Shown here: positions 1 through 64,000 of the stretch, piece by piece
Layout: the number at the start of each line of letters is the position of its first letter
Numbering within the stretch: position 1 is the first letter of the stretch
Notes under the pieces: generated by a model
Databases searched by the model: none
What the model was told of the DNA's origin: nothing
What the model saw: only the letters and a program-made list of their open reading frames with translations
DNA from: a virus
DNA: 64,000 nt
Direction: 5' to 3' (one strand)
IMG/VR virus record: IMGVR_UViG_3300044825_001821
Span: 32,001-96,000 of that record
Program-made: the position numbers and the translations under genes

Positions 1-21
1 TTATGTTATGCGGGAGGTAGC

Positions 22-249
22 ATGAGAGTAGCACATAATTATGGTAAAGTTCGTATTGTGCATGATGGTAGCCCATTTGATGTAGCATACGATATTCGAG
101 TCGAATGGCTCAAAAATGATGAGTGGGTGACGTATCGTGGTTTCAATAGTCTGAGCGACGATTATGCAAATACCAATGCATCCGAGGCAGCCGGTCGTGC
201 AATAGCAATTCTTGCTGCTGAGGCTGCCGCTAACTTGCCAGGAGTGTAA
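22..249 (+). CDS. hypothetical phage protein
   Basis: GGAGG SD upstream, 75 aa ORF in early operon. Confidence 0.7.
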   Translation: MRVAHNYGKVRIVHDGSPFDVAYDIRVEWLKNDEWVTYRGFNSLSDDYANTNASEAAGRAIAILAAEAAANLPGV

Positions 250-250
250 A

Positions 251-409
251 ATGGACAAAGTATTCATTGTAGTCGAACCTGTACCCTATGAGGGCGACAC
301 CGTTCTCCGTGTATTCACCAAATACGATGATGCAATAGCATATGGGCATGAATTGTATGCCGAAGGTGCTATTGAGGAATTCGATGTATATGAGCGTGAA
401 TTGTACTAA
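251..409 (+). CDS. small hypothetical protein (MDKVFIVVEP...)
   Basis: GGAG SD at 241, ATG at 251. Confidence 0.7.
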   Translation: MDKVFIVVEPVPYEGDTVLRVFTKYDDAIAYGHELYAEGAIEEFDVYERELY

Positions 410-471
410 AAAACAGTAAAAAATCCATAAAAACGCAAAAAATAAGCACAAAATCAATATGGAGATGAATC

Positions 472-642
472 ATGAGTGATGGAGTTACCATTGTATTTTT
501 CGTACTTTTTACATTTATTGGTGCCCTTTTTGGACACAATATTGGTGCAAGTACAGCAAACAAGGCCATAGCCGAATGTGAAAAAACCCTGCCACGTAAC
601 GTACAATGTACAATCATTGCTGTACCGGTAGACAAGAACTAA
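472..642 (+). CDS. small membrane protein (MSDGVTIVFFVLFTFIGALFG...)
   Basis: Read manually; GGAG SD, N-terminal hydrophobic stretch, 56 aa. Confidence 0.65.
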   Translation: MSDGVTIVFFVLFTFIGALFGHNIGASTANKAIAECEKTLPRNVQCTIIAVPVDKN

Positions 643-643
643 T

Positions 644-967
644 ATGAACTACCACGCCCACGTATACTGGAAAAACAATGCTGAACGGGAGATAGCCATA
701 TCCATGCGTCCATCGTTCCTATCAATGGGTGCGAGCCTGGGTGCAATCCATGACCGTCCCATAGGTCCGCATCCACTGCCCATGTATCAGATAATGTATG
801 ACACTCCAATCCAGACTGAAGTTGAAACACTGCTGAGAATTCAGCCGATGTCAATTCTACTTCATGAGGACATAGGCATTGATCATGTAAAAGACCACAC
901 TGACGGTGCCAGATGGATCAATACACCACTAGAATTAGACTTACAATTTCTGGAGAATTTTGAATGA
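644..967 (+). CDS. DOPA 4,5-dioxygenase family protein
   Basis: YHAHVY N-terminus, PIGPHP motif, C-terminal DHT..A.W motif. Confidence 0.75.
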   Translation: MNYHAHVYWKNNAEREIAISMRPSFLSMGASLGAIHDRPIGPHPLPMYQIMYDTPIQTEVETLLRIQPMSILLHEDIGIDHVKDHTDGARWINTPLELDLQFLENFE

Positions 968-1194
968 GCCTTCTACCCTGTCCACAGTGTAATTCCGAGG
1001 CTGAGATATTCTCCACGGGTACACTAGAATGCTACGGCTGGGCATGGCAGACTTATGGAGTAAGATGTAAAGATACCAATGGCAAACACTGTGGTATGGA
1101 AATAAGCATGAATGCCGACTTTTTCTATGTAGAACTACATGATGGACATTGGGAAGAGATATGGAATAATCTACCAGTAAGGGCAAAGATATGA
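964..1194 (+). CDS. Lar-like (restriction alleviation) zinc-binding protein
   Basis: LLPCPQC N-terminus and a second Cys pair. Confidence 0.45.
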   Translation: MSLLPCPQCNSEAEIFSTGTLECYGWAWQTYGVRCKDTNGKHCGMEISMNADFFYVELHDGHWEEIWNNLPVRAKI

Positions 1195-1403
1195 ATGAGC
1201 GAATTCGAGAACTGTATTATCAATGTCAAGATGAAAGTCTAAGTACAGAGGAGTGCTATCATAACTTTGCCGAGTTGATTGTCCGAGAATGTGTAAAAGT
1301 GATGTATGATAATGCTATAGAACGAAAAGTTCCACCCGATATCAACCAAACACCTACACATTATGCTATTGCTGTATTAGAACATTTCGGAGTTGACCAA
1401 TGA
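1191..1403 (+). CDS. hypothetical protein, MNERIxEL family
   Basis: MNERIREL...FAELIVREC; paralogous to next ORF. Confidence 0.7.
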   Translation: MNERIRELYYQCQDESLSTEECYHNFAELIVRECVKVMYDNAIERKVPPDINQTPTHYAIAVLEHFGVDQ

Positions 1404-1672
1404 ACGAGCGAATAAAAGAACTAGCCACGCAAATCGGCATTGATGTAAACTACCTCACTAACACCAAACAAATCGTGCTAATCGAAAAGTTTGCCGAATC
1501 AATAATTCTAGAGTGTGTAGCCTGCTGTGGCTCACAAGCCGACAAGAAAAACATACGCTATCGATTCGGTCTACCCATAGAATCGGATGTACAATACGAA
1601 GCACCACCAGTGTATAATTCAATCACTAGTCAATACACAAGAAAATACAATCTACCTGGCAGCGACAATTGA
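1400..1672 (+). CDS. hypothetical protein, MNERIxEL family
   Basis: MNERIKEL...FAESIILEC; ATGA overlap with previous ORF. Confidence 0.7.
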   Translation: MNERIKELATQIGIDVNYLTNTKQIVLIEKFAESIILECVACCGSQADKKNIRYRFGLPIESDVQYEAPPVYNSITSQYTRKYNLPGSDN

Positions 1673-1722
1673 GCGACAGATTGAGCGACAGAGAGCGACA
1701 GAGAGAGCGACAGAGAGCGACA
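1661..1722. repeat. six tandem AGCGACA repeats at 10-12 bp spacing
   Basis: AGCGACA at 1661, 1672, 1684, 1694, 1706, 1716. Confidence 0.9.
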
Positions 1723-1728
1723 AATAAT

Positions 1729-1977
1729 ATGAAACCAATAGCCGAAATTCTCACAATCTTACAGGAAGAGTGTGCCGAAGTAATTCAGATTGCCTCAAAA
1801 ATACACCGCTTTGGTCATCATCCCGACAATATGAAAAGACTAGCAGAAGAACTGGGCGACCTACAGTGTATGATAGAATTATGCATAGAACACCAACTGG
1901 TCGATGAAACAAAACTGCAAATATACAGTAAAGACAAAAGAGAAAAACTGAGAACGTGGAGCACAATACCACTGTAA
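1729..1977 (+). CDS. MazG-like NTP pyrophosphohydrolase
   Basis: LQEECAEVIQ...LAEELGDL motifs; start moved to ATG 1729. Confidence 0.75.
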   Translation: MKPIAEILTILQEECAEVIQIASKIHRFGHHPDNMKRLAEELGDLQCMIELCIEHQLVDETKLQIYSKDKREKLRTWSTIPL

Positions 1978-1978
1978 T

Positions 1979-2148
1979 GTGTGGGGAAGTGTGGGGGAAA
2001 GTGGGGAACGGTGTAGTTTCACATTGTGAAAAATGCGAAAATCCACTGTAACGGCGCTGGTGCAAAATACCACAACGCCGGGCTGCACTGCCCCGCCCCC
2101 AGGCTGCTGCACCGCTGCCCAGGCTGTTGCGCTGACCCAACGCTGCAA
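1979..2148. repeat. non-coding GTGGGGA x3 and GCTGC/CCCAGGCTG repeats
   Basis: gtggggaagtgtgggggaaagtggggaa, then GC-rich cccaggctg x2 and multiple gctgc. Confidence 0.75.
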
Positions 2149-2155
2149 ATAATGC

Positions 2156-2184
2156 TTGACAAGTTAACCGATATCACCTATACT
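2156..2184 (+). promoter_or_regulatory. sigma70-type early promoter
   Basis: TTGACA-17-TATACT. Confidence 0.85.
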
Positions 2185-2563
2185 GGCACTGTACTGAGAT
2201 GATATTGGAGATTGAGATGATTGCGATTTTGATACTGTTTGCTGCTTTGATAACGTGGGGCGCCCTGGCTGCTGCTCCTGGTGCTGTTATTACTTTGGGC
2301 TAAGCAAATGGAACTAATTGATTGGATTTTCGTTATAGCAACACCAATTGCCTGTGTGTATATTCTGTGGGACGCTATTGTTGACAGGAGTAGAAAATGA
2401 TACCAAAATCAACTTATTACAGTATTGTCTGTAAAGCAACTGGCCTGGTGACGGAAAAAGGTAGCAAAAAAGCAATGTTGAAAGTCATGAAAGCAAAACC
2501 AGGTGTTTACTTTTTAGCACTGACCGGCCGCCCAATTGGTAGCATTTTTGCCGAATAAAACAC

Positions 2564-2592
2564 TTGACAAGTTTTTGGCTTGTCCCTATAAT
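2564..2592 (+). promoter_or_regulatory. sigma70-type early promoter
   Basis: TTGACA-17-TATAAT, perfect consensus. Confidence 0.9.
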
Positions 2593-2622
2593 GGTTCTGT
2601 GCTGAATGATGTGGAGGAAAAG

Positions 2623-2787
2623 ATGTATACCTGTGATGGCAGAAAATTCAAGCGTCTGAAAACCGCTGTGGCCTATGCTGCAAAAGCTTTTGCAAAGACC
2701 GGCGTAGTGTTGGGCATTGAGCCTGTGGTGGTGTTGAACAAGAACCCTGGTTATGTTGCTTATCTTGCGAAAGGTATGAAATTATGA
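2623..2787 (+). CDS. small basic hypothetical protein
   Basis: GGAGG SD, ATG 2623. Confidence 0.65.
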   Translation: MYTCDGRKFKRLKTAVAYAAKAFAKTGVVLGIEPVVVLNKNPGYVAYLAKGMKL

Positions 2788-2926
2788 TAGTCCGCCGTGA
2801 AACTCTGAATGAAATTGCTACTCTGAAGTACCTTGGCTACCCTGTGTGGCGTATATCGCAATTGCTGCGTATTGCTTCCGCTGACATTGACGCCGCAATT
2901 AAAACCTGGAAACTGTAAGGAAAAAT

Positions 2927-3124
2927 ATGTCTGATGCGAAATTTACTAAACATGAGTCCGCCTTTGAAGTAACGAAGGCTGTACTGTGGGGCACAGTGCC
3001 GATCACAGTGATCCCTGCACGTAAGCGTAAAGTAAAGTCTGTTGCACGTGTGAAGTCCAGCAAGGGCTTTGTCAAGGGTACTAGTGGTATCGCAACTGGC
3101 TATCCCCGAAAGACCTTTGTATGA
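2927..3124 (+). CDS. small basic hypothetical protein
   Basis: AAGGA SD, 65 aa. Confidence 0.65.
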   Translation: MSDAKFTKHESAFEVTKAVLWGTVPITVIPARKRKVKSVARVKSSKGFVKGTSGIATGYPRKTFV

Positions 3125-3318
3125 CCAAAGCACGATTCGACCAGGCAGAGGTGCAGTCTGCCATTGCTGCCTTTGTGTCCAATACTGCGCCCCGCACTGC
3201 ACCTGCACTAGGAAAAAATAGTGAGGTGACAGTGTACGGTGTAAATACAAATAAGTACAAGCCCATTCTACCTAAACTGGAGGACGACGATGGCAAAGTT
3301 CAAGGACTTATTGATTAG
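3121..3318 (+). CDS. hypothetical protein
   Basis: ATGA overlap with previous ORF. Confidence 0.55.
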   Translation: MTKARFDQAEVQSAIAAFVSNTAPRTAPALGKNSEVTVYGVNTNKYKPILPKLEDDDGKVQGLID

Positions 3319-3590
3319 CATCCTAGAACTAGATGAACGGGGAGTTAGTGTTGCTGATATTGCAACGAGACTGCAAGTGGGGCGCTCTGTTGTCGAATAT
3401 GCACTAGCCATGTACGGCACTGTGGCAAACAACTAAGGCAGTGTTATTTAAAAGCTATTAGGGGGGTTACAAGGGTTTCTATAGCAAAAAGAGTCTCATC
3501 AAAGGAACATGCTATTCCGAAGCAACCTTATCGCAAACGAAATCCGCTGCCCTATACTGAGTCATGCTAAAATTTTTTTTGGAGTGTGAA

Positions 3591-3806
3591 ATGAGCAAAA
3601 AAGCCAAGCCTAAGTATGCACTGCAATTCACTGAGAAGCAATTGAGTCATCTGCACAATTCGCTGCGTGTCTATGAGCAACTTTCTCTCATGATAAATGA
3701 TGGTGATGATGAAGATCCGGAGACAAGTATTCGACGGCTGAACAAGTGGGATGACCTGGGTAAGATGATTAAGTCTGTTGAAAAAGTCCTCGATTCAATT
3801 GATTAA
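3591..3806 (+). CDS. hypothetical protein
   Basis: GGAG SD, ATG 3591. Confidence 0.65.
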   Translation: MSKKAKPKYALQFTEKQLSHLHNSLRVYEQLSLMINDGDDEDPETSIRRLNKWDDLGKMIKSVEKVLDSID

Positions 3807-3816
3807 GGAGTGAGTC

Positions 3817-3981
3817 ATGTATCGTACACGTGAAGCAACCGAGCGTATTCTGGAACTCGTTGAAGAGGGTCTGCTGGACAAGGACACCGTGATTATGGCT
3901 TGTCTGAAGTATATGTCCGAAGATGATGTGGCAGATATGGCACGTATCAATGAATTTTTTTTATATGAGGATGAAGAGTGA
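3817..3981 (+). CDS. small acidic hypothetical protein (MYRTREATERILELVEEG...)
   Basis: Read manually; AAGGAG SD, 54 aa. Confidence 0.7.
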   Translation: MYRTREATERILELVEEGLLDKDTVIMACLKYMSEDDVADMARINEFFLYEDEE

Positions 3982-4116
3982 TCACCACCTTTCTGATGGT
4001 GATCGGTGCATACATTGTTATCAATCTGACAATTGTGCTTTGGTTGCGTAGTCAAGGTGCCAATGCTGGCTGGTCGGAAGCACTGTTGCGACAATGCAAC
4101 AAAGAGCATGTAAAGA

Positions 4117-4332
4117 ATGAATCCGCTTGACTTCATTGAAAAACTGTACTATATTGGTCATGTTGTCAATGGGTTTATAGGAGATATCTTTGTGACAATT
4201 CTTGCAATAGTTTTCATTACAGCAATACTTTTGCTTTTCTTTAGAATTGTCTGGAGTATTATCAAGTTTATATGCAAGCCTTTGATTCTTGTCATTCTTG
4301 CAATTGCTGCGGTCTTTACTTTTGGTGCTTGA
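4117..4332 (+). CDS. membrane protein
   Basis: two hydrophobic segments. Confidence 0.6.
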   Translation: MNPLDFIEKLYYIGHVVNGFIGDIFVTILAIVFITAILLLFFRIVWSIIKFICKPLILVILAIAAVFTFGA

Positions 4333-4357
4333 CAAGTAAACCTATATCGTGCATAAT
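4329..4357 (+). promoter_or_regulatory. sigma70-type early promoter
   Basis: TTGACA(AGTAAA)-17-CATAAT. Confidence 0.8.
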
Positions 4358-4389
4358 GGTCACATGTTGAACGAACGTGGAGTTGCAAA

Positions 4390-5076
4390 ATGATTACATA
4401 TGAGCGTACCACTGGCTATGACAAAGAAGGTAATGCAAATAAAGTAACGTACACCGAGGGTGTCGGTACAACTTTGTATATTACTAACGAATCCGAGCAA
4501 GTGATGTCCGATATCTGGGAATGGGTCACCAAAGCATATTACTGGGATCGTGCCTCGAAAACGCTGAAGGCCGCATGGGTCGACGGCGGTGTGGTCGTAG
4601 TCGATGCAAATTTTGCTGCACTCGAATCCGAGATGTATGATGCATTCTTTGCAAAAGAGTATGCTGCCGGTCTATCTGCTGCCGAGAATGATTCGCTGAT
4701 GCCTGATGTACGTGGGCGTGAAGTGAAGGTCATCGGCGGGCGTGATAAGTCACTGAAAGGTAAGATCGGTAAGGTCGTTGTGGTGATGGAAAAAATGTAC
4801 GGTATGGGCTATCGTGGAGTGTTGCGAAATAAATTGGGTATCGCACTCGATGATGAAAAAGTGTCGGTCGAACGTAACGGTCGTGTTTATGAAAATTACA
4901 AAAACATGATCTGGGTCTGGGCACATAACTGTGAAGTCGTGGCACCCGCTATATCTGAGACTGAGTTAGCAAATGTGAAACGTGTGGCCGAGAGTCGTGC
5001 AAAGTATCGTCTTGAAAATGTTCGTGCCTCTTGTGAACGAACAATCAAAACCTTAAACTATAAGGAGGCAGCGTGA
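4390..5076 (+). CDS. hypothetical protein, possible KOW/SH3-like segment
   Basis: GGAG SD; VKVIGGRDK..KGKIGKVV motif. Confidence 0.75.
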   Translation: MITYERTTGYDKEGNANKVTYTEGVGTTLYITNESEQVMSDIWEWVTKAYYWDRASKTLKAAWVDGGVVVVDANFAALESEMYDAFFAKEYAAGLSAAENDSLMPDVRGREVKVIGGRDKSLKGKIGKVVVVMEKMYGMGYRGVLRNKLGIALDDEKVSVERNGRVYENYKNMIWVWAHNCEVVAPAISETELANVKRVAESRAKYRLENVRASCERTIKTLNYKEAA

Positions 5077-5267
5077 GCATGGAATTTTTAAAACGTGCAG
5101 AGGATTATACCTCAAAACGTGGTGATTACGACATATTTGTTGCAATGTTCAAAAAATTTCGGCAGCGGTGCAGTGTTTCCGATTCTATATTCTGTGCATT
5201 GTCGTGGCTTTATGATGAAGATACTGCAAATTTGCTGCAATACAAATACTGTGAGGTGATATTATGA
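5073..5267 (+). CDS. hypothetical protein
   Basis: AAGGAGG SD. Confidence 0.65.
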   Translation: MSMEFLKRAEDYTSKRGDYDIFVAMFKKFRQRCSVSDSIFCALSWLYDEDTANLLQYKYCEVIL

Positions 5268-5653
5268 TGACCGAATTAACTCGAAAAGAACAAATACAAT
5301 TACTTTCCGATCAATGGGTAGCAAGTCAAAAAGCAAAAATGGCTGACTTGGCAGTCGCACTGATTGGTTACAAAGATGCCATTCTGGCGGACTATGCCAA
5401 GTTTCGCAAAGATATGGATCACACTTGGGATGAAGATAAGTTCGGTGTCGAATTTGATGTTGGTTCAAAGTATGTAAAAGTGATTACCATTTCTGGTGGT
5501 GGCAGTCGCTCGGTGCATTCGTTTGTCGAAAAATCCAATGGCGATATTTGGAAGGCGGCATCGTGGAAAGCACCCGCAAAAAACTTTACACGTGGCAATG
5601 TGTATCAAACGCCCTCATATCAAAAGAATTTGCGCTGGACAGGCATTTGCTAA
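5264..5653 (+). CDS. conserved phage hypothetical protein
   Basis: KYVKVI...SVHSFV...GDIWKAASWKAPAK..RGNV motif common in large phages. Confidence 0.75.
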   Translation: MMTELTRKEQIQLLSDQWVASQKAKMADLAVALIGYKDAILADYAKFRKDMDHTWDEDKFGVEFDVGSKYVKVITISGGGSRSVHSFVEKSNGDIWKAASWKAPAKNFTRGNVYQTPSYQKNLRWTGIC

Positions 5654-5747
5654 TTTTCCGGCAACTGTTTGCATGATTTCTTTCTTTCCTTGTATCGGGA
5701 CTTTATTTGCTGTATAATTGTATTATGTTTCTTTTTGAGGAGTGTAA

Positions 5748-6143
5748 ATGAGTCCCGAACTCGACCAAAAACTTTGTGAAGAGTTTCCGCTGATCATGGC
5801 AGAACGCCGACTTGGTGCCATGCAGACTGCCATGTGTTGGGGTTTTGAGCATGGTGATGGCTGGTATCATTTGCTGTATTCTGCCATGCGCCTTGTGCAA
5901 TCACATATTGATATGATGGAACGGCGTGGTCTTGAAATACCGCAAGTGGTATTTGAACAGGTCAAAGAAAAGTTTGGCTTGCTGACAATCTATCATCGTG
6001 GCGGTGATGCATACACCGATGGTGTATTACGCATGGCAGAAGAGATGAGCCGCCATGTTTGTGAAGAGTGTGGTGATGTAGGCTATTCAAATGATAAAGG
6101 CTGGATTCGTACACTCTGTGAAAAGCATCATGCTACGCTATGA
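5748..6143 (+). CDS. conserved phage hypothetical protein (QVKEKFG, CEECG)
   Basis: GAGGAG SD, Zn-binding C-terminus. Confidence 0.75.
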   Translation: MSPELDQKLCEEFPLIMAERRLGAMQTAMCWGFEHGDGWYHLLYSAMRLVQSHIDMMERRGLEIPQVVFEQVKEKFGLLTIYHRGGDAYTDGVLRMAEEMSRHVCEECGDVGYSNDKGWIRTLCEKHHATL

Positions 6144-6463
6144 TATTCCTTAATTTTATTTTGATCGTAATCTTTTGGCACATGGCCGATCAAGCGTATG
6201 ATGATGATCGCTCTGGTTGGGCATTTACATATTTGTTTATTTCTGCAATGAACGGTGCTGCCGTTCTTTCTGCATTTTTTTAGGAGTGTGAAATGGATTT
6301 AAAAGAAACTTTGGTATTGGTGTGTGGTATTCTTTTATTTTTTGGTATGTTGCTTTTTACAAGCGTATATGAAGCAACAATGAAAGAAGAATGCCGGCTT
6401 GCTGCTATTGAACAAAACTACGCTGCCGTAGAAATTCTTGCCGTATGTAAATAAGGAAAAATA

Positions 6464-7153
6464 ATGTCAGAACTTAGAGATATATTTTATAACAAGATCA
6501 CACTGAATGCCGATAAGTGGGATCCATACTTTGATGTATATGAGGCACACTTTGCAAAATATGTGGGCAAGTCTCCGCATGTTGTCGAAGTTGGCGTCTG
6601 GAAAGGCGGCAGCATACAAATGTGGGAACACTACTTTGGTGAAGGCTCACGCATTCATGGTATTGATATCAATCCAAATATCAAAACCTTTTTACCTCAT
6701 ATGCGTGAAAATACAAAGTTGACCGTTGGTGATCAAGAGTCACGTGAGTTCTGGCAAAAGTTTTTATCAGAAGTGACGGATATCGATATCTTCATTGAAG
6801 ATGGCGGTCATTCAATGCGACAACAAATTGTTACCTTTGAAGAAGTATTTCCTAAGTTAAAGGTCGGTGGTGTATATCTTTGTGAAGATACACATACCTC
6901 GTATGAAGAAGTGGGTGGTGATCAAGGCTATGGTAATCCTCTGTCATTCATGGAGTATGCAAAGAGCATGGCTGACTTTGTAAACAATGGTCACATTCGT
7001 TCTGGTCTAGGTCGTTCACAAATGATGAAGTTTGATGAATTGTGTAAAGACTTGACCTCGATACATTTCTATGACAGCCAGGTTGTGTTTATTAAAAACG
7101 GTAAACCTGATTTTAAACGTGTGTTCTCAAAAGGAGAAAAAGATCATGCCTAA
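6464..7153 (+). CDS. class I SAM-dependent methyltransferase
   Basis: VEVGVWKGGS, GIDIN, GDQ, DIFIEDGGH, GGVYLCED motifs. Confidence 0.85.
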   Translation: MSELRDIFYNKITLNADKWDPYFDVYEAHFAKYVGKSPHVVEVGVWKGGSIQMWEHYFGEGSRIHGIDINPNIKTFLPHMRENTKLTVGDQESREFWQKFLSEVTDIDIFIEDGGHSMRQQIVTFEEVFPKLKVGGVYLCEDTHTSYEEVGGDQGYGNPLSFMEYAKSMADFVNNGHIRSGLGRSQMMKFDELCKDLTSIHFYDSQVVFIKNGKPDFKRVFSKGEKDHA

Positions 7154-7670
7154 TTGGTGCGACAATCAACTAACACTTGGTAATTCCGATAAGTCAAAAC
7201 TTGATGCTGTTGAAGCGGTTCTGGCCGATAAAGAAAACCAAGAACTATTCAAACACCTGCGACCATTTGATGGTGACTGGGATTATGGTTGGTGTGTAGA
7301 AAATTGGGGTACCAAGTGGGAATCACGTATCGTTGATTGGGAACGATTAGATGATAATGAATTGATTGTATATTTTGAAACTGCGTGGGGACCACCCATT
7401 GCATTATATGAATATCTGTATGAATTAGATGAAGGCTGGAATGTAGAAGCGTATTACCATGAGCCTGGTATGTGTTTCGCTGGCATGTTCTATGAAGGTG
7501 ATGATTCATATTATGAATACTCTGAATTGTCTGCCGATGAGATTGAAGAGTATTTGCCAGAAGTATTAAATGAGATGTATGGTATTGCCGATTACAAACG
7601 TGATTGGGATGAAGAAAACGAAGAAGAGGAAGAAGAACTTGAATGGCCTGAGCCAAAAGGAAAAGAATGA
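7146..7670 (+). CDS. YubB/Api92-like ferredoxin-fold protein
   Basis: MPNWCDN, W..ENWGTKW, FETAWGPP, YYHEPGM.FAG. Confidence 0.7.
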   Translation: MPNWCDNQLTLGNSDKSKLDAVEAVLADKENQELFKHLRPFDGDWDYGWCVENWGTKWESRIVDWERLDDNELIVYFETAWGPPIALYEYLYELDEGWNVEAYYHEPGMCFAGMFYEGDDSYYEYSELSADEIEEYLPEVLNEMYGIADYKRDWDEENEEEEEELEWPEPKGKE

Positions 7671-8050
7671 GTAATTATGGTGTTCACTCAAATAGTTTTC
7701 AAGGTGACTACAAACGTGTTTTGACAGTTTGTTCTGCAAACATGTTGCGGTCGCCTACGATGGCGCACGTACTTTCTGCTGAACCATATAACTTCAATAC
7801 ACGGTCTGCTGGCACCGCTGGCTACGCACTGATTCCTGTAACCGAAGATTTGTTATTGTGGGCTGATGAGGTTGTATGTGCTGATACTGAACATGCAATG
7901 TGGGTACGCAACAAGATGATGGAGTGGATGCTTGACAAGCCTATCATCGATTTGAAGATACCTGATATCTACGAATATCGTAATCCAAAATTGATTGAAC
8001 TAATTAAGGAGCGTTATGAACAACGAACTGCTGGATCAACTGGCACTTAA
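7667..8050 (+). CDS. low-molecular-weight protein tyrosine phosphatase-like protein
   Basis: VCSANMLRSP CX5R loop, RSAG, WAD, IPD motifs. Confidence 0.8.
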   Translation: MSNYGVHSNSFQGDYKRVLTVCSANMLRSPTMAHVLSAEPYNFNTRSAGTAGYALIPVTEDLLLWADEVVCADTEHAMWVRNKMMEWMLDKPIIDLKIPDIYEYRNPKLIELIKERYEQRTAGSTGT

Positions 8051-8252
8051 AACCGGAGGCAGCCACTTCCCGGCTGTCTTTGGACATTATCAAAGAGACT
8101 ACATTCTTCATGTGTTGTCAGAAATACATGATGTGTTTCAAAAACAACAATTTGATGGATATGCAATCGATTTCTGGGACGATATCATAAAACATTTCAA
8201 ACTTGATGATTACGAAATTGACAAGATATTAAAAGACCCAAATAATACTTGA
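8016..8252 (+). CDS. hypothetical protein
   Basis: AAGGAG SD. Confidence 0.6.
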   Translation: MNNELLDQLALKTGGSHFPAVFGHYQRDYILHVLSEIHDVFQKQQFDGYAIDFWDDIIKHFKLDDYEIDKILKDPNNT

Positions 8253-8277
8253 CAAGTAAACCGATACTCTGTAGAAT
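8249..8277 (+). promoter_or_regulatory. sigma70-type early promoter
   Basis: TTGACA(AGTAAA)-17-TAGAAT. Confidence 0.85.
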
Positions 8278-8309
8278 GGCAGTGTTGATTGATTTTATGG
8301 AGGTTTGTT

Positions 8310-8510
8310 ATGGCTATAGTTGATGGACAAATTGTGAAAGTTGGTGATGCTGTTGGTTTCAAGTGTGATATTGAGCAGTGGGGCTATATCACTAAAATCA
8401 ATGGTGATATGTTGACACTAAAGGCACCGTATAATTCGGGTTTTGAAGGTGATTATATTGGTGGTAATGAGTATCATGTGGTCGATGCTTATTCCTGCTG
8501 GATTGACTAA
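8310..8510 (+). CDS. hypothetical protein
   Basis: GGAGG SD, ATG 8310. Confidence 0.7.
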   Translation: MAIVDGQIVKVGDAVGFKCDIEQWGYITKINGDMLTLKAPYNSGFEGDYIGGNEYHVVDAYSCWID

Positions 8511-8522
8511 AGGAGATTTGTT

Positions 8523-8912
8523 ATGGCTTATGTATCTCAAGAACTGAAGTCTAAATTGGCGCCTACTATCAAAGCAATTTGCAAAAAGTATGGTGTAAAA
8601 GCCAGCCTTGCTGTACGCAATCATTCCACACTGGTGCTAAATGTAAAGTCTGGTAAAGTAGACTTTATCGGCGATTATGGTAGCACTCCTGAAACACGTG
8701 CTGATGCTGAAAAGTTCGGTATTCAAGTGAATCCTTATCACTACAAAAGCCACTTCAATGGTGATGCATATTTCTTTTTGTCGGAAGTGATTCCTGCAAT
8801 GAATGCTGGTAATTGGGATGAATCTGATGCACAAGTTGATTATTTCAATGTCGGCTGGTATATCGATGTAAATATTGGTAAGTGGAATAAACCCTACACT
8901 CTGGAGGCTTAA
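8523..8912 (+). CDS. conserved phage hypothetical protein (MAYVSQE...DYFNVGWY..IGKW)
   Basis: AAGGAG SD; motif frequent in large phages. Confidence 0.8.
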   Translation: MAYVSQELKSKLAPTIKAICKKYGVKASLAVRNHSTLVLNVKSGKVDFIGDYGSTPETRADAEKFGIQVNPYHYKSHFNGDAYFFLSEVIPAMNAGNWDESDAQVDYFNVGWYIDVNIGKWNKPYTLEA

Positions 8913-8913
8913 T

Positions 8914-9084
8914 ATGGATCAGATAGATAAAATTATGGCGTATGAATCTGGTGAACTAGATTTTGATGAAACTGTGGAATTTTTTCAAAAGTTGATTGAT
9001 TCGGGTCTTGTGTGGCAACTGCAAGGTTCGTATGGTCGTATGGCAAACTCATTAATTGAGAATGGTTATTGTAATGTACACTGA
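8914..9084 (+). CDS. hypothetical protein (LIDSG.VWQLQGSYGR)
   Basis: GGAGG SD, ATG 8914. Confidence 0.7.
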   Translation: MDQIDKIMAYESGELDFDETVEFFQKLIDSGLVWQLQGSYGRMANSLIENGYCNVH

Positions 9085-9460
9085 AGATAAAATTGTTGCA
9101 AATCGAATTCGTACCCCCGATGGTACGATTCTTGAATCTATGCACCGCCACGATTATGTAACCTATGTCGATAAGAATGGCAAAGAATACATGGTCGATG
9201 GCGGCCTTGATTACCTGCGCCGCAATGTACATGATGATGCACCGTATGAAGAACTCTCGGTGTATGCTGATGATCTTCATGTTGAAATTCGTGAGGTATT
9301 CAAGTGGGGTACACGTGGTAAAGATGGTAAGCAACCACTGAAATTTGTACCACTAAAAGACTTGACAACTGAACACATTGAGGCTATACTGGATACTCAA
9401 ACACATATTTCCGATCACATTCGAAAAATATTTTTGAATGAATTGGCAATTCGTGGATAA
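9074..9460 (+). CDS. conserved phage hypothetical protein (TPDGT.L.S.HRHDY, VDGG..YLRR)
   Basis: ORF with recognisable phage motifs. Confidence 0.75.
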   Translation: MYTEDKIVANRIRTPDGTILESMHRHDYVTYVDKNGKEYMVDGGLDYLRRNVHDDAPYEELSVYADDLHVEIREVFKWGTRGKDGKQPLKFVPLKDLTTEHIEAILDTQTHISDHIRKIFLNELAIRG

Positions 9461-9477
9461 GTTGGATATATACTGAT

Positions 9478-9573
9478 ATGAACAATCTAATACACATTAC
9501 AAAGCAAGCGCCCGAATATCGCACATTTAGCGATAATGGCTCATGGGCACCTGTGTCGGAGGTTTGTGTATAG
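9478..9573 (+). CDS. putative attenuator leader peptide MNNLIHITKQAPEYRTFSDNGSWAPVSEVCV (all 20 amino acids)
   Basis: 31-codon ORF whose 3' end is complementary both to its own 5' end and to the 5' arm of the downstream terminator. Confidence 0.7.
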   Translation: MNNLIHITKQAPEYRTFSDNGSWAPVSEVCV

Positions 9574-9599
9574 ATTGTAATCGTTAGCAGATATACAAC

Positions 9600-9639
9600 A
9601 AACCCCGAAGCCCAAAAAGTTTCGGGGTTTTGTTTTTTT
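9600..9639 (+). terminator. intrinsic terminator (attenuator 3:4 hairpin)
   Basis: aaaccccgaagc / gtttcggggttt 12 bp stem, then tgttttttt. Confidence 0.9.
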
Positions 9640-9665
9640 GATAACGAAAAAAGTTTAAAAAAACC

Positions 9666-9694
9666 TTGACAAGTAAATGGCTGTTCTATACAAT
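9666..9694 (+). promoter_or_regulatory. sigma70-type promoter in front of tRNA array
   Basis: TTGACA(AGTAAA)-17-TACAAT. Confidence 0.85.
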
Positions 9695-9827
9695 GGTCGA
9701 TGTTGAGTGAGTGAGAAAGAAAAAACGGAAGTGAGCGATCCGACTCTGAGAAGAGTTTAGCAAGGGTTGATGCGGTAGGGCAGCTTCGGCATCTGTAATA
9801 GCGATTCCTTGTTAGTTCTTGAATTAT

Positions 9828-9903
9828 GCACCCATCGTCTAGAGGCCTAGGACCCTGCCCTTTCACGGCAGTAACACCGGTTCAAATCCGGTTGGGTGTA
9901 CCA
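9828..9903 (+). tRNA. tRNA-Glu(TTC)
   Basis: cloverleaf, loop CTTTCAC, encoded CCA. Confidence 0.92.
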
Positions 9904-9954
9904 AGTTCTTAATAGGAGACCTGTCATGGATAGTGACAAGAGTGGTAAGATGAA

Positions 9955-10030
9955 GGGAGTATAGTCAAACGGTTAAGACAGCGGACTTTTAATCCGTCAG
10001 GTCAGGGTTCGAATCCCTGTGCTCCCACCA
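9955..10030 (+). tRNA. tRNA-Lys(TTT)
   Basis: loop CTTTTAA, GTTCGAATC, CCA. Confidence 0.92.
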
Positions 10031-10064
10031 TATAAAAGTATTTTGATTCAGAGTATTTTTATAT

Positions 10065-10142
10065 GGCACTTTAGCATAGTTGGCCTAATGCGCTGCCCTG
10101 TCACGGCAGAGATCACGGGTTCGAATCCCGTAAGTGTCGCCA
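10065..10142 (+). tRNA. tRNA-Asp(GTC)
   Basis: loop CTGTCAC, GCCA end. Confidence 0.92.
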
Positions 10143-10149
10143 GAATTAT

Positions 10150-10224
10150 TGCCAAGTAGCACAGTGGTAGTGCAGTTGACTGTTAATCAATTGGTCGTTG
10201 GTTCGATCCCAACCTTGGCAGCCA
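10150..10224 (+). tRNA. tRNA-Asn(GTT)
   Basis: loop CTGTTAA, GCCA end. Confidence 0.92.
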
Positions 10225-10593
10225 GTATCCCGCTTACCGTTAAGTGTCAAGTAACGGCGATCCTAATGTCGAAAATGATTAGGCGTATTGTGAGCGTCAA
10301 TCACACGGCAGAACAGAAAATCATATGATAATGCCGCAGAGTCCCGCTTACATGGGAGCCTTATGAAAATACTGTTCCGGTAGCAAGCCAGGCCACCGAT
10401 ATAATAAATTGGACGGACAGAGTAACTGCTCAGTCTAGGGCTTATGGGAGTAAGTAGCTAGACACCTTAATTGTGTTATCTGTAAGCCATGGGCTTGATC
10501 ATGCCTGAGTAACTATGTACACAGACGGTAAATCCGGCCGGCTATTCCGTTGAGCATAGCAAATAGTGCAGATAACACAATTAAGGTAACTGT

Positions 10594-10667
10594 TGGGGAT
10601 TAGTGAAATGGTATCACACCGGATTTTGATTCCGAGGTCGTAAGTTCGATTCTTACATCCCCTGCCA
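10594..10667 (+). tRNA. tRNA-Gln(TTG)
   Basis: loop TTTTGAT, weak 1:72 pair, GCCA. Confidence 0.9.
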
Positions 10668-10674
10668 AATTATT

Positions 10675-10758
10675 GGGTGACGAGCAGCACTGGTGACTGC
10701 ACCTGACTGTAAATCAGACGCTTCGGCATACTTGGTTCGACTCCGAGGTCACCCACCA
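10675..10758 (+). tRNA. tRNA-Tyr(GTA)
   Basis: loop CTGTAAA, extended variable arm, ACCA. Confidence 0.9.
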
Positions 10759-10932
10759 GTAAACTTGAGTTGTGGCAAGTATAGTCCACAAACAGGAGTG
10801 TAACCTGATTCATACAAAGATAAGTATGAAACGTGAATGAGCCATCTTTTGACCGTGTTCTTTAGGCAGGAAACACATAAGAAAACGGCAGGCGTTAAAC
10901 GTGATTACAATCGCCTAGGTAATCAAAGTATT

Positions 10933-11007
10933 CGGTCTTTAGTAAAATGGATATTACGGCGGGCTACGGACCCGCAGGTGGGAGTTCGATTCTCTCAGGA
11001 CCGGCCA
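10933..11007 (+). tRNA. tRNA-Arg(ACG)
   Basis: loop CTACGGA, GCCA. Confidence 0.9.
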
Positions 11008-11099
11008 TATTGAAACACATTGAATCCCAAGGGTACGAGGGGTGGCTGTAGGCCTATATTCCGGTCGATGGGTTCGATTCCCGCAGTGTGTTTCAATAT

Positions 11100-11175
11100 G
11101 GGGGATTGGTGCTAATTGGGAACACATGTGCTTTGCAAGCATGAGTAAGCAGTTCGAATCTGCTATCCTCCACCA
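11100..11175 (+). tRNA. tRNA-Ala(TGC)
   Basis: loop TTTGCAA, G3:U70, ACCA. Confidence 0.9.
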
Positions 11176-11185
11176 AAGTTTTATT

Positions 11186-11261
11186 GCCGGTTTAGCTCAT
11201 CTGGTAGAGCAGGCGCCTTGTAAGCGTCAGGTGGTGGGTTCGAGTCCTGCAACCGGCACCA
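11186..11261 (+). tRNA. tRNA-Thr(TGT)
   Basis: loop CTTGTAA, ACCA. Confidence 0.92.
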
Positions 11262-11269
11262 AGTTTTAT

Positions 11270-11347
11270 CTGAGTGTAATGTCAGCCCGGTAGACGGCCT
11301 GGTTTGGAACTAGGAGGCCGTAGGTTCAAATCCTACCACTCAGACCA
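11270..11347 (+). tRNA. tRNA-Pro(TGG)
   Basis: loop TTTGGAA, C1:G72, ACCA. Confidence 0.92.
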
Positions 11348-11349
11348 AT

Positions 11350-11425
11350 TGCGGGTTAGGGAAGAGGTCATCCCGTCAGGTTCATATTCTGAAGATCGTT
11401 GGTTCGAATCCAGCACCCGCTACCA
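11350..11425 (+). tRNA. tRNA-Met(CAT), initiator-like
   Basis: loop TTCATAT, 1:72 mismatch; lacks the full 3 G:C anticodon-stem pairs. Confidence 0.8.
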
Positions 11426-11439
11426 ATTATAGGTGACTT

Positions 11440-11910
11440 ATGTTTAAAAAAGAAATTGACTTAAATGAAGTGGCTGCGTTTCTTGATAAATGTGGTCCCG
11501 ATACGAAAGTTTATATTGGTGCGGACAGTGAACGTTTTCAAATCAATGGCGACTGGTTTGCTGATTACATTCTAGCAGTTGTAATTCACATTGATGGTCG
11601 TCACGGCTGTAAGATATTCGGTGCCGTACAACGTGAACGTGATTTTGAACAAAAGAAAAATCGTCCACGTTTTCGTTTGATGAATGAGGTATATAAAGTT
11701 TCAGAATTGTATTTGAAATTGTATGAAGTTATACCACATGACATACAAATTCATCTGGATATCAATCCAAGTGAAATGCATGGCAGTTCATGTGTAGTAA
11801 ACGAAGCGATTGGTTATATCAAAGGTACATGTAATGTTGTACCACTGATCAAACCAAAAGCATTTGCAGCATCATATGCGGCTGATCGTTTCAAAAGTTT
11901 AGCAGCATAA
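11440..11910 (+). CDS. YkuK-family RNase H-like protein inside tRNA array
   Basis: YIGADS, RLMNEV, IHLDIN, KP.AFAASYAAD motifs. Confidence 0.8.
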   Translation: MFKKEIDLNEVAAFLDKCGPDTKVYIGADSERFQINGDWFADYILAVVIHIDGRHGCKIFGAVQRERDFEQKKNRPRFRLMNEVYKVSELYLKLYEVIPHDIQIHLDINPSEMHGSSCVVNEAIGYIKGTCNVVPLIKPKAFAASYAADRFKSLAA

Positions 11911-11919
11911 AAAAGTAAT

Positions 11920-11994
11920 GCGGGTATAGCACAGTGGTAGTGCGACACGTTGCCAACGTGTAGGTCATCAGTTCGAATCTGATTATCCGCTCCA
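11920..11994 (+). tRNA. tRNA-Gly(GCC)
   Basis: loop TTGCCAA, TCCA end. Confidence 0.92.
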
Positions 11995-11999
11995 GGTAT

Positions 12000-12073
12000 T
12001 TCGGTGTGGCGTAATGGCAGCGCAGGAGTCTCCAAAACTCTTAGTGGGGGTTCGATTCCCTCCACCGAAGCCA
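12000..12073 (+). tRNA. tRNA-Trp(CCA)
   Basis: loop CTCCAAA, GCCA. Confidence 0.92.
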
Positions 12074-12076
12074 AAT

Positions 12077-12171
12077 GGTAGACAGCACTGGTGTGCGGCG
12101 GAGACTTATAAACTCTGGAGAGTGGCTAGATGGGCTGCAACGGCTAGGTTCGAATCCTAGGTCTACTACCA
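12077..12171 (+). tRNA. atypical tRNA-Ile(TAT) with long variable arm
   Basis: GGTAGAC/GTCTACT acceptor, loop CTTATAA, about 25 nt variable region, 95 nt. Confidence 0.7.
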
Positions 12172-12183
12172 GTGTTTTTTGGT

Positions 12184-12257
12184 GTGGCCATAGTGTAACG
12201 GTAGCACTAGACATTGTGACTGTCTCAGTTCGGATTCAAATTCCGATGGTCACCCCA
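12184..12257 (+). tRNA. tRNA-His(GTG)
   Basis: loop TTGTGAC, C73 discriminator, no encoded G-1. Confidence 0.88.
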
Positions 12258-12266
12258 AAAAATATT

Positions 12267-12342
12267 GGTGCTTTAGCTGATGTGGTCATAGCAGTGGCCT
12301 GAAGAGCCTCGGAAGTTAGTTCGATTCTAACAGGCACCACCA
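12267..12342 (+). tRNA. tRNA-Phe(GAA)
   Basis: loop CTGAAGA, ACCA. Confidence 0.9.
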
Positions 12343-12343
12343 T

Positions 12344-12417
12344 TGTCCTGTAGTTAAATGGTATAACTGTCGATTGATAATCGACCATTACAAGTTCAAT
12401 TCTTGTCGGGACAACCA
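12344..12417 (+). tRNA. tRNA-Ile(GAT)
   Basis: loop TTGATAA, ACCA. Confidence 0.9.
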
Positions 12418-12422
12418 GAATT

Positions 12423-12497
12423 GGTAGTGTAGCATAATGGTAGTGCGCCACCTTCATACGGTGTTAGGTGTAAGTTCGAATCTTACCACTACTACCA
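12423..12497 (+). tRNA. tRNA-Met(CAT), elongator (or Ile2)
   Basis: loop TTCATAC, ACCA. Confidence 0.85.
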
Positions 12498-12498
12498 A

Positions 12499-12574
12499 GC
12501 GCCGGTGACGGAACGGTATACGTGTTGGTCTTAGAAACCAAATTCTGAGAGTTCGAATCTCTCCTGGCGCACCA
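12499..12574 (+). tRNA. tRNA-Leu(TAG), short variable arm
   Basis: loop CTTAGAA, 76 nt. Confidence 0.88.
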
Positions 12575-12580
12575 GTATTT

Positions 12581-12654
12581 GCCTTGTTAGTTTAATGGTA
12601 GAACTCTGTCTTTACACGGCAGTTACGGTGGTTCGATTCCATCACAAGGCACCA
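12581..12654 (+). tRNA. tRNA-Val(TAC)
   Basis: loop TTTACAC, ACCA. Confidence 0.92.
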
Positions 12655-12661
12655 GTATCAT

Positions 12662-12739
12662 GCAACGGTGGCAGAGTGGTCCAATGCAAGAGTCTGCAAA
12701 ACTCTAAAGCCGTCGGTTCAAATCCGACCCGTTGCTCCA
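12662..12739 (+). tRNA. tRNA-Cys(GCA)
   Basis: loop CTGCAAA, U73 TCCA. Confidence 0.92.
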
Positions 12740-12744
12740 AATAT

Positions 12745-12834
12745 GGAAGTGTGGCAGAGTCCGGTTTATTGCACCTGTCTTGAAAACAGACGTATCGAAA
12801 GGTACCGTGAGTTCGAATCTCACCGCTTCCGCCA
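12745..12834 (+). tRNA. tRNA-Ser(TGA)
   Basis: loop CTTGAAA, long variable arm, GCCA. Confidence 0.92.
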
Positions 12835-12847
12835 AATAGGAGAAAAA

Positions 12848-13009
12848 ATGTTGATACTTACAACAATGCTGACGATGATATTTTATTGGGTATTGTTTGG
12901 TTTATCTGTAACGGCATTTTTATTCGTGATGTATGGTATCGCAATAGTATCTGGAGTGTTGGCCGAGTTGGTCGAAGGCACTTTCCTGCTAAGAAAGCAT
13001 ACCCCATAA
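12848..13009 (+). CDS. small membrane protein overlapping tRNA-Ser(GCT)
   Basis: AGGAG SD at 12838, hydrophobic N-terminal 35 aa. Confidence 0.45.
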   Translation: MLILTTMLTMIFYWVLFGLSVTAFLFVMYGIAIVSGVLAELVEGTFLLRKHTP

Positions 13010-13044
13010 GGGTATCATTGGTTCGAATCCAATACACTCCGCCA
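12953..13044 (+). tRNA. tRNA-Ser(GCT)
   Basis: loop CTGCTAA, long variable arm, GCCA. Confidence 0.92.
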
Positions 13045-13045
13045 C

Positions 13046-13074
13046 TTGACAACGTTTTTTCATTGATATATAAT
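13046..13074 (+). promoter_or_regulatory. sigma70-type promoter
   Basis: TTGACA-17-TATAAT. Confidence 0.9.
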
Positions 13075-13098
13075 GTTTACTGTCGCATGGAGAAAGAA

Positions 13099-13260
13099 AT
13101 GAAAGGTAAAACTTTGAAAAAACTGTCCAAACCACGGAATTTTGTGGCAAAAGACTTATTCACACCGAAATATCGAATAAGAGTTGAGCACTCATCTGTA
13201 AATTTTTACAATCGTGCTTCCGAAAAACAAAATTTCCGAAAACAAAATGTCTATTTTTAG
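13099..13260 (+). CDS. small basic protein (PRNFVAKDL.TPKYR)
   Basis: GGAG SD, ATG 13099. Confidence 0.65.
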   Translation: MKGKTLKKLSKPRNFVAKDLFTPKYRIRVEHSSVNFYNRASEKQNFRKQNVYF

Positions 13261-13684
13261 AAAAAAAGTTGAAGAACCCGTCGATCCACCCGTTTCAGGT
13301 AATGAAATGGATGATTTTGACGGTTTTTATTTTGTTCCTGATGATGATGACTTTGAAAATAACTATAAAATGATATTTTTCAACATGAAAGATGAATATT
13401 CCAACTCAAAACCAGTTGAGAGTTCACACATGGGGCTAAAATATCACTTGTGTTTTTTCAAAACCGATGAAAATGGCGCTCCTGTGTTTGATGATGCGTT
13501 TGAAGCCATACTTGTTGACCCTTTAACGTATGTGAAGAGCATGACAGGCTCAGGAATTGGTGGTTGTGTCTTGAAAAAGACAGAAAAATCGGATGGATGG
13601 TGGACTGATTACTTGAATTTCATCACCGGTGGCGAATTTAAGCAAAAAGTAAGAGAGGCATTCGGTTCTATCGCAAACAATTGA
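13247..13684 (+). CDS. hypothetical protein
   Basis: ORF overlapping previous; ATG 13247. Confidence 0.7.
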   Translation: MSIFRKKVEEPVDPPVSGNEMDDFDGFYFVPDDDDFENNYKMIFFNMKDEYSNSKPVESSHMGLKYHLCFFKTDENGAPVFDDAFEAILVDPLTYVKSMTGSGIGGCVLKKTEKSDGWWTDYLNFITGGEFKQKVREAFGSIANN

Positions 13685-13710
13685 TCATGAAAGTGAGGAT
13701 TGATAAATTT

Positions 13711-14004
13711 ATGGAAAAAATATTCGACCCAAGTTACAAAGATTACAAAACAAGCCGTAAATGGCTGATTGGTTTGCTCGAAAGTGAGATTGTAGAAATT
13801 ACTTTCTTAAAAAAAGACGGAACTGAACGTATAATGAATTGTACGTTACAAGAAGATTACTTACCAGAAACAGTTGGCTCTGATAAAGATAAAAATAGTG
13901 ATGCACTTGCGGTTTTTGATGTAGACAAAGAAGATTGGCGCTCATTTCGTTGGGATTCAGTAAAACGAATTTCATTTTCTATTGGTGGAGAACATAATGC
14001 CTAA
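13711..14004 (+). CDS. SH3/WYL_2-like beta-barrel protein
   Basis: ITFLKKDGTER.MNCTL, VFDVDK..WRSFR. Confidence 0.75.
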   Translation: MEKIFDPSYKDYKTSRKWLIGLLESEIVEITFLKKDGTERIMNCTLQEDYLPETVGSDKDKNSDALAVFDVDKEDWRSFRWDSVKRISFSIGGEHNA

Positions 14005-14287
14005 GTATATCGTAGAACAAATTTCTGTACACCGCAGTGTATTTGTGGTCGAAGCGGATAACCAAGAAGATGCTAAAAAAGTTGCGGCAGTTGCCGATGA
14101 CAATTGGCAACAATGGCTTGGTCAACTTGATGTTGATGTGAATGAGTATTCTGAAGAAAGAATTGCTTATTTCAAACACAAAGATTATTTCTGGGATGGT
14201 GTTTCATACAAAGACAGTGATGGATACCTTGCATATCATCACCCATCAGGTGAAGATATAGAACGTAAGGAAATTGTCATTCGTTAA
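13997..14287 (+). CDS. hypothetical protein
   Basis: GGAG SD. Confidence 0.7.
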   Translation: MPKYIVEQISVHRSVFVVEADNQEDAKKVAAVADDNWQQWLGQLDVDVNEYSEERIAYFKHKDYFWDGVSYKDSDGYLAYHHPSGEDIERKEIVIR

Positions 14288-14293
14288 TCAAAT

Positions 14294-14371
14294 GCGGACG
14301 TAGTGTTCAACGGTTAGCACGTGAGCCTTCCAAGCTTGAAGTGAGGAGTTCGAATCTCCCCGTCCGCTCCA
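14294..14371 (+). tRNA. tRNA-Gly(TCC), outside main array
   Basis: loop CTTCCAA, TCCA end. Confidence 0.9.
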
Positions 14372-14381
14372 AAGGATTATT

Positions 14382-14573
14382 ATGAAATCTTGGACTTTAG
14401 AAGTTAAACAACACGAAGATGGTGATTACATACTAGAATTCAATGATGAAATTCTGGCCGAAACTGGTTGGAAAGAGGGTGACACATTAAAGTGGCTTGA
14501 TAACGGCGATGGTACATGGTCGCTGAAAAAATTAGATGAGAATCATGAAAATACTGATCAATCTAAGACGTAG
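14382..14573 (+). CDS. AbrB/SpoVT-like small protein
   Basis: GDYILEF..EIL...GWKEGDTL.W...GDG.W.L motif. Confidence 0.65.
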   Translation: MKSWTLEVKQHEDGDYILEFNDEILAETGWKEGDTLKWLDNGDGTWSLKKLDENHENTDQSKT

Positions 14574-14614
14574 TTTTTTTTAAATATAACTGTTGTTATT
14601 CTATAGGAGATGTT

Positions 14615-15058
14615 ATGAACTTGAAAGGATCAAGAACCGCCGAAAGCCTTAAAGAAGCTTTTGCAGGTGAATCAATGGCAAACCGCCGCTATCTGTATTT
14701 CGCAAATCAATGTGATATTGCAGGTGAAAACGATCTTGCTGCATTGTTCCGTTCCACAGCAGAAGGTGAAACAGGACACGCACATGGTCACATGGAGTAT
14801 TTGATCAACTTAGGCGCAGGAGACCCAGGAACAGATCAACCAGCAAGAACAGTTAAAGAAATGTTGGAATCTGCAATTCATGGTGAAACTCATGAGTACA
14901 CTGACATGTATCCTGGTATGGCTAGAATAGCACGTGATGAGGGTTTTGAAGAAATTGCTGATTGGTTTGAAACTCTAGCCAAAGCAGAACGTTCTCATGC
15001 TAACCGCTACAAAAAAGCCCTTGATACCTTTTACCCCGAAATTTTAGATAAAATTTAA
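14615..15058 (+). CDS. rbr: rubrerythrin (ferritin-like di-iron protein)
   Basis: [32 protein letters not shown]. Confidence 0.9.
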
Positions 15059-15071
15059 TAAGGAGAGTAGT

Positions 15072-15146
15072 ATGAAGTGGAGTACACCTACAGCACAAGA
15101 TATGCGTTTTGGTTTTGAAATCACAATGTATATTGCAAATCGTTAA
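15072..15146 (+). CDS. pqqA: coenzyme PQQ precursor peptide PqqA (MKWSTPTAQDMRFGFEITMYIANR)
   Basis: 24 aa, W..P....R.G.E.T.Y...R signature with ExxxY; AGGAG SD; below ORF track cutoff. Confidence 0.92.
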   Translation: MKWSTPTAQDMRFGFEITMYIANR

Positions 15147-15149
15147 AAC

Positions 15150-15178
15150 GAAAGCGGCTACCAAGCCGCTTTTCTTTT
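15150..15178. terminator. bidirectional intrinsic terminator
   Basis: aaagcggct-acca-agccgcttt, T-rich tail, between convergent genes. Confidence 0.75.
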
Positions 15179-15367
15179 ATCACGCACTGCCTTTACTCTA
15201 AACGTAGAATCATTGCTCATATTTTTTAAAGCGGCGTTTACTTGAACTGCTAACTTACAATCTTTGGTGACAAGAATTAAATTATTGCCTTTGTTGGTGT
15301 AAATGTAGTAAACTTCTTCACCGTCAACAAATTCAACGTGCATCATTTTTATATCCTGGCACCTCAC
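15158..15367 (-). CDS. hypothetical protein
   Basis: ORF downstream of 15333..16124. Confidence 0.5.
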   Translation of the reverse strand: MRCQDIKMMHVEFVDGEEVYYIYTNKGNNLILVTKDCKLAVQVNAALKNMSNDSTFRVKAVRDKRKAAW

Positions 15368-16124
15368 AATCTATCCATATTAAATTGTTATAGTGTTCGT
15401 AAGGCCACTGACCTTTTGGTAAAAGACAACGACCTAATTCAGGATAAACATCAATTCTTACTTGAACAATTGCCCAAACTAACCAAATGAAATAAATTAA
15501 GAAAATAGAAGAAAGTCCATACTTCCATGCGTTGCAACGAATGTGAGCAATTCTTCTTTGTCTTTTGATTGCAGCAATTCTATCCGCTTCTCTTTTTTTG
15601 ACCCATGCTACCGCTTGTTGCTTTTTCATTTTCTCCATCATTTTCTCTACACGTGTGTAAAGATCACCTAATTCTGGAGGACAATTATAAACCATGAGTT
15701 CACGTAACTCAGCCTGCATGGCAGTTAGTCTGCTTTGCATTAGAACACGTTGCAATGCTCTTTTACCTAGACTTGTTTCGCCTGTGTATACTTCATTGTC
15801 ATGTTTTTCTTCATCTTCAAAGATGGCAGAACATTTCGCATAGTTTTCAAAGTAAACACCTAACTCTTCACCTATTTGTGTGTAGATATCGTTAGGCTGT
15901 TTCTTGCTTAACTCAATTATGCGATTTTTTTCTTCAATGTACTGATTGCGTTCGGCAACCGTAGGCGGCTTGTCTTTATGACGAGAATTGAATTGCGACT
16001 CTAAATCTGATAGAACACCTTTTACATCACCAGCAACACCGGCAATTTCTTTGTATAACTCACAACCTTTTTTTACCGCTTGCACTGCACCATTTGCCAA
16101 AGCAAAAAGTGTAAACGGATCCAT
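15333..16124 (-). CDS. helical protein with C-terminal transmembrane segment
   Basis: 263 aa ORF, MDPFTLFALA start, TM near C-terminus. Confidence 0.75.
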   Translation of the reverse strand: MDPFTLFALANGAVQAVKKGCELYKEIAGVAGDVKGVLSDLESQFNSRHKDKPPTVAERNQYIEEKNRIIELSKKQPNDIYTQIGEELGVYFENYAKCSAIFEDEEKHDNEVYTGETSLGKRALQRVLMQSRLTAMQAELRELMVYNCPPELGDLYTRVEKMMEKMKKQQAVAWVKKREADRIAAIKRQRRIAHIRCNAWKYGLSSIFLIYFIWLVWAIVQVRIDVYPELGRCLLPKGQWPYEHYNNLIWIDCEVPGYKNDAR

Positions 16125-16181
16125 TTATCTTTTTCGTAACCTTTCCTATGAGAAACATAAAATGATTCAAAAAAGACAATC

Positions 16182-16211
16182 TTGACAACCACTCCTTATT
16201 TATGCTATACT
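16182..16211 (+). promoter_or_regulatory. sigma70-type promoter with extended -10
   Basis: TTGACA-18-TATACT preceded by TG. Confidence 0.7.
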
Positions 16212-16245
16212 GGAAGTTGGTGAATAAATACATCATGGAGATGTT

Positions 16246-17319
16246 ATGAGTAGATCAATTGACATTAAGGCAATCTTATCAAATAACAAAGAACCCAAGT
16301 TTTCGGGTGAATTGTCACAATCGCAACTAACGCAAGCCCTGAACTGGTACGCTCAGAACCGTGATAACAAAGATGCAATAAAGTACGCATCTGACTTTCT
16401 AAAAAAGAAATACAAAATAACGGCTTCTGACGGCTTAAAATCGACCCCTAGTACATTCGGCTTCCTGTGCCGCATCGTGAGCCTAGGAGGCGTTCTGAAC
16501 GATTCTAACGCTAAATTTTTCGATGAAACAATCAGCAAACTCAAGCAATCAACTTCAGTTGTCAAACCAACAACCCCGACCGCAAGTGTCGTATCAATTC
16601 AAGATCACATTAAACGAAAAGCGGGTGACTGTATCGGAGAACTGGAAGGTCAAATTGATGAATTGATAACATCCGAGTTCAAAGCAAATGTTTCACCTTA
16701 TGCAACAATGACGGGTATGGAAGCCAAAGGCGCACATACAAAATTTATAATTGATCATTTTAAAACACGCCGTGCAGAATATGATAATGTTTTGTCAACA
16801 TCTGATGTTGATATCAAAGAAGCATATTCCAACTTTACAAAAACACAACTTAAAAAGTTGATAGCATACTGTGACCAGGTAATTGTTGACGGTATGAAAC
16901 TGGCTGGTGAAGCAATCAAAACACGTAAGCCACGCAAACGCAAAGCAAAGTCGGCTGATCAAGTGGTAGCCAAAATGAATTACGCAAAAGACTTTGCCGA
17001 ATTAAAACTTGTATCGATTGATCCTAAGACAATCATTGGTGCATCATCATTGTGGGTATACAATACCAAAACACGAAAACTTGGCGTATATCAGGCTGCT
17101 GATGCTGCTGGCTTGAATATCAAAGGCTCTACAATACAAAACTTTGCCGAAAGTAAATCGGTGCAAAAAACTCTGCGTAAGCCTGCTGAAACTTTACCAG
17201 AAATAATGAAAGCAGGTAAAGTTGCATTGAGACATATATTGGTTCAAGTTCGTGCCGCTGAAAAAGCATTGACAGGTCGAATCAATACTGATACAATATT
17301 ATTGAGAACTGTAAAATGA
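16246..17319 (+). CDS. conserved T4-like phage hypothetical protein upstream of rnh
   Basis: 357 aa; LWVYNTKTRKLG, IKGSTI, KTLRKP, GRIN.DTILL. Confidence 0.85.
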   Translation: MSRSIDIKAILSNNKEPKFSGELSQSQLTQALNWYAQNRDNKDAIKYASDFLKKKYKITASDGLKSTPSTFGFLCRIVSLGGVLNDSNAKFFDETISKLKQSTSVVKPTTPTASVVSIQDHIKRKAGDCIGELEGQIDELITSEFKANVSPYATMTGMEAKGAHTKFIIDHFKTRRAEYDNVLSTSDVDIKEAYSNFTKTQLKKLIAYCDQVIVDGMKLAGEAIKTRKPRKRKAKSADQVVAKMNYAKDFAELKLVSIDPKTIIGASSLWVYNTKTRKLGVYQAADAAGLNIKGSTIQNFAESKSVQKTLRKPAETLPEIMKAGKVALRHILVQVRAAEKALTGRINTDTILLRTVK

Positions 17320-17413
17320 CAATTCGTGGTTACTACTATCGTAAGTTTAAATTTCACTTACGGGTTGCCTTTTTGTTTTTATTCAAAGGGGCAATTCTAG
17401 GACAACATGTAAA

Positions 17414-18262
17414 ATGATAATCTTTGATTACAACCAAGTTGCCATCTCTTCATTGATGGAACAAATCGGCTCATCTAAGAAACCGGTTGAAGAGGCATTG
17501 GTGCGACACATGATATTGAATGTGATACGCACCTATGTCAAAAAATTTAAATCTACTCACGGTCCCGAAGTTGTCATTGCATGTGACAATCGTAACTATT
17601 GGCGCCGTGAGTTTTTTCCTCAATACAAAGGATCACGTAAGAAAACACGTGATGCATCTGGTCACGACTGGAATTCTATCTTTGAATGTCTACACAAGAT
17701 CAAAGAAGAATTGAAGGATCATTCGCCATATAAAGTTGTTGATGTTGACACCGCTGAGGCTGATGACATCATTGCCACATTGGCCATTCGACAATCTTTA
17801 CATGAAAAGGTGATGATTCTTTCATCAGATAAAGACTTTGCACAGTTGCAGCGTTTCGACAATATCGAACAATATTCACCCATACTGAAAAAGTTCATCA
17901 AAGAACCTTTGCCGACGGTGCAACTAAAGCAGATGATTATTCGTGGTGACAAGGGTGATGGTATACCAAACATTCTAACGCAAGATAATGTATTCATTGA
18001 AGGCGGTCGTCAAAAGCCTATCACTGAAGCTAAGATTATAAATTGGCTGAATCAAAAGCCAGAAGATTTTTGTAATGACGATATGCTGCGTAACTACAAG
18101 CGCAACGAACTTTTGATTGACTTGACAAAAGTTCCAGAAACATTACAGAAAACTATTATAGATACATATGATGCTGCTACTGGTCACACTAAACAGCATT
18201 TTATGAATTACATGATTGCAAACAAACTAAAAAATTTGATTGAGGTAATTGATGAGTTCTGA
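17414..18262 (+). CDS. rnh: T4-like RNase H / 5'-3' exonuclease
   Basis: YWRR..FP.YK, EADDII, SSDKDF.QL, GDKGDGIPN. Confidence 0.93.
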   Translation: MIIFDYNQVAISSLMEQIGSSKKPVEEALVRHMILNVIRTYVKKFKSTHGPEVVIACDNRNYWRREFFPQYKGSRKKTRDASGHDWNSIFECLHKIKEELKDHSPYKVVDVDTAEADDIIATLAIRQSLHEKVMILSSDKDFAQLQRFDNIEQYSPILKKFIKEPLPTVQLKQMIIRGDKGDGIPNILTQDNVFIEGGRQKPITEAKIINWLNQKPEDFCNDDMLRNYKRNELLIDLTKVPETLQKTIIDTYDAATGHTKQHFMNYMIANKLKNLIEVIDEF

Positions 18263-18683
18263 GAAACTATACTCCGAAATATTTGAGGAGTTTGAAAAAG
18301 CAACAACCAAACAAGAACGAATAAACATTCTACGCCGTGAAGGCGATGAACGTTTTCGTTTCTTTCTTCAATTAGTATTCAATCCTGCCATAGAATTTGA
18401 CATCTCATTGCCCGATAAGTATCGGCCAGCAAAAGAACCTGCTGGTTTGAACTATGCCTATCTTGACACACAGATGCCAAAGATGTATCGATTCATAAAG
18501 AACCATCCTATGCGCCCCGAAGGTTTCACCGCAGAAAAAACTACACAACAACTTTTAGTAATGATTGAATCATTGCACCGTGATGAAGCAGCAATCATAC
18601 TCAAAGTTTTACAAAAAGATTTTAAAGTAAAACACCTAACACCCAATTTAGTAAAAGAAGCATTTCCTGATTTGATCATATAA
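18252..18683 (+). CDS. conserved T4-like hypothetical protein
   Basis: follows rnh; ESLH.DEA, VKEAFPDL. Confidence 0.8.
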   Translation: MSSEKLYSEIFEEFEKATTKQERINILRREGDERFRFFLQLVFNPAIEFDISLPDKYRPAKEPAGLNYAYLDTQMPKMYRFIKNHPMRPEGFTAEKTTQQLLVMIESLHRDEAAIILKVLQKDFKVKHLTPNLVKEAFPDLII

Positions 18684-18696
18684 TGAAAGGTAAAAA

Positions 18697-19455
18697 ATGA
18701 AAGTAGCGGTCGTAACACCAACAATTGGAGCGTCAACACTTGCACAATGTGTTGATAGTGTACAGAAACAAACTTATGACAATCTAACACATTATATTTT
18801 TGTTGATGGTGACGAATATACAGACAAAGTTTTAGAGGTCATGAATAATGCTTCTGATAAGGGAATAAAAGGAGTATTTCTTGAAGAAAATGTTGGCAAA
18901 GGTTGGTATGGTCATCGTGTATATGCTGCATGTCCTTATCTTGTTAATGCTGATGCTGTATGTTACCTCGATGAAGATAATTGGTTTGAGCCTAATCACA
19001 TTGAGAAACTGGTGGAGAGAATTCAAAAAGGCGCCGACTGGGCGTTCTCTTTGAGAAAAATTTTTAATAAAGATGGTGAATATGTTTGTGATGATAACTG
19101 TGAATCATTAGGCCAGTGGCCAATTTATTTTAACCCCGATGCATTTCATATTGATACATCGGCATTCATGGTGAAGATGCAACCAGCACGTTCGTTGTCA
19201 TCAATGTGGTATGGTCAATGGGGTGCAGATAGACAGTTCTTCAATGCACTGAAACAATACTTTCCTAATTTTTCTTGTTCGAAACAATATTCACTGTGCT
19301 ATCGACTAGATGGTAATCCAAATTCTGTGACCGCAGAATTCTTTGAAAAGGGCAACGCCGAAAATGCTAAAAAATATTCAAATGGCTTTCCTTGGCAAAA
19401 GCAATACTCGGAAGAATATGTTGTCGGTCCCGGCATTACCATAGTGAGTGGCTAA
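18697..19455 (+). CDS. GT2 family glycosyltransferase
   Basis: VVTPT, SV.KQTY, FVDG, YLDEDN (DxD). Confidence 0.85.
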   Translation: MKVAVVTPTIGASTLAQCVDSVQKQTYDNLTHYIFVDGDEYTDKVLEVMNNASDKGIKGVFLEENVGKGWYGHRVYAACPYLVNADAVCYLDEDNWFEPNHIEKLVERIQKGADWAFSLRKIFNKDGEYVCDDNCESLGQWPIYFNPDAFHIDTSAFMVKMQPARSLSSMWYGQWGADRQFFNALKQYFPNFSCSKQYSLCYRLDGNPNSVTAEFFEKGNAENAKKYSNGFPWQKQYSEEYVVGPGITIVSG

Positions 19456-19634
19456 TGACTGAAACACACAAGAGAACAATTGTAAGAGCAATCAGTTGGC
19501 GTATCGTAGCAACTTTAGTTACGGCAGCATTTACTGGTTTGTCTGGCGCAATCGTAATTAATATTTTTATGACGGTGGCTCACTATATTCATGAAAGAGC
19601 ATGGTTAAAATTTAATTGGGGTAAAACCGAATGA
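19455..19634 (+). CDS. DUF2061-like small membrane protein
   Basis: ETHKRT..RAISWR, YIHER.W....WG. Confidence 0.75.
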   Translation: MTETHKRTIVRAISWRIVATLVTAAFTGLSGAIVINIFMTVAHYIHERAWLKFNWGKTE

Positions 19635-20623
19635 GATCAGCATTGGTAACTGGTGGTGCAGGTTATCTTGGTTCACATTTAGCAAAAGCACTCAAACAAG
19701 CAGGGTATTATACCTTCTGTTTTGATTTGATGCTTCCGGAAAATAAAAAGTATTGGGACAATCACACAACCGGTGATGTCAGAAATTTGAACGACCTGTA
19801 TGAAACATTTGAATATTTTCAAAGGGTCAATCAAAAAAAATTTGATGTAGTGTTTCACCTTGCTGGCTTGATTGAAGTCGGTGAATCTGTTCACAAGCCA
19901 GAAAAGTATTGGCAAGTGAACGTAGGTGGCACTTGCAACCTACTTAACATAATGAGAGAATTTGATGTTAGGAATATTGTTTATTCTTCTACTGCCGGCG
20001 TTTATCGTTCTCAGTTTACTAGCCTCTCAGAGAAAGCGGAAATAGAAGATAATAATCCATATGCCAGTAGTAAGTATGCTGCCGAATGTGCGATTCGTAA
20101 TTCTACGATGAATTATCTAATTTTTAGATTCTTCAATCTAGCCGGTGCTGATCCTGATGGTGAGATGGGTGAATGTCATGAGCCAGAAACACATTTGATT
20201 CCGTTGATGTTCAAAAGTCTAAATAATGAAGAGTTCATCATATATGGAAACGATTATCAAACGGTAGATGGTACATGTGTTCGTGATTATGTGCATGTGT
20301 CTGACGTTGCACAAGCACATGTGTTGGCTGACGAATATCTACAAAGAAAAGGAAACAATCAGCCTAGATTATTAAATCTAGGCACCGGTAAAGGTTATAC
20401 TGTATTACAAGTGATAGAGGCTGCTAAACAGGAACTAAACGTTCCAATTCAATACAAAATCGGTAAACGGAGAGAAGGCGACCCACGACGATTGGTTGCC
20501 AACTCCGATGCCGCCAAAGAACATCTTAATTTCAAACCTAAGCATGATTTAAAATCTATTTTGAGAACGGCATATAATTGGTATGAGCGACAAAGAGAAC
20601 GAAGTACAGGAAGTTCAGTTTGA
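19631..20623 (+). CDS. galE: UDP-glucose 4-epimerase
   Basis: TGGAGYLGSH, YxxxK (PYASSK), RFFNLAGA, TCVRDYVHV. Confidence 0.92.
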   Translation: MRSALVTGGAGYLGSHLAKALKQAGYYTFCFDLMLPENKKYWDNHTTGDVRNLNDLYETFEYFQRVNQKKFDVVFHLAGLIEVGESVHKPEKYWQVNVGGTCNLLNIMREFDVRNIVYSSTAGVYRSQFTSLSEKAEIEDNNPYASSKYAAECAIRNSTMNYLIFRFFNLAGADPDGEMGECHEPETHLIPLMFKSLNNEEFIIYGNDYQTVDGTCVRDYVHVSDVAQAHVLADEYLQRKGNNQPRLLNLGTGKGYTVLQVIEAAKQELNVPIQYKIGKRREGDPRRLVANSDAAKEHLNFKPKHDLKSILRTAYNWYERQRERSTGSSV

Positions 20624-21125
20624 ACATTATGCACACTTTTTGTCGGGCACTATCGATCCCACAAACATTGAGGCTGCATCACGCTGGCTGCTTTATGCAA
20701 AGTTCAACAAGATTGAAAAACCACTGACACTTCACATTAACTCAGAGGGTGGCAATCTAGGTGATGCCATAGGTCTTGCAGACTTAATGCGTGGTCTTAA
20801 TGTAACTGTTCGCACACTTGCGTACGGCAATCTAATGAGTGCAGCATTTGTAGTGTTTGCTGCTGGTGAAAAAGGTTATCGTGCAGTAGGTAAAAATACA
20901 ACCGTGATGATTCACCAATTCAATGATGAGATGGGTGGCAAGTACCATGACATGCGGGCGTATGCCAAAGAGTGTGACAGATATCATCACAAGATGGCAA
21001 AGATTCTTTCCGACTGTTCAAAACTGTCGGTCAAAGATGTGAAATCCAAGTTTCTGCGGCCAACTGATGTTTGGTTGACGGCAGAAGAGTTGGTAGAGTA
21101 TGGTATTGCAGATATTATCTTTTAG
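20583..21125 (+). CDS. clpP: ClpP-like serine protease
   Basis: INSEGG, LMSAA (Ser), MIHQ (His), D.WLTAEE...YGIAD. Confidence 0.85.
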   Translation: MSDKENEVQEVQFEHYAHFLSGTIDPTNIEAASRWLLYAKFNKIEKPLTLHINSEGGNLGDAIGLADLMRGLNVTVRTLAYGNLMSAAFVVFAAGEKGYRAVGKNTTVMIHQFNDEMGGKYHDMRAYAKECDRYHHKMAKILSDCSKLSVKDVKSKFLRPTDVWLTAEELVEYGIADIIF

Positions 21126-21136
21126 GAGCAATAAAT

Positions 21137-21289
21137 ATGTTGTCTGGCGGTAAGAAATACCAAAAACCGAAGAAAACTAAATTTCATAAAAATCGTGAGC
21201 AGTATGAGAATCAACAATTGAAGAATCAAAAGCATCATGACAAGTCTCTGTACCGCTTGCTCAAGCAGGAAAAAGATTATGTCATATAA
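21137..21289 (+). CDS. small basic protein
   Basis: AGGAG SD. Confidence 0.6.
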   Translation: MLSGGKKYQKPKKTKFHKNREQYENQQLKNQKHHDKSLYRLLKQEKDYVI

Positions 21290-21452
21290 AGAACAAATCA
21301 GAAAACGTATACGTGAACTTGAAGCAAAAATTGCTGAAACTAACGTTGATAAGGTTCAACTAGAAAGTCTGCGTTCTGAACTAGCCAGATTGAATATGCA
21401 AGACTTTGAAGAAGATTTGCGTACCGAAGGACAGCAACTTCTTAAAGGCTAA
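21279..21452 (+). CDS. small coiled-coil protein (..QQLLKG)
   Basis: AGGA SD, ATG 21279. Confidence 0.65.
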   Translation: MSYKEQIRKRIRELEAKIAETNVDKVQLESLRSELARLNMQDFEEDLRTEGQQLLKG

Positions 21453-21457
21453 TATTA

Positions 21458-21493
21458 AGTCTCCTGTTCGTATAAATAAGCGAATAGGAGACT
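21458..21493 (+). promoter_or_regulatory. T4-type late promoter TATAAATA in loop of SD-sequestering hairpin
   Basis: agtctcctgttcg-TATAAATAag-cgaatAGGAGact. Confidence 0.85.
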
Positions 21494-21496
21494 GTT

Positions 21497-22186
21497 ATGC
21501 CATTAAATAGAATTTACACCGATGCTATTTACGATCTCAATGTAAGAGGAAGTAAAATAGCCACAAATGCCATTCGTGGCAATAATATCGTAGCCGGCCA
21601 AATCACCGGCAATTTAATTGGTACTGGCGCCATCAGCGCAAATCATTATGCTGGTGGTGGAGTAACCTCAGATGTCCTAGCGGCAAATCTCTCTCTTTCG
21701 ATAGCACGTGTTACCGAAAGAATCGAAATAAATAGCACCGTAGTTGGTTCTAACAGTCAAAGTGGAACTAATGTCTATATCGACGTTGCTAATTCCTCTG
21801 TATACTATTTCACTTCAAACACCACAGGAAACGTAACTCTTGCTTTCCGAGGTTCTGGTGCTTCTCCTAATCCAACACGATTTGATGCTGCTGTCAATGT
21901 AGGCAACACCGTATCGGCGGTTGTTATGCTCAGAAGTAATACTGTTGCTGGTCGTGCTGGAGTCAATGTTAGTATCGATGGTGGTTACATATCAACCACA
22001 AGATCAGACTTAACTACGGGTAACGTAGTTTTCTATGCTGGTAACACTGTTCCCGTTTTTGATCCTTTAGTCGGAACAGTACCAACTACTGCACTTGAGA
22101 CTAACATATTAGGCATCAATATAATTAAACGTGCAGCCAATTCTTATTTCGTTTTCGTTTCTAATACTGTTTTTGGTTTGGGATAA
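21497..22186 (+). CDS. putative virion/fibre-associated protein
   Basis: late promoter; Asn/Gly/Thr-rich beta-type sequence. Confidence 0.7.
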   Translation: MPLNRIYTDAIYDLNVRGSKIATNAIRGNNIVAGQITGNLIGTGAISANHYAGGGVTSDVLAANLSLSIARVTERIEINSTVVGSNSQSGTNVYIDVANSSVYYFTSNTTGNVTLAFRGSGASPNPTRFDAAVNVGNTVSAVVMLRSNTVAGRAGVNVSIDGGYISTTRSDLTTGNVVFYAGNTVPVFDPLVGTVPTTALETNILGINIIKRAANSYFVFVSNTVFGLG

Positions 22187-22189
22187 TAA

Positions 22190-24736
22190 ATGCCTCCTAT
22201 TTTATCTTCTTTTGGTTCTAGTTCTCTTTTTTCTTGGGGTTTTGGTAGAAGAGGTGGAACGCTTTTCAATGTAATTCGTCAATTTAATTCTTCTGGACTA
22301 TTAACTCTACCCACAGACGTTACGTCAATTGACTATCTTGTGGTTGCTGGTGGCGGTGGTGGCGGCGGTGGTCGGGGTGGACAACACAACGGTGGTGGTG
22401 GTGGTGCCGGTGGCCTTTTAACTGGATCAGGACTTACAGTAACGGGTGGCACAACTTGGTCAATTATTGTTGGTGCGGGTGGTCCCGGAACGATGCCTGG
22501 TTTGGGTGGTCAATCTGGTTCCAATTCTGGTCTATGGCAAGGCACGACTTCTTTCTGGTGTTATGGTGGCGGTGCAGGCGGTGGCGCAGAGGGGGCTGGC
22601 GGTGGTAGTGGCGGTGCTGATGGTGGCTCTGGCGGTGGTGGTAGTGGACCAAACCCATCAGGAGCGGGCCGAGGTGTTTATCCAGGAAGTGGTTATGTAA
22701 ACGCACCAAGACAGCAAGGATTTGACGGAGTGCAACCAACTGGTGGTGGCGGTGGTGCCGGAAGTGCTGCTGGTCCAAATACTGGTATCTTAGACAATCG
22801 AACTGGTGGTAGGGGTGTGTTCTCATCAATCACTGGTTCAAATACTGGTTATGCAGGCGGTGGTGGAGCATCTGAATGGTATGGTGGTGGTGGCACTACA
22901 GGATTTACTCTTTATGGTGCGGCTAATGGTTCAGCATATCCAGCACCTGGTATAGCACCACCTAATGCAAGAGCCGGTAGTGGCTCTGGTGGTGGGGGTG
23001 GAAGTGCTGGAAATCCAAATCATGGTTCTGCTGGTGGTTCGGGTGTTGTTGTTGTAAAGTATAGCACTGCTGCTACACCATTTGGAACATTGTCACAATC
23101 ATTCACTACATCAGGTTCATGGGTTGTTCCAACAGGCATCAGTTATATGAATTATATGTTGGTTGCTGGTGGTGGCGGAGGAGGTGGCGCAGGTCCTGGC
23201 TCACACAATGCTGGCGGTGGTGGCGCTGGCGGTGTTGTATTGGCGTATGGTGTTCCAGTGACTCCAGGACAAACATATACTGTAACAGTTGGTGGTGGCG
23301 GAAATGGTCCAACTCCAGGAACTCAAGGGTCACAAGGTTCTAATACATCAATTTCAGGACCCGCTATTGGAGTTGCACCATCATTTTCTGCAAATGCTGT
23401 TGGCGGTGGATTTGGTGCTGGTTACATGAATGGAAATGGTCCATCTGGTGCGGGCGGTAATGGTGGTTCTGGAGGTGGTGCACCAAATGGTTGGAACGCT
23501 GTTTGGGCTGGAGGGGTGAGTGTTTATCCTAGCAGTCCTTATATAAATTTTCCAACAAGACAAGGACATGATGGTGGTGGCAGTGATGGTTCTATGGGTG
23601 GTGGTGGCGGCGCTGGTGGACCTGGTAGAACAGGTAATAACTTATGGGATCGTAATTTTTCTGGTGGCCAAGGAATTTGGTCAACAATAACAGGATCGAA
23701 TACAGGATACGCCGGTGGCGGAGGCTATGGTGCTGGTGCCGGGGCGTTTCAATGGGGCGGTGCTAATGGTGCATCTTGGCCAGTCGGTTCATTTGTTGCT
23801 GGTACTCCTAATACTGGCGGTGGGGGTGGTGGTGGATATAATGCTGGTCCAACGGGAGGATCACAAGGTGGTTCTGGAATTGGTGTAATTAGTTGGCAAG
23901 TCTCTTTTGGAAATCCAAACACAGGTTCACAATCATTTACATCAACGGGTTCTGGAACTTGGGTTGTACCAACAGGAATTCAAGTAATTGATTATCTTGT
24001 TATTGGCGGTGGTGGCGGTGGTGGTGGTGCCAGAAATGGACAACACAATGGTGGTGGCGGTGGTGCTGGCGGTTATGTTTTTGGCAGCTCATTCCCCGTA
24101 AATTCAGGCGCATCTTATACGGTCGTTGTTGGAGCCGGCGGACCGGGTTCAACACCAGGTGGTGGCGGTTCTGCGGGTTCAAACTCAGGATTTTATGATG
24201 CATCTACGTCTGTGTGGGCTTATGGTGGTGGACAAGGCGGCGGCGCTCAAGACAGTGGTGGGGGCGGCGGCGGCGGTGCAGGTGGTTCTGGAGGTGGCGG
24301 TTCTGGACCAAATCCTTCTGGAGGCGGTGCGGGAGTTTATCCAGGCAGTTCGTATGTTAGTGCGCCAAGACAAGGCTATAATGGTGCTGGTGGAGGAGGT
24401 GGAACTGGTGCTGGCGGTGGTGCAGGGGGTGCCGGCGCTCAACCAACCGGAGGCATAGGAATTTTTTCTACGATTACAGGTTCCAATGTGGGCTACGCCG
24501 GTGGCGGAGGAGCCGTATCTTCAAACGGCACTGGATTGGGAACAAGTTCGTGGGGTGGAGGACATGGTGGCCAAGGTCCAGCATCACCAGCTACCGCAGG
24601 GGCAACAAATCGTGGCGGTGGTGGCGGTGGTGGTGCTGCACCAACTGGTCCAACTCAAAGTGCTGCTGGTGGTTCCGGTGTGGTTATTTTCGGTTGGAGA
24701 GCACCAACTCCAGGAGTTAATCCACAACCAAGCTAA
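22190..24736 (+). CDS. glycine-rich repeat protein, putative tail fibre/adhesin
   Basis: three ~280 aa repeats (DYLVVAGGGGGG...HNGGGGGAGG...STITGSN.GYAGGGG...GGSGVV). Confidence 0.8.
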   Translation: MPPILSSFGSSSLFSWGFGRRGGTLFNVIRQFNSSGLLTLPTDVTSIDYLVVAGGGGGGGGRGGQHNGGGGGAGGLLTGSGLTVTGGTTWSIIVGAGGPGTMPGLGGQSGSNSGLWQGTTSFWCYGGGAGGGAEGAGGGSGGADGGSGGGGSGPNPSGAGRGVYPGSGYVNAPRQQGFDGVQPTGGGGGAGSAAGPNTGILDNRTGGRGVFSSITGSNTGYAGGGGASEWYGGGGTTGFTLYGAANGSAYPAPGIAPPNARAGSGSGGGGGSAGNPNHGSAGGSGVVVVKYSTAATPFGTLSQSFTTSGSWVVPTGISYMNYMLVAGGGGGGGAGPGSHNAGGGGAGGVVLAYGVPVTPGQTYTVTVGGGGNGPTPGTQGSQGSNTSISGPAIGVAPSFSANAVGGGFGAGYMNGNGPSGAGGNGGSGGGAPNGWNAVWAGGVSVYPSSPYINFPTRQGHDGGGSDGSMGGGGGAGGPGRTGNNLWDRNFSGGQGIWSTITGSNTGYAGGGGYGAGAGAFQWGGANGASWPVGSFVAGTPNTGGGGGGGYNAGPTGGSQGGSGIGVISWQVSFGNPNTGSQSFTSTGSGTWVVPTGIQVIDYLVIGGGGGGGGARNGQHNGGGGGAGGYVFGSSFPVNSGASYTVVVGAGGPGSTPGGGGSAGSNSGFYDASTSVWAYGGGQGGGAQDSGGGGGGGAGGSGGGGSGPNPSGGGAGVYPGSSYVSAPRQGYNGAGGGGGTGAGGGAGGAGAQPTGGIGIFSTITGSNVGYAGGGGAVSSNGTGLGTSSWGGGHGGQGPASPATAGATNRGGGGGGGAAPTGPTQSAAGGSGVVIFGWRAPTPGVNPQPS

Positions 24737-24757
24737 TGTTGTAAAAAAACAACACAC

Positions 24758-24786
24758 TTGACAAGGGTAGGTTAACGTAGTACAAT
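24758..24786 (+). promoter_or_regulatory. sigma70-type early promoter
   Basis: TTGACA-17-TACAAT. Confidence 0.85.
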
Positions 24787-24795
24787 GGTTGTACT

Positions 24796-25152
24796 ATGAA
24801 AACCTTGCCCTCTATTGGTTCGACAGTTACCGTAAATTGTCAATATATTACCAAATCTTCTACGTTTACAGGCGTAGTTGTCAATCCGTATCGTTGGCTC
24901 GGTGCCGACGAATTTTGTTTACAAACTAGCAATCCAGACTTTCCAATATCTGTTATCAATCTTGTAAATGTTGTCGATTTGAAAATACTTAAAGGTTCGA
25001 CAACAAATATTCGAAAGTTTAAAGTTGCCGGCTCAAAAGGTGAATATTTTGTAACATTGTCAGGAGAGCATTATTCTTGTACCTGTATAGGTTTCAAATA
25101 TCACAGCAAATGCAAACACATAACAAAAGTGAAACAAAAGCTTGCCAAATAA
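24796..25152 (+). CDS. SWIM zinc-finger protein
   Basis: GSKG.Y.V....YSCTC.GF......CKH. Confidence 0.8.
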   Translation: MKTLPSIGSTVTVNCQYITKSSTFTGVVVNPYRWLGADEFCLQTSNPDFPISVINLVNVVDLKILKGSTTNIRKFKVAGSKGEYFVTLSGEHYSCTCIGFKYHSKCKHITKVKQKLAK

Positions 25153-25156
25153 ATTC

Positions 25157-25185
25157 TTGACAAGTAGCCCACCTACTGATACAAT
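25157..25185 (+). promoter_or_regulatory. sigma70-type early promoter
   Basis: TTGACA-17-TACAAT. Confidence 0.85.
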
Positions 25186-25194
25186 GGTTATATT

Positions 25195-25587
25195 ATGATG
25201 ATTCGTATATACTCCAGTTCGAAGAAAAAGAAGTTGACGAAAAAACAATTGCAAGAACAGCAAGATTTTATTTCGTCAATCAACAAGATACCGTTGCCAT
25301 CTGGCGGTCGGTTTCCTGCTGCTGCACCTAAGAAAGTAAAAGCAAAGCCCGTATTTTCGTATACACCTCCACGTGAGACTGTACGTGCGCCGTCTTTGCC
25401 TGATACTCACAAGGGTGCGTTGACTAAAACTGGTATTATGAAAGATTACCACAAACTCTCATCTTCTGACCGTGAGATTGTGGCAGATGTTGCTTCTTGC
25501 ACGGCGCCATTACACAAAGGTAATTATGTTTATGTTACCGAAGGTATGAACCCTGCAAGCCTTGGTCGGAAAAACGAGGTATTGTAA
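25195..25587 (+). CDS. hypothetical protein (APLHKGNY.YV)
   Basis: ORF immediately after promoter. Confidence 0.75.
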   Translation: MMIRIYSSSKKKKLTKKQLQEQQDFISSINKIPLPSGGRFPAAAPKKVKAKPVFSYTPPRETVRAPSLPDTHKGALTKTGIMKDYHKLSSSDREIVADVASCTAPLHKGNYVYVTEGMNPASLGRKNEVL

Positions 25588-25590
25588 TGC

Positions 25591-25619
25591 TTGACAAGTT
25601 GGTCATTCAATGCTATACT
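25591..25619 (+). promoter_or_regulatory. sigma70-type early promoter
   Basis: TTGACA-17-TATACT. Confidence 0.85.
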
Positions 25620-25653
25620 GGTATTTCTTATTTTGTTAATGGAGATTGTTATT

Positions 25654-26091
25654 ATGGCACGTACTAAATCTGGTGAACTTGCACCATATGTGAAACTTCT
25701 TGCGCTGTTGCAAGATGGCAATGTTGTTACGAAAGACGATATCGATGCCAAACTTGGCAAAGATATTCATGTGTATCGACTTTCGACTTATGTTTGGGAG
25801 ATTAAGTCTAAGACTCCTGGCGTAGTGAAAGTTATCAAAGACGGTAAGGCCGTATCTGGTTATCAGATTACGAACCCTGCTGAAGTAAAAACGTTTCTTG
25901 CTTCACAAACAGGTATCAGTAACTTTGTACCTGGCACAGGCAATGTTACACCTTCTAACAGCAAATTTGCAAACAAACCAGTGAAATCTCTTTCTTCACT
26001 GAAAGCAAAGCCTGCTAAAACTAAAGTAACAAAACCTACTAAGGTCGAAGCACCCGTGGTTGAGGATGAAGTAACTGAAATCACTGAATAA
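25654..26091 (+). CDS. putative winged-HTH DNA-binding protein with Lys-rich tail
   Basis: GGAG SD; helix pattern plus VIKDGK..SGYQI wing. Confidence 0.6.
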   Translation: MARTKSGELAPYVKLLALLQDGNVVTKDDIDAKLGKDIHVYRLSTYVWEIKSKTPGVVKVIKDGKAVSGYQITNPAEVKTFLASQTGISNFVPGTGNVTPSNSKFANKPVKSLSSLKAKPAKTKVTKPTKVEAPVVEDEVTEITE

Positions 26092-26192
26092 TCGGTTTCG
26101 GGGTGATAGCCGTCAGCAAGGCAATAGGCTCATCATTAAACGACAATGAATGTCGGGAGACATCCATGCGCCCCACTTTTATAAGGTGAACT

Positions 26193-26429
26193 ATGTCTAA
26201 ACTTAAAGAATGGTTTGTTGCCAAATATCTTGAGATTGAGGCACAAGCCATTAAATCTATTGATACTGCAAATTTCTATGGTAATCTATTTACTGAACGA
26301 CAGAAGCTTTACATAATCGCTACGTTCATGGCTCTTATGGCTATGGCGGGCGCACATGGCGCTGTACAGTTTATAGGTCTAATTTATATTATGAACAAAT
26401 TGACTCCCGAGGATAAAGATGAAAGCTAA
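26193..26429 (+). CDS. membrane protein
   Basis: AAGGTG SD, hydrophobic C-half. Confidence 0.65.
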   Translation: MSKLKEWFVAKYLEIEAQAIKSIDTANFYGNLFTERQKLYIIATFMALMAMAGAHGAVQFIGLIYIMNKLTPEDKDES

Positions 26430-26685
26430 GTTTCTTTTTCTTGTGCCTTTGCTTGCACTGACTGCTTGTGCTTCTACTACACGTGATCCTGTTCACAATC
26501 CGCAAGGTCTTACAAATGAAGATTTGATTAAAACTCAAATTGCAAAAATGGAAGCCATGCAGCGTGATATGGAACGCCGTGAACAGGAATTGAAGATGCA
26601 ACATATTAAAGAATTGCATCAAACACAAATGCAAAGCAAAGCACCACACACGATCAACACAAACTGTAAGTTTTTCTGTTTCTGA
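26419..26685 (+). CDS. putative lipoprotein
   Basis: signal peptide with LTAC lipobox. Confidence 0.65.
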   Translation: MKAKFLFLVPLLALTACASTTRDPVHNPQGLTNEDLIKTQIAKMEAMQRDMERREQELKMQHIKELHQTQMQSKAPHTINTNCKFFCF

Positions 26686-27227
26686 TGAATATCTTTTATC
26701 TAGATCACAATCCGAAAACGTGCGCCGAATACCACTGTGACAAACACGTGGTAAAAATGATTATTGAGTATGCACAACTCATGTCAACGGCGCATCGTAT
26801 TCTTGATGGTAAAGATTATTACGATTTGACTGCAAATGGTCGTAAAATCAAACGCTGGCTGTTGCCAGATGAACGTGAAGATGCATTGATGAAAGCATCA
26901 CATGTTAGTCACCCATCAAATGTTTGGGCACGACAGAATGATAGTAACTACATATGGCTGTATCAAATGTGGCTTGCATTGTGTAAAGAATATACACACC
27001 GTTACGGCAAAATACATTCTGTAGAAACACGATTGGTGTATGCATTACTTAGACTGCCGAACAATATAAGTGAAGGTGCCTTTACTGAACCTACACCAGC
27101 AATGCCAGATGAATGTAAAATAGTGAATGATTCGTTAGCATCATATCATAAATATTACAATGAAAAGAAAACACGGTTTGCACGATGGACAAAACGTCCT
27201 ATGCCAAACTGGTATTTACCTGCATAA
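26685..27227 (+). CDS. pyrimidine dimer DNA glycosylase/DenV-like protein
   Basis: MNIFYLD, HCDKHVVKMI.E.AQL.ST, HPS..W, EY..RYGK.H, AMPD. Confidence 0.8.
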   Translation: MNIFYLDHNPKTCAEYHCDKHVVKMIIEYAQLMSTAHRILDGKDYYDLTANGRKIKRWLLPDEREDALMKASHVSHPSNVWARQNDSNYIWLYQMWLALCKEYTHRYGKIHSVETRLVYALLRLPNNISEGAFTEPTPAMPDECKIVNDSLASYHKYYNEKKTRFARWTKRPMPNWYLPA

Positions 27228-27532
27228 TGCCAACATACGATTTTATAAACACTGAAACGGGTGAGATATTCTCCAGACTGATGAAGATATCAGAGTATGG
27301 AGAATATCTCAAAGAAAATCCACACATCGAACTCATTCATTTGGGTGCTGCCGCCACCGTAGGCGGCGTATCTATCAAAGACAAAGTACCAGACGGTTTC
27401 AAAGAAGTTCTGGCAAAAGTTTCCGAGAATCACAAACAATCTTCTGTGGCTAATCGTCACGGCAAAAAGGGCATTAAAGAATCACAAACACAAAGAATTG
27501 TTGACAAGCATTTAGGAAAATTTGGGCAGTAA
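27227..27532 (+). CDS. FmdB-like conserved phage protein
   Basis: MPTYDF.N.ETGE, K.PDGFKEVL. Confidence 0.7.
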   Translation: MPTYDFINTETGEIFSRLMKISEYGEYLKENPHIELIHLGAAATVGGVSIKDKVPDGFKEVLAKVSENHKQSSVANRHGKKGIKESQTQRIVDKHLGKFGQ

Positions 27533-27744
27533 ATATATTATGCGAACCTTTACTCAGGAGCGTATATGACTAAAAAATCTTTGCAGAAAAGAGTAGCACT
27601 ACTGAATGAATACATCACAAGAGAAATAGAAAAAGAAATGTCAAATGAAATCACACAGATGGAAAGAGACAACACTGCAAAGATAGAAAAGAAGTATCCA
27701 AGACAAAATTATCCATATCATAGTCGAAGTCACTACATTACATA

Positions 27745-28410
27745 ATGCGAATATTTGAACATGTAAAGTTACCGCAACTACAATTTGATCTGAATGCTGA
27801 AACTACCGATAGTGGTAGACTTTATACTACGCCAGAAGGCAACAAGTATAAGTCTATCACTACGGTGCTTTCTAATTACAACAAGCAATACATTATGGAA
27901 TGGCGTAAGGCTGTTGGTGAAGAGCAAGCAAATAAAATATCAAGCAAGGCAGCAAATCGTGGTACAAAAGTACACAAAATATGTGAAGATTATCTGAACA
28001 ATGAAATACCAGAACTGAAGATGCAGATGATGATGCCTGATCTGAAGGAATTATTCTTCAAGATCAAGCCTTACATTGATGAGAATGTCGGCAAGATTTA
28101 CTCACAAGAGCAAGCACTTTACTCCGACAAATATCGTATTGCTGGCCGGGTAGACTTAATTGCCGAGTGGAATGGTAAGTTGTCGGTTATTGACTTCAAA
28201 ACTTCCACGAAGCAAAAAGACGAAGAGGATATTCAGAATTACTTTATGCAGTGTACAGCATATGCACTGATGTTTGCTGAACGAACTGGTATGTGGATTG
28301 ATGATATTGTGGTGCTGATTGCTACTGAAGAAGGTCCGGCGCAGGTCTTTGAGCGCCAGATTCATGATTATCGTGTGCCTCTATTAGAGTATATTGATAA
28401 ATATGCCTGA
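27745..28410 (+). CDS. PD-(D/E)XK exonuclease
   Basis: SITTVL, RGT.VH, AGRVD, IDFKTS, YF.Q..AYA. Confidence 0.88.
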   Translation: MRIFEHVKLPQLQFDLNAETTDSGRLYTTPEGNKYKSITTVLSNYNKQYIMEWRKAVGEEQANKISSKAANRGTKVHKICEDYLNNEIPELKMQMMMPDLKELFFKIKPYIDENVGKIYSQEQALYSDKYRIAGRVDLIAEWNGKLSVIDFKTSTKQKDEEDIQNYFMQCTAYALMFAERTGMWIDDIVVLIATEEGPAQVFERQIHDYRVPLLEYIDKYA

Positions 28411-28425
28411 CACATTGGAGGTACT

Positions 28426-28956
28426 ATGCTATCATTCAAACAACACGTACAATTAGATGAGGGCAATCCACTTGCAAGGCTGGCTAAACATGCTGAAGAA
28501 GGTAGGCACTATGCTGTTATTTCCTCACAACGACCACATGATGAAGTATCGGCAGAAGATAATAAGAAGCATCATGAAGAACTTAAAAAGAAACTGACTG
28601 CACAGGGATATACTCATAAAGAAGTAGAAGGACATTGGGAAGGTGGAAAAGAAAAATCAATACTCGTACATGCGAAAGGCAAAGGCGAAGAGCACGGCAA
28701 ACAGTTGCTCCATGATATTAAAAAACATGGAGAACATTATAATCAAGACTCAATCTTACATCATGATGGAAAAACAGCGACATTGCATGGAACAAACAAA
28801 ACTGGATTCCCAGGACACGGCAAGACTGAAAACGTAGGTAAGATGGCTTATAACAAAGCACATGCACCATTTCAAACAGAGATGAAACCGAAGTCAGACA
28901 AGCCGTTAAAGCCTGGTAGAACAAGCAAGAGTTCTGCAAGATTTACAACGGAGTGA
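28426..28956 (+). CDS. hypothetical protein (E.S..V, YNQDSIL)
   Basis: GGAGG SD; MLSFKQ..LDE N-terminus resembles cleaved head-internal proteins. Confidence 0.75.
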   Translation: MLSFKQHVQLDEGNPLARLAKHAEEGRHYAVISSQRPHDEVSAEDNKKHHEELKKKLTAQGYTHKEVEGHWEGGKEKSILVHAKGKGEEHGKQLLHDIKKHGEHYNQDSILHHDGKTATLHGTNKTGFPGHGKTENVGKMAYNKAHAPFQTEMKPKSDKPLKPGRTSKSSARFTTE

Positions 28957-29123
28957 TGATGCAAATTAGTGAAACAGAATATGATCAAAAACTTGAACAG
29001 TATTTGAAAGAGCAAGGACCAAATCCCGGTACCACATTTTTTGGTGCTTGGGGTTGGTATGCATCAAAGAAGAATCAGTTTGAGAAACAAATGCAGCAGG
29101 AAGGAATTGTTGTAATCCCTTCA

Positions 29124-29412
29124 AAGTGAAGGCATTCTGGACGGCGGTTCGATTCCGCCCATCTCCACCAAAAGCATCTTGATGGCTATAAGGTTGTAGA
29201 TTTGATCACCTACAATACGCTGTGTGATGGGTGCTTTTGATGGGGATGATCTGGTTTCGACAGGGTGAGATAGTGGAGAAGGCAACACGAAAGGCGACGG
29301 ACGTAATCCGAGCAAAATAAGTAATCGCAAATGACGACTACTACGCTCTAGCAGCCTAAAAATTGTTAGATGGGGTTTAAGTGGGTTGTACCTTATTACC
29401 AAAACAGCCCAC
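29124..29412 (+). ncRNA. ssrA: circularly permuted (two-piece) tmRNA, tag ANDDYYALAA
   Basis: 3' acceptor half GGACGGCGGTTCGATTCCGCCCATCTCCACCA (ends 29170) precedes 5' half GGGGATGATCTGGTTTCGAC (starts 29242); tag ORF 29327-29359; outer ends approximate. Confidence 0.92.
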
Positions 29413-29432
29413 ATCAAATTCAGAGATATATC

Positions 29433-30143
29433 ATGCGTGTACATATTGGTCCTTATACAAACTGGTTTGGTCCTTATCAATTAGCAGAACTGCTTTGCTT
29501 TTGGGTAAAAAAAGTTCCTGATGAGCATGGCTTCAAACGACATCCAGATTGGGTTCATGATTTTGGTACTTGGCTGTCTGAAGATAAAAATGGCAAATCA
29601 TCTTGGCTAACTAAGTTTTGTTGGTGGGTTGATGGTCACAAGAAACGCAAAATCAAAGTACACATTGACAAGTACGATACATGGTCAATGGATCACACAT
29701 TGGCTCACATTATTTTGCCGATGTTGAAACAACTGCGTGATACCAAACATGGTTCACCACTAGTCGAACTTGAAGATTTGCCAGAAGAACTATGCATGAC
29801 GGGATATGATGACGGTTCATCACAATTCAGATTGAAGTTTGAAGATGATGAACAATATGAAAAAGAATCTTGGGATATTACACATCGTCGTTGGGAATGG
29901 GTATTGAATGAAATGATTTTTGCGTTCGAACATCTGCTTGATGATTCGTGGGAAGAAGCATATCGTTCTGGTCACATTGATATGCAGTTTGTGCCATGTG
30001 AAGATAACCCGAAACTATCACACATGGTAGATGGACCCAATCACACATACCAATGTGATTATGATGGTATGAATAAAGTATATGATCGCATGGATAACGG
30101 TTTTCGTTTGTTTGGAAAATATTACAGAGGACTTTGGGACTAA
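29433..30143 (+). CDS. conserved phage hypothetical protein (DTWSMDHTLA, GF.LFGKYY..LWD)
   Basis: long ORF, ATG 29433. Confidence 0.8.
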   Translation: MRVHIGPYTNWFGPYQLAELLCFWVKKVPDEHGFKRHPDWVHDFGTWLSEDKNGKSSWLTKFCWWVDGHKKRKIKVHIDKYDTWSMDHTLAHIILPMLKQLRDTKHGSPLVELEDLPEELCMTGYDDGSSQFRLKFEDDEQYEKESWDITHRRWEWVLNEMIFAFEHLLDDSWEEAYRSGHIDMQFVPCEDNPKLSHMVDGPNHTYQCDYDGMNKVYDRMDNGFRLFGKYYRGLWD

Positions 30144-30144
30144 C

Positions 30145-30309
30145 ATGAAGTCGGAAGATAAACAATCATTTGAAGATTGGTTTGATAAATTACCTAAAGA
30201 TATCTTTCTTGCACACAAAGAAAAGATGGAGTATGCTTGGCAAGAAGCGATAAGATATGAACAAAGTAAACCGGTGCGAACTTATCGTTGGGATGGAGTT
30301 CTCAGATAA
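30145..30309 (+). CDS. hypothetical protein
   Basis: ATG 30145. Confidence 0.6.
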   Translation: MKSEDKQSFEDWFDKLPKDIFLAHKEKMEYAWQEAIRYEQSKPVRTYRWDGVLR

Positions 30310-30371
30310 CTAAATAAGTATACTGGCATCACACACACAATCGCCAGTATAACACACACAGGAGTAAACAC

Positions 30372-30644
30372 ATGAGTAACTTAACACCGTTCGAGATTCG
30401 TCTTGAACTTCTTAAAATGGCCAAAGAACTTTTATTGGAAGATTTTGTTGCCAATAAAGAACGGCTAATCAATGAATGGCAAGTAAAGGTAGAGTCCGCT
30501 AAACTAAACGGACAAGCAATACCTGATCATCCAGCCTTTCCAACTTATCCCTCAGAAACAGAAATCATCAACAAGGCACAAGCTTTGAATGGATTCGTTT
30601 CAAATATTTCAGCAGAAAAGACACAGAGCAAAAAGTCTGCCTGA
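30372..30644 (+). CDS. conserved T4-like hypothetical protein (PFEIRLELLKMAK)
   Basis: AGGAG SD, late-promoter-like CTAAATA upstream. Confidence 0.85.
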   Translation: MSNLTPFEIRLELLKMAKELLLEDFVANKERLINEWQVKVESAKLNGQAIPDHPAFPTYPSETEIINKAQALNGFVSNISAEKTQSKKSA

Positions 30645-30690
30645 CGGGAACGAGGATGCTTGAGCATCCTCCTAACTTATAGGAGAAATA

Positions 30691-31242
30691 ATGCGTTACA
30701 TTACACTATTCATTTGTAGTATCTTTGCAGTATTTGTATTATACGTAGGTCATGCGGCAGCAAATATTCGTATACCAATTACACCACAAGTCGAATTACA
30801 AGACTTAACGCCATATGCACGTGCAGAGGTCGAGTGCCTTGCACAAAACATGTATTTTGAAGCAGGTTTGGAACCAAAATTAGGTCAACTTGCTGTAGCA
30901 TTTGTTACACACAACAGGGTGCAGTCGGGTGTTTTTCCAGATACCTATTGTGGCGTAGTCAAACAAAAAGTCGGTACTGTTTGTCAATTCTCATGGGTAT
31001 GTGAGAATCGTCCTAAAGATATGATGCGAAAAGGCCTCTTGACAATAGAGAGCAATTCGTTGTATAATAATATTACTGAGTTAGCGTTGGCGTTTTATCT
31101 TTATACTGAAAAGTTTAAAGACCCCACAAAAGGTGCTTTGTTCTTTCATGCTGACTACGTAAAACCGGGTTGGAATAATATGAGGTACACTGCACAAATC
31201 GGCAGACATTTATTCTACAATAAGGCAAAAAAGAGTTCATGA
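30691..31242 (+). CDS. cell wall hydrolase (SleB/Hydrolase_2)
   Basis: CLA.N.YFEA, V..NRV, CQFSW, GALFFHADYV.P.W, IG.H.FY. Confidence 0.9.
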   Translation: MRYITLFICSIFAVFVLYVGHAAANIRIPITPQVELQDLTPYARAEVECLAQNMYFEAGLEPKLGQLAVAFVTHNRVQSGVFPDTYCGVVKQKVGTVCQFSWVCENRPKDMMRKGLLTIESNSLYNNITELALAFYLYTEKFKDPTKGALFFHADYVKPGWNNMRYTAQIGRHLFYNKAKKSS

Positions 31243-31493
31243 GTATTTTATCAAACAAAAAGGAGAAGGTGATTATGGAAAAGGGATTGAGTAGTACAAC
31301 CACAATATCAATCACTGTGGTTTTACTTTCAATCGTTGTTGCGATATGTTGGTATGGTCTGAATGATCGAAGGCTTATGGCAGCAAATATTGAAAACGCT
31401 ATCGCAAAGGGAATCGATCCTCTAACGGTAAGATGTTCATATGCCAAGAGTGATGATATAGTTTGTATTGCACACGCTGCAAATCGTAAATAA
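31239..31493 (+). CDS. membrane protein (GIDPL.VRCSY)
   Basis: one TM segment. Confidence 0.7.
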   Translation: MSILSNKKEKVIMEKGLSSTTTISITVVLLSIVVAICWYGLNDRRLMAANIENAIAKGIDPLTVRCSYAKSDDIVCIAHAANRK

Positions 31494-31506
31494 AGGAGAT
31501 TATATA

Positions 31507-32031
31507 ATGAGTCATTATGACGATTACAATGAGAAACACAGTTTTACATTTCGATTTGATTCGAATGATGGAGAAGTTCATTTGGAAATGAGCGTCAATG
31601 AACTATACATTCAAGATGTTCTTGATCGATTTAGAGAATTTTTATTGGGGTGTGGTTATCAAGTTAATGGAGAAATTGATATTGTCGAATACAATTCTGA
31701 ACAAGATCATGATAGTGGTTATACTTTAACTGAGCCACCAAAACATGAGCCTAAGTTTGACTTCAGTAATGTACCAAACAACAATTGGCCATTTGGTTCA
31801 CTAAAACCTGAACCGATTCCTGCATTGACTACTGCTGACTTATCAGGAATCACTGTAACTGATTTGTCTACGTTGACAACTCATTCTTATGGTGATTGGT
31901 CTGGTGTCAACAAATATGCAACTATGGCACCTTTGACATCTGAGCAAATCTATTCTTGGTCAACTGAAATGCCAGGCACAATTGGTGGTGCTAAAGTTTC
32001 ACGTGGAAATTACGGTAACGATGCCTACTAA
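31507..32031 (+). CDS. hypothetical protein
   Basis: AAGGAG SD. Confidence 0.7.
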   Translation: MSHYDDYNEKHSFTFRFDSNDGEVHLEMSVNELYIQDVLDRFREFLLGCGYQVNGEIDIVEYNSEQDHDSGYTLTEPPKHEPKFDFSNVPNNNWPFGSLKPEPIPALTTADLSGITVTDLSTLTTHSYGDWSGVNKYATMAPLTSEQIYSWSTEMPGTIGGAKVSRGNYGNDAY

Positions 32032-32245
32032 AGATGAAATGCTGAAGTTTTCTTTACAGATTGAACGGTTGGTAGCCAATACAGATTACACATATCTTGA
32101 GGCTATCACCGAACACTGTAAAGAAACTGGTTTGGAGTTAGAGGTTGCTGCTTCACTCATCACACCAAATCTCAAATCAAAAATACATGAGCAAGCAGAG
32201 CGTTTGAATATGTTAAAAGTGAAAGGTAATCGTTTACCGATATGA
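32021..32245 (+). CDS. gp33: late transcription coactivator gp33
   Basis: FS..IE, YLEAI...C, LK.KI..QA..LN.L; position before gp59-gp32. Confidence 0.85.
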   Translation: MPTKDEMLKFSLQIERLVANTDYTYLEAITEHCKETGLELEVAASLITPNLKSKIHEQAERLNMLKVKGNRLPI

Positions 32246-32865
32246 CAGGTTATGAAGCATTTTGTTTATACACTTCTCTCAAACTTCATTTCAATTCCGA
32301 TTCTTACGATTACTTTAAGTATAATGGTAAGGTAAATACGAGTATTGATGCATTTGAGAACCGCAAGGACAAATATCATTTCTATAAACTGAGTCGGAGA
32401 TTTGCCAATGCTGACCAAGGCCGAGATTTTATTGTTGCTAATCTTGTGTATGATTCTAATGTTTGGATTGGACATTTATTAACAGAAGAATCCGATCTTG
32501 AGTATCGCAAACGTCAAAAATATGTTCAATCATTGACATACACATTCAACGGTGAAATTGATATTCTATTTCATGATGAACCTAAAGGCGCTAATGAATA
32601 TTTCATCGTGCATGATGGTGAGTATCCAAAATTATTGACACGACATTTACAGGGTGATATTTCTCTTGAAACGATGTGTATTCTAAACAAGATACTTAAC
32701 TTTCTACCACGATGGGATAAACAAATTACAGATACAATTCATTACCCTACAGTCAGTCGCACGATGAAAAAATATTCACCGTTCATGAAATACGATGTAA
32801 CAAAATACAAACTTTTATTGAGAAATGCATACGATCATTATGAAAATACAGAAAATATATCTTGA
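32242..32865 (+). CDS. gp59: helicase loader gp59
   Basis: Y.SLKLHF...YDYFKY.GK, F..RKDKY.F.KLS, ISLET. Confidence 0.9.
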   Translation: MTGYEAFCLYTSLKLHFNSDSYDYFKYNGKVNTSIDAFENRKDKYHFYKLSRRFANADQGRDFIVANLVYDSNVWIGHLLTEESDLEYRKRQKYVQSLTYTFNGEIDILFHDEPKGANEYFIVHDGEYPKLLTRHLQGDISLETMCILNKILNFLPRWDKQITDTIHYPTVSRTMKKYSPFMKYDVTKYKLLLRNAYDHYENTENIS

Positions 32866-33382
32866 TATGGACGGAGTTCTTTGTGACTTCTATAAAAGAT
32901 ACAAAGAAGTTTTCGATGTAGATTTACTAGCAAAACGTCCACATGGTGAAAAGATTACATTGGAGTGGAATCAATTTGTTGAAGGTAAACATTTTGAAAA
33001 TCTTGATTGGCATCCAGGTGGTAAAGAACTGTTGAAGTATATCATCTCACTTGATATACCTGTAGAGATTCTTTCATCTTCTGGTGGTCATAAACATCAT
33101 GAAGAAGTAAAGAAGCAGAAAAAGGTCTGGCTGAAAAGACATCACATTGACTTTACAGCCAATATCGTACCTGGTCGTAAATTAAAAGCTACCTATGCAA
33201 AACCAGATATCATTCTTATCGATGATACCAATGATGTGATTGATGATTTTAATATGGCAGGCGGCATAGGCATTCTTCACAAAGATACGGCTAAAACGAT
33301 AAAAATCGTGCAATCTATTCTTGACGACACATATATAAAAGTATATAATGAATCATGTGAACAAGATGCACATACAAACTAA
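32840..33382 (+). CDS. HAD-family 5'(3')-deoxyribonucleotidase
   Basis: YLDMDGVLCDF, ILIDD, AGGIGILH. Confidence 0.85.
   Translation: MKIQKIYLDMDGVLCDFYKRYKEVFDVDLLAKRPHGEKITLEWNQFVEGKHFENLDWHPGGKELLKYIISLDIPVEILSSSGGHKHHEEVKKQKKVWLKRHHIDFTANIVPGRKLKATYAKPDIILIDDTNDVIDDFNMAGGIGILHKDTAKTIKIVQSILDDTYIKVYNESCEQDAHTN
33321..33349 (+). promoter_or_regulatory. promoter for gp32
   Basis: TTGACG-17-TATAAT. Confidence 0.7.
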
Positions 33383-33406
33383 TACTAACTTATACGAGGT
33401 AATAAC

Positions 33407-34267
33407 ATGGCAGATTTTTCTTCTCTCAAACGCAATCGCAATTCGTTCGACAAACTAACGAAAGCGATTGAATCAATCAATACCCCCGCAGAAGGTTCCA
33501 AAGAAGATGATCGCTTCTGGCAACCAGAAGTAGATAAAGCAGGAAATGGTATGGCAGTTATTCGTTTTCTACCTGCACCAGCAGTAGATGGTGATGATGC
33601 ACTGCCTTGGGTACGAGTATTCAATCATGGCTTCCAAGGTCCCGGTGGCTGGTACATTGAGAACTCACTCACAACTCTTAATCAGAAAGACCCAGTATCA
33701 GAATACAACTCTGTGCTGTGGAACTCTGGTATTGAAGCAAACAAAGAAATTGCACGTAAGCAGAAACGCCGTTTGACATACATTGCAAATGTGTTGATTG
33801 TTTCTGATCCTAAGAATCCAGAAAACGAAGGCCAAATCAAACTGTACAAGTTCGGTAAGAAAATCTTTGATAAACTTACTGAAGCAATGAATCCACAGTT
33901 TGAAGATGAAAAGGCAATCAATCCTTTTGACTTCTGGGAAGGCGCAAACTTCAAAATCAAGATTCGTCAAGTTGAAGGTTATCGTAACTATGACAAGTCT
34001 GAGTTTGAAAAACCATCTGCGTTATCTGATGATGATGCTAAACTTGAAGAAATGTGGAAAAGAGAATACTCACTCAAAGAGTTTCTTGATCCTAAGCACT
34101 TCAAACCATATGATGTGTTGAAAGCAAAACTTGATAAGGTGTTGGGTCTTGATGGTGCAGCACCAGTTTCAAAGACTAAGGCAGTCGATGAAAACTTTGT
34201 ACCAAAAACTTCACCAGACCTTGATGATGAAGAACTTGATTATTTCAAGAGTTTAGCAGAAGATTAA
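33407..34267 (+). CDS. gp32: single-stranded DNA-binding protein gp32
   Basis: DDRFW, AVIRFLP, WYIENSLTT, YRNYDKSEF, acidic C-terminus. Confidence 0.95.
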   Translation: MADFSSLKRNRNSFDKLTKAIESINTPAEGSKEDDRFWQPEVDKAGNGMAVIRFLPAPAVDGDDALPWVRVFNHGFQGPGGWYIENSLTTLNQKDPVSEYNSVLWNSGIEANKEIARKQKRRLTYIANVLIVSDPKNPENEGQIKLYKFGKKIFDKLTEAMNPQFEDEKAINPFDFWEGANFKIKIRQVEGYRNYDKSEFEKPSALSDDDAKLEEMWKREYSLKEFLDPKHFKPYDVLKAKLDKVLGLDGAAPVSKTKAVDENFVPKTSPDLDDEELDYFKSLAED

Positions 34268-34292
34268 ATCCTCCTTTATCTTAATCAACTGC

Positions 34293-34319
34293 GGCGCCAC
34301 CTTCGGGTGGCGTTTTTTA
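34293..34319. terminator. intrinsic terminator with cUUCGg loop between convergent genes
   Basis: ggcgccacc-ttcg-ggtggcgtt tttt. Confidence 0.85.
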
Positions 34320-36917
34320 TGCGTATTGACGATTGAGTAATGCTGCTAAAACTTTTTCGTTAGTTTCTTGTATGTTGGATGGAGTTGAAGTTTTGTTTTC
34401 AACTTTATTTGCAATAATCGTTGAAGAGAAGTTTAAGAAAGAGCCACCTTTGTTTGTTTCATCTTCTAAGTTTCTCATTGCCGTTCTCATTTCTTCCGAC
34501 ATCAATCCTAGCTTACCACCTGTCATTTGATCAAGTGCAGCCATGCCTTTGGTTAGATCAGCAAACATACTACCAGCAATAGTTTGTTTCTCTTCTTTTT
34601 CTTGCTCTGCTACTCTGACATCATTAGCATTTGCCGCTGGCATTGTAAATGGTGTACCCTCTGCTGGCGCAGCATCTTTTGCCATAGCAGTCAAAGGCAT
34701 ATTTGGGTATAACCCTCTATATTTGTCTGCCGCTTCTTTTGATTTAAATTGAACATGAATGTGTGGTCCAGTTGCCTTTGATGAAGGATTGTTCAGTTCA
34801 TCTATAACTGAAAAATCAGCGGCAGTTAAACCTTTTTCTTTTAGATGATTTCTTACCGCTTCTGCTGCTCTAGCATATTCTGCTGAACCACCATTAACTG
34901 TGAAGTCAATAGCAAGACCTGCCGCATGTTTTGAACCGGGTGAAACTCTATTGTGAAAAGCATCATCAAAGGCAGTAAACTTATTAAAACCAGGAACAAG
35001 ACTCATTAAGTTTTGTGCCAAAATATCTGTTCCAGCTTCGTGTTGTTTTGCTGAAACATCACCTTGTTTCATTTTTGCTTGAACCGCTGCCGTTGCTTCA
35101 TAAGAATATCCAGCCATTGTTCTTTCTGGTGTGGTGCTTTCAGGACCAGCCATTTCTCTTTGTTTTGCTAAAACTTGAGATGCAGAAGATGGCGCTGGTG
35201 TTGATGGTGCCGAAGCTTCTGGTGATTTTGAAACAGCACTTGGTGCTGGTGCTGGTGCGGCAGTTGGTGTTGGTGATGGAGGTTCCTGTACTGTACCTCC
35301 TGTCTCTTGTTTTTCGGCAGCATCAATATCTGTTTGAAGGTCTTTTATTAAACCACCATCTTCATTTTCACCATCAGAAGAAACAAACAATAAATGATAA
35401 AGACTGTAAATGTCATATGCTGCCAAGCCCAACAACAAAGCATTAACAACCAAACTAAATCCTGCTGTTGCTGGTGCTGCTGCAAATGATGCTGCTTGTG
35501 CAGTAATAAATGCTGATAGTCTAGCGGCGGCTGCTGTACCAAATCTTTTGGTAAATGCAGTCATCACTTTGGTTTTTATTTTCGAATTCGTGGCCATTGC
35601 ACGAACTGTTCTTGCCACCTTTTCAGCATATGTTTTGATGTAATTTTTTGCTGACTCAAATCCTTTTTCCATTGAAACTAGAATGTTTTTTGCTTTACTT
35701 GATAACTTGTTCCATGTTTCGCCAGCAGAACTTTTTGCTCTTTGCCACCAACTTTTGGATTTTGGTGCTTCTTCTGAAGCCTCTCTTGCTGCTTTTATTT
35801 GATCTAAACGAGCGTTTCTAGAAGCCTTTCTATCTTGCATTTTTTCTTGTGTGCTACCAGGTCTTGTACGTTTGTCTGTTTTATCGGGAACATCAGGAAC
35901 GTCTGGTGTTACTGGTCCACAATCACAAGCACCTGGTTTACTAAAGTTTGCTGCACCAATTGCGGCACCCAATCTAATCATTTGAACTTTAAATGACATC
36001 ATGGCAACATAAAGTATAGCAGCTTCACCTATGAACTTTAAAATTTCTTCTGATATCTTTGCTTTTGTTCCATCTCTTGCAGTGTAGTCTAAATCCCATG
36101 CATTTCTAATTAATTGCATTAGGTTTACACCAATCGATCTTAGAGCATCAGAAAATCTTTGATCTTGTGTTAATGCGGCAAAAGAACTTGCAAGAATCGA
36201 TAATACGGGAACAATAACATCAATAATTTTTGTTACGAATTGTACCACACCATCTTTAATAGTATTGGTATTTTGTGAGAAAATTTCTGTCACAATTGAT
36301 GCAAGAGAACTTACCGAATCAAAAATTGCAGAAAAAACATTTTTGACGGTTCTTAAAATTGTGGCTACAATTTCACCATCACTGATTAATGTTTTAAATA
36401 TCTCAAAACTCTTCATCAAAGCATTACCAATGAAAGTAAATATTGATGATATTGTTTTATAAAAGGCTGCTTTTACTTCACTGTCTTGAAATAAAGATTT
36501 GACTAGTGTAATCGCAGATTTTGCTAAATCAATCAAGGCAGAAAATATCATGGCAATAAACTTACCAAGATATTGTCCTGCATCACTACTGAAGATTAAT
36601 TTGGCTATTCCAGCAACACCAAGAACCAAAAATAAACTACCTAAAACTCCAGCAATGTTTTTTAACATTGAAAAGAGGCCTGAGGTGTGATCGGCTATAG
36701 ACTTCTTTCTAGGGTCTATTTTTTCTAGCGTTACCTTAGCAAATTTTTGTCTGTAGGTAAGTTGTCTTTGTCTTGAAAATTCAGAGGTACGAATCGCACC
36801 TTCTTGTTTTTTAAGATGAACAAGTTTTACAAAACCAATTTTTATTGCCTCAAAGTCTTTTGCTATGACGGGCAATATTGATTTTAGGTCGCCTTTATTT
36901 GCTGCAATCGGTGTCAT
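34317..36917 (-). CDS. tape-measure/hub-like protein with M15-like peptidase domain
   Basis: amphipathic helical repeats; SKH..GLAIDF...GPHIHVQF Zn motif. Confidence 0.7.
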   Translation of the reverse strand: MTPIAANKGDLKSILPVIAKDFEAIKIGFVKLVHLKKQEGAIRTSEFSRQRQLTYRQKFAKVTLEKIDPRKKSIADHTSGLFSMLKNIAGVLGSLFLVLGVAGIAKLIFSSDAGQYLGKFIAMIFSALIDLAKSAITLVKSLFQDSEVKAAFYKTISSIFTFIGNALMKSFEIFKTLISDGEIVATILRTVKNVFSAIFDSVSSLASIVTEIFSQNTNTIKDGVVQFVTKIIDVIVPVLSILASSFAALTQDQRFSDALRSIGVNLMQLIRNAWDLDYTARDGTKAKISEEILKFIGEAAILYVAMMSFKVQMIRLGAAIGAANFSKPGACDCGPVTPDVPDVPDKTDKRTRPGSTQEKMQDRKASRNARLDQIKAAREASEEAPKSKSWWQRAKSSAGETWNKLSSKAKNILVSMEKGFESAKNYIKTYAEKVARTVRAMATNSKIKTKVMTAFTKRFGTAAAARLSAFITAQAASFAAAPATAGFSLVVNALLLGLAAYDIYSLYHLLFVSSDGENEDGGLIKDLQTDIDAAEKQETGGTVQEPPSPTPTAAPAPAPSAVSKSPEASAPSTPAPSSASQVLAKQREMAGPESTTPERTMAGYSYEATAAVQAKMKQGDVSAKQHEAGTDILAQNLMSLVPGFNKFTAFDDAFHNRVSPGSKHAAGLAIDFTVNGGSAEYARAAEAVRNHLKEKGLTAADFSVIDELNNPSSKATGPHIHVQFKSKEAADKYRGLYPNMPLTAMAKDAAPAEGTPFTMPAANANDVRVAEQEKEEKQTIAGSMFADLTKGMAALDQMTGGKLGLMSEEMRTAMRNLEDETNKGGSFLNFSSTIIANKVENKTSTPSNIQETNEKVLAALLNRQYA

Positions 36918-36918
36918 C

Positions 36919-39123
36919 TTATGCTATTGAAAGTTTGCTGAGAAGAGTTTCATCAAAGATTCCAGGGATTGGACCTGAAAAACCTGTTGAACTATCTGCT
37001 GTAATGTTTGTAGAACCGTCAACAATATCTTCATTGCCAAATAGATTTCTAGTTCTCAATGCCTTTGCTAAATCTCCTGATGCAACACCAAGTTTGCCTC
37101 CAGTCATTTCATCTAACTGTTTCATAAAGTTACCAGAAGAGCCAGTAGTCATAAGTGCTGCTAATGTATCACCAAATGTTTTTGGTGGTTCTGGTGGTGC
37201 GTTGGCTGCCGTTTGTGAAGGTCCAGTGGGAGATGGTGAAGATGCTGTTGATCCACCTGGTACAGGAGATGGTGCGGCAGCTAATTGAGTCGGAACGTCT
37301 GACCCCGCACCCGCAAATAAAGTGGCTTCTTTTAATCTTCTAGTATCTAATCCTGCAAGATATTTTCCACCAGAAGTTTTATAACCTTTTTCATAAATGA
37401 TTTTTGATGCTGCTTCCATATCATTTTTCAAAATGGCTTCTCTCAGACCATTTTTCACAAGGTGATTAATTATTCCAGCACCACCATTATATGCCAAAGA
37501 TGTTAAGGCATTCTTTTGATCTTGATTTAATTTTATCCAAGCATCAGAACCTAATCCTTTTGATGCGATTGCTTCATATTTTGGTATGTCTGAATTTAGA
37601 AGTGCTTTTGCTTCTTCTTTCGTAATCGTCGTGTCTTTTCCACCAGGACCTTTTATTTCAATTCTTTTTCCGTTACCTAAATTAATATAACCTTGTTTTA
37701 TTTCTGCTTCAGTTATCAGATGACCAAACCCAACAGAATATTGATTTTTTGTATTATTAGGAGGATCGAGATATGCTTTACCAGCAAAACCTTCCATTGA
37801 GGATATAAAGTCTGCTGATGATTTTCCTGTAAATGTTTTTGCTGTAGAAACTGCTGAAGCTTTTTGTTCTGATGAAGCAGGACCTTCAGCAAATGTTCTT
37901 GATGGAGTTGTGTTTTTTCTTTCTTCTTCTCTTCTCTTTGCTTCCTTTGATGCATCAGAAAATTGTGTTGCTGCTGTGTAACCACCATAACCCATTGCAG
38001 CAACACCTGCAACATTTGTTGCTGTTCCAAGCCCACTGAGAAGTTTTTTTCCTAAAGATTTTTTACCTCCAGTGCCTGCGGCACCTCCAGTGCCACCTCC
38101 ACCACCTCCTGATGGTAAACCTAAAGAACCTCCAACACTTTTTGCTACGATTGCTGCTGTCAATCCTGCCATTACACCTTCAAGTAATATAAATCCTGCA
38201 CCAAGTGCTATGGCAGCCATTTTCAGATTTACTGGCTGTCCAGCAATAGAACCTATAGGTTCATTTAATATCGTATTAAAGAAATCTAATACCGATCTAT
38301 AAATTTTTGCTACGGCATCACGGAAGTTGGGGTCTTGTATAAGTACATCAACAAACTTTACTGCACCTGCTATACCTTCTGCAATTTTAACGAAGATTGT
38401 AACGATACCGTTTTTGATAGACTCTTGATTTTCACTTAGTGCTTTACCTGCTATGTCAATGGCTGACATTAAACCAGTAAATAAAGTTCCAATTACGGCT
38501 ACAATTATTTTGCCGATACTCTCTTTGTTCTCAGGATCAGTTATGATGTTTTTAAATACATCGGCTGCTTTTGAAATGCCGTCGGCGATGAATGTGAAAA
38601 CTTTTTTGAGAAGATTGGTAATTGAATTGATGACTTCGTTATCTTTTAATAGATCACCCAAAAAGCTTACGCCTTTTTGTATGATGTCAGAAACCGCAAG
38701 TATGAATTTTCTAAAGAAATCTTTTAAGCCATCCATTACACCAGGCAGGCTTAAAAGTTTTGAAGCACCCATGGCAATAAGACCGAGCAGTGCAAACTTA
38801 AAGATGTTAGAAAGTCCATCTTTTATGATGTCCATAAAAGATTTCTTCTCAGTCGTTACGACTTTTTTATCTTCTTTAGTGGGTTTTACTTTTTTGTATC
38901 TTGAGGCATAATCTTCAGTTCTACGTCTTTGTCTTTCAAAATATTGAGTTTTTTTATCTGCCTCTTGAACTTTGACTAAAGACATCAAACTTGATTTGAT
39001 GATGTTCAAATTTTGAGCGATATTAGGCAGGTATTTTTTCAATACCGCCGAATCAGTTTTCATTGAACTATGTGATGTTCTACCTTTAGTCCACCAAGCA
39101 ATATCGTCGTCTTTTTCTGCCAT
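36919..39123 (-). CDS. tape-measure/hub-like protein with GH24 lysozyme domain
   Basis: amphipathic repeats; EGF...AYLD....YSVGFGH, LNQ.Q..AL.S..YN.G, GL..RR..E..LF. Confidence 0.75.
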   Translation of the reverse strand: MAEKDDDIAWWTKGRTSHSSMKTDSAVLKKYLPNIAQNLNIIKSSLMSLVKVQEADKKTQYFERQRRRTEDYASRYKKVKPTKEDKKVVTTEKKSFMDIIKDGLSNIFKFALLGLIAMGASKLLSLPGVMDGLKDFFRKFILAVSDIIQKGVSFLGDLLKDNEVINSITNLLKKVFTFIADGISKAADVFKNIITDPENKESIGKIIVAVIGTLFTGLMSAIDIAGKALSENQESIKNGIVTIFVKIAEGIAGAVKFVDVLIQDPNFRDAVAKIYRSVLDFFNTILNEPIGSIAGQPVNLKMAAIALGAGFILLEGVMAGLTAAIVAKSVGGSLGLPSGGGGGGTGGAAGTGGKKSLGKKLLSGLGTATNVAGVAAMGYGGYTAATQFSDASKEAKRREEERKNTTPSRTFAEGPASSEQKASAVSTAKTFTGKSSADFISSMEGFAGKAYLDPPNNTKNQYSVGFGHLITEAEIKQGYINLGNGKRIEIKGPGGKDTTITKEEAKALLNSDIPKYEAIASKGLGSDAWIKLNQDQKNALTSLAYNGGAGIINHLVKNGLREAILKNDMEAASKIIYEKGYKTSGGKYLAGLDTRRLKEATLFAGAGSDVPTQLAAAPSPVPGGSTASSPSPTGPSQTAANAPPEPPKTFGDTLAALMTTGSSGNFMKQLDEMTGGKLGVASGDLAKALRTRNLFGNEDIVDGSTNITADSSTGFSGPIPGIFDETLLSKLSIA

Positions 39124-39266
39124 TAAGTTTTTCCTGCTTTTCGTTTTTCTTCTTTTATTCTTTCTGTTTCTTCATCAAGAAACTTCAACAACAAGTCAAC
39201 GTAGACTTGTCTTTCCCAAGGCAATAAATTATCCAATTCAGTCAAACTATATTTGTGATGCTGCAT
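39123..39266 (-). CDS. gp51: gp51-like baseplate hub assembly protein (frame open upstream to 39329)
   Basis: Read manually: NFALMQHHKYSLTELDNLLPWERQVYV. Confidence 0.8.
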   Translation of the reverse strand: MQHHKYSLTELDNLLPWERQVYVDLLLKFLDEETERIKEEKRKAGKT

Positions 39267-39316
39267 CAACGCAAAGTTAGTTTGAAAATAATTACCTAAT
39301 GTCTCATGACTAAATG

Positions 39317-40039
39317 CTATCCGAAAAAACTTTGAATTCCTTCTAATGGTAAAGTTTCATGATAGCCACATTTATTACATTCAAACTCAACATCTTTTCT
39401 AATCTTGGGTAGAGTGTTAAAGAATTCAGAAACCTTTTCTAAATCTGATTGTTTCAGGTTTTCAATAAAGTCAACCAATTCTTTCTGTGATGTATCTTTT
39501 GCATAATAGATTTGTTCATCATCATAAATGTAATCAATACAAGACACGATTACATTTAAAATTTGATCCATATCTTCAGCATTTATATCAGCCAAGTTTA
39601 CTGAACCAAATGTTGGATACTTCATTACGATGCCAACTTTATCTGTAATTTGTATTTTATTTTTGTGCTCGTTATTCAGTTCAGGTTTGATGTCTAGCAC
39701 ATTTACATCAATTTGAACAGCGTTGCCGCACTTCTTTTCTTCATCTATATTGTTGTTGCAGGTAAATCTCAAGTTTACAACTTCACCAACCGATCTTGCT
39801 CTGAGTTGAAGAAACACATATTCAATATCAAACGTGGCCATTTTGTCCACATCAATATCATCAAGTATACAGTTTCTTAAAACTTGTTTGATCGTATTAA
39901 TTGTTTCTTTTTGATCGTCCGACTCACTTGCCATAAGAAACAATTTTTGTTCTTTGACTAGAAAAGGTCTAAAGCGAATCAACTCACCATTTGAAATCAA
40001 ATGAGTTTCATAAATTGGAACATCTATTTTAGGTAACAT
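39317..40039 (-). CDS. gp26: baseplate hub subunit/chaperone gp26
   Basis: LPKI..P.Y, RPFLVKEQK, LRARSVGE, LEGIQSFF. Confidence 0.9.
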   Translation of the reverse strand: MLPKIDVPIYETHLISNGELIRFRPFLVKEQKLFLMASESDDQKETINTIKQVLRNCILDDIDVDKMATFDIEYVFLQLRARSVGEVVNLRFTCNNNIDEEKKCGNAVQIDVNVLDIKPELNNEHKNKIQITDKVGIVMKYPTFGSVNLADINAEDMDQILNVIVSCIDYIYDDEQIYYAKDTSQKELVDFIENLKQSDLEKVSEFFNTLPKIRKDVEFECNKCGYHETLPLEGIQSFFG

Positions 40040-40057
40040 AATATCCTCATTAAAAAA

Positions 40058-40789
40058 TTAAAATGCTCTGAACAATGCTGACCCACCACCAAGTGCCAAA
40101 TTAGAAATTGATTCACCAACATCAACTGTGCTATCAACAAGTGGCACATATTTTTGATAGGCGAACTGAACACTCAGTCTGTGAAAGTTATCATCACCCC
40201 AACTTAGTTGTTGTGCTGCAATGCTAATTGGAAATGCATCAATCATTTTCACACCAAATATTTGTGTGACATCATCATTATATTGTTTGACAGTTATCTC
40301 AGTCATGTATTTTGTATTTTCACCTTTAGGGTAACGTAAATTATTTGTGTCGGTTGGCATGATAGCTTCTAACCAACGCTCAAATAACTTACGCTCATAG
40401 AAATCGTTTGTACAAATAAATGTCAACGTTGTTTCTGCGTACTGTACTTGATATGGAACTTTAAAAACAGGACCATAAATTTTCACATCTTCGGTGACTA
40501 AATTTTTTCCAGGTAATTCAGCAGACTCACATTGTAGTGACAAGTATCTTGATATTGTTGGATTTGATCCTTTATTGTCACCTTCGTTTGTGCCTAATGC
40601 ATTATTGATTGCATCTGTCACATCCGACATAATTGAATTTGGTATATTAAGCACTTTTTCTATCAAAGAGTTCTTTACAAACTGAGCCACATAAGCGGGA
40701 ATAGGAAGAATCACTTGATATCTTGATGGTCTTGCTAAACCGCCTTTTGCGTTTACATTTGATATAAAAGATTGTGGTGAAAATGCCAT
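40058..40789 (-). CDS. tail tube initiator gp54-like (gp19 fold)
   Basis: GGLARP.RY.V, CE.AELPG, FERW, AFPI, L.V.F.Y. Confidence 0.75.
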   Translation of the reverse strand: MAFSPQSFISNVNAKGGLARPSRYQVILPIPAYVAQFVKNSLIEKVLNIPNSIMSDVTDAINNALGTNEGDNKGSNPTISRYLSLQCESAELPGKNLVTEDVKIYGPVFKVPYQVQYAETTLTFICTNDFYERKLFERWLEAIMPTDTNNLRYPKGENTKYMTEITVKQYNDDVTQIFGVKMIDAFPISIAAQQLSWGDDNFHRLSVQFAYQKYVPLVDSTVDVGESISNLALGGGSALFRAF

Positions 40790-41370
40790 TAAAATTTGTC
40801 CTCTGAGTCTGACCAGACTTTGCTGGCGCTTGCTTTTGCAAATGATTCTACCGGTAACATGACGGCAATATCCCATTCATCTGCTGTAATCTCAAGAAAA
40901 CGAGACTGCACGTGACTTGACAAGTATCGTTTGATACATGGTGTAGCCTCATAAATTTTAGATGCTCGTTTCAAAAAATCATAACTGATTCTAAATCTAG
41001 TACCTTCATCATAACGATGATCAGTTAAAATGGTACTCAATTTGTCTAGAAGAATGATTCGTCGCTTTGGGTGAATGTAATGTAGATTCAACCCTAAAAA
41101 CCCGTCTGAGTATCGTTCTATTGGAATAACCAATGGGAACCTGTCGTAATATGGCAACGAATCTTTCGTCTTTGGATCATAATAATAAAAGTACATACGA
41201 CCTATGATAGACTGATTCTTTAATCGTTCCCTGTCACGCATCAGTTCCCCTTTTGTGGGTCTGAGTGCCGGAACTTTGGATTTTAGCCACGTTCTTGCTT
41301 CACGTGAACGTGGAGCATATCCTGACTTAGTAAGGGATTCCTTAATTCTATCGATGAGTCGTTTCGCCAT
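40789..41370 (-). CDS. gp2: DNA end protector gp2
   Basis: YDPKTK..LPYYD.FPL, GLNLHY, PCIKRYL..HV.S. Confidence 0.9.
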   Translation of the reverse strand: MAKRLIDRIKESLTKSGYAPRSREARTWLKSKVPALRPTKGELMRDRERLKNQSIIGRMYFYYYDPKTKDSLPYYDRFPLVIPIERYSDGFLGLNLHYIHPKRRIILLDKLSTILTDHRYDEGTRFRISYDFLKRASKIYEATPCIKRYLSSHVQSRFLEITADEWDIAVMLPVESFAKASASKVWSDSEDKF

Positions 41371-41377
41371 CTTATAT

Positions 41378-41812
41378 TTATCTGATGCCTAGATGTCTTT
41401 CAGTTAAAATCTGAAACTGCCAACCATGATCTTTACAGAACTCTTCGGCAGCATACCATTTGGCTTTATTAATTTCGTAAGTGATTACTTCTTGTAGAAA
41501 CGATTTTGTTTTACGTTTTTGTGTGGGTGGTTGAGTTTGTTTTTCTGGTTTAACTTCTATAATATAAGTCATTACCGTACCATCTGCTTTACGCATCTTA
41601 GCAATAAAGTCTGGAAAGTATCGATGTCTTTTTTTATCAACTGGACTGATATAAGGTATAGGAAGTTCTTCCGAACCCCACCAAATGACGTTCGGATTCT
41701 CATCTAAATAATTCATTACCTTTATTTCCCACGTAGACCTATAGATGATGTTATTTGCATCACCCTTGTATTTCTGCGGGTTTTTCGGTCTAAATCTTCC
41801 TTTATTTGACAT
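41378..41812 (-). CDS. gp4: head completion protein gp4
   Basis: PKNP.KYKGD, YRS.WE, HRYFPDF, IEVKP, N.AKW. Confidence 0.92.
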   Translation of the reverse strand: MSNKGRFRPKNPQKYKGDANNIIYRSTWEIKVMNYLDENPNVIWWGSEELPIPYISPVDKKRHRYFPDFIAKMRKADGTVMTYIIEVKPEKQTQPPTQKRKTKSFLQEVITYEINKAKWYAAEEFCKDHGWQFQILTERHLGIR

Positions 41813-41817
41813 AAATA
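41810..41817 (+). promoter_or_regulatory. late promoter for baseplate operon
   Basis: CATAAATA, one mismatch from TATAAATA, 29 nt before gp48 ATG. Confidence 0.6.
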
Positions 41818-41845
41818 CTATCTAGTCAATCTAACAGGAAACCTC

Positions 41846-43201
41846 ATGGCATTCTTCGGTCTAACAGACATCAAATTTAATCAAATTGATCCTAGAGCAT
41901 TTGGACCGCTTGCTGCTCTAGAAGGCTCACCATTCGAAAAAACTACACTCAAATATCCTCTTGACATTGGTAGTCCTGACAAAGGCCACTACATGGTTTT
42001 CTTTGTAAGAGAACAAAAAAATACATCGTATGGTTCCGAAACAAGAGGTGGAAGAACTTTTGCAAAAGAAGAAGAAAAAGCAATATACGATGCTCTGAAT
42101 AGATCGACACAATTTTTAGGTGGTGGTGTTGGTGCGGGCAAACAAACTTTTGCTGACACGATCAATGAAAAACTAACCAACTTAGTTTCAAAAGGCACTT
42201 CTTCTGTAATACAAAAATTCGGAAGTGGTAGCACTGCTGGTAAAGTATCTGGAGTAATTGATAGTTTTATAAAAGGTCCTCAAGCATCAAGTCAGCTAAG
42301 AGATGAAAGAGGAACTATTGAAACTTCAATCAAAGCAATTACTGACAAGAATGCATCAACTGCTGCTGGTGCCGAGTTCTTAGTAAGAACTAGATTAACA
42401 AATGAAGCAATTGCTTTGTATATGCCAGATACGTTGAACTTTGATTCGACTGCAAATTATACAGACATAAAGCCTGGTGAAGAACTTTTGGGGCAAGCAA
42501 TGGTTGCTGCTCCTAATCTAGTTGCCGCTGTAAAGGCAGGCGATACTAAAGGTATTTTGAACGCTGCTGCCAAGTCTGGTTTGGGTTCAATGATAGCACA
42601 ACAGTTAGCACAAAAGGCTGGCGTTGGTGCTGGAGTTTCACGTTTGGGTGCTTATTTTGCCACTGGTGGTGTAACAAATCCAATGATTGAACTCATGTAT
42701 ACAGCACCAGACTTTCGTTCATTTCAGTTTGAATTTATGTTCTATCCAAGAAGTGAAAGAGAAGCACTTGAAGTACAAAGAATAATTGATCGTTTTCGTT
42801 TTCATCAAGCACCAGAATTGATGGGTGGCTTAACAGCACAAACTGGCCTGTTAATACCCCCATCAGAATTTGATATAAAATTCTTTTATGCTGGCAGACA
42901 AAACCCAAACTTACCTCCAATTGCAACTTGCGTTTTAAAATCTGTGCAAGTCAACTTTGCCCCACGTGGTTTCTCTGCTTATGAAACTGTTGGTGAAAAT
43001 AGTGCGGCTTTAGGTAGAACTGGTATGCCTGTTGCTATTCAAATGACACTTTCATTCCAAGAAACAACTTACATTACAAAAGAAGATTTCAGTCCACAAC
43101 AACTTGGCAATCCATACAAAACAGATTCAATTCGTTCTCAAGCAATGTACGCTGCTGGTGGCACTGGTGGTTTCGGTTTTGGACAAAATAAAATTAGTTA
43201 A
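41846..43201 (+). CDS. gp48: baseplate tail-tube cap gp48
   Basis: L.YP.D, IALYMP, NP..E..Y....FR.F.F.F...PRS..E, L.FQE. Confidence 0.85.
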   Translation: MAFFGLTDIKFNQIDPRAFGPLAALEGSPFEKTTLKYPLDIGSPDKGHYMVFFVREQKNTSYGSETRGGRTFAKEEEKAIYDALNRSTQFLGGGVGAGKQTFADTINEKLTNLVSKGTSSVIQKFGSGSTAGKVSGVIDSFIKGPQASSQLRDERGTIETSIKAITDKNASTAAGAEFLVRTRLTNEAIALYMPDTLNFDSTANYTDIKPGEELLGQAMVAAPNLVAAVKAGDTKGILNAAAKSGLGSMIAQQLAQKAGVGAGVSRLGAYFATGGVTNPMIELMYTAPDFRSFQFEFMFYPRSEREALEVQRIIDRFRFHQAPELMGGLTAQTGLLIPPSEFDIKFFYAGRQNPNLPPIATCVLKSVQVNFAPRGFSAYETVGENSAALGRTGMPVAIQMTLSFQETTYITKEDFSPQQLGNPYKTDSIRSQAMYAAGGTGGFGFGQNKIS

Positions 43202-43203
43202 AA

Positions 43204-43869
43204 ATGGCAAATTATTTTAATAACTTTCCTTTGACGTTTTATACGTTAGATGATAGAGGTACCAATCTTGATACCGTAACAAATATCATTTCACGTTTTA
43301 AATTTCAGTCTGCGTTAGAAGAAAACGCCGCCTCTTTCTATCGATATGATGTCAAAGATTCTGACACACCAGAATCAATAGCAACAAAGTATTATAATGA
43401 TCCAGAAAAACATTGGATTGTTTTGATGTTTAATAACATCATTGACCCACAGTATGATTGGCCTTTGAATTATTCTAACTTTATAAAATACGTGAATGAG
43501 AAATATTCGGCAAATGGTGCGGCAAATACAACTGTTCAATCTGGAATTACTTGGGCACAAAGTCCAAATAATGTGCATTCATACTACAAGATAACAACGA
43601 GGGCTTCTACTGTTTTGGGTCCTGATAACAGAACTATTTCTGAGAAAATTAGAATTACCGCAGATGTATATGCAAATGTATCTACTGGTAATACAGTTTA
43701 CACGTTAAGTGATGGTAAAAAAATAAGAGAAACTATCACAAAAGAAAAACTAACTTACTATGAATATGAAATGCAAGAAAATGAAAATAAAAGGTCTATA
43801 AAACTCTTGAAGCCACAGTTCGTTGCGGCCGTAATGGAAGAATTTAGACAATTAGTGAATCCGTCATGA
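43204..43869 (+). CDS. gp53: baseplate wedge gp53
   Basis: YF..FP, LysM-like DTPESIA..YY.D...HWIVL..N.I.DP..DWP, NE.KR.IKLL. Confidence 0.9.
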   Translation: MANYFNNFPLTFYTLDDRGTNLDTVTNIISRFKFQSALEENAASFYRYDVKDSDTPESIATKYYNDPEKHWIVLMFNNIIDPQYDWPLNYSNFIKYVNEKYSANGAANTTVQSGITWAQSPNNVHSYYKITTRASTVLGPDNRTISEKIRITADVYANVSTGNTVYTLSDGKKIRETITKEKLTYYEYEMQENENKRSIKLLKPQFVAAVMEEFRQLVNPS

Positions 43870-45221
43870 ACTTAGCAGAATCGACTCAATTTTTTATTAA
43901 AGAAGTTGCCATACAAAGTAAGGGTGGACCAATTGCCCTGAACAATATGGTTGAAGAAATACATCTTTATGACAATCTATTCTTACCTGTATCTTCAGGT
44001 GAGATTTTGGTTACTGATACTAAAAAACTTATTGAGAGAATTGATATAAAGAATGATGCTATACAGTTTTATATTTGTAAATCTCCTGAAGATTCTCTTG
44101 CCACTTACAAAAAAGCATTTAGAATATATTCAATTTCACATCGTAAAAATTTAAACAATAGCAGTGAATCTTATATCATACATTTTGTGGATGATGAACT
44201 CATTTATTCAGAGCAGAAAAAAGTTTCAATGTCATTTGATGGTAAGTATTCTAAACTCGTAGAAAAAATATTAACAGATAAAAGAATGGGTTTGGGGTTA
44301 GACCTAAACAAAATTAGTCGAATTGAAGAATCATCAGGCATTCGTAATATAAACGTAAACAATTTGTCTCCGTTTTCTGCAATAGAGTGGTGTGCCAAAC
44401 GAGCATTAAACCCCAAAGAAATTCCTGACTTTTTGTTTTTTTCAAATAGAGCGGGTTACAATTTTTCTTCATTATCACGTTTATTGACAAATGAATCCAT
44501 CTTAGACATTACATTCTCACCAAAAAATTTAGAACCTAATCAAGCGTTCTCTGAATTGAGTAGAGCAAGAGGATTTGAAGTTGTGTCACAATTTGATTCA
44601 ATATCAAGAATCAAGAGTGGTGTTGATGCAGGAGTTTTTATAGGATTTGATCCTATTACTAGAACTTTAGGTGAACAACCAATATCTGGCGACAAGACAT
44701 ATGATTCAATGGCGCATGGTAATAAAAACGCTCAAGGTTCGGAGATAATTAATAGAGATGGTACTTCAAACAAAACTAATTGGAATTCAAATCAGGTTCT
44801 AAGTGTAAACACTAAAAATCAGAAGAACAGCAAGTACCAAAAAAAGAGAGACCCAACTTCTATTTCAAAAAATGAAACTACAGAGTTGTTTACACAACAG
44901 AGAAGAGCCATATTAGCTAGACTGATGGAAAGAAGATTGAAGATAGTCATGCCTGGTAATTTTCAACTTTCTTCTGGATACAACGTAAATGTAATTGCTC
45001 CAGGTTTCGGTGAGCAATTAAAAAATGGTGATGTGAATTTTGACAGAAGTTTGGGGGGTAAATATATTATTATTGGAACACGACACATTTTGAGTTTGCG
45101 CCGTCATGTTACTATAATTGAAGTCGCTACAGATTCTACAAATGATGATAGAAAGCTTGCAACGACACAAACACAAAAAGAAGTTTTACAAAAATATGAT
45201 CAACCAATCAATACAATATAA
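43866..45221 (+). CDS. baseplate hub protein (gp27-like)
   Basis: position between gp53 and gp5; PGN..L..G, G.Y.I...RH. Confidence 0.7.
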   Translation: MNLAESTQFFIKEVAIQSKGGPIALNNMVEEIHLYDNLFLPVSSGEILVTDTKKLIERIDIKNDAIQFYICKSPEDSLATYKKAFRIYSISHRKNLNNSSESYIIHFVDDELIYSEQKKVSMSFDGKYSKLVEKILTDKRMGLGLDLNKISRIEESSGIRNINVNNLSPFSAIEWCAKRALNPKEIPDFLFFSNRAGYNFSSLSRLLTNESILDITFSPKNLEPNQAFSELSRARGFEVVSQFDSISRIKSGVDAGVFIGFDPITRTLGEQPISGDKTYDSMAHGNKNAQGSEIINRDGTSNKTNWNSNQVLSVNTKNQKNSKYQKKRDPTSISKNETTELFTQQRRAILARLMERRLKIVMPGNFQLSSGYNVNVIAPGFGEQLKNGDVNFDRSLGGKYIIIGTRHILSLRRHVTIIEVATDSTNDDRKLATTQTQKEVLQKYDQPINTI

Positions 45222-46318
45222 TGGATAAAAAAAATTTTGCTGGTAAAGATGGTTTCATCTGGTGGACTGGAATCGTTGAAGATAGACAAGACCCATTAAA
45301 GTTAGGTCGTTGTCGTGTGCGTTGTCTAGGATGGCACGCCACAAATAAAATGGAACTTCCTACTAAAAATCTACCTTGGGCTGTTCCTGTCATTCCTGTA
45401 AACTCAGCGAATGTCTATACGCCAAATGAAGGTGATATGATGTTTGGTTTTTTTCTTGATGGTGAAAACGCTCAGTATCCTGTGATGCTTGGTAGTTTTC
45501 CAAGTATACCACTGAAGGCACCAAATCGTCAAGAAGCTTTTTCTGATCCAAGAACAGACGCAGAACTTTCTTCTGCGCCAAGAGCACCAAAATCTAAATC
45601 ATATAGAACTAATGGTTCTGGTGTACAAATAACCGAACAAGATAAGGCATCTTTGTATCCTTTTAATTTAGATGAACCAACAACTTCAAGAATTGCTCGA
45701 AACGATGAAGAGTCTATAAAAAATACTTTCATTCAAGAACGTAAAGATAACGTTGTTAAATCTGTTCCTGTTGCGGAGACTAGTGCTTGGACTGAACCAA
45801 CAACACAGTACGCAGCAAAATATCCATACAATAATGTTACTGAAACTGAATCTGGACACATTATGGAGTTTGATGATACTGTCGGTAAAGAACGTATTCA
45901 TCTTGCACATCGTAATGGTTCATTTCAAGAATGGTTTCCTGCGGGTGATAAAGTAGAAAAGATTACAAAAGATAATTATGAAATTGTCATGGGTAATGAC
46001 CGTGTTTACATAATGGGCAAATGTTTTGTTACGGTTCAAGGTGATGCCGAAGTTTATGTAAAAGAAAATGCTTATGTTAAAGTAGATAAGAATGTTAAAA
46101 TGACTGTTGGTAAAAATGTTGATGCCACAGTTAAGGGTGATGTAACTGCCACAGTCGATGGTAATCTCAATGGCACGATTAAAAAGAATGCTACGTTGGC
46201 TGTAACACAGCAATTAAAAGCTACTTGTCAAACATTAGACCTTAGAGCAAGTGGAACGGCGTTAATTAAATCTGGTGGTACTATGACTATACAAGGATCA
46301 ATAATTAGGTTGAACTAA
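45221..46318 (+). CDS. gp5: baseplate central spike gp5 (OB-fold plus beta-helix, no lysozyme)
   Basis: WW.G.VEDR.DP.KLGR.RVR, YPYN.V.ETESGH..EFDDT, VxG beta-helix repeats. Confidence 0.9.
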   Translation: MDKKNFAGKDGFIWWTGIVEDRQDPLKLGRCRVRCLGWHATNKMELPTKNLPWAVPVIPVNSANVYTPNEGDMMFGFFLDGENAQYPVMLGSFPSIPLKAPNRQEAFSDPRTDAELSSAPRAPKSKSYRTNGSGVQITEQDKASLYPFNLDEPTTSRIARNDEESIKNTFIQERKDNVVKSVPVAETSAWTEPTTQYAAKYPYNNVTETESGHIMEFDDTVGKERIHLAHRNGSFQEWFPAGDKVEKITKDNYEIVMGNDRVYIMGKCFVTVQGDAEVYVKENAYVKVDKNVKMTVGKNVDATVKGDVTATVDGNLNGTIKKNATLAVTQQLKATCQTLDLRASGTALIKSGGTMTIQGSIIRLN

Positions 46319-46320
46319 AC

Positions 46321-46518
46321 ATGAAACATGAATTTATTATTTTAGAAGATGGTGAATTGAAAACGTATACTCGTTTTGAAGATATACCAAAAAAATTTGA
46401 TGCGGTAATAAAGTTTAATCCATATATGCCACCGCCACCACACACAAAAGAAGATCATGAAGAGATAGAATCTTGGATGCCAAGATTTCGAGAGTTAATG
46501 AAAAGAGGAACATTGTAA
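46321..46518 (+). CDS. conserved small protein between gp5 and PAAR
   Basis: IKF.P..PPPPHT.EDH motif. Confidence 0.75.
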   Translation: MKHEFIILEDGELKTYTRFEDIPKKFDAVIKFNPYMPPPPHTKEDHEEIESWMPRFRELMKRGTL

Positions 46519-46521
46519 TAA

Positions 46522-47472
46522 ATGGCTTTATCAACATATGGTACACAATTTAGAGTAATACCTGCTGGAGAAACTGTGACGTTTTCACATGCCAAAACTT
46601 TGGTTGATGGGGGACAACCTGTTAATGTTTCGTTTGTAAATGCTAAGGTTGATAAAGGATTATCAACAGAGGGTGTCATAACTAGTGCTGTAATGTCAAA
46701 CACAAGTTGTGTTCTTACATCTGTGGGTTTGTTGCAGTTTTATATAACAACTTATACTTTGTCTGGAAAATATGGAGATGATTTAGCTACAAGAGATATC
46801 TATCAGGTAATAAACACGAACAACTATGATGAAAACGCCTCTAGTTTTTATGAATCAGAAGCAAAACCAACTGGCGATTTTCCAGTGACTACGTACAATA
46901 GTTATTCAGCACTACTTGCGGCAAAAGCACCTTCACACAGTTCAACAACAGGGTGGAATAATATTGTAAAATTTTATCCTGATGACTCAGCAGAAAAAAC
47001 TGTAACTTTCACTTTTCTTGCACAGGGAGTTACAACTGAGTTTACTCAAAAGGTACACTTAATACCTACTAGGTATTTTACACGGTTAAACACTTTGATG
47101 AATAACATATATGCTGAAGAAAATCCAAGCAGTCCATCAAGAACGATAATTGAATATCAGTTTGCTTTAGATACTTTTACGGCAGATGGAATACTAACAA
47201 CTTTTGGACCAATGTCCAGAACACCTAGCTATAAAACGGGAACAACAGAGTATAATGTTGCAGTTTATTTTGCTGGAAGTAATTTGGTTGTAACACCTTC
47301 AATGTACACAATAAGTGGTAATTATATAACTTTTACTTCTGCTCCTCCCGCAGGCACAATAAAAGTTTATCATACGGATGATGCAGGGAATTGGTTATCG
47401 GTTGGAGATGGTGCATCTGCGACTCCAACATATACATCAGACCCAGCAGGTTGGGTAGAACCTGCCGAATAA
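46522..47472 (+). CDS. hypothetical virion protein
   Basis: in baseplate operon; YTISG..ITF.SAP motif. Confidence 0.7.
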   Translation: MALSTYGTQFRVIPAGETVTFSHAKTLVDGGQPVNVSFVNAKVDKGLSTEGVITSAVMSNTSCVLTSVGLLQFYITTYTLSGKYGDDLATRDIYQVINTNNYDENASSFYESEAKPTGDFPVTTYNSYSALLAAKAPSHSSTTGWNNIVKFYPDDSAEKTVTFTFLAQGVTTEFTQKVHLIPTRYFTRLNTLMNNIYAEENPSSPSRTIIEYQFALDTFTADGILTTFGPMSRTPSYKTGTTEYNVAVYFAGSNLVVTPSMYTISGNYITFTSAPPAGTIKVYHTDDAGNWLSVGDGASATPTYTSDPAGWVEPAE

Positions 47473-47482
47473 GGAGAAAATT

Positions 47483-47773
47483 ATGCCAGCAGCATGTAGA
47501 ATTGGAGATATGGATATTACGCATTGTTCAACACCATCAAGAGCCCAAGGCTCAACGAATGTTTTAGTGAATGGTATACCTTGGAGTTGCCAAGGTCATA
47601 TTAATACGCCACATTTGATTCCTGGAGATGACCCATGTTTTGTTCATTCTGCGGCAATTTCATCTGGCTCAAGTACCGTAAGAGTTAATGGTAGAGGTGC
47701 TGGTCGTGTTGGTGATGGTATTGGGGGATGTACTGCTGTTGCTGCTGGTTCACCAAATGTTTTTGCAGGCTGA
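47483..47773 (+). CDS. PAAR-repeat spike tip protein (gp5.4-like)
   Basis: MPAACRIGD, GS.NV.VNG repeats, GSPNVFAG. Confidence 0.9.
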   Translation: MPAACRIGDMDITHCSTPSRAQGSTNVLVNGIPWSCQGHINTPHLIPGDDPCFVHSAAISSGSSTVRVNGRGAGRVGDGIGGCTAVAAGSPNVFAG

Positions 47774-47784
47774 ATAAATAAAAC

Positions 47785-48207
47785 ATGACTACCACAATAG
47801 TATCAAATAATCCTAGAATCAAGTCTGAAAGATCGTACAGAGATTTAGACTTATCTTTTACTGTGCATCCTGTTAAGAAGGATGTGTCTAAGCATCTCAA
47901 CGAGTATGCTGTAATCAACTCAGTAAAAAACTTAATATCTACTAACTTTTTTGAACGCCCATTTAGACCGCAGATAGGAAGTGGTTTAAGAAGTCTATTA
48001 TTTGAAAATGTAGACCCTATTATTTCAGCGCAAATAGAAAGAGCAATACAAGAAACAATTTTGAACTATGAACCAAGAGTTGAAATAACAAATGTTTCTG
48101 TAACTGCTTATCCTGATGATAATCGTTATAATGTATCGATGACCTTTTTTATTATTAATAATCCAAACCCAATTACTATTGACTTTTTCTTAGAGAGAAT
48201 TAGATAA
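47785..48207 (+). CDS. gp25: baseplate wedge gp25
   Basis: DLDL.F..HP, SVKNL..T...ERPF.P..G, EPRV. Confidence 0.92.
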   Translation: MTTTIVSNNPRIKSERSYRDLDLSFTVHPVKKDVSKHLNEYAVINSVKNLISTNFFERPFRPQIGSGLRSLLFENVDPIISAQIERAIQETILNYEPRVEITNVSVTAYPDDNRYNVSMTFFIINNPNPITIDFFLERIR

Positions 48208-48209
48208 AA

Positions 48210-50267
48210 ATGGCAGATCGTTTAACGGTAACTGACCTTGATTTTGATACTATCAAGGAAAATTTAAAGACGTTTCTTAATCAACAGTCGGAGTTTACCG
48301 ACTATGATTTTGAAGGTTCTGGCCTGAATATTCTTTTAGATATTCTTGCTTACAATACTCATTATCAAGCATATTACTTGAACATGATTGCCAATGAAGC
48401 ATTCATGGATACCGCTCTGTTACGTGATTCGGTTGTTTCACATGCCAAAACTTTAGGGTACGTGCCTTACTCACGTAAAGCGCCAAGCGCAAAAATTAAC
48501 TTTACAGTAAACACAAGTACAAGCACAGCAGCAACACTGACAATACCTAAAGGGTTCAAATTTATTTCCAATGAAATTGATGGAGTGAGTTATAGTTTTG
48601 TGACTTTGGCTGAAAAAGTTATAACAAAAGCTAATACTGATTTTAGTTTTATTGATCTGCCAATTTACGAAGGCCAGTTGGTCACGTATACGTATGTTCA
48701 CAATCAGGCGACTAACCCAAAACAAATATTCAAAATTCCAGATTCTGGAATTGATACTTCGACGATTTCTGTTACTGTCCAACCATCTCAAGGTAATACT
48801 TCTGTAGAAGTGTTTTCTTTGGCAACGGATGCTTCTGAGACAGAAGTGTATTCTCCTGTCTTTTATTTACAAGAAGGTAAAGCACAGACATATGATATCT
48901 ATTTTGGAAATGATGCTATTGGAAAATCTATTGCTGATGGTTCAGTAGTTACAATTTCATACTTGATCACGAATGGTTCGTTGGCAAATAAAGCGAACAA
49001 TTTTGTTGCTACCGATTCATTGGTTGATTCATTAGGCAATTCTCAAACAGATTTCATAATTGATCCTGTGTCTGAAGCGACTGGTGGTTCGGAAAGAGAA
49101 TCTGTTGACAGTATTAAATTTACTGCTCCTTTGCAATTCACAACGCAAAATCGTTTGGTAACATTTAAAGATTATGAAACATATATTCAGAAAACATATC
49201 CATCGGTAGACTCTGTTTCTGTGTGGGGTGGAGAAGATGAGACACCTCCAACATTTGGTACAGTTTACGTTGCACTAAAACCAAAACAAAATTATTACTT
49301 AACCGATACGGAAAAACAAAGAATTATTGATGAGGTTATTAAACCTAAAGCGGTTGTTGCTGTTCAAACTATAATTCGTGATCCAGAATTTGTTTATTTA
49401 CTATTGACCAATGAAGTTAGTTATGATGCCAAGAAAACTACACAAACTGAAGAGCAATTAAAAACATCAATTAGAAATGCAATTTTAAATTATAAGAGCA
49501 CATACTTAGATAAATTTTCTGGTAAGTTTGTTGCATCAAGAGTACAGGATGCTATTGATTCCGTTGATAGAGTTGCAATTTTAGGTTCTAAAGTTACAGT
49601 TCGAGTTCAAAAAAGATTTGAACCCGATCTAACTGCTTCTGTTCCTTATACAATTAGCTTTAACGTTCCTTTGAAAAGAGGTACAATTGGTAACAAAATG
49701 ACTTCAACATTCTTTGCTGTTGATGATTCTTCTGGTGTTGAAAGAGAGGTTCAGTTTGATGAAGTACCTCAATCATTCTCTGGAATCACTGCAATTGAAG
49801 TTATTAACCCTGGCCAACAGTATACAACTGCGCCAACAGTGACTATTAATGGTGATGGAGAAGGTGCAACTGCTGTGGCAAGAATTGTTAATGGAAGTAT
49901 TGCAGCAATTGATATCACAAATAGGGGAATTGATTACACAAGAGCCACGGTAACAATTAGTGGGGGTGGTGGTTTTGGTGGAGAGGGTGCTGTGGTGATT
50001 GATGGTAGAGTTGGAACTATTCGCACAGTTTACTACGATTCTAGATCACAAAGACAAATTGTTGATGAAAACGCAGGTACGATTGACTATGATGCCGGTG
50101 TCATTAATATATCGAATATTTTAATTAAAAGAGTCATCTCTGATGATGATTTAATTCGTCTTTCGATTGAATTAAATAAAGGTATTGTAGATACAGCAAA
50201 AAATGTCATCATGACGATTGATGAATTTGATCCAAGTTCAATTAGCACAACATTAGAAGCAGAATGA
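48210..50267 (+). CDS. gp6: baseplate wedge gp6
   Basis: LDFD.IK, FTDYDFEGSGL, LAYNTHY, QNRLVT..DY, VWGGE. Confidence 0.93.
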   Translation: MADRLTVTDLDFDTIKENLKTFLNQQSEFTDYDFEGSGLNILLDILAYNTHYQAYYLNMIANEAFMDTALLRDSVVSHAKTLGYVPYSRKAPSAKINFTVNTSTSTAATLTIPKGFKFISNEIDGVSYSFVTLAEKVITKANTDFSFIDLPIYEGQLVTYTYVHNQATNPKQIFKIPDSGIDTSTISVTVQPSQGNTSVEVFSLATDASETEVYSPVFYLQEGKAQTYDIYFGNDAIGKSIADGSVVTISYLITNGSLANKANNFVATDSLVDSLGNSQTDFIIDPVSEATGGSERESVDSIKFTAPLQFTTQNRLVTFKDYETYIQKTYPSVDSVSVWGGEDETPPTFGTVYVALKPKQNYYLTDTEKQRIIDEVIKPKAVVAVQTIIRDPEFVYLLLTNEVSYDAKKTTQTEEQLKTSIRNAILNYKSTYLDKFSGKFVASRVQDAIDSVDRVAILGSKVTVRVQKRFEPDLTASVPYTISFNVPLKRGTIGNKMTSTFFAVDDSSGVEREVQFDEVPQSFSGITAIEVINPGQQYTTAPTVTINGDGEGATAVARIVNGSIAAIDITNRGIDYTRATVTISGGGGFGGEGAVVIDGRVGTIRTVYYDSRSQRQIVDENAGTIDYDAGVINISNILIKRVISDDDLIRLSIELNKGIVDTAKNVIMTIDEFDPSSISTTLEAE

Positions 50268-53200
50268 CAACTGATTTAAAAACATCCATTCTTGTAGAGC
50301 AACAGGTTCCCGAATTCGTTAGGGAAGAGTTTCCCCAATTCATTAAGTTTTTAAAAGCTTATTATGAATTTTTGGAAGAGAAACAAGGTGTCGAAAAGAA
50401 TGATCTGGTTACCTTTGCAAAAAAATTAAAAACGGCAAAAGATGTTGATGAGTCTTTGGATGAGTTTGAAGCGGGCTTTTATAGCACGTTTGCCGCACTT
50501 ATACCATACGAAGTTCAGTGTGATAAAGAACTGTTATTCAAACAACTGGTAAATTTATATAAGTCAAAAGGCTCCGAGAATTCATTCAAACTTATTTTTC
50601 ATTTACTTTTTGGTGAAGATGTAGACGTTATTTTACCAAAAAATAATGTTATTAAACCTTCTGCAAGTAAGTGGACGGTAGATAATAAGCTTAATATTAA
50701 TACATCAGTCTATTCTTACTATGACGCAGATGGTACACAAAAAACATTTGATCTTACTCAACAAGTAAATCCAGATGAGATTTCTGTGTATGTTAATGAT
50801 GTTATTTTAAATCATGGCGTAGACTATTTCATTCAAAAAGAAAATCTAAAATTAATTTTTTTCAACGCTCCATCTAACGGTTCAAATGTAAAAGTTTTTT
50901 ATGAGAATTTTGATTATAAACTATTTGTAAACAGAAAAGTCACTGGTTTAAGTTCTGGCGCTAGTGCTATTATTGAAGATTCGAATTTAAAGTCTATTTC
51001 GGATACGTTCAATTTAGGTTTGCCAATTGAACTATTAATTAATGCTAAATCGTTACAAAGAAGATTCTTTAATGGTGAAGTTGTTTCTATACCTCTATTC
51101 AATTCAAACAATGTTTTGATTGAAACAAGAGTTACCACTTTTTCTGTGGTTAGAAAATTAAACGTAGTTTCTGCTGGACAAGACTATAAAGTTGGAGATA
51201 GAGTAACACTTGTAAGTGGTGATCCACTTAGAAATGCCATCGGTGAGGTTGAAACAGTTTACGAAGGCCTTATTGAAAGTATTCTTATTGGTGATGGTGG
51301 TGCTACATTTACAAATGCTGCTCCTTTATACATTACGGGTAATGGCTCTAGTTTTTATCTAGAAGGTGCTGTTGATGGTATCGACTTATCTGGTAAAAAT
51401 GCCGCAAACGTTTGGTATATTTCTACAGACGTTATTAAGAGTTTTAATGGTACGTCATTTGCAGCAAACACTATAATTAGCAATGCGACTTATGGCTTTG
51501 CTGCAAACGCAAACGCATCACTTGATGCAAGAATTATTGATGCTTTATTGACCGAAGCTATACCAATGGGTCCGATTACAAACGTCAAAGTTCTTTTGAC
51601 ATCGGCACCATTGACGGCAACACCAGAAATTAATGTTGAAGGTGGATATTATTCAACCGACAGAACAGCAAAAACTTTTGGTTCAATTGCGAAATTTAAA
51701 ATTAACGATGGTGGTTCGGGATATGCTGTTGGTGATGAAATTGTATTTGATCCAATTCCTAACTTAGAATTATATCCTCAAGCAAAATTTGCTTATGGTG
51801 CAGCGGCGGTTGTTGGCAATGTTAGCATAACTGGAGGAATTACAAGGGTAGATGTTGCCAACACAAGAATTGATGGCAACGTAAAAGTCACATCAGTTGG
51901 TTCAACACAAGTTCAAGAAGATTACTTACCAGCTAGTGGTGAAGTAAGAACAAGATTTCTTTCACAACTAAAAAAGGGTGATATTGTTGATATCAATGGT
52001 GAGTCAAGAATAGTTGATACTATTACCAGTGATCAGATATTTTCAGTTGAACCTCCAGGATTTACCTATCTACACACAAAGAAAAAACTAGGCATTTACA
52101 ATCGTTACCCTAGAGGTGGTTATGGATACATGCCGGGTAATTTTCCATCATTAAATGTAACAAGCAACAGTGCAGGGTCGGGTGCAAACATTGAAGTTTA
52201 CTCAATTGCTTCTGATGGTGAAACTCTTTCTGGTGCTGGATTTGGAACCGCTGGTGCTATTTTAAGTATTAAACTTATTGATCCTGGCGCAGGATATCAG
52301 TTTGTACCTACAGCAAACATCGTGAGTACAACGGGTACTGGTGGTTTAGCAGGAGCCGAAATTGAACAATCGTTCACAACAGGTACTGGTCGTTGGACAT
52401 CTTCAGATTCTATCGTATCATCCATCGAAAGAAAGATTCAAGGTAGTGATTACTACGTAGATTATTCTTATCTACTTTCTTCAAGAGTTGAATTCTACAA
52501 ATATAAAAAGATTTTAAAAGAACTTCTACATCCAGTAGGTTTTGCACGTTACTCAGATTATACAAAGTCTGCTGTTGTAGAAAGAGATGATATTGTTGTT
52601 ACAAGAATGGATCACAGACAAGATGATCAATTCTTAACAATATCAGGAAGAGTCAACACGGGCAACGGAAGTATTGCTGTAACTGGTGTGAATACTAAGT
52701 TTAACATTGCTGTATCTTCTGGCATATTACAAGTCGGCTCACAGATTGCAGTCAACGGTGAACAGAGAACAATCAATGCCATTATCAGTAACACAAGATT
52801 AATTACCAGTGGAAACGTTGATAATATTTCTTGGACAGGACCATACAATACTCCTACTGGAAATGGTATGTCTAATGGATTCATTGTGTTCAGTGGAGGT
52901 GGTGGTAGACTAACATCATTGACCATTGAAAATGCTGGTTCAGGATATTCAAACGGTATTTTAGAATTCCTAGATGCTGATGAAGGAATTAGAGCAATCG
53001 CAAATGCGGAAACTTGGTTAGCAGGTGAAACAGGAGTTTTAACTGTTACAGCAAACGCTGGAGCAAAAGCGGTCAATAGTTGGATAACCTTCAGTGGAAA
53101 TACGATTGGTTATGTTGCAAATGCACGTGTATATGTTAATTCTACCGGAGCAATTATAAATGTTGTTGTTGCAAACACAGGACATTATTCAACTCTGTCA

Positions 53201-56200
53201 AATGTTCCAACAATTGGAAACGTTTATACAAGTCTGACCTATTATGAAAATACAGCAACAATAGCAGGTTCGTCTTACACAAATGCCGAGTTTTCTTTAG
53301 TTGTAGCAAAGACAGGTTCATTAAAGAGAGTTACATTAACTGAAGGTGGTTTGTATTCAAACAAACCAAGAATCATACCTTCTTTTGACCCACATTACGT
53401 TTACTACTCTAATACATTTACAGTTGTAAATCCTGGTCAAGGATATAGCAATGGTACATTAATTATATTGGGTGGAGATTCTTTCAGAGCGGCAAACGCA
53501 CAAATCGAAGTTTTCCCAGACAAAGTTCAAATCAATGCCATTTCAAACAACGCTTCAGCGATTGCTGTTAATAGTTGGATTGTTTTAGATGGCACTTACG
53601 ACTCGACTGTAAATTCATTGAATGCACGTGTCTTTGTTAATACAACAGGACATGTTATAAGAGTACAAGTTTATGATAGAGGATTATATTCTGGTTTGCC
53701 AGTTAATATAGGATTAGGTTCGAATATTGCAATTACATCAGCAAACTTGAGATATTATGAAAATAATGATGTGATGACGACAACATCTAATAATCAAGTA
53801 AACGCAATATTCACATTGTCTACAACCAGACTACGTTCTAATGGTGGAATTAGAACTATCAATGTAATTGATAGTGGTTTGTATGATGGGAATGCATCTC
53901 TTATTTTCCCAAATACAAATCAAAACCTAGTGATCTATCAAGCAAACGTAAGAAGTGAAGTTGGTGTTCTTCGACTTGCTGCTAATGTTGCTGGTGTTAG
54001 TGTAAATGGTTACCTAAGATTTGCGGGTGCAAATAGTAATTCGGCAAATGCATTTGCTTCGGTTAATAGTGCTGGTTTCGTTGATAGTGTTGTCATTTAT
54101 GCCAATGGTGTTTACACAGACGCCAATGATCCACCAAGAGTTGTTCCTGACTCCGGCGTTATAGCCGTCACGGCTAATAGTGATGCTGTTGCTGTTAATA
54201 GTTGGATTACCTTTGGTGGTTCTGGTAGTAATGTTGCAAACGCACGTGTATATGTTAATACTGAGGGATATATTGAAAATGTTACTGTGATTGCAAATGG
54301 TGCATATGAAATTGGACCGTCACTGTCGAACGTTTATACACAATTAAGATATTTTGATGCAGCATCATCTAATGGCTCAAATGGCAACACAATTGCATTT
54401 GGCACATATACAAATGCTGTCTTTACAATTACAACACCAAACGTGCTTTATCAGATCGATTACACAAAGAATGAAGGTCAAGGTCATTCGAATGGTATAG
54501 TTTTATTCAATGATTATATTGTAGATTCGGTTTCCGTAAACACAGATGCGGTCGGCGTTAATAGCTGGATTAATTTCTATACAACAATTGATGATCCACG
54601 TTATACGACATCAAACATTGCTGTGGCAAATGCACGTGTATACGTCAACGATAAGAACTATATCGTAAATGTAACTATGATTGCCAATGGCACATATTTT
54701 GAAGCGCCAACAATAGGTGCAAATGCCAACGTATATACTGGTCTAAAGTATTTCAATTCAACATCTTCAAACGGTTCAAATGGTTTCCCAATTGGAGCAT
54801 ATTCATTTACGAATGCTGTGTTTACAATTAACACATCAAGATTAACAAATCGTCCAGCGGATGTGAGAGTTGAAGTCTGGCCAGCAAATGGTTCTATTCG
54901 TAGATTGACAATTGTTGATCCTGGTCTTTACGATAATACTGCAAGAATTTCTGGCATCGAAGCTAATGCTGGTGCTATTGCCGTCAACAGTTGGATTACG
55001 TTCTCGGGCGTAAGTAGTAACGCAGCAAACGCACGTATCTTTGTAAATACGACAGGACATGTTGTAAATGTTACGATGTATGCAAATGGTTTATATCAAT
55101 CCAAACCAACAATTGCAAACGTTTATACAGACTTAACATATTTTGAAAATACTGCTTCAATTGCAGGTTCATCTTATACGAACGCAGTGTTCTCTCTGTT
55201 GACATATCACATCCCAACAACAAATGGACCTTTACGTGCAATTGTAAACACACAACCAAAATCAATCAGTTCCGTGGCAGCAAACGTAGGTAATCCTACA
55301 GGAACTATTAGAACATATAATGGTGTGGCTCACACAAATGGATTTGTAGTATTCTCTGGAGGAAATCCAATTCGAAGTGCAAATGCTTCAATTGAAGTTT
55401 TTCCAAGTAATGGTTCGATTAGAAGTATTACAATCAATGATGTGGGTTTATATCGAAATGTTTCTGGATTATCAGCATCGGTTGCTTCTAACTCAATACC
55501 AAATTCAATAACTCAAGTTTTACCTTTACTTCCTGATTTTGGTGGTAACAATTACTCGAATGGTTATCTGAAAATTGTGGGTGGCGGAGCAAACACTGAG
55601 GCAAATGTTTACATTGAAGCCACACCTTCTACGGATCCAATCCCAGGAAGAATCATCAGAACGGTGATAAATAGAATTGGATTGTATTCAAACATTGCGA
55701 ATGTTTCTTTATATCCAGGTGTTGAAAGTGTGTCTTTCAATGCTGGTGCGGTTGCAGTTAATAGTTGGATTGTGTTCACTGGAACACCAGACAATCTGGG
55801 AGCAGCAACTCTAAACGTAGCAAATGCACGTGTATATGTAAATGATAAGAACTACATCGTAAACGTTGTAGTATCTTCAAATGGCATTTATGTGAATGGT
55901 GCGGCATCAATATCAAATGTCTACATGAATTTGAAATATTTTAATGCTTCATCTGCTAATGGTTCAAATGGATTTAACATTGCCACTTACTCATATACCA
56001 ATGCAGCATTTACCGTTACGATGGGTCCAGTTCTTCATCATGCGGCCAATGGTATTCGACAAACACCTAATGTGTTTATGCAGTATGTGACGCCCGCTGG
56101 AGTAATTATTACTGGAAATACTGGCGCAAGATTTACATTAGGTTACAATGCCAACACAACAAACTTGGCAAATCTTGTAATTACAACGTCGGCAAACGTT

Positions 56201-57205
56201 GGAAATAGTGCGAATATTTCGTTTACTGCAAACAGTAATGCCATTACGAATGCTGTAATCACTGTTGCTGGTGTCGCAAATTCACAGACAATTGCAGTTA
56301 TTAATTGTGGTTTTTATGAAACAAATACGAGCGCACAAGCAACGTTTGAAGTGTGGGGTGATTATGGAATTGGTGTTGATAGTATAGCCTTTAGACCTCA
56401 CCTAAATGTATTCTCGATTTCAGCAAACGCTGATGCTGTTGCAGTTAATAGTTGGATTGTATTTGGTGGAGCCAATACAAGTCAAGCAAATGCACGTGTC
56501 TTTGTGAACGACAAAAATAGAGTCGAGAATGTAACAATATATGCTAATGGTTCTTATTCATCTGGTCCTGTAATTTCAAGACTGGTACATTATCAGAACA
56601 ATCAACCATTAGTCTCTCAGTCTTATGTAAATGCGGTATTTGTTTTAACGGCAGCAAATGTACCAAACCCAAGAGCAGTAAATAGTTGGATTAACTTTGC
56701 GACGAATCCTGACATTGCTGGAAGATATTTGGGACCAGCAAATGGTATGATTCAAGCTGCAAATGCACGTATTTTTGTATATCCAAATGGCACAGTTAAA
56801 AATGTAACTGTATATGCAAATGGCTCTATGTATGGAAATACAATTACTGCAAATGCTGCTAACTTGAGATATTATGAAAACAATGCTGTATTTGATGCCA
56901 CAACAAACAATGACATGAATGTTGTATTGACAGTTGTAGCGTCGGAGATAGGTAATGGAGTAATACGCAGATTTAATATTACAAGTAATGGCAGTTACTA
57001 TTGGCAGCCAACGATGCAGACAAATACGTCTTACATCATACCGCCAACATTTATAGCTAATACAGGTATGTTCCGTAATACGACTAATCTTGCGCCAGCA
57101 ACAATTGTTCAAACTACTTCTGGATTAATTACCGAAGGATTTGATGAGATTACAACCGAAACAGGAGATATTTTAACGACTGAAACTATTCAGCCATTAG
57201 GATAA
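50264..57205 (+). CDS. gp7: giant gp7-like baseplate wedge protein with repetitive C-terminal extension
   Basis: Q.PEFVREE.P.F..FL.AYYE, Y.SKGS..S, IQ.S.YY.DYSY, LLHP.GF; about 9 NSWI/ANARV repeats. Confidence 0.8.
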   Translation: MTTDLKTSILVEQQVPEFVREEFPQFIKFLKAYYEFLEEKQGVEKNDLVTFAKKLKTAKDVDESLDEFEAGFYSTFAALIPYEVQCDKELLFKQLVNLYKSKGSENSFKLIFHLLFGEDVDVILPKNNVIKPSASKWTVDNKLNINTSVYSYYDADGTQKTFDLTQQVNPDEISVYVNDVILNHGVDYFIQKENLKLIFFNAPSNGSNVKVFYENFDYKLFVNRKVTGLSSGASAIIEDSNLKSISDTFNLGLPIELLINAKSLQRRFFNGEVVSIPLFNSNNVLIETRVTTFSVVRKLNVVSAGQDYKVGDRVTLVSGDPLRNAIGEVETVYEGLIESILIGDGGATFTNAAPLYITGNGSSFYLEGAVDGIDLSGKNAANVWYISTDVIKSFNGTSFAANTIISNATYGFAANANASLDARIIDALLTEAIPMGPITNVKVLLTSAPLTATPEINVEGGYYSTDRTAKTFGSIAKFKINDGGSGYAVGDEIVFDPIPNLELYPQAKFAYGAAAVVGNVSITGGITRVDVANTRIDGNVKVTSVGSTQVQEDYLPASGEVRTRFLSQLKKGDIVDINGESRIVDTITSDQIFSVEPPGFTYLHTKKKLGIYNRYPRGGYGYMPGNFPSLNVTSNSAGSGANIEVYSIASDGETLSGAGFGTAGAILSIKLIDPGAGYQFVPTANIVSTTGTGGLAGAEIEQSFTTGTGRWTSSDSIVSSIERKIQGSDYYVDYSYLLSSRVEFYKYKKILKELLHPVGFARYSDYTKSAVVERDDIVVTRMDHRQDDQFLTISGRVNTGNGSIAVTGVNTKFNIAVSSGILQVGSQIAVNGEQRTINAIISNTRLITSGNVDNISWTGPYNTPTGNGMSNGFIVFSGGGGRLTSLTIENAGSGYSNGILEFLDADEGIRAIANAETWLAGETGVLTVTANAGAKAVNSWITFSGNTIGYVANARVYVNSTGAIINVVVANTGHYSTLSNVPTIGNVYTSLTYYENTATIAGSSYTNAEFSLVVAKTGSLKRVTLTEGGLYSNKPRIIPSFDPHYVYYSNTFTVVNPGQGYSNGTLIILGGDSFRAANAQIEVFPDKVQINAISNNASAIAVNSWIVLDGTYDSTVNSLNARVFVNTTGHVIRVQVYDRGLYSGLPVNIGLGSNIAITSANLRYYENNDVMTTTSNNQVNAIFTLSTTRLRSNGGIRTINVIDSGLYDGNASLIFPNTNQNLVIYQANVRSEVGVLRLAANVAGVSVNGYLRFAGANSNSANAFASVNSAGFVDSVVIYANGVYTDANDPPRVVPDSGVIAVTANSDAVAVNSWITFGGSGSNVANARVYVNTEGYIENVTVIANGAYEIGPSLSNVYTQLRYFDAASSNGSNGNTIAFGTYTNAVFTITTPNVLYQIDYTKNEGQGHSNGIVLFNDYIVDSVSVNTDAVGVNSWINFYTTIDDPRYTTSNIAVANARVYVNDKNYIVNVTMIANGTYFEAPTIGANANVYTGLKYFNSTSSNGSNGFPIGAYSFTNAVFTINTSRLTNRPADVRVEVWPANGSIRRLTIVDPGLYDNTARISGIEANAGAIAVNSWITFSGVSSNAANARIFVNTTGHVVNVTMYANGLYQSKPTIANVYTDLTYFENTASIAGSSYTNAVFSLLTYHIPTTNGPLRAIVNTQPKSISSVAANVGNPTGTIRTYNGVAHTNGFVVFSGGNPIRSANASIEVFPSNGSIRSITINDVGLYRNVSGLSASVASNSIPNSITQVLPLLPDFGGNNYSNGYLKIVGGGANTEANVYIEATPSTDPIPGRIIRTVINRIGLYSNIANVSLYPGVESVSFNAGAVAVNSWIVFTGTPDNLGAATLNVANARVYVNDKNYIVNVVVSSNGIYVNGAASISNVYMNLKYFNASSANGSNGFNIATYSYTNAAFTVTMGPVLHHAANGIRQTPNVFMQYVTPAGVIITGNTGARFTLGYNANTTNLANLVITTSANVGNSANISFTANSNAITNAVITVAGVANSQTIAVINCGFYETNTSAQATFEVWGDYGIGVDSIAFRPHLNVFSISANADAVAVNSWIVFGGANTSQANARVFVNDKNRVENVTIYANGSYSSGPVISRLVHYQNNQPLVSQSYVNAVFVLTAANVPNPRAVNSWINFATNPDIAGRYLGPANGMIQAANARIFVYPNGTVKNVTVYANGSMYGNTITANAANLRYYENNAVFDATTNNDMNVVLTVVASEIGNGVIRRFNITSNGSYYWQPTMQTNTSYIIPPTFIANTGMFRNTTNLAPATIVQTTSGLITEGFDEITTETGDILTTETIQPLG

Positions 57206-57216
57206 TAGGATTAAAA

Positions 57217-59166
57217 ATGTCAAGAATTAAAGTTTCTGAACTAACGGAATTAACGACACCGAGTTCAAACACAGAAAATACATTTATTTTGGTGACTGAT
57301 GTTAGTACGGGATCACCAGTTTCGAAAAAAATGTCAATTAGGGTTTTAGATAGCCTTATTGATATTTCTGTAAATGCTGCAAATGCTGCTCTGGCTAATG
57401 CAAACGCTGCATATGTTCATGCAAATGCGGCATATGTACATGCGAATTCATCTTTTACATATCAAAATGCTTCAGCCAGTTATGCAAACAGTGGGTTTGT
57501 TCATGCCAATGCATCGTTCATTCATGCAAATTCTTCTTTTAATGCACAAAATGCTACGGCAAGTTACACCAACTCTGCTTTTACTGGAGCAAATTCTGCC
57601 GGTTCTTATGCTAACTCTGGATTTGGTGCTGCAAATACTGCTGATGCAAAAGCAACATCAGCAGGTTCATATGCAAACTCAGCATTTTTACAAGCCAACA
57701 CTCCTAGCTACACATCAAACTCCGCATCTTTATATGCCAATGGTGCATTCATACAAGCCAATGCTGCATTTATTCGTGCTAACAATTCGTTAGATGCAAA
57801 TGTTGGTGGTCAAGTTACTGGTGATGTTACGATTACAGGTAACTTAACAGTAAGTGGAGTGACAACTTATGTCAACACTCAAACTGTTTTAGTTGCTGAC
57901 AATATACTTACTCTAAATGCAGCCATAAGCCAATCCGGCACCCCTGTAACTGACGCTGGTATTGAAATTGATAGAGGCAGTGAAGCTAACGTTTATGTTC
58001 TTTGGAATGAGTCTAGCAACAAATGGACTTTCACTGAAGATGGAACAAATTACGATTTCTTAGGAAGCACATCGGCTTCGTCTTACGCAAACAGTGCTTT
58101 TATACATGCCAATTCAGCGTATGAATCTCAAAATGCATCTGGTAGTTATGCCAACTCTGCATTTGTACACGCCAATAGTGGATTTGTACACGCTAATTCA
58201 TCATATGAAAGTCAAAATGCAACTGGTAGTTATGCGAATTCTGCGTTTGTACATGCAAATGCCGCATTCATACATGCTAACTCAGGATTTACTCATGCCA
58301 ATTCATCATACGAATCTCAGAATGCATCAGGCAGTTATGCAAATAGTGCTTTCTTACGTGCTAATAATTCAATAGACGCAAACAACGGCGGAGTAATTAC
58401 TGCGAATTTAGCAGTTTCAAATAGTTCAGTAGAAATATTCAACGTAAGAAGTCATGGCGTAACAGGCCTACCATCAACTTCAAACTCTTCTGGTACTGTT
58501 AATGTTATCGGTGGTGTTGGTGTCAAAGGAAATGTGTATGTTGATTTACTTGGTTTAAGTAATTCGGAAATTGATTCTGCTGGCACATCTTCCGCAAATG
58601 GCACGATTGAATTTTATGAAAACAGTTTATATGGAACAGTAGATAACACACAAGGCAGAGGATTTGTTCCTGTAGTTCAGTATCGTTACATGACTGCAAA
58701 CGCTGCAACTCCAATTAGCACAGAGGCTTTGCCATTTTTAGGTAACAGTAAAGGTATATTATTAAGTGCTAATAGTGTTTATGAAATTGAATGGAATGCA
58801 TTTTTCTCAAAACAAACAACCGCAACAGTTGGCTTTGCTATTCGTTTTGGTGCAAACCCACAATTAGTAAATGCTTTCTATCTTGGTGGTCGTGCAGAAT
58901 TAGGACAAGATATTGAGCATCCAGGACCTGCAAACTCTGCTGCTGTATTGAGTGCTACATCCGATCCTGTCTGGTTATTTACTCCAGTAGCAGGCGACGG
59001 ATCAACAAACTATTTTCACATTAAAGCATTAGTTATAACTAATTCTACTACATCAGCCAACTGTTATTTGCAAGCAAATACAAACGGTGGTTTCATGACA
59101 CCAAGAATTGGAAGCTATATGAAAGTAACTAAATTACCTAATGATGAAACAGGAATTTATTCTTAA
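57217..59166 (+). CDS. fibre-like virion protein with heptad ANS(A/G)F repeats
   Basis: KVSEL N-terminus, coiled-coil repeats, V.DN..TLN..AGIEIDRG domain. Confidence 0.75.
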   Translation: MSRIKVSELTELTTPSSNTENTFILVTDVSTGSPVSKKMSIRVLDSLIDISVNAANAALANANAAYVHANAAYVHANSSFTYQNASASYANSGFVHANASFIHANSSFNAQNATASYTNSAFTGANSAGSYANSGFGAANTADAKATSAGSYANSAFLQANTPSYTSNSASLYANGAFIQANAAFIRANNSLDANVGGQVTGDVTITGNLTVSGVTTYVNTQTVLVADNILTLNAAISQSGTPVTDAGIEIDRGSEANVYVLWNESSNKWTFTEDGTNYDFLGSTSASSYANSAFIHANSAYESQNASGSYANSAFVHANSGFVHANSSYESQNATGSYANSAFVHANAAFIHANSGFTHANSSYESQNASGSYANSAFLRANNSIDANNGGVITANLAVSNSSVEIFNVRSHGVTGLPSTSNSSGTVNVIGGVGVKGNVYVDLLGLSNSEIDSAGTSSANGTIEFYENSLYGTVDNTQGRGFVPVVQYRYMTANAATPISTEALPFLGNSKGILLSANSVYEIEWNAFFSKQTTATVGFAIRFGANPQLVNAFYLGGRAELGQDIEHPGPANSAAVLSATSDPVWLFTPVAGDGSTNYFHIKALVITNSTTSANCYLQANTNGGFMTPRIGSYMKVTKLPNDETGIYS

Positions 59167-59177
59167 AGTAAAAAATT

Positions 59178-60782
59178 ATGCCTTCAGTTACAACTAAACA
59201 TTTGGCGTATATAACCGCCGTTCAATTTAAAGAATCTTTTTACGAGCCTGCTCCAGAAATTGGGTATGTTTACATTGGTAATCATTTAAGTTATCCTGTA
59301 GAAAATACTCCTCCTACAATTGCTGATACCGTCTATGATGAGAAAAGCATTTGGGATAATATGATGGCAGCAAAAAAAGTGACGGGAACTGACGTTGAAC
59401 TTGTTATACCGAGAGTAAATTGGACCGCAAATACCGTCTATAAACAATATGATGACAAGGTGAATTTAGATCAACTTATTGAACCTGATGCTTCAATAAA
59501 TGTTAAACCATTTTACGTCTACACTTCCGAACGAAACGTTTATAAGTGTTTGTCGAATGGGCGCAACGGTACAACAAATTCTGCTGTTAAATCTACAGTA
59601 GAACCTAGAGGTGACTACACATCTTCAAATGGTAACATCAAAACTTCAGATGGTTATCTTTGGAAGTACATGTACAAAGTTTCACCGTCTAATAAGTTCT
59701 TAACTGATCAGTGGATACCTGTTCCAGCATCAGCAGATTTATTAGATTACACAACAAATCGTAATTTGGGAGTTATTGATGGTGAATTAACAACAATTTA
59801 TGTTAGCAATTCAGGCAGCAATTTTGTCGAAGCTAACATTAATGTTGTTTCTTTCAATGCATCTACAAATTTAATTACAATATTAAATCCAACAACGCAA
59901 ATATTAGATAACGTTTCAGCTAATATGTTTGTTACGGGTACTGGTATAGCACCAGAAACTTACATCACAAATTACGAAAAACAAAACAACAGATTCTACA
60001 TTTCATCTGATACAATTGCTGCTGGTGGAGGTATTCCTAGTCCATATACAACGGCTAATCAATTGTCACTGACAACAAGAATTTACATTGAAGGTGATGG
60101 CACCAGAGTTGTTGCTACGCCTACTATTAATGCTGCTGGCAACTTAGAAAAAGTAACTATCTCAACTATTGGAACTCAATTTTCTAGGGCTAATGTTTTT
60201 GTATATGGAACAGGAGCCAATTCGGGTGTGTCTCTCAGACCAATATTTGACCCCAAATATGGTCATGGGTATAATCCAGCCAAAGAACTTGCGGCAAATA
60301 GTGTGATGATTTCTCTAAGAATTGGTGAAATCGATTCTACAGAAAACGGAAAAATATCATCAAACACTACGTTTAGACAATATGGACTGCTTGTAAATCC
60401 CCATAAATACGGTGAACAGGATAGAGTAACGTCAGCTAATGCCAACTCTGTTGTTGATCAAACGACAGCAATTACAATCGTTGCAGGTCCTTTTTATTCA
60501 TTGGATGAATACGTTTATCAGGGTACAGCAAATAACGCAACGGCGTATGGGTATTTGATATCTCAATCTTCCAACGAAGTAAAACTCACAAATGTAATTG
60601 GTACATTTAGAACTGGTGTTCCTTTAAATGGTTTCAATTCAGGTACAAGTCGATTGGTTGTCGGCGTAGGTAATCCTGAATTCGAGCCTTATAGTGGAGA
60701 TGTATTGTATACTGAAAATACGGTGGCCATTACACGTGCGGATGGTCAAGCCGAACATATAAAACTTATTGTTAGATTTTAA
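59178..60782 (+). CDS. gp8: baseplate wedge gp8
   Basis: VIPR.NW, VYKCL.N, DGYLWKYMY, GHG.N...EL, FRQ.GL..NP, SG..LY.EN. Confidence 0.9.
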   Translation: MPSVTTKHLAYITAVQFKESFYEPAPEIGYVYIGNHLSYPVENTPPTIADTVYDEKSIWDNMMAAKKVTGTDVELVIPRVNWTANTVYKQYDDKVNLDQLIEPDASINVKPFYVYTSERNVYKCLSNGRNGTTNSAVKSTVEPRGDYTSSNGNIKTSDGYLWKYMYKVSPSNKFLTDQWIPVPASADLLDYTTNRNLGVIDGELTTIYVSNSGSNFVEANINVVSFNASTNLITILNPTTQILDNVSANMFVTGTGIAPETYITNYEKQNNRFYISSDTIAAGGGIPSPYTTANQLSLTTRIYIEGDGTRVVATPTINAAGNLEKVTISTIGTQFSRANVFVYGTGANSGVSLRPIFDPKYGHGYNPAKELAANSVMISLRIGEIDSTENGKISSNTTFRQYGLLVNPHKYGEQDRVTSANANSVVDQTTAITIVAGPFYSLDEYVYQGTANNATAYGYLISQSSNEVKLTNVIGTFRTGVPLNGFNSGTSRLVVGVGNPEFEPYSGDVLYTENTVAITRADGQAEHIKLIVRF

Positions 60783-60792
60783 AGGTTAATAG

Positions 60793-63700
60793 ATGGCGCT
60801 TACTACAAATTTTAATGTCAATCCTTACTACGATGATTTTGACGAGGATAAGAATTTCAATCGTATCCTATTCAAACCAGGAACTGCGGTTCAAGCCCGT
60901 GAACTGACACAGCTACAAACTATAATACAGGATCAGATTAAAAAATTTGGTGATCATATTTTTGTAACTGGCTCAAAAGTCACTGGTGGGCAAATTACAA
61001 TTCAAAATTGTAACTACCTGAATATTGCTTCAACATTCAAAGGCGTTGATATTTCTGCAAATACTTTCAATGAAAAAGTAATTTACAACACATCGAATAC
61101 AAAACGTGCTCTTATTTTAAAATCTTACAATGCAGTCGAAAGTGCAAACGAGCCAATTACCTTTATCATTAAACAATTGTATGGTGCTGACTTTCAGCCA
61201 AATGAAACCATTTATACTGATGCTGGGCCTGATGGTAACGTATCTTATTATGCCAATCTTGCAAGCGCAAATGCTTTGGGCAACACAATGGCATTTTCAA
61301 TTGGAGCGGGTGTATTTTATTATGATGGCCTCTTTGTCAAATCACAACCACAGACCGTTGCAATTGACAAATATTCTCGTCAGGGTAATTCAAGAGTTGG
61401 TTTTGTGGTTTCAGAAGAAATCATTGATTATACTGAGGATACTTCTTTATTAGACCCTGCTCAAGGTTCGTCTAATTTTCAAGCGCCAGGCGCAGACCGT
61501 TATAGAGTTTCTTTACATTTAGATACTCGTCCATTAGATAGCACAGATTTAACTAAGTTCATTGAATTAAATCAAACTGTTGATGGTGTTCCAATCGTTA
61601 ATCGTGAAACTCCTATTTACGGTCCTTTGATTGATGAACTTGCTCGTCGTACATATGATGAATCTGGTGACTATATTATCAAAGACTTTTCTATCGCACT
61701 TGAAGATAGTGCTAATGGTTCAGGAGCATATGCTAACGTAATTCTTGGACCAGGAAAAGCATATATCCGAGGTTATGAGTTTGGAAGAGAGTCATCAACA
61801 ATTCTAGAAATTCCAAAACCAAGAACAACTGATGTAATTTTTAATCAAAGAATTACAACCGATTATGGTTATTACATCTATGCAAATGGAATGTTCAATA
61901 ACTTTGGTACAAATCAATTTGCTAACGTAGAACTTTCGGCGCTCAATACCGGACAAATTATCAACATGATCGGTATAGGTGCAGGAAGTAACTTGGCTGT
62001 TTATAATAATACTGTTATTGGTAACTGTAAAGTTAAACTACAGAACTTTTTCGTTGCTAGTGCAAACACAGACGAACCAAACAATTACGTTTATAGAGTT
62101 ACTGTAACCGATATTAATACCACTCCAATTGGTTCAAATAGTGGATATGGAACAAATGCAACTGGCGGCACAGTATCGACTGTTATATTTCCAACAGGAT
62201 TTTCTGCCAACAGTGATGTCTACAAAGGCATGAAGATTCGAATGGTCAAAGGTCGACCAAGAAATCTTACTTCCGACAATAGCACCAGAACGATTACTGC
62301 TTATGATGGTTCAACAAGAACTGCAACTGTCGTTCCTTCTTTTAGTTCAGCTATTACAACTACTGATTGTTTTATTATCGATACATCCAAAAGAGATATG
62401 GAATCTCTTGTTGTGCGTAGTGCTACAGCAGGAACTACACTAGTATCATATGCTAACGTTCACCCAATTTCTAAAAATGAATCGATTGGTTTCCCAACTT
62501 TTGATGGTGTAACTGATGCTGGATTTCAACCAGTAAGAATTACTGATGAGTTAAATGAGCCTTTATTAATTAAAGTTGGACAAATTAACGTCGCCGACAA
62601 TTCGATTGCAGACTTTTCTTTTGCGTACAAAAAACTGTTTACTGGTGTAACATTTACAAATGATGTATCAGCACCATTGTCATTAGGTTCGGGAGAATCA
62701 TTAGTTCAAGTATCATCTCAAACAGATAAACAAAAATATTATCAAGTTATTGTTACGACCTCTACTGGTTCAAACTATGCAAGAGGTCAAACAGTTCCAG
62801 CACAAGTTCAAACAATTGATGCGATTGCAAAAACAATTCAGATAACTGGTGCTGGAAGTTCAATGGTTGCAAATGTTTTTGCAACTGTTTCAGTTTCAAA
62901 TCCAACTTCTAAGAGCAAAGTCTTTATTCGAGCAAATACTCTTTTAGTTGACCCCGCTAGTTCTGGTAGTAGAACTAATAGTATTTTTAGTTCAGGTAAT
63001 AATAATGTTTATGTGGCTCCGCTTGATGGACAAACAATTATTAATGATACCAATTTAATACAAAAGAAACCTGGTTTGGTTACCTCTTTGTATGTTGCCG
63101 ATGTTTATGCTATCAATGCTGTTTTTGATTTTAATGGAACTTCAGTTTCTACAGCAACTTATGATGCTCTTGATAAAGCTACAGGTTCATCTGCAAACGT
63201 TACTGACAGATATATTCTATCAACAGGACAAAAAGACTCTTACTATGATTGGGGTGGAATTATACTCAAACCTGGACAAAATCCACCAAAAGGTCCTTTA
63301 GTTGTTCGATACGAAAGATTCAAATCAACTGGATCCGGTTTCTTTAATGTTGATTCTTATACACGTTTAGGTGATTATAGAACTGGTGGTCAAGGTTTGG
63401 ATTATGGTTTAATTCCAACCTTCACTAGCCAAGATGGTAATCAATATAGATTAAATGACTTTTTGGATTTTAGACCTGTTCGTAAAGATGCTGTAAACAC
63501 ATCAACAGCAAATAATTTTGTTTTAGATGTTGATGCTTCTTATGGTAATATTATTTCTGAACCGGGACAAGAAATTATTACCGATTATGCATATTACTTA
63601 CCACGTATTGATCGTGTTATTCTGAATAGAAATAGACAACTAAAAGTTATACAAGGAGTCCCATCTCTAAAACCAACTGTTCCTGAGCAGCCAGAACAGG

Positions 63701-64000
63701 CAATGACTCTTTATGTTTTAAGATATCTTCCATATTTGACATATCCTTCTTCAACAGGCATTCAAACTTTCAGTAATAGACGTTATACCATGAAAGATGT
63801 TGGTTTGCTTGATAAGAGAATCACAAATCTGGAATTGTATACATCTTTGAATATTGCAGAAATTGCTGCGCTGAATAAATCAGACATTACTATTCGTGAT
63901 CAAGTGGGGAGATCAAGACCCAAAAATGGAGTTTTTGTAGATTCTTTTGTTGACCGTGCGGCAGCTTTAATCACTGCTCCAGATTTTAATGCAGCAATTG
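60793..64000 (+). CDS. large structural protein (DUF4815/VrlC-like), truncated by window end
   Basis: Read manually: NFNVNPYYDDFDEDKNF.RILFKPG..VQARELTQLQ; absent from ORF track, consistent with no stop in window; not every codon checked. Confidence 0.85.
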   Translation, partial: MALTTNFNVNPYYDDFDEDKNFNRILFKPGTAVQARELTQLQTIIQDQIKKFGDHIFVTGSKVTGGQITIQNCNYLNIASTFKGVDISANTFNEKVIYNTSNTKRALILKSYNAVESANEPITFIIKQLYGADFQPNETIYTDAGPDGNVSYYANLASANALGNTMAFSIGAGVFYYDGLFVKSQPQTVAIDKYSRQGNSRVGFVVSEEIIDYTEDTSLLDPAQGSSNFQAPGADRYRVSLHLDTRPLDSTDLTKFIELNQTVDGVPIVNRETPIYGPLIDELARRTYDESGDYIIKDFSIALEDSANGSGAYANVILGPGKAYIRGYEFGRESSTILEIPKPRTTDVIFNQRITTDYGYYIYANGMFNNFGTNQFANVELSALNTGQIINMIGIGAGSNLAVYNNTVIGNCKVKLQNFFVASANTDEPNNYVYRVTVTDINTTPIGSNSGYGTNATGGTVSTVIFPTGFSANSDVYKGMKIRMVKGRPRNLTSDNSTRTITAYDGSTRTATVVPSFSSAITTTDCFIIDTSKRDMESLVVRSATAGTTLVSYANVHPISKNESIGFPTFDGVTDAGFQPVRITDELNEPLLIKVGQINVADNSIADFSFAYKKLFTGVTFTNDVSAPLSLGSGESLVQVSSQTDKQKYYQVIVTTSTGSNYARGQTVPAQVQTIDAIAKTIQITGAGSSMVANVFATVSVSNPTSKSKVFIRANTLLVDPASSGSRTNSIFSSGNNNVYVAPLDGQTIINDTNLIQKKPGLVTSLYVADVYAINAVFDFNGTSVSTATYDALDKATGSSANVTDRYILSTGQKDSYYDWGGIILKPGQNPPKGPLVVRYERFKSTGSGFFNVDSYTRLGDYRTGGQGLDYGLIPTFTSQDGNQYRLNDFLDFRPVRKDAVNTSTANNFVLDVDASYGNIISEPGQEIITDYAYYLPRIDRVILNRNRQLKVIQGVPSLKPTVPEQPEQAMTLYVLRYLPYLTYPSSTGIQTFSNRRYTMKDVGLLDKRITNLELYTSLNIAEIAALNKSDITIRDQVGRSRPKNGVFVDSFVDRAAALITAPDFNAAI

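Follow-up and report, generated by a model that had tools for sequence, protein, structure and literature searches.

A phage tRNA array preceded by a leader ORF for all 20 amino acids and a putative ribosome-dependent transcription attenuator

How the expression of phage tRNA arrays is controlled is, to our knowledge, not known. The question is raised by the window examined here, a 64,000 nt stretch corresponding to positions 32,001 to 96,000 of the IMG/VR record IMGVR_UViG_3300044825_001821, in which a short ORF, an intrinsic terminator and a large set of tRNA genes follow one another on the same strand. The current view is that such arrays make good the loss of host tRNAs, be it through degradation in the course of infection or through cleavage by nucleases of defence systems (PMC10264068, PMC10802454). 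An earlier note, made from the sequence of the window alone, proposed that the ORF and the RNA pairings around it form a ribosome-mediated attenuator. The anatomy, conservation, covariation and composition described below support this proposal, and we think it probable that the element is a working ribosome-dependent leader-peptide transcription attenuator at the head of the array. However, its translation, the stalling of ribosomes on it, the timing, the read-through and the size of the effect are all inferred.

The source is a T4-like phage from lake water, represented by a single contig of 172,439 bp (38 % G+C) with 25 tRNAs and a tmRNA, and its genome includes the T4-like baseplate genes gp5, gp6 and gp8. 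By gp6, the closest relatives in GenBank are pelagiphages and the methylophage Melnitz, with ~40 % identity. Pelagibacter phage Mosig, HTVC008M and Methylophilales phage Melnitz, the nearest relatives in culture, were considered as models and rejected as unsuitable. One tRNA and a tmRNA were found in positions 1-50000 of Melnitz (141,548 bp in all), and a tRNA array was absent from this part.

The leader ORF (9478-9573, + strand; 31 codons) runs from an ATG to a TAG at 9571-9573 and lies downstream of a gene for a 134 aa protein that ends at 9460. Within the 3' end of that gene there is a sigma-70-type promoter-like site (9362-9390, + strand; TTGACA, 17 nt, TATACT, 11/12 match), located 116 nt 5' of the AUG, which is the likely source of the leader transcript. 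Both hexamers of this site are identical in 17 of 21 relatives, and synonymous sites between the hexamers vary. The site is missing from three relatives in clade A, in which there is a promoter after the terminator, and from locus L061, where the upstream gene is a different one. The Shine-Dalgarno sequence of the leader ORF is weak or absent. An A/T-rich motif directly 5' of the AUG (9466-9474, + strand) is conserved in both of the alignments used, A1 and A2, and could be either the -10 element for a leaderless or short-leader mRNA or a region for initiation that is independent of a Shine-Dalgarno sequence, but this is an inference made without transcription start site data. Such -10-like motifs are also found just 5' of unrelated tRNA-array leaders, and the one preceding this AUG is compatible with leaderless initiation, which is untested. 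A second, strong promoter-like site (9666-9694, + strand; TTGACA, 17 nt, TACAAT, 11/12 match) stands between the terminator and the array. The array (9828-14371, + strand), which is the presumed regulated output, consists of 23 tRNA genes that cover all 20 amino acids. Both the downstream promoter and the array had been described in the earlier note and are present.

The leader ORF does encode all 20 amino acids, as had been claimed, and is unique in this respect. It is the sole ORF with 20 types among the 604 ORFs of ≤45 aa in the window, and also among the 1887 small ORFs of the 172,439 bp genome. The null probability of this outcome, a calculation that the earlier note had left to be done, is about 1e-4 to 5e-4. 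For 31 codons starting with Met, the exact chance of finding 20/20 is 1.3e-4 with the composition of the phage proteins, 4.8e-4 with the phage base composition and 2.1e-3 with uniform frequencies. Of 10,671 windows of 31 residues inside long ORFs, only one contains all 20.

Among the related leaders that are described below, 17 of the 23 distinct peptide variants contain all 20 amino acids. Leu is absent from 6 of the 23, and among these six Lys is missing as well from two and Glu from one. The near-complete coverage that had been predicted for relatives was therefore found, but completeness is not obligatory, as six variants are without one or two amino acids. Shuffling of the alignment columns among the variants leads to an expectation of 9.9 ± 2.0 complete variants, compared with the 17 observed (P = 3.5e-4). 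Residues that occur only once tend to shift place rather than to vanish: Gln, which trades places with Glu or Pro, is found at position 10, 12 or 13, and Leu at position 4 or 27. A more limited result is obtained when only the variable sites are allowed to mutate, the chance of completeness being kept in all five of the compared lineages then being ~0.02. The leader sequences are also phylogenetically related, which is a caveat. The signal for a selected all-20 composition within this leader family is real but modest.

The match between leader and array is at the amino acid level and is not strict for Leu. In four of the seven complete arrays (L039, L040, L041 and L043), tRNA-Leu(TAG), which is found at 12499-12574 in the window, is missing and the leaders there keep Leu. 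A codon-for-codon match between the leader and the anticodons of the array was also considered and is not supported, as codon 4 is TTA or CTT in relatives, and these also contain ACC or CCC codons that would go unread by the array tRNAs under strict wobble. We note that tRNA-Leu(TAG) is the array gene most often missing and that Leu is the leader residue most often missing (6 of 23 variants). Val codons are at positions 26, 29 and 31, and Val, together with Cys in the window's copy, is confined to codons 26-31. As this is outside the likely sensing range of the leader (see below), Val would not be sensed. The earlier note had cautioned that the last codons may be poorly sensed, and both Val and the Cys of the window's copy fall outside the predicted range.

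The same leader ORF and terminator, with the stop placed within segment 2, are present in 36 related viral and metagenomic loci, each beside a tRNA array, and the homologous loci called for by the earlier note thus keep both the ORF and the stems. A search using the upstream gene recovered 37 viral loci, nine with an adjacent tRNA array and 28 without, and the leader was present in all nine with an array and absent from the other 28. A further 3 viral and 24 metagenomic loci were recovered with a degenerate pattern matching the core codons. Because this pattern fixed codons 14-24, conservation of the core in these later loci is partly by construction, and the flanks and the nine unbiased loci were relied upon instead. 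At L061, the leader and array are present and the usual upstream gene is missing, which indicates that the leader belongs to the array. A tblastn search of GenBank phages with the 31 aa peptide found no match, and a DNA search of GenBank phages found only tRNA matches.

The AUG, the position of the stop and the frame are the same in the 36 loci, with the stop varying only to TAA, and internal stops are not found in any leader variant. Three independent indels (-3, -3 and -6 nt) are all in frame. All four Thr codons are used at codon 8 across the relatives, and the numbers of variable sites at codon positions 1, 2 and 3 are 11, 13 and 18, respectively. Among the nine unbiased loci, the core varies at three sites, each of them a third position where the change is synonymous. 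Overall, the amino acids at core residues 14-24 are conserved with synonymous changes only. The leader ORF is maintained as a reading frame. That it is also translated is argued from these coding features and remains an inference.

Segments 1, 2 and 3, the terminator and the stop within segment 2 were all found where the earlier note had placed them. Segment 1 (9482-9496, + strand; codons 2-7) pairs with segment 2 (9556-9578, + strand; codons 27-31, the stop and a further 5 nt) via 9565-9578. Segment 2 can instead pair, via 9556-9572, with segment 3 (9592-9608, + strand), the 3' arm of the antiterminator, which overlaps the 5' arm (9600-9611) of the intrinsic terminator. The terminator, 3:4, together with its T tract spans 9600-9639 (+ strand), with a stem at 9600-9630 of 12 pairs, 6 of which are G-C. 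The stop codon (9571-9573) is within segment 2, and a G run in segment 2 mimics the 3' arm of the terminator. An additional hairpin internal to the ORF (9517-9535, + strand; codons 14-20, 6 bp stem and 7 nt loop) is 99.4 % paired in 27 sequences and appears in all predicted folds. It is, by inference, a candidate RNA polymerase pause hairpin, but its invariance is partly due to ascertainment, as most loci were chosen by a pattern over the core.

The ORF, an intrinsic terminator, an antiterminator sharing a strand of the terminator and a competing 1:2 pairing, namely the features of an attenuator, are thus found, though exclusion is only partial. The three pairings had been described as mutually exclusive and all of them exist. 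However, 1:2 shares only 2 nt with the core of 2:3 (8 nt of the extended helix), and hence these two are not strictly exclusive. No T-box match was found in an Rfam scan of 9300-9900 (E up to 10), and matches to Rfam leader families were sub-threshold (Thr_leader, 20.6 bits compared with a 55-bit cut-off).

The minimum free energy (MFE) fold of the full leader is 1:2 plus 3:4, at -56.5 kcal/mol (z = -4.65 relative to shuffled sequences). Covariation was assessed in alignment A2, which consists of 27 distinct sequences. For the 1:2 helix (14 pairs), pairing is 86.5 % and double changes occur at three pairs; in one of these, codon 4 goes from CTA to TTA and the stop from TAG to TAA, with a U-G pair as intermediate. 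For the terminator, pairing in A2 is 96.9 % and three pairs covary, and the terminator includes a compensated C/G insertion in the L049 group and a compensated deletion in L055. In the register found in the window, no covariation was detected for 2:3 in A2. In the register of clades B-D, 2:3 is 83 % paired, compared with 50 % or less in slid controls, and one of its pairs is UA in 14 sequences, UG in three and CG in one. The 2:3 covariation is thin because both strands are doubly constrained. In L058, the CG case, a T of segment 2 has become C, and the A facing it has become G in both segment 1 and segment 3, which fits a single strand alternating between two partners. The covarying stems that had been sought are therefore found for 1:2 and 3:4, and for 2:3 only in the clade B-D register.

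When transcripts are cut before segment 4, 2:3 is the MFE structure in all 12 of the lineages tested, and for the full-length transcripts of these lineages 1:2 plus 3:4 wins. The calculated energies are -19 to -26 kcal/mol for 2:3, -13 to -19 kcal/mol for the terminator and -10 to -18 kcal/mol for 1:2. According to these predictions, the energetic layout is that of a classical attenuator.

The mechanism that we propose is as follows. A transcript from the promoter at 9362-9390, or from a more proximal one, would carry the 31-codon ORF. If translation is smooth, a ribosome at the last codons or the stop would cover segment 2, 3:4 would form and transcription would terminate at 9639. If the ribosome is delayed anywhere up to about codon 23-24, segment 2 would be free as segment 3 emerges, and 2:3, which is predicted to be stronger than the terminator, would form first, allowing the polymerase to read into the tRNA genes. 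With no ribosome on segment 1, 1:2 plus 3:4 would be the most stable combination and termination would be restored, the uncovered segment 1 helping segment 4 to displace segment 2 by forming 1:2. An element of this type would report the decoding speed of nearly all codon families, and any scarce charged tRNA, whether due to starvation, phage-induced decay of host tRNAs or host anticodon nucleases, would raise transcription of the tRNA genes.

When the footprint of a ribosome is masked, two regimes are seen: with the A site anywhere from codon 25 to the stop, segment 2 is hidden and 2:3 is lost, and with the A site at codon 23 or earlier, segment 2 stays free. Equilibrium folding with one masked ribosome predicted antitermination only for stalls at codons 2-7 in the window's leader, and hardly any antitermination in two relatives. 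Equilibrium folding with a masked ribosome thus fails for stalls in the middle of the ORF, where sensing would have to come from kinetics or from the queuing of ribosomes. In classical attenuators, too, the terminator is more stable than the antiterminator, and we treat this failure as a limit of equilibrium modelling, not as support.

What the switch would control depends on the positions of the first tRNA gene and the downstream promoter. In most relatives, the first base of tRNA-Pro(TGG) is 65-70 nt beyond the leader stop, where the T tract ends, and because it abuts the T tract this gene would be transcribed only by read-through. Where tRNA-Pro is in this abutting position, a promoter that matches the consensus at 11-12 of 12 positions comes next, followed by tRNA-Glu and the remaining array. 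There is a strong promoter in every relative, either after the terminator (clade A, which includes the window) or after tRNA-Pro (all others), and the switch therefore gates tRNA-Pro directly in the latter arrangement and otherwise adds read-through. In the window's copy, the abutting tRNA-Pro has been lost from this position, having moved into the array (11270-11347), and a promoter has been gained after the terminator. Dependence of the regulated genes on read-through is not found here, as the promoter at 9666-9694 intervenes, and with a downstream promoter in the window and in every relative the array is independent of read-through. In the window, the attenuator can only be a boost, as the earlier note had cautioned, and the element is to be seen as a modulator, given the strong promoter that every relative has beyond the terminator or beyond the first tRNA gene. 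Compensated changes within clade A indicate that the element is still under selection in this clade.

We note that tRNA-Pro(TGG) is first after the terminator in L001-L005, L007, L024, L038, L044 and others, and that there are at least two sequence versions of it. No second leader was found in the gaps of the array. A separate tRNA-Leu(TAA)/tRNA-Arg(TCT) pair in the same genome (G000:27861-28024) has neither a leader nor a terminator; it is directly after a protein gene, 14 kb 5' of the start of the window.

The relationship between leader composition and array content was examined more widely by drawing 119 viral loci with tRNA arrays and seeking candidates, consisting of an ORF plus a terminator, upstream of the tRNA blocks. 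This found 30 candidates, compared with 7 on the flipped strand. Eight of the 25 informative candidates match the amino acid set of their own block (P < 0.01), where 0.6 would be expected with random sets. One example is an Ala/Glu/Phe block behind an ORF in which 21 of 36 residues are of these types (P = 2e-10). Leaders for all amino acids are not general, and only 1-3 of the 13 large arrays in the random sample have unusually diverse ORFs upstream. Among four cultured jumbo phages, there was only one weak candidate, in Ralstonia phage RsoM2USA (GenBank accession number MG752970.1; L194:11498-11611). This is a 37-codon ORF with an Asn/Gln-rich run, and its terminator is 15 nt before a block of tRNA genes for Met, Ile, Asn, Asn, Gln and Lys. 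With 15 of 36 residues, its match to the roster is weak, but this candidate could be a tractable model.

A 42-codon ORF with all 20 amino acids was also found in L122, followed by a terminator 10 nt before an array of 24 tRNA genes for all 20, so that in this distant case the terminator abuts the array. L122 belongs to another phage, which has a standard tmRNA and only 27 % identity to the phage studied here in one shared protein. Its relatives, which are from aquatic phages (L228-L259; for example L228:9730-9861, L234, L241, L245 and L250), make up a second leader family, 22-53 codons long and much more variable. Leaders with divergent sequences, which the earlier note had proposed looking for, therefore do exist, and in this distant family they too can reach 20/20 before complete arrays. 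Cases of an amino acid being absent from both leader and array number 41 in the second family, compared with 19.5 ± 3.8 after re-pairing of leaders and arrays, and the observed 41 was reached in 0 of 20,000 permutations. One array, for instance, has no tRNA for A, C, F, K, S or V, and C, F, K and S are missing from the leader before it; where arrays are complete the leaders have 19-20 types. As some of the arrays are cut by contig ends and the loci are related, these P values are indicative only. The order of residues in the second-family leaders partly follows the order of the tRNA genes, with Ile before Trp in the leader only where tRNA-Ile precedes tRNA-Trp (L250 compared with L245 and L249), though L257 is an exception. 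Because leader composition tracks the set of tRNAs that follows, the presence of an all-20 leader before an all-20 array is explained, and it is the expected limiting case of a general rule.

Several other features in or near the array were recorded. The tmRNA of the phage is in the window at 29078-29450 (+ strand), and ARAGORN marks it with an asterisk and locates the coding part at 250-282 of the gene, with a tag ending in YALAA. The asterisk and the position of the coding part suggest the permuted two-piece form of tmRNA. The standard tmRNA of L122 adjoins its array, and array, leader and tmRNA hence seem to travel together. A 156 aa protein of unknown function (11440-11910, + strand; phrog_11311) is embedded in the array and, as a 27 % identical homologue is found in the L122 array (L122:4655-5020), it appears to be array-associated. 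Two gaps in the array, at 11008-11099 and 12074-12183, contain a T-arm-like GGTTCGA.TCC in which no tRNA was called by ARAGORN or Rfam, and these may be decayed or atypical tRNA genes. The 369 nt gap between tRNA-Asn and tRNA-Gln (10225-10593) is without a convincing ORF or an Rfam hit (E up to 0.01), and could be a remnant or contain a structured RNA of unknown type.

The reading of the element as an attenuator that tests individual amino acids has to be weighed against other explanations. It may be that the attenuator senses only the global coupling of translation and transcription and that the all-20 composition is a by-product of descent. This would fit with the six of 23 variants that are without one or two amino acids, with the failure of Leu in the leader to track tRNA-Leu in the array and with the small number of large arrays (1-3 of 13 in the random sample) that have unusually diverse upstream ORFs, and single codons would in any case provide weak sensitivity relative to the codon runs of classical leaders. 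However, the chance of 20/20 is ~1e-4, the second and distant family independently reaches 20/20 and drops amino acids that its arrays lack, roster matches are found in unrelated blocks, and unique residues relocate within the leader family. We consider it unlikely that only global slowing is sensed, though the possibility deserves to be kept in mind. It is quite unlikely, in our view, that the ORF is an ordinary small peptide gene followed by an insulating terminator, with a peptide that acts in trans or is idle and no regulated read-through. A hairpin that is stronger than the terminator competes with it, shares its 5' arm, includes the stop and is conserved with compensation, the 1:2 helix covaries across the two ends of the ORF, and most relatives have no space for a promoter between the T tract and tRNA-Pro. 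The terminator is indeed strong, a strong promoter follows in all relatives and residues 14-24 are conserved with synonymous changes only, all of which a peptide gene would account for, but the conservation of the core partly reflects how the loci were retrieved, and the peptide has no match in GenBank phages.

Neither of these alternatives dispenses with the reading frame. The remaining one does, and takes the element to be an RNA that works independently of translation, either a terminator switch controlled by a protein or RNA or a stable small RNA, in which the frame is incidental. The very high conservation of the nucleotides of the core hairpin, the lack of a clear Shine-Dalgarno sequence and a weak, sub-threshold Rfam resemblance that is to leader families only can be cited for it. 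It is nevertheless very unlikely, given that the AUG and stop are conserved, the indels are in frame, four Thr codons are used at codon 8 and the variable sites are skewed to third positions (11, 13, 18). In addition, the stop changes only to another stop and does so with compensation in its partner, and the matching of amino acid rosters in other families is hard to explain without translation. The ribosome-dependent attenuator remains the preferred reading.

The architecture is that of the trp, his and ilv attenuators, and all of the structural features are present except the dependence of the downstream genes on read-through. In common with the ilvGMEDA, ilvBN, thr, trp, his, leu and pheA attenuators, there is a short leader that is translated in those systems and is inferred to be translated here, 1:2, 2:3 and 3:4 pairings and an intrinsic terminator, and the position of the ribosome would decide between them. 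Sensing of two or three amino acids by one leader is already found in the ilv and thr systems. However, the phage leader has 1-3 codons for each of ~20 amino acids, whereas the leaders of amino acid operons have runs of 1-3 kinds, and the genes that follow it are for tRNAs rather than for biosynthetic enzymes. It also differs in that the ORF reaches from segment 1 into segment 2, within which its stop is located, and in being phage-borne and having a second promoter downstream. T-box riboswitches likewise couple tRNA charging to read-through of a terminator in genes for the translation apparatus, but they bind uncharged tRNA via a specifier codon and the T-box sequence without translation, and T-box features are absent from the phage leader. 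In the vmlR and bmrCD leaders of B. subtilis, slowing of the ribosome favours the antiterminator, and these are general reporters of translation stress (PMC9226507). They respond to antibiotics and control resistance genes, whereas the phage leader has a composition matched to a set of tRNAs and its output is tRNA. No publication on leader peptides or attenuators that control phage tRNA genes was found in the literature. If the element works as proposed, what is new here would be the application of trp-type attenuation to tRNA genes and to ~20 amino acids; the mechanism itself is known.

A broader interpretation, which we offer only tentatively and would not yet rely on, is that this leader is one case of a widespread and unpublished principle in large phages, namely that leaders coded to a roster of amino acids act as multi-input OR gates auditing those charged tRNAs that the phage can replace. 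If this is correct, phage tRNA genes would switch on when any audited tRNA is depleted, as by an anticodon-nuclease defence or the decay of host tRNAs, and in the limiting case, that of the all-20 leader, the whole decoding apparatus would be audited by ~90 nt. As leader composition follows array content in other phages, the leaders could be read as annotations of the tRNAs that matter. With a leader of this kind, testing each of the amino acids, the reach of trp-type attenuation would grow from 1-3 to twenty amino acids and from enzyme genes to tRNA genes. Such a leader would be a compact natural sensor of decoding capacity, and would make expression of the array self-tuning and responsive to defences that target tRNA.

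Follow-up and report, generated by a model that had tools for sequence, protein, structure and literature searches.

Why should the tRNA gene array of a phage be preceded by a very short open reading frame (ORF) that spells every amino acid? The window, a stretch of 64,000 nucleotides from the IMG/VR virus record IMGVR_UViG_3300044825_001821 (positions 32,001 to 96,000), raises this question with the ORF at 9478-9573, which an earlier note on this DNA had read as an attenuator leader serving as an index of the tRNAs under its control. We propose that this ORF encodes the leader peptide of a ribosome-mediated transcription attenuator, one that responds to translation capacity in general, and we put the probability of this reading at roughly 0.7. 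The elements of the locus are:

9362..9390, plus strand: promoter-like site P1, TTGACA-17-TATACT, 87 nt before the leader start codon
9478..9573, plus strand: leader ORF, 31 codons, 20 of 20 amino acids, stop codon TAG
9517..9535, plus strand: mid-ORF hairpin, codons 14-20, dG -10.1 kcal/mol, z -2.5
9556..9573, plus strand: region 2, the antiterminator 5' strand, comprising the last codons and the stop codon
9591..9608, plus strand: region 3, which pairs with region 2 and overlaps the terminator 5' arm
9600..9640, plus strand: intrinsic terminator with a stem of 12 pairs, 6 of them G-C, and a T run behind it
9666..9694, plus strand: promoter-like site P2, TTGACA-17-TACAAT, past the terminator and ahead of the first tRNA
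9828..13044, plus strand: tRNA array, 22 canonical tRNAs (ARAGORN) plus tRNA(UAU)
13046..13074, plus strand: perfect promoter-like site (12/12 matches), heading three ORFs and tRNA-Gly(TCC)
14294..14371, plus strand: tRNA-Gly(TCC), outside the contiguous array

The chance of finding 20 kinds of amino acid in 31 codons is 1.2e-4 to 4.7e-4, and the leader ORF is the only one of the 222 small ORFs of the window to contain them all. This property is confined to its own reading frame, and it is kept in 9 close relatives, where the changes are synonymous or preserve the composition. The codons are those that the earlier note had listed, with CTA for Leu, CGC for Arg, GGC for Gly, ATA and ATT for Ile and AGC, TCA and TCG for Ser, and with neither GGA or GGG nor an internal ATG. 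Judged from the sequence the ORF is probably translated, and no clear Shine-Dalgarno sequence was found for the window leader.

Leaders of this kind are not peculiar to the window. Located either by the RNA motif alone or via a gene embedded in the array, 27 of them turned up in related uncultured phages of 10 widely divergent lineages, and the family heads the large tRNA arrays of one clade of uncultured freshwater T4-like phages. Among arrays of at least 20 tRNAs that begin within the locus retrieved, nearly all are headed by such a leader; none was found in cultured relatives, and our search of the literature found no published account of an all-20 leader ahead of a phage tRNA array. The leaders range from 29 to 42 codons and their sequences are almost unalignable between lineages. 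All 20 kinds are nonetheless present in 8 of the 10 lineage representatives and in 16 of the 32 motif-found peptides, each of the 32 containing at least 17, and among small ORFs of the same loci, taken as control, 20 kinds occur in 3 of 547. The other reading frames, likewise a control, hold 14-18 kinds plus stop codons. Sequence turnover in the leaders includes Q/E and P/Q swaps and the shift of a Leu from codon 4 to codon 27 (P ~0.02 each), and 12 of 15 variants keep the 20 kinds where 6.4 would be expected. As the variable sites are spread over the three codon positions (11/11/16), it is not the peptide sequence that is conserved.

The RNA downstream of and within the ORF shows a second conserved property. 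A terminator with its T run is present in 17 of 17 representatives, with stems of -12 to -23 kcal/mol, and in every lineage the 3' end of the ORF pairs with the terminator 5' arm. This region 2:3 duplex has z scores of -2.4 to -6.1 in 14 of the 17 representatives, and pairing between a lineage's own strands is stronger than pairing across lineages in 10 of 10 lineages (mean -20.1 versus -15.7 kcal/mol; Wilcoxon p=0.001), that is, the two strands co-vary. In most lineages the stop codon is part of region 2, and the minimum-energy and centroid folds of 9545-9645 in the window are the two alternative structures. Pairing of regions 1 and 2, which would allow termination without translation, is strong in the window only, so that in most lineages untranslated RNA would default to read-through. 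Finally, across 18 sequence versions the mid-ORF hairpin shows no change at any of the three codon positions; it has comparable counterparts in the folds of the other lineages, and it is possible that it acts as an RNA polymerase pause hairpin.

In the attenuator that we envisage, these elements would be governed by a race between ribosome and polymerase. Region 3 doubles as the terminator 5' arm and as a pairing partner for region 2. A ribosome that kept pace with RNA polymerase up to the stop codon would cover region 2, the terminator would form and transcription from the upstream promoter would end. If the ribosome were late, regions 2 and 3 would pair, no terminator would form and the polymerase would read through into the tRNA genes. 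The delay could result from slow reading of any of the 20 codon kinds or from poor initiation. Because each amino acid occurs about once per leader, apart from a few extra codons where one has several tRNAs, the leader would gauge overall decoding capacity and not one amino acid, and its purpose would be to top up the tRNA supply when translation falters. Several points count against this attenuator: the element was found in no cultured relative, the window leader lacks a clear Shine-Dalgarno sequence, untranslated RNA would in most lineages default to read-through, and, with each amino acid present only once or twice, sensitivity to a single shortage would be below that of classical leaders with codon runs.

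How much of the array such a leader could control is indicated by the promoter-like sites, all of which are consensus matches only. Nearly every leader is preceded by a sigma-70-like site. In the window this is P1, which sits within the 3' end of the preceding DUF7695 gene and recurs in the relatives L126 and L132 (11/12 matches); in other lineages the site stands 6-46 nt before the leader, and in several lineages the promoter spacing would give a leaderless mRNA. A P2-like site is found in 7 of 10 lineages (that of the window and six others) and is absent where a tRNA directly follows the terminator. Because the strong promoter-like site P2 stands between terminator and array, control by the leader in the window is at most partial, and which tRNAs it controls is uncertain. 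The tRNAs of the window and of the six lineages would not depend on the leader's promoter, and it counts against the attenuator that read-through would there only add to constitutive expression. The first tRNA would depend on it in lineages B and E and in the majority of lineage-A relatives, where a tRNA lies 2-35 nt past the terminator without an intervening promoter-like site and would thus be made only by read-through. In one relative an RNA-library contig bridges the terminator, which says nothing on regulation.

The array itself covers all 20 amino acids, as the earlier note had stated, and includes a non-canonical tRNA(UAU), so that the TAT anticodon given in that note stands. ARAGORN called no tRNA(TAT) in the window, but overlooked a tRNA-like gene at about 12076-12171 with a long variable arm, the anticodon loop CUUAUAA and a weak Rfam match of the tRNA-Sec type, whose homologue in relatives ARAGORN does call as Ile(tat). 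The array also contains an RNaseH-like gene (11440-11910) and structured spacers. Gly(TCC) indeed lies outside it, but not as the only such tRNA, since the genome has Leu(TAA) and Arg(TCT) beyond the window (genome 27861-28024), and not next to a promoter of its own, as it comes after three ORFs driven by the site at 13046-13074.

Does the leader then list the genes it controls, isoacceptor by isoacceptor, each codon being chosen for reading by a tRNA of the array? Array tRNAs can read 29 of 30 codons of the window's leader (0.97), the exception being CCC, which Pro(TGG) does not read by standard wobble; with the peptide fixed and synonymous codons drawn at the genome's frequencies, however, 0.93 would be expected (p=0.34), and the share of anticodons represented in the leader is 0.95 against an expected 0.88 (p=0.18), so that the match in the window is not above chance. 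From genome usage, the chance of having no TTR and no AGR codon is ~0.3 and that of the Gly codon being GGY is 0.77. Shuffled pairings, the check proposed in the earlier note, do place a lineage's own arrays above those shuffled among the 10 lineages, for codons read (0.862 versus 0.835, p ~0.01) as well as for anticodons represented (0.895 versus 0.875, p ~0.004; range across tests about 0.004-0.03), but the effect is below one codon per leader and no signal is left when arrays are shuffled within lineages (p=0.60). Some correspondences do favor an exact index: where the array holds Leu(TAA), the leader has TTA/TTG codons in 7 of 8 lineages, and neither of the two lineages lacking this tRNA has them; in L107 and L183/L200 the Phe codon is gone together with tRNA-Phe; and amino-acid counts in the leaders track isoacceptor number better than proteome frequency (partial p=0.007). 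Under strict wobble, codons directly cognate to U34/G34/I34 anticodons are enriched over genome usage (0.814 versus 0.754, p<0.0004), these anticodons being carried by all these arrays. With ordinary wobble, though, there is no gain over genome usage (0.862 versus 0.871, p=0.81), an outcome that the earlier note had held incompatible with its index, and 15 of 17 isotypes missing from the array are spelled in the leader all the same. Close relatives use GGA for Gly although their Gly(TCC) lies in the same remote place, five relatives without tRNA-Leu(TAG) still have a CTN codon, and one sub-lineage has exchanged its Leu codon CTA (codon 4) for TTG (codon 27) while its array holds only Leu(TAG). 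Moreover, C-ending codons unreadable by U34 tRNAs are in excess (20.1 versus 12.0 expected), and in the window P2 parts leader from array. The lack of excess over genome usage, the slight shuffle effect and the spelling of the missing isotypes make the exact index a weak reading, and we consider it unlikely. The reading that we favor is a loose tuning of codon choice to array-type tRNAs (A- or G-ending codons in four-fold boxes, CGC for Arg), a bias seen under strict wobble only, and not to the leader's own array. A pan-amino-acid leader will agree almost automatically with a complete array, codon by codon, so that their match should not be counted as independent evidence for attenuation, as the earlier note had done; the attenuator has good support, most of which comes from other sources than the codon match.

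Two further readings leave the array out of account. Promoter, ORF and terminator can be read as a self-contained unit, which speaks against the attenuator and would make them an independent small gene whose micropeptide or terminated short RNA acts in trans, with the array a mere neighbor that has its own promoter. This would agree with the promoter-like sites on both sides of it in the window and six other lineages and has precedents in Sinorhizobium, for which trans-acting attenuator RNAs and leader peptides are documented (PMC6614838, PMC7298713). We nevertheless hold it to be improbable, as composition alone is kept in the peptides, the ORF end always pairs, and co-varies, with the terminator 5' arm, and the first tRNA of several lineages has no promoter besides the leader's. 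Slightly less probable still is that the terminator merely ends the upstream operon and that the ORF is a translated spacer which lets the terminator form, by keeping ribosomes off it, and senses nothing. The window ORF begins 17 nt after the DUF7695 gene, this terminator is the first that a polymerase leaving the gene would meet, and ribosome proximity is known to affect terminator efficiency (PMC4824070); left unexplained, however, would be the frame-specific all-20 composition in 10 lineages, the co-varying antiterminator, and the dedicated promoter-like sites just upstream of the leaders in spite of different upstream genes.

The attenuator that we favor resembles the trpL, hisL, pheL, leuL, thrL and ilv leaders of enterobacteria in having a short translated ORF in a 5' leader and a terminator 5' arm that pairs alternatively with a segment at the ORF end, the ribosome's position picking the hairpin, and a mid-leader hairpin that could serve as pause site. 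Those leaders, however, have codon runs for the single amino acid, or the few, that their operon makes, and precede enzyme genes, whereas the phage leader holds all 20 about once each, precedes tRNA genes and is phage-encoded. The phage family differs also in the leaderless-type spacing of several lineages, in that region 1:2 pairing is not general, and in the second promoter-like site that often follows the terminator. As with pheST (pheM leader) and the T-box riboswitches, the genes under control serve decoding and the cue is how much usable tRNA is available; yet pheM responds to Phe alone, a T-box itself binds a single uncharged tRNA and needs no ORF, and neither controls tRNA genes or senses all amino acids. 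As in the erm and cat leaders and the hflXr attenuator (PMC6310831 for the last of these), slow translation of the leader, whatever its cause, would relieve termination or unmask a downstream gene. Those leaders answer ribosomes stalled by antibiotics at specific peptide motifs, regulate resistance or rescue factors and, unlike the phage leader, are not built to hold every amino acid.

To our knowledge, bacterial tRNA genes are regulated at their promoters and not via attenuation. We give about even odds to the proposal that the all-20 leader, often on a probably leaderless mRNA, boosts the complete tRNA set when any aminoacyl-tRNA pool or the ribosome supply falls; decay of host tRNAs or attack by tRNA-cleaving defences could be what triggers the boost. 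If true, this would be the first description of tRNA genes under feedback control by leader-peptide attenuation. It would also give a familiar regulatory mechanism a new layout, in which the leader monitors translation capacity as a whole instead of a single metabolite. According to current ideas (PMC10264068), phage tRNAs make up for host tRNAs that have been degraded, or serve to evade defences directed at tRNAs. The attenuator would bear on both by tying phage tRNA arrays to a feedback loop.

The virus record is 172,439 bp long with direct terminal repeats, was recovered from freshwater metagenomes and carries T4-like baseplate genes; the window covers its bases 32001-96000. The promoters among the features below, like all promoters discussed here, are consensus matches and not mapped transcription starts.

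Features of the leader and tRNA locus in the window
Directly upstream of the leader: DUF7695 gene
9478-9573, + strand: leader ORF, 31 codons, 20 of 20 amino acids
9600-9640, + strand: intrinsic terminator, downstream of the leader ORF
9666-9694, + strand: promoter-like site P2, consensus match 11/12
9828-13044, + strand: tRNA array, 22 tRNAs by ARAGORN
11440-11910: RNaseH-like gene (PF04308/DUF458), inside the tRNA array
13046-13074, + strand: perfect promoter-like site, heading a three-ORF unit that ends in tRNA-Gly(TCC)
14294, + strand: tRNA-Gly(TCC) by ARAGORN, end of the three-ORF unit

A search with the DUF7695 gene upstream of the leader yielded 60 viral loci, the nine closest of which contain the same 31-codon ORF. 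A DNA pattern modelled on the end of the ORF and the arm of the terminator matched 16 viral and 33 metagenome stretches. Four of the latter (L082, L088, L093 and L094) lack ORF, terminator and tRNAs alike and were rejected as chance matches, their number being about that expected; the true matches include leaders with wholly different peptides, for example those of loci L063, L075, L090, L089 and L074. Finally, the array-embedded RNaseH-like gene (PF04308) led to 80 further loci, in which arrays of at least 20 tRNAs that start inside the locus are nearly all preceded by a terminator and, ahead of that, a small ORF of 31-42 codons. The leader peptides of these loci are mutually unrelated and nearly always comprise 20 kinds of amino acid.

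Leaders in related loci (entries with coordinates are from PF04308 loci)
L063: 38 codons, 20 kinds of amino acid
L075: 31 codons, 19 kinds
L090: GTG start, 32 codons, 20 kinds
L140:2503-2625
L144:2120-2248
L146:3015-3113
L149:2035-2151
L154:91-213
L162:2430-2537
L174:766-870
L184:2124-2237
L191:327-452
L192:1484-1591
L195:2486-2590

No such leader was found before the small arrays (6-14 tRNAs) of more distant phages that share the DUF7695 or RNaseH-like genes. The 27-tRNA array of L181 is also without a leader ORF; in its place a G+C-rich, hairpin-rich stretch (L181:2200-2553) precedes the first tRNA. The cultured relatives Stenotrophomonas phage DLP_6, Synechococcus phage BUCT-ZZ01 and Xanthomonas phage BUDD contain no convincing leader, and a blastn search of GenBank phages with the leader region gave no match. 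An Rfam 'rnk leader' match over the terminator is sub-threshold (29.5 bits, cut-off 55) and was taken as terminator likeness.

That these short peptides hold all 20 amino acids is a genuine property, and one specific to this reading frame. The probability of 20 kinds in 31 codons is 1.2e-4 with the amino-acid frequencies of the window and 4.7e-4 with pooled frequencies. The RNA motif by itself picked out 32 distinct peptides, of which 16 contain 20 kinds, eight contain 19, seven 18 and one 17, as compared to 20 kinds in 3 of 547 other small ORFs (29-42 codons) from the same loci. Read in any of the five remaining frames, the leaders yield 14-18 kinds and are interrupted by stop codons, and nucleotide shuffles match the observed number of kinds in 0-1% of trials for most lineages. 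In the window's lineage (lineage A) the peptide sequence is not strongly conserved, since 11 variable sites fall on the first codon position, 11 on the second and 16 on the third; 20 kinds are nevertheless kept in 12 of 15 variants, as against 6.4 predicted for random replacements made at these positions. Here Q and E exchange places between codons 10 and 13, and in one sub-lineage the Leu lost at codon 4 reappears at codon 27.

A terminator is present in 17 of 17 representatives, and in all 17, once its 3' arm is removed, the last ORF codons pair with a segment that includes the terminator 5' arm; in most lineages the stop codon lies inside this pairing. The duplex of the ORF end (region 2, 9556-9573 in the window) with its partner (region 3, 9591-9608), the predicted antiterminator, in 14 of the 17 is more stable than duplexes formed with shuffled partners (z -2.4 to -6.1), and the helix sequences differ from lineage to lineage. 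Column-based covariation counts on alignment A1 were dropped because indels shift the helices, and were replaced by an alignment-free comparison of own and cross-lineage duplexes. With its own region 3 the ORF end reaches a mean of -20.1 kcal/mol versus -15.7 kcal/mol across lineages, and the own partner is the better one in every one of the 10 lineages (Wilcoxon p=0.001). The two states compete closely in the window, the minimum-energy fold of 9545-9645 being the antiterminator and the centroid the terminator. A mid-ORF hairpin (9517-9535) is invariant at every codon position over 18 sequence versions, folds of other lineages show similar mid-ORF hairpins, and we infer a pause function for that of the window. 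A three-helix model with pairing between regions 1 and 2 was rejected as a general feature, as other lineages do not share the strong pairing of the window (-23 kcal/mol, z -2.7). In lineage A it may help to fix CTA and ATA at codons 4-5, because the stop-codon region is the partner of both codons. The leader 3' half is covered by contigs from RNA libraries, one of which bridges the terminator in a relative; these were set aside as evidence, because transcript ends are invisible in such data and DNA may have been carried over.

Nearly every leader has a sigma-70-like site upstream. In three lineages (L173:2460-2502, L140:2460-2505, L154:50-93) its -10 element ends 6-9 nt before the leader start codon, and the leader mRNA is therefore predicted to be leaderless; the window's P1 lies 87 nt upstream of the leader, within the preceding gene. 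A second promoter-like site between terminator and first tRNA occurs in the window and in six other lineages but is missing from most close relatives of the window and from lineages B and E. In the latter cases the tRNA begins 2-35 nt past the T run and, as there is no second promoter-like site, would be transcribable by read-through alone. In one sub-lineage (L008, L064, L071) TATAAATA stands directly before the leader start codon. This motif occurs at only 6 sites in the whole genome of the virus record versus 32 expected, all of them 5-33 nt upstream of an ORF start, and looks like a T4-type late promoter.

The anticodon list of the earlier note proved correct, including TAT, which is absent from the ARAGORN list for the window. 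Positions 12076-12168 align to a tRNA model and show a long variable arm and an anticodon loop reading CUUAUAA; the tRNA-like gene (12076-12171) is non-canonical, with G1-U72, A73-CCA and anticodon UAU. Its homologues of about 95 nt, in Stenotrophomonas phage DLP_6 as well as in other lineages, are called Ile(tat) by ARAGORN. As tRNAs with a long variable arm are usually those for Leu, Ser or Tyr, Ile is only one candidate for the amino acid that this tRNA would carry. Two tRNAs have the anticodon CAT and could be initiator, elongator Met or lysidine-Ile. A tRNA-Leu(TAA) and tRNA-Arg(TCT) pair is found outside the window, 14 kb upstream of the array (G000:C1:27861-28024 of the whole genome); in other lineages this pair forms the end of the array. 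Several inter-tRNA spacers (10224-10594, 10758-10933, 11007-11100) are long and without a credible ORF. Relatives of the RNaseH-like PF04308/DUF458 gene are encoded on more than 400 viral contigs, and in the fetched loci the gene sits among tRNA genes, which hints at a part in tRNA processing or repair. The phage also encodes a permuted (two-piece type) tmRNA (29078-29450) with the tag peptide ANDDYYALAA.

But does the leader list the very isoacceptors of the array behind it, as had been proposed in support of its reading as an attenuator? The individual codon and tRNA assignments on which this proposal was built are correct, yet in the window their match does not exceed chance. With the peptide fixed and each codon redrawn from genome synonymous usage (48,007 codons), the array-readable share of leader codons is 0.97 versus 0.93 expected (p=0.34), and 0.95 of the array anticodons, versus 0.88 expected, are represented by a leader codon (p=0.18). 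Near-complete agreement is automatic, because the leader holds all 20 amino acids and the array tRNAs for all 20. From genome usage, the probability is about 0.3 that the one Leu and one Arg codon are neither TTR nor AGR, and 0.77 that the Gly codon is GGY; the Pro codon CCC is unreadable by Pro(TGG) under standard wobble.

Index tests on 27 leaders and their downstream tRNA sets, grouped in 10 lineages
Codons read by array, U34 in four-fold boxes reading A, G and U: own 0.862, genome usage 0.871, p=0.81
Codons read by array, strict wobble: own 0.814, genome usage 0.754, p<0.0004
Codons read by array: own 0.862, arrays shuffled among lineages 0.835, p about 0.01
Anticodons represented in leader: own 0.895, shuffled arrays 0.875, p about 0.004

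Across the family, leader codons fit the array no better than genome-usage codons under ordinary wobble. The excess under strict wobble results from a codon bias of the leaders in four-fold boxes. In boxes served by U34 tRNAs only, T-ending codons number 7.8 versus 37.5 predicted from usage (27 leaders, 10 lineages), whereas A- or G-ending (73 versus 52) and C-ending codons (20 versus 12) are enriched; for Arg, CGC stands at 7.7 versus 1.9 expected and CGT at 0.3 versus 5.4. T-ending codons of two-fold boxes are not avoided in the leaders, and tRNA matching explains the bias in part only. The roughly five-fold avoidance of T-ending four-fold-box codons (for example in the window, 9478-9573, and in L173:2500-2616) runs contrary to the phages' own usage, as does the strong preference for CGC over CGT.

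Leaders fit their own array slightly better than arrays from other lineages, an effect that persists when any one lineage is dropped and fades when two are; shuffling within lineages leaves no signal (p=0.60). Some coupling is suggested by three observations: TTA or TTG codons occur in 7 of the 8 lineages whose array includes Leu(TAA) and in neither of the two without, tRNA-Phe and the Phe codon are jointly missing in L107 and L183/L200, and leader amino-acid counts track isoacceptor number (partial p=0.007), not proteome frequency. On the other hand, in 15 of 17 cases of an array lacking the tRNA for an amino acid the leader still has that amino acid. Within the window's lineage, a CTN codon persists in five relatives despite their loss of Leu(TAG), the relocated Leu is TTG though that array has only Leu(TAG), and GGA serves as the Gly codon in 7 of 18 leader versions. 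The true coupling could be somewhat stronger than measured, since locus ends and ARAGORN misses add noise.

We regard the exact-index interpretation as weak, and read the leader as a loose family-level roster, not an array-by-array index, with about one codon per tRNA kind and codons that at most relax slowly after tRNA gene loss. The underlying object is strongly supported by the comparison of sequences as a putative family of pan-amino-acid leader attenuators before phage tRNA arrays. Full-text searches of the literature returned no account of a leader peptide or an attenuator preceding tRNA genes, and this family appears to be undescribed.
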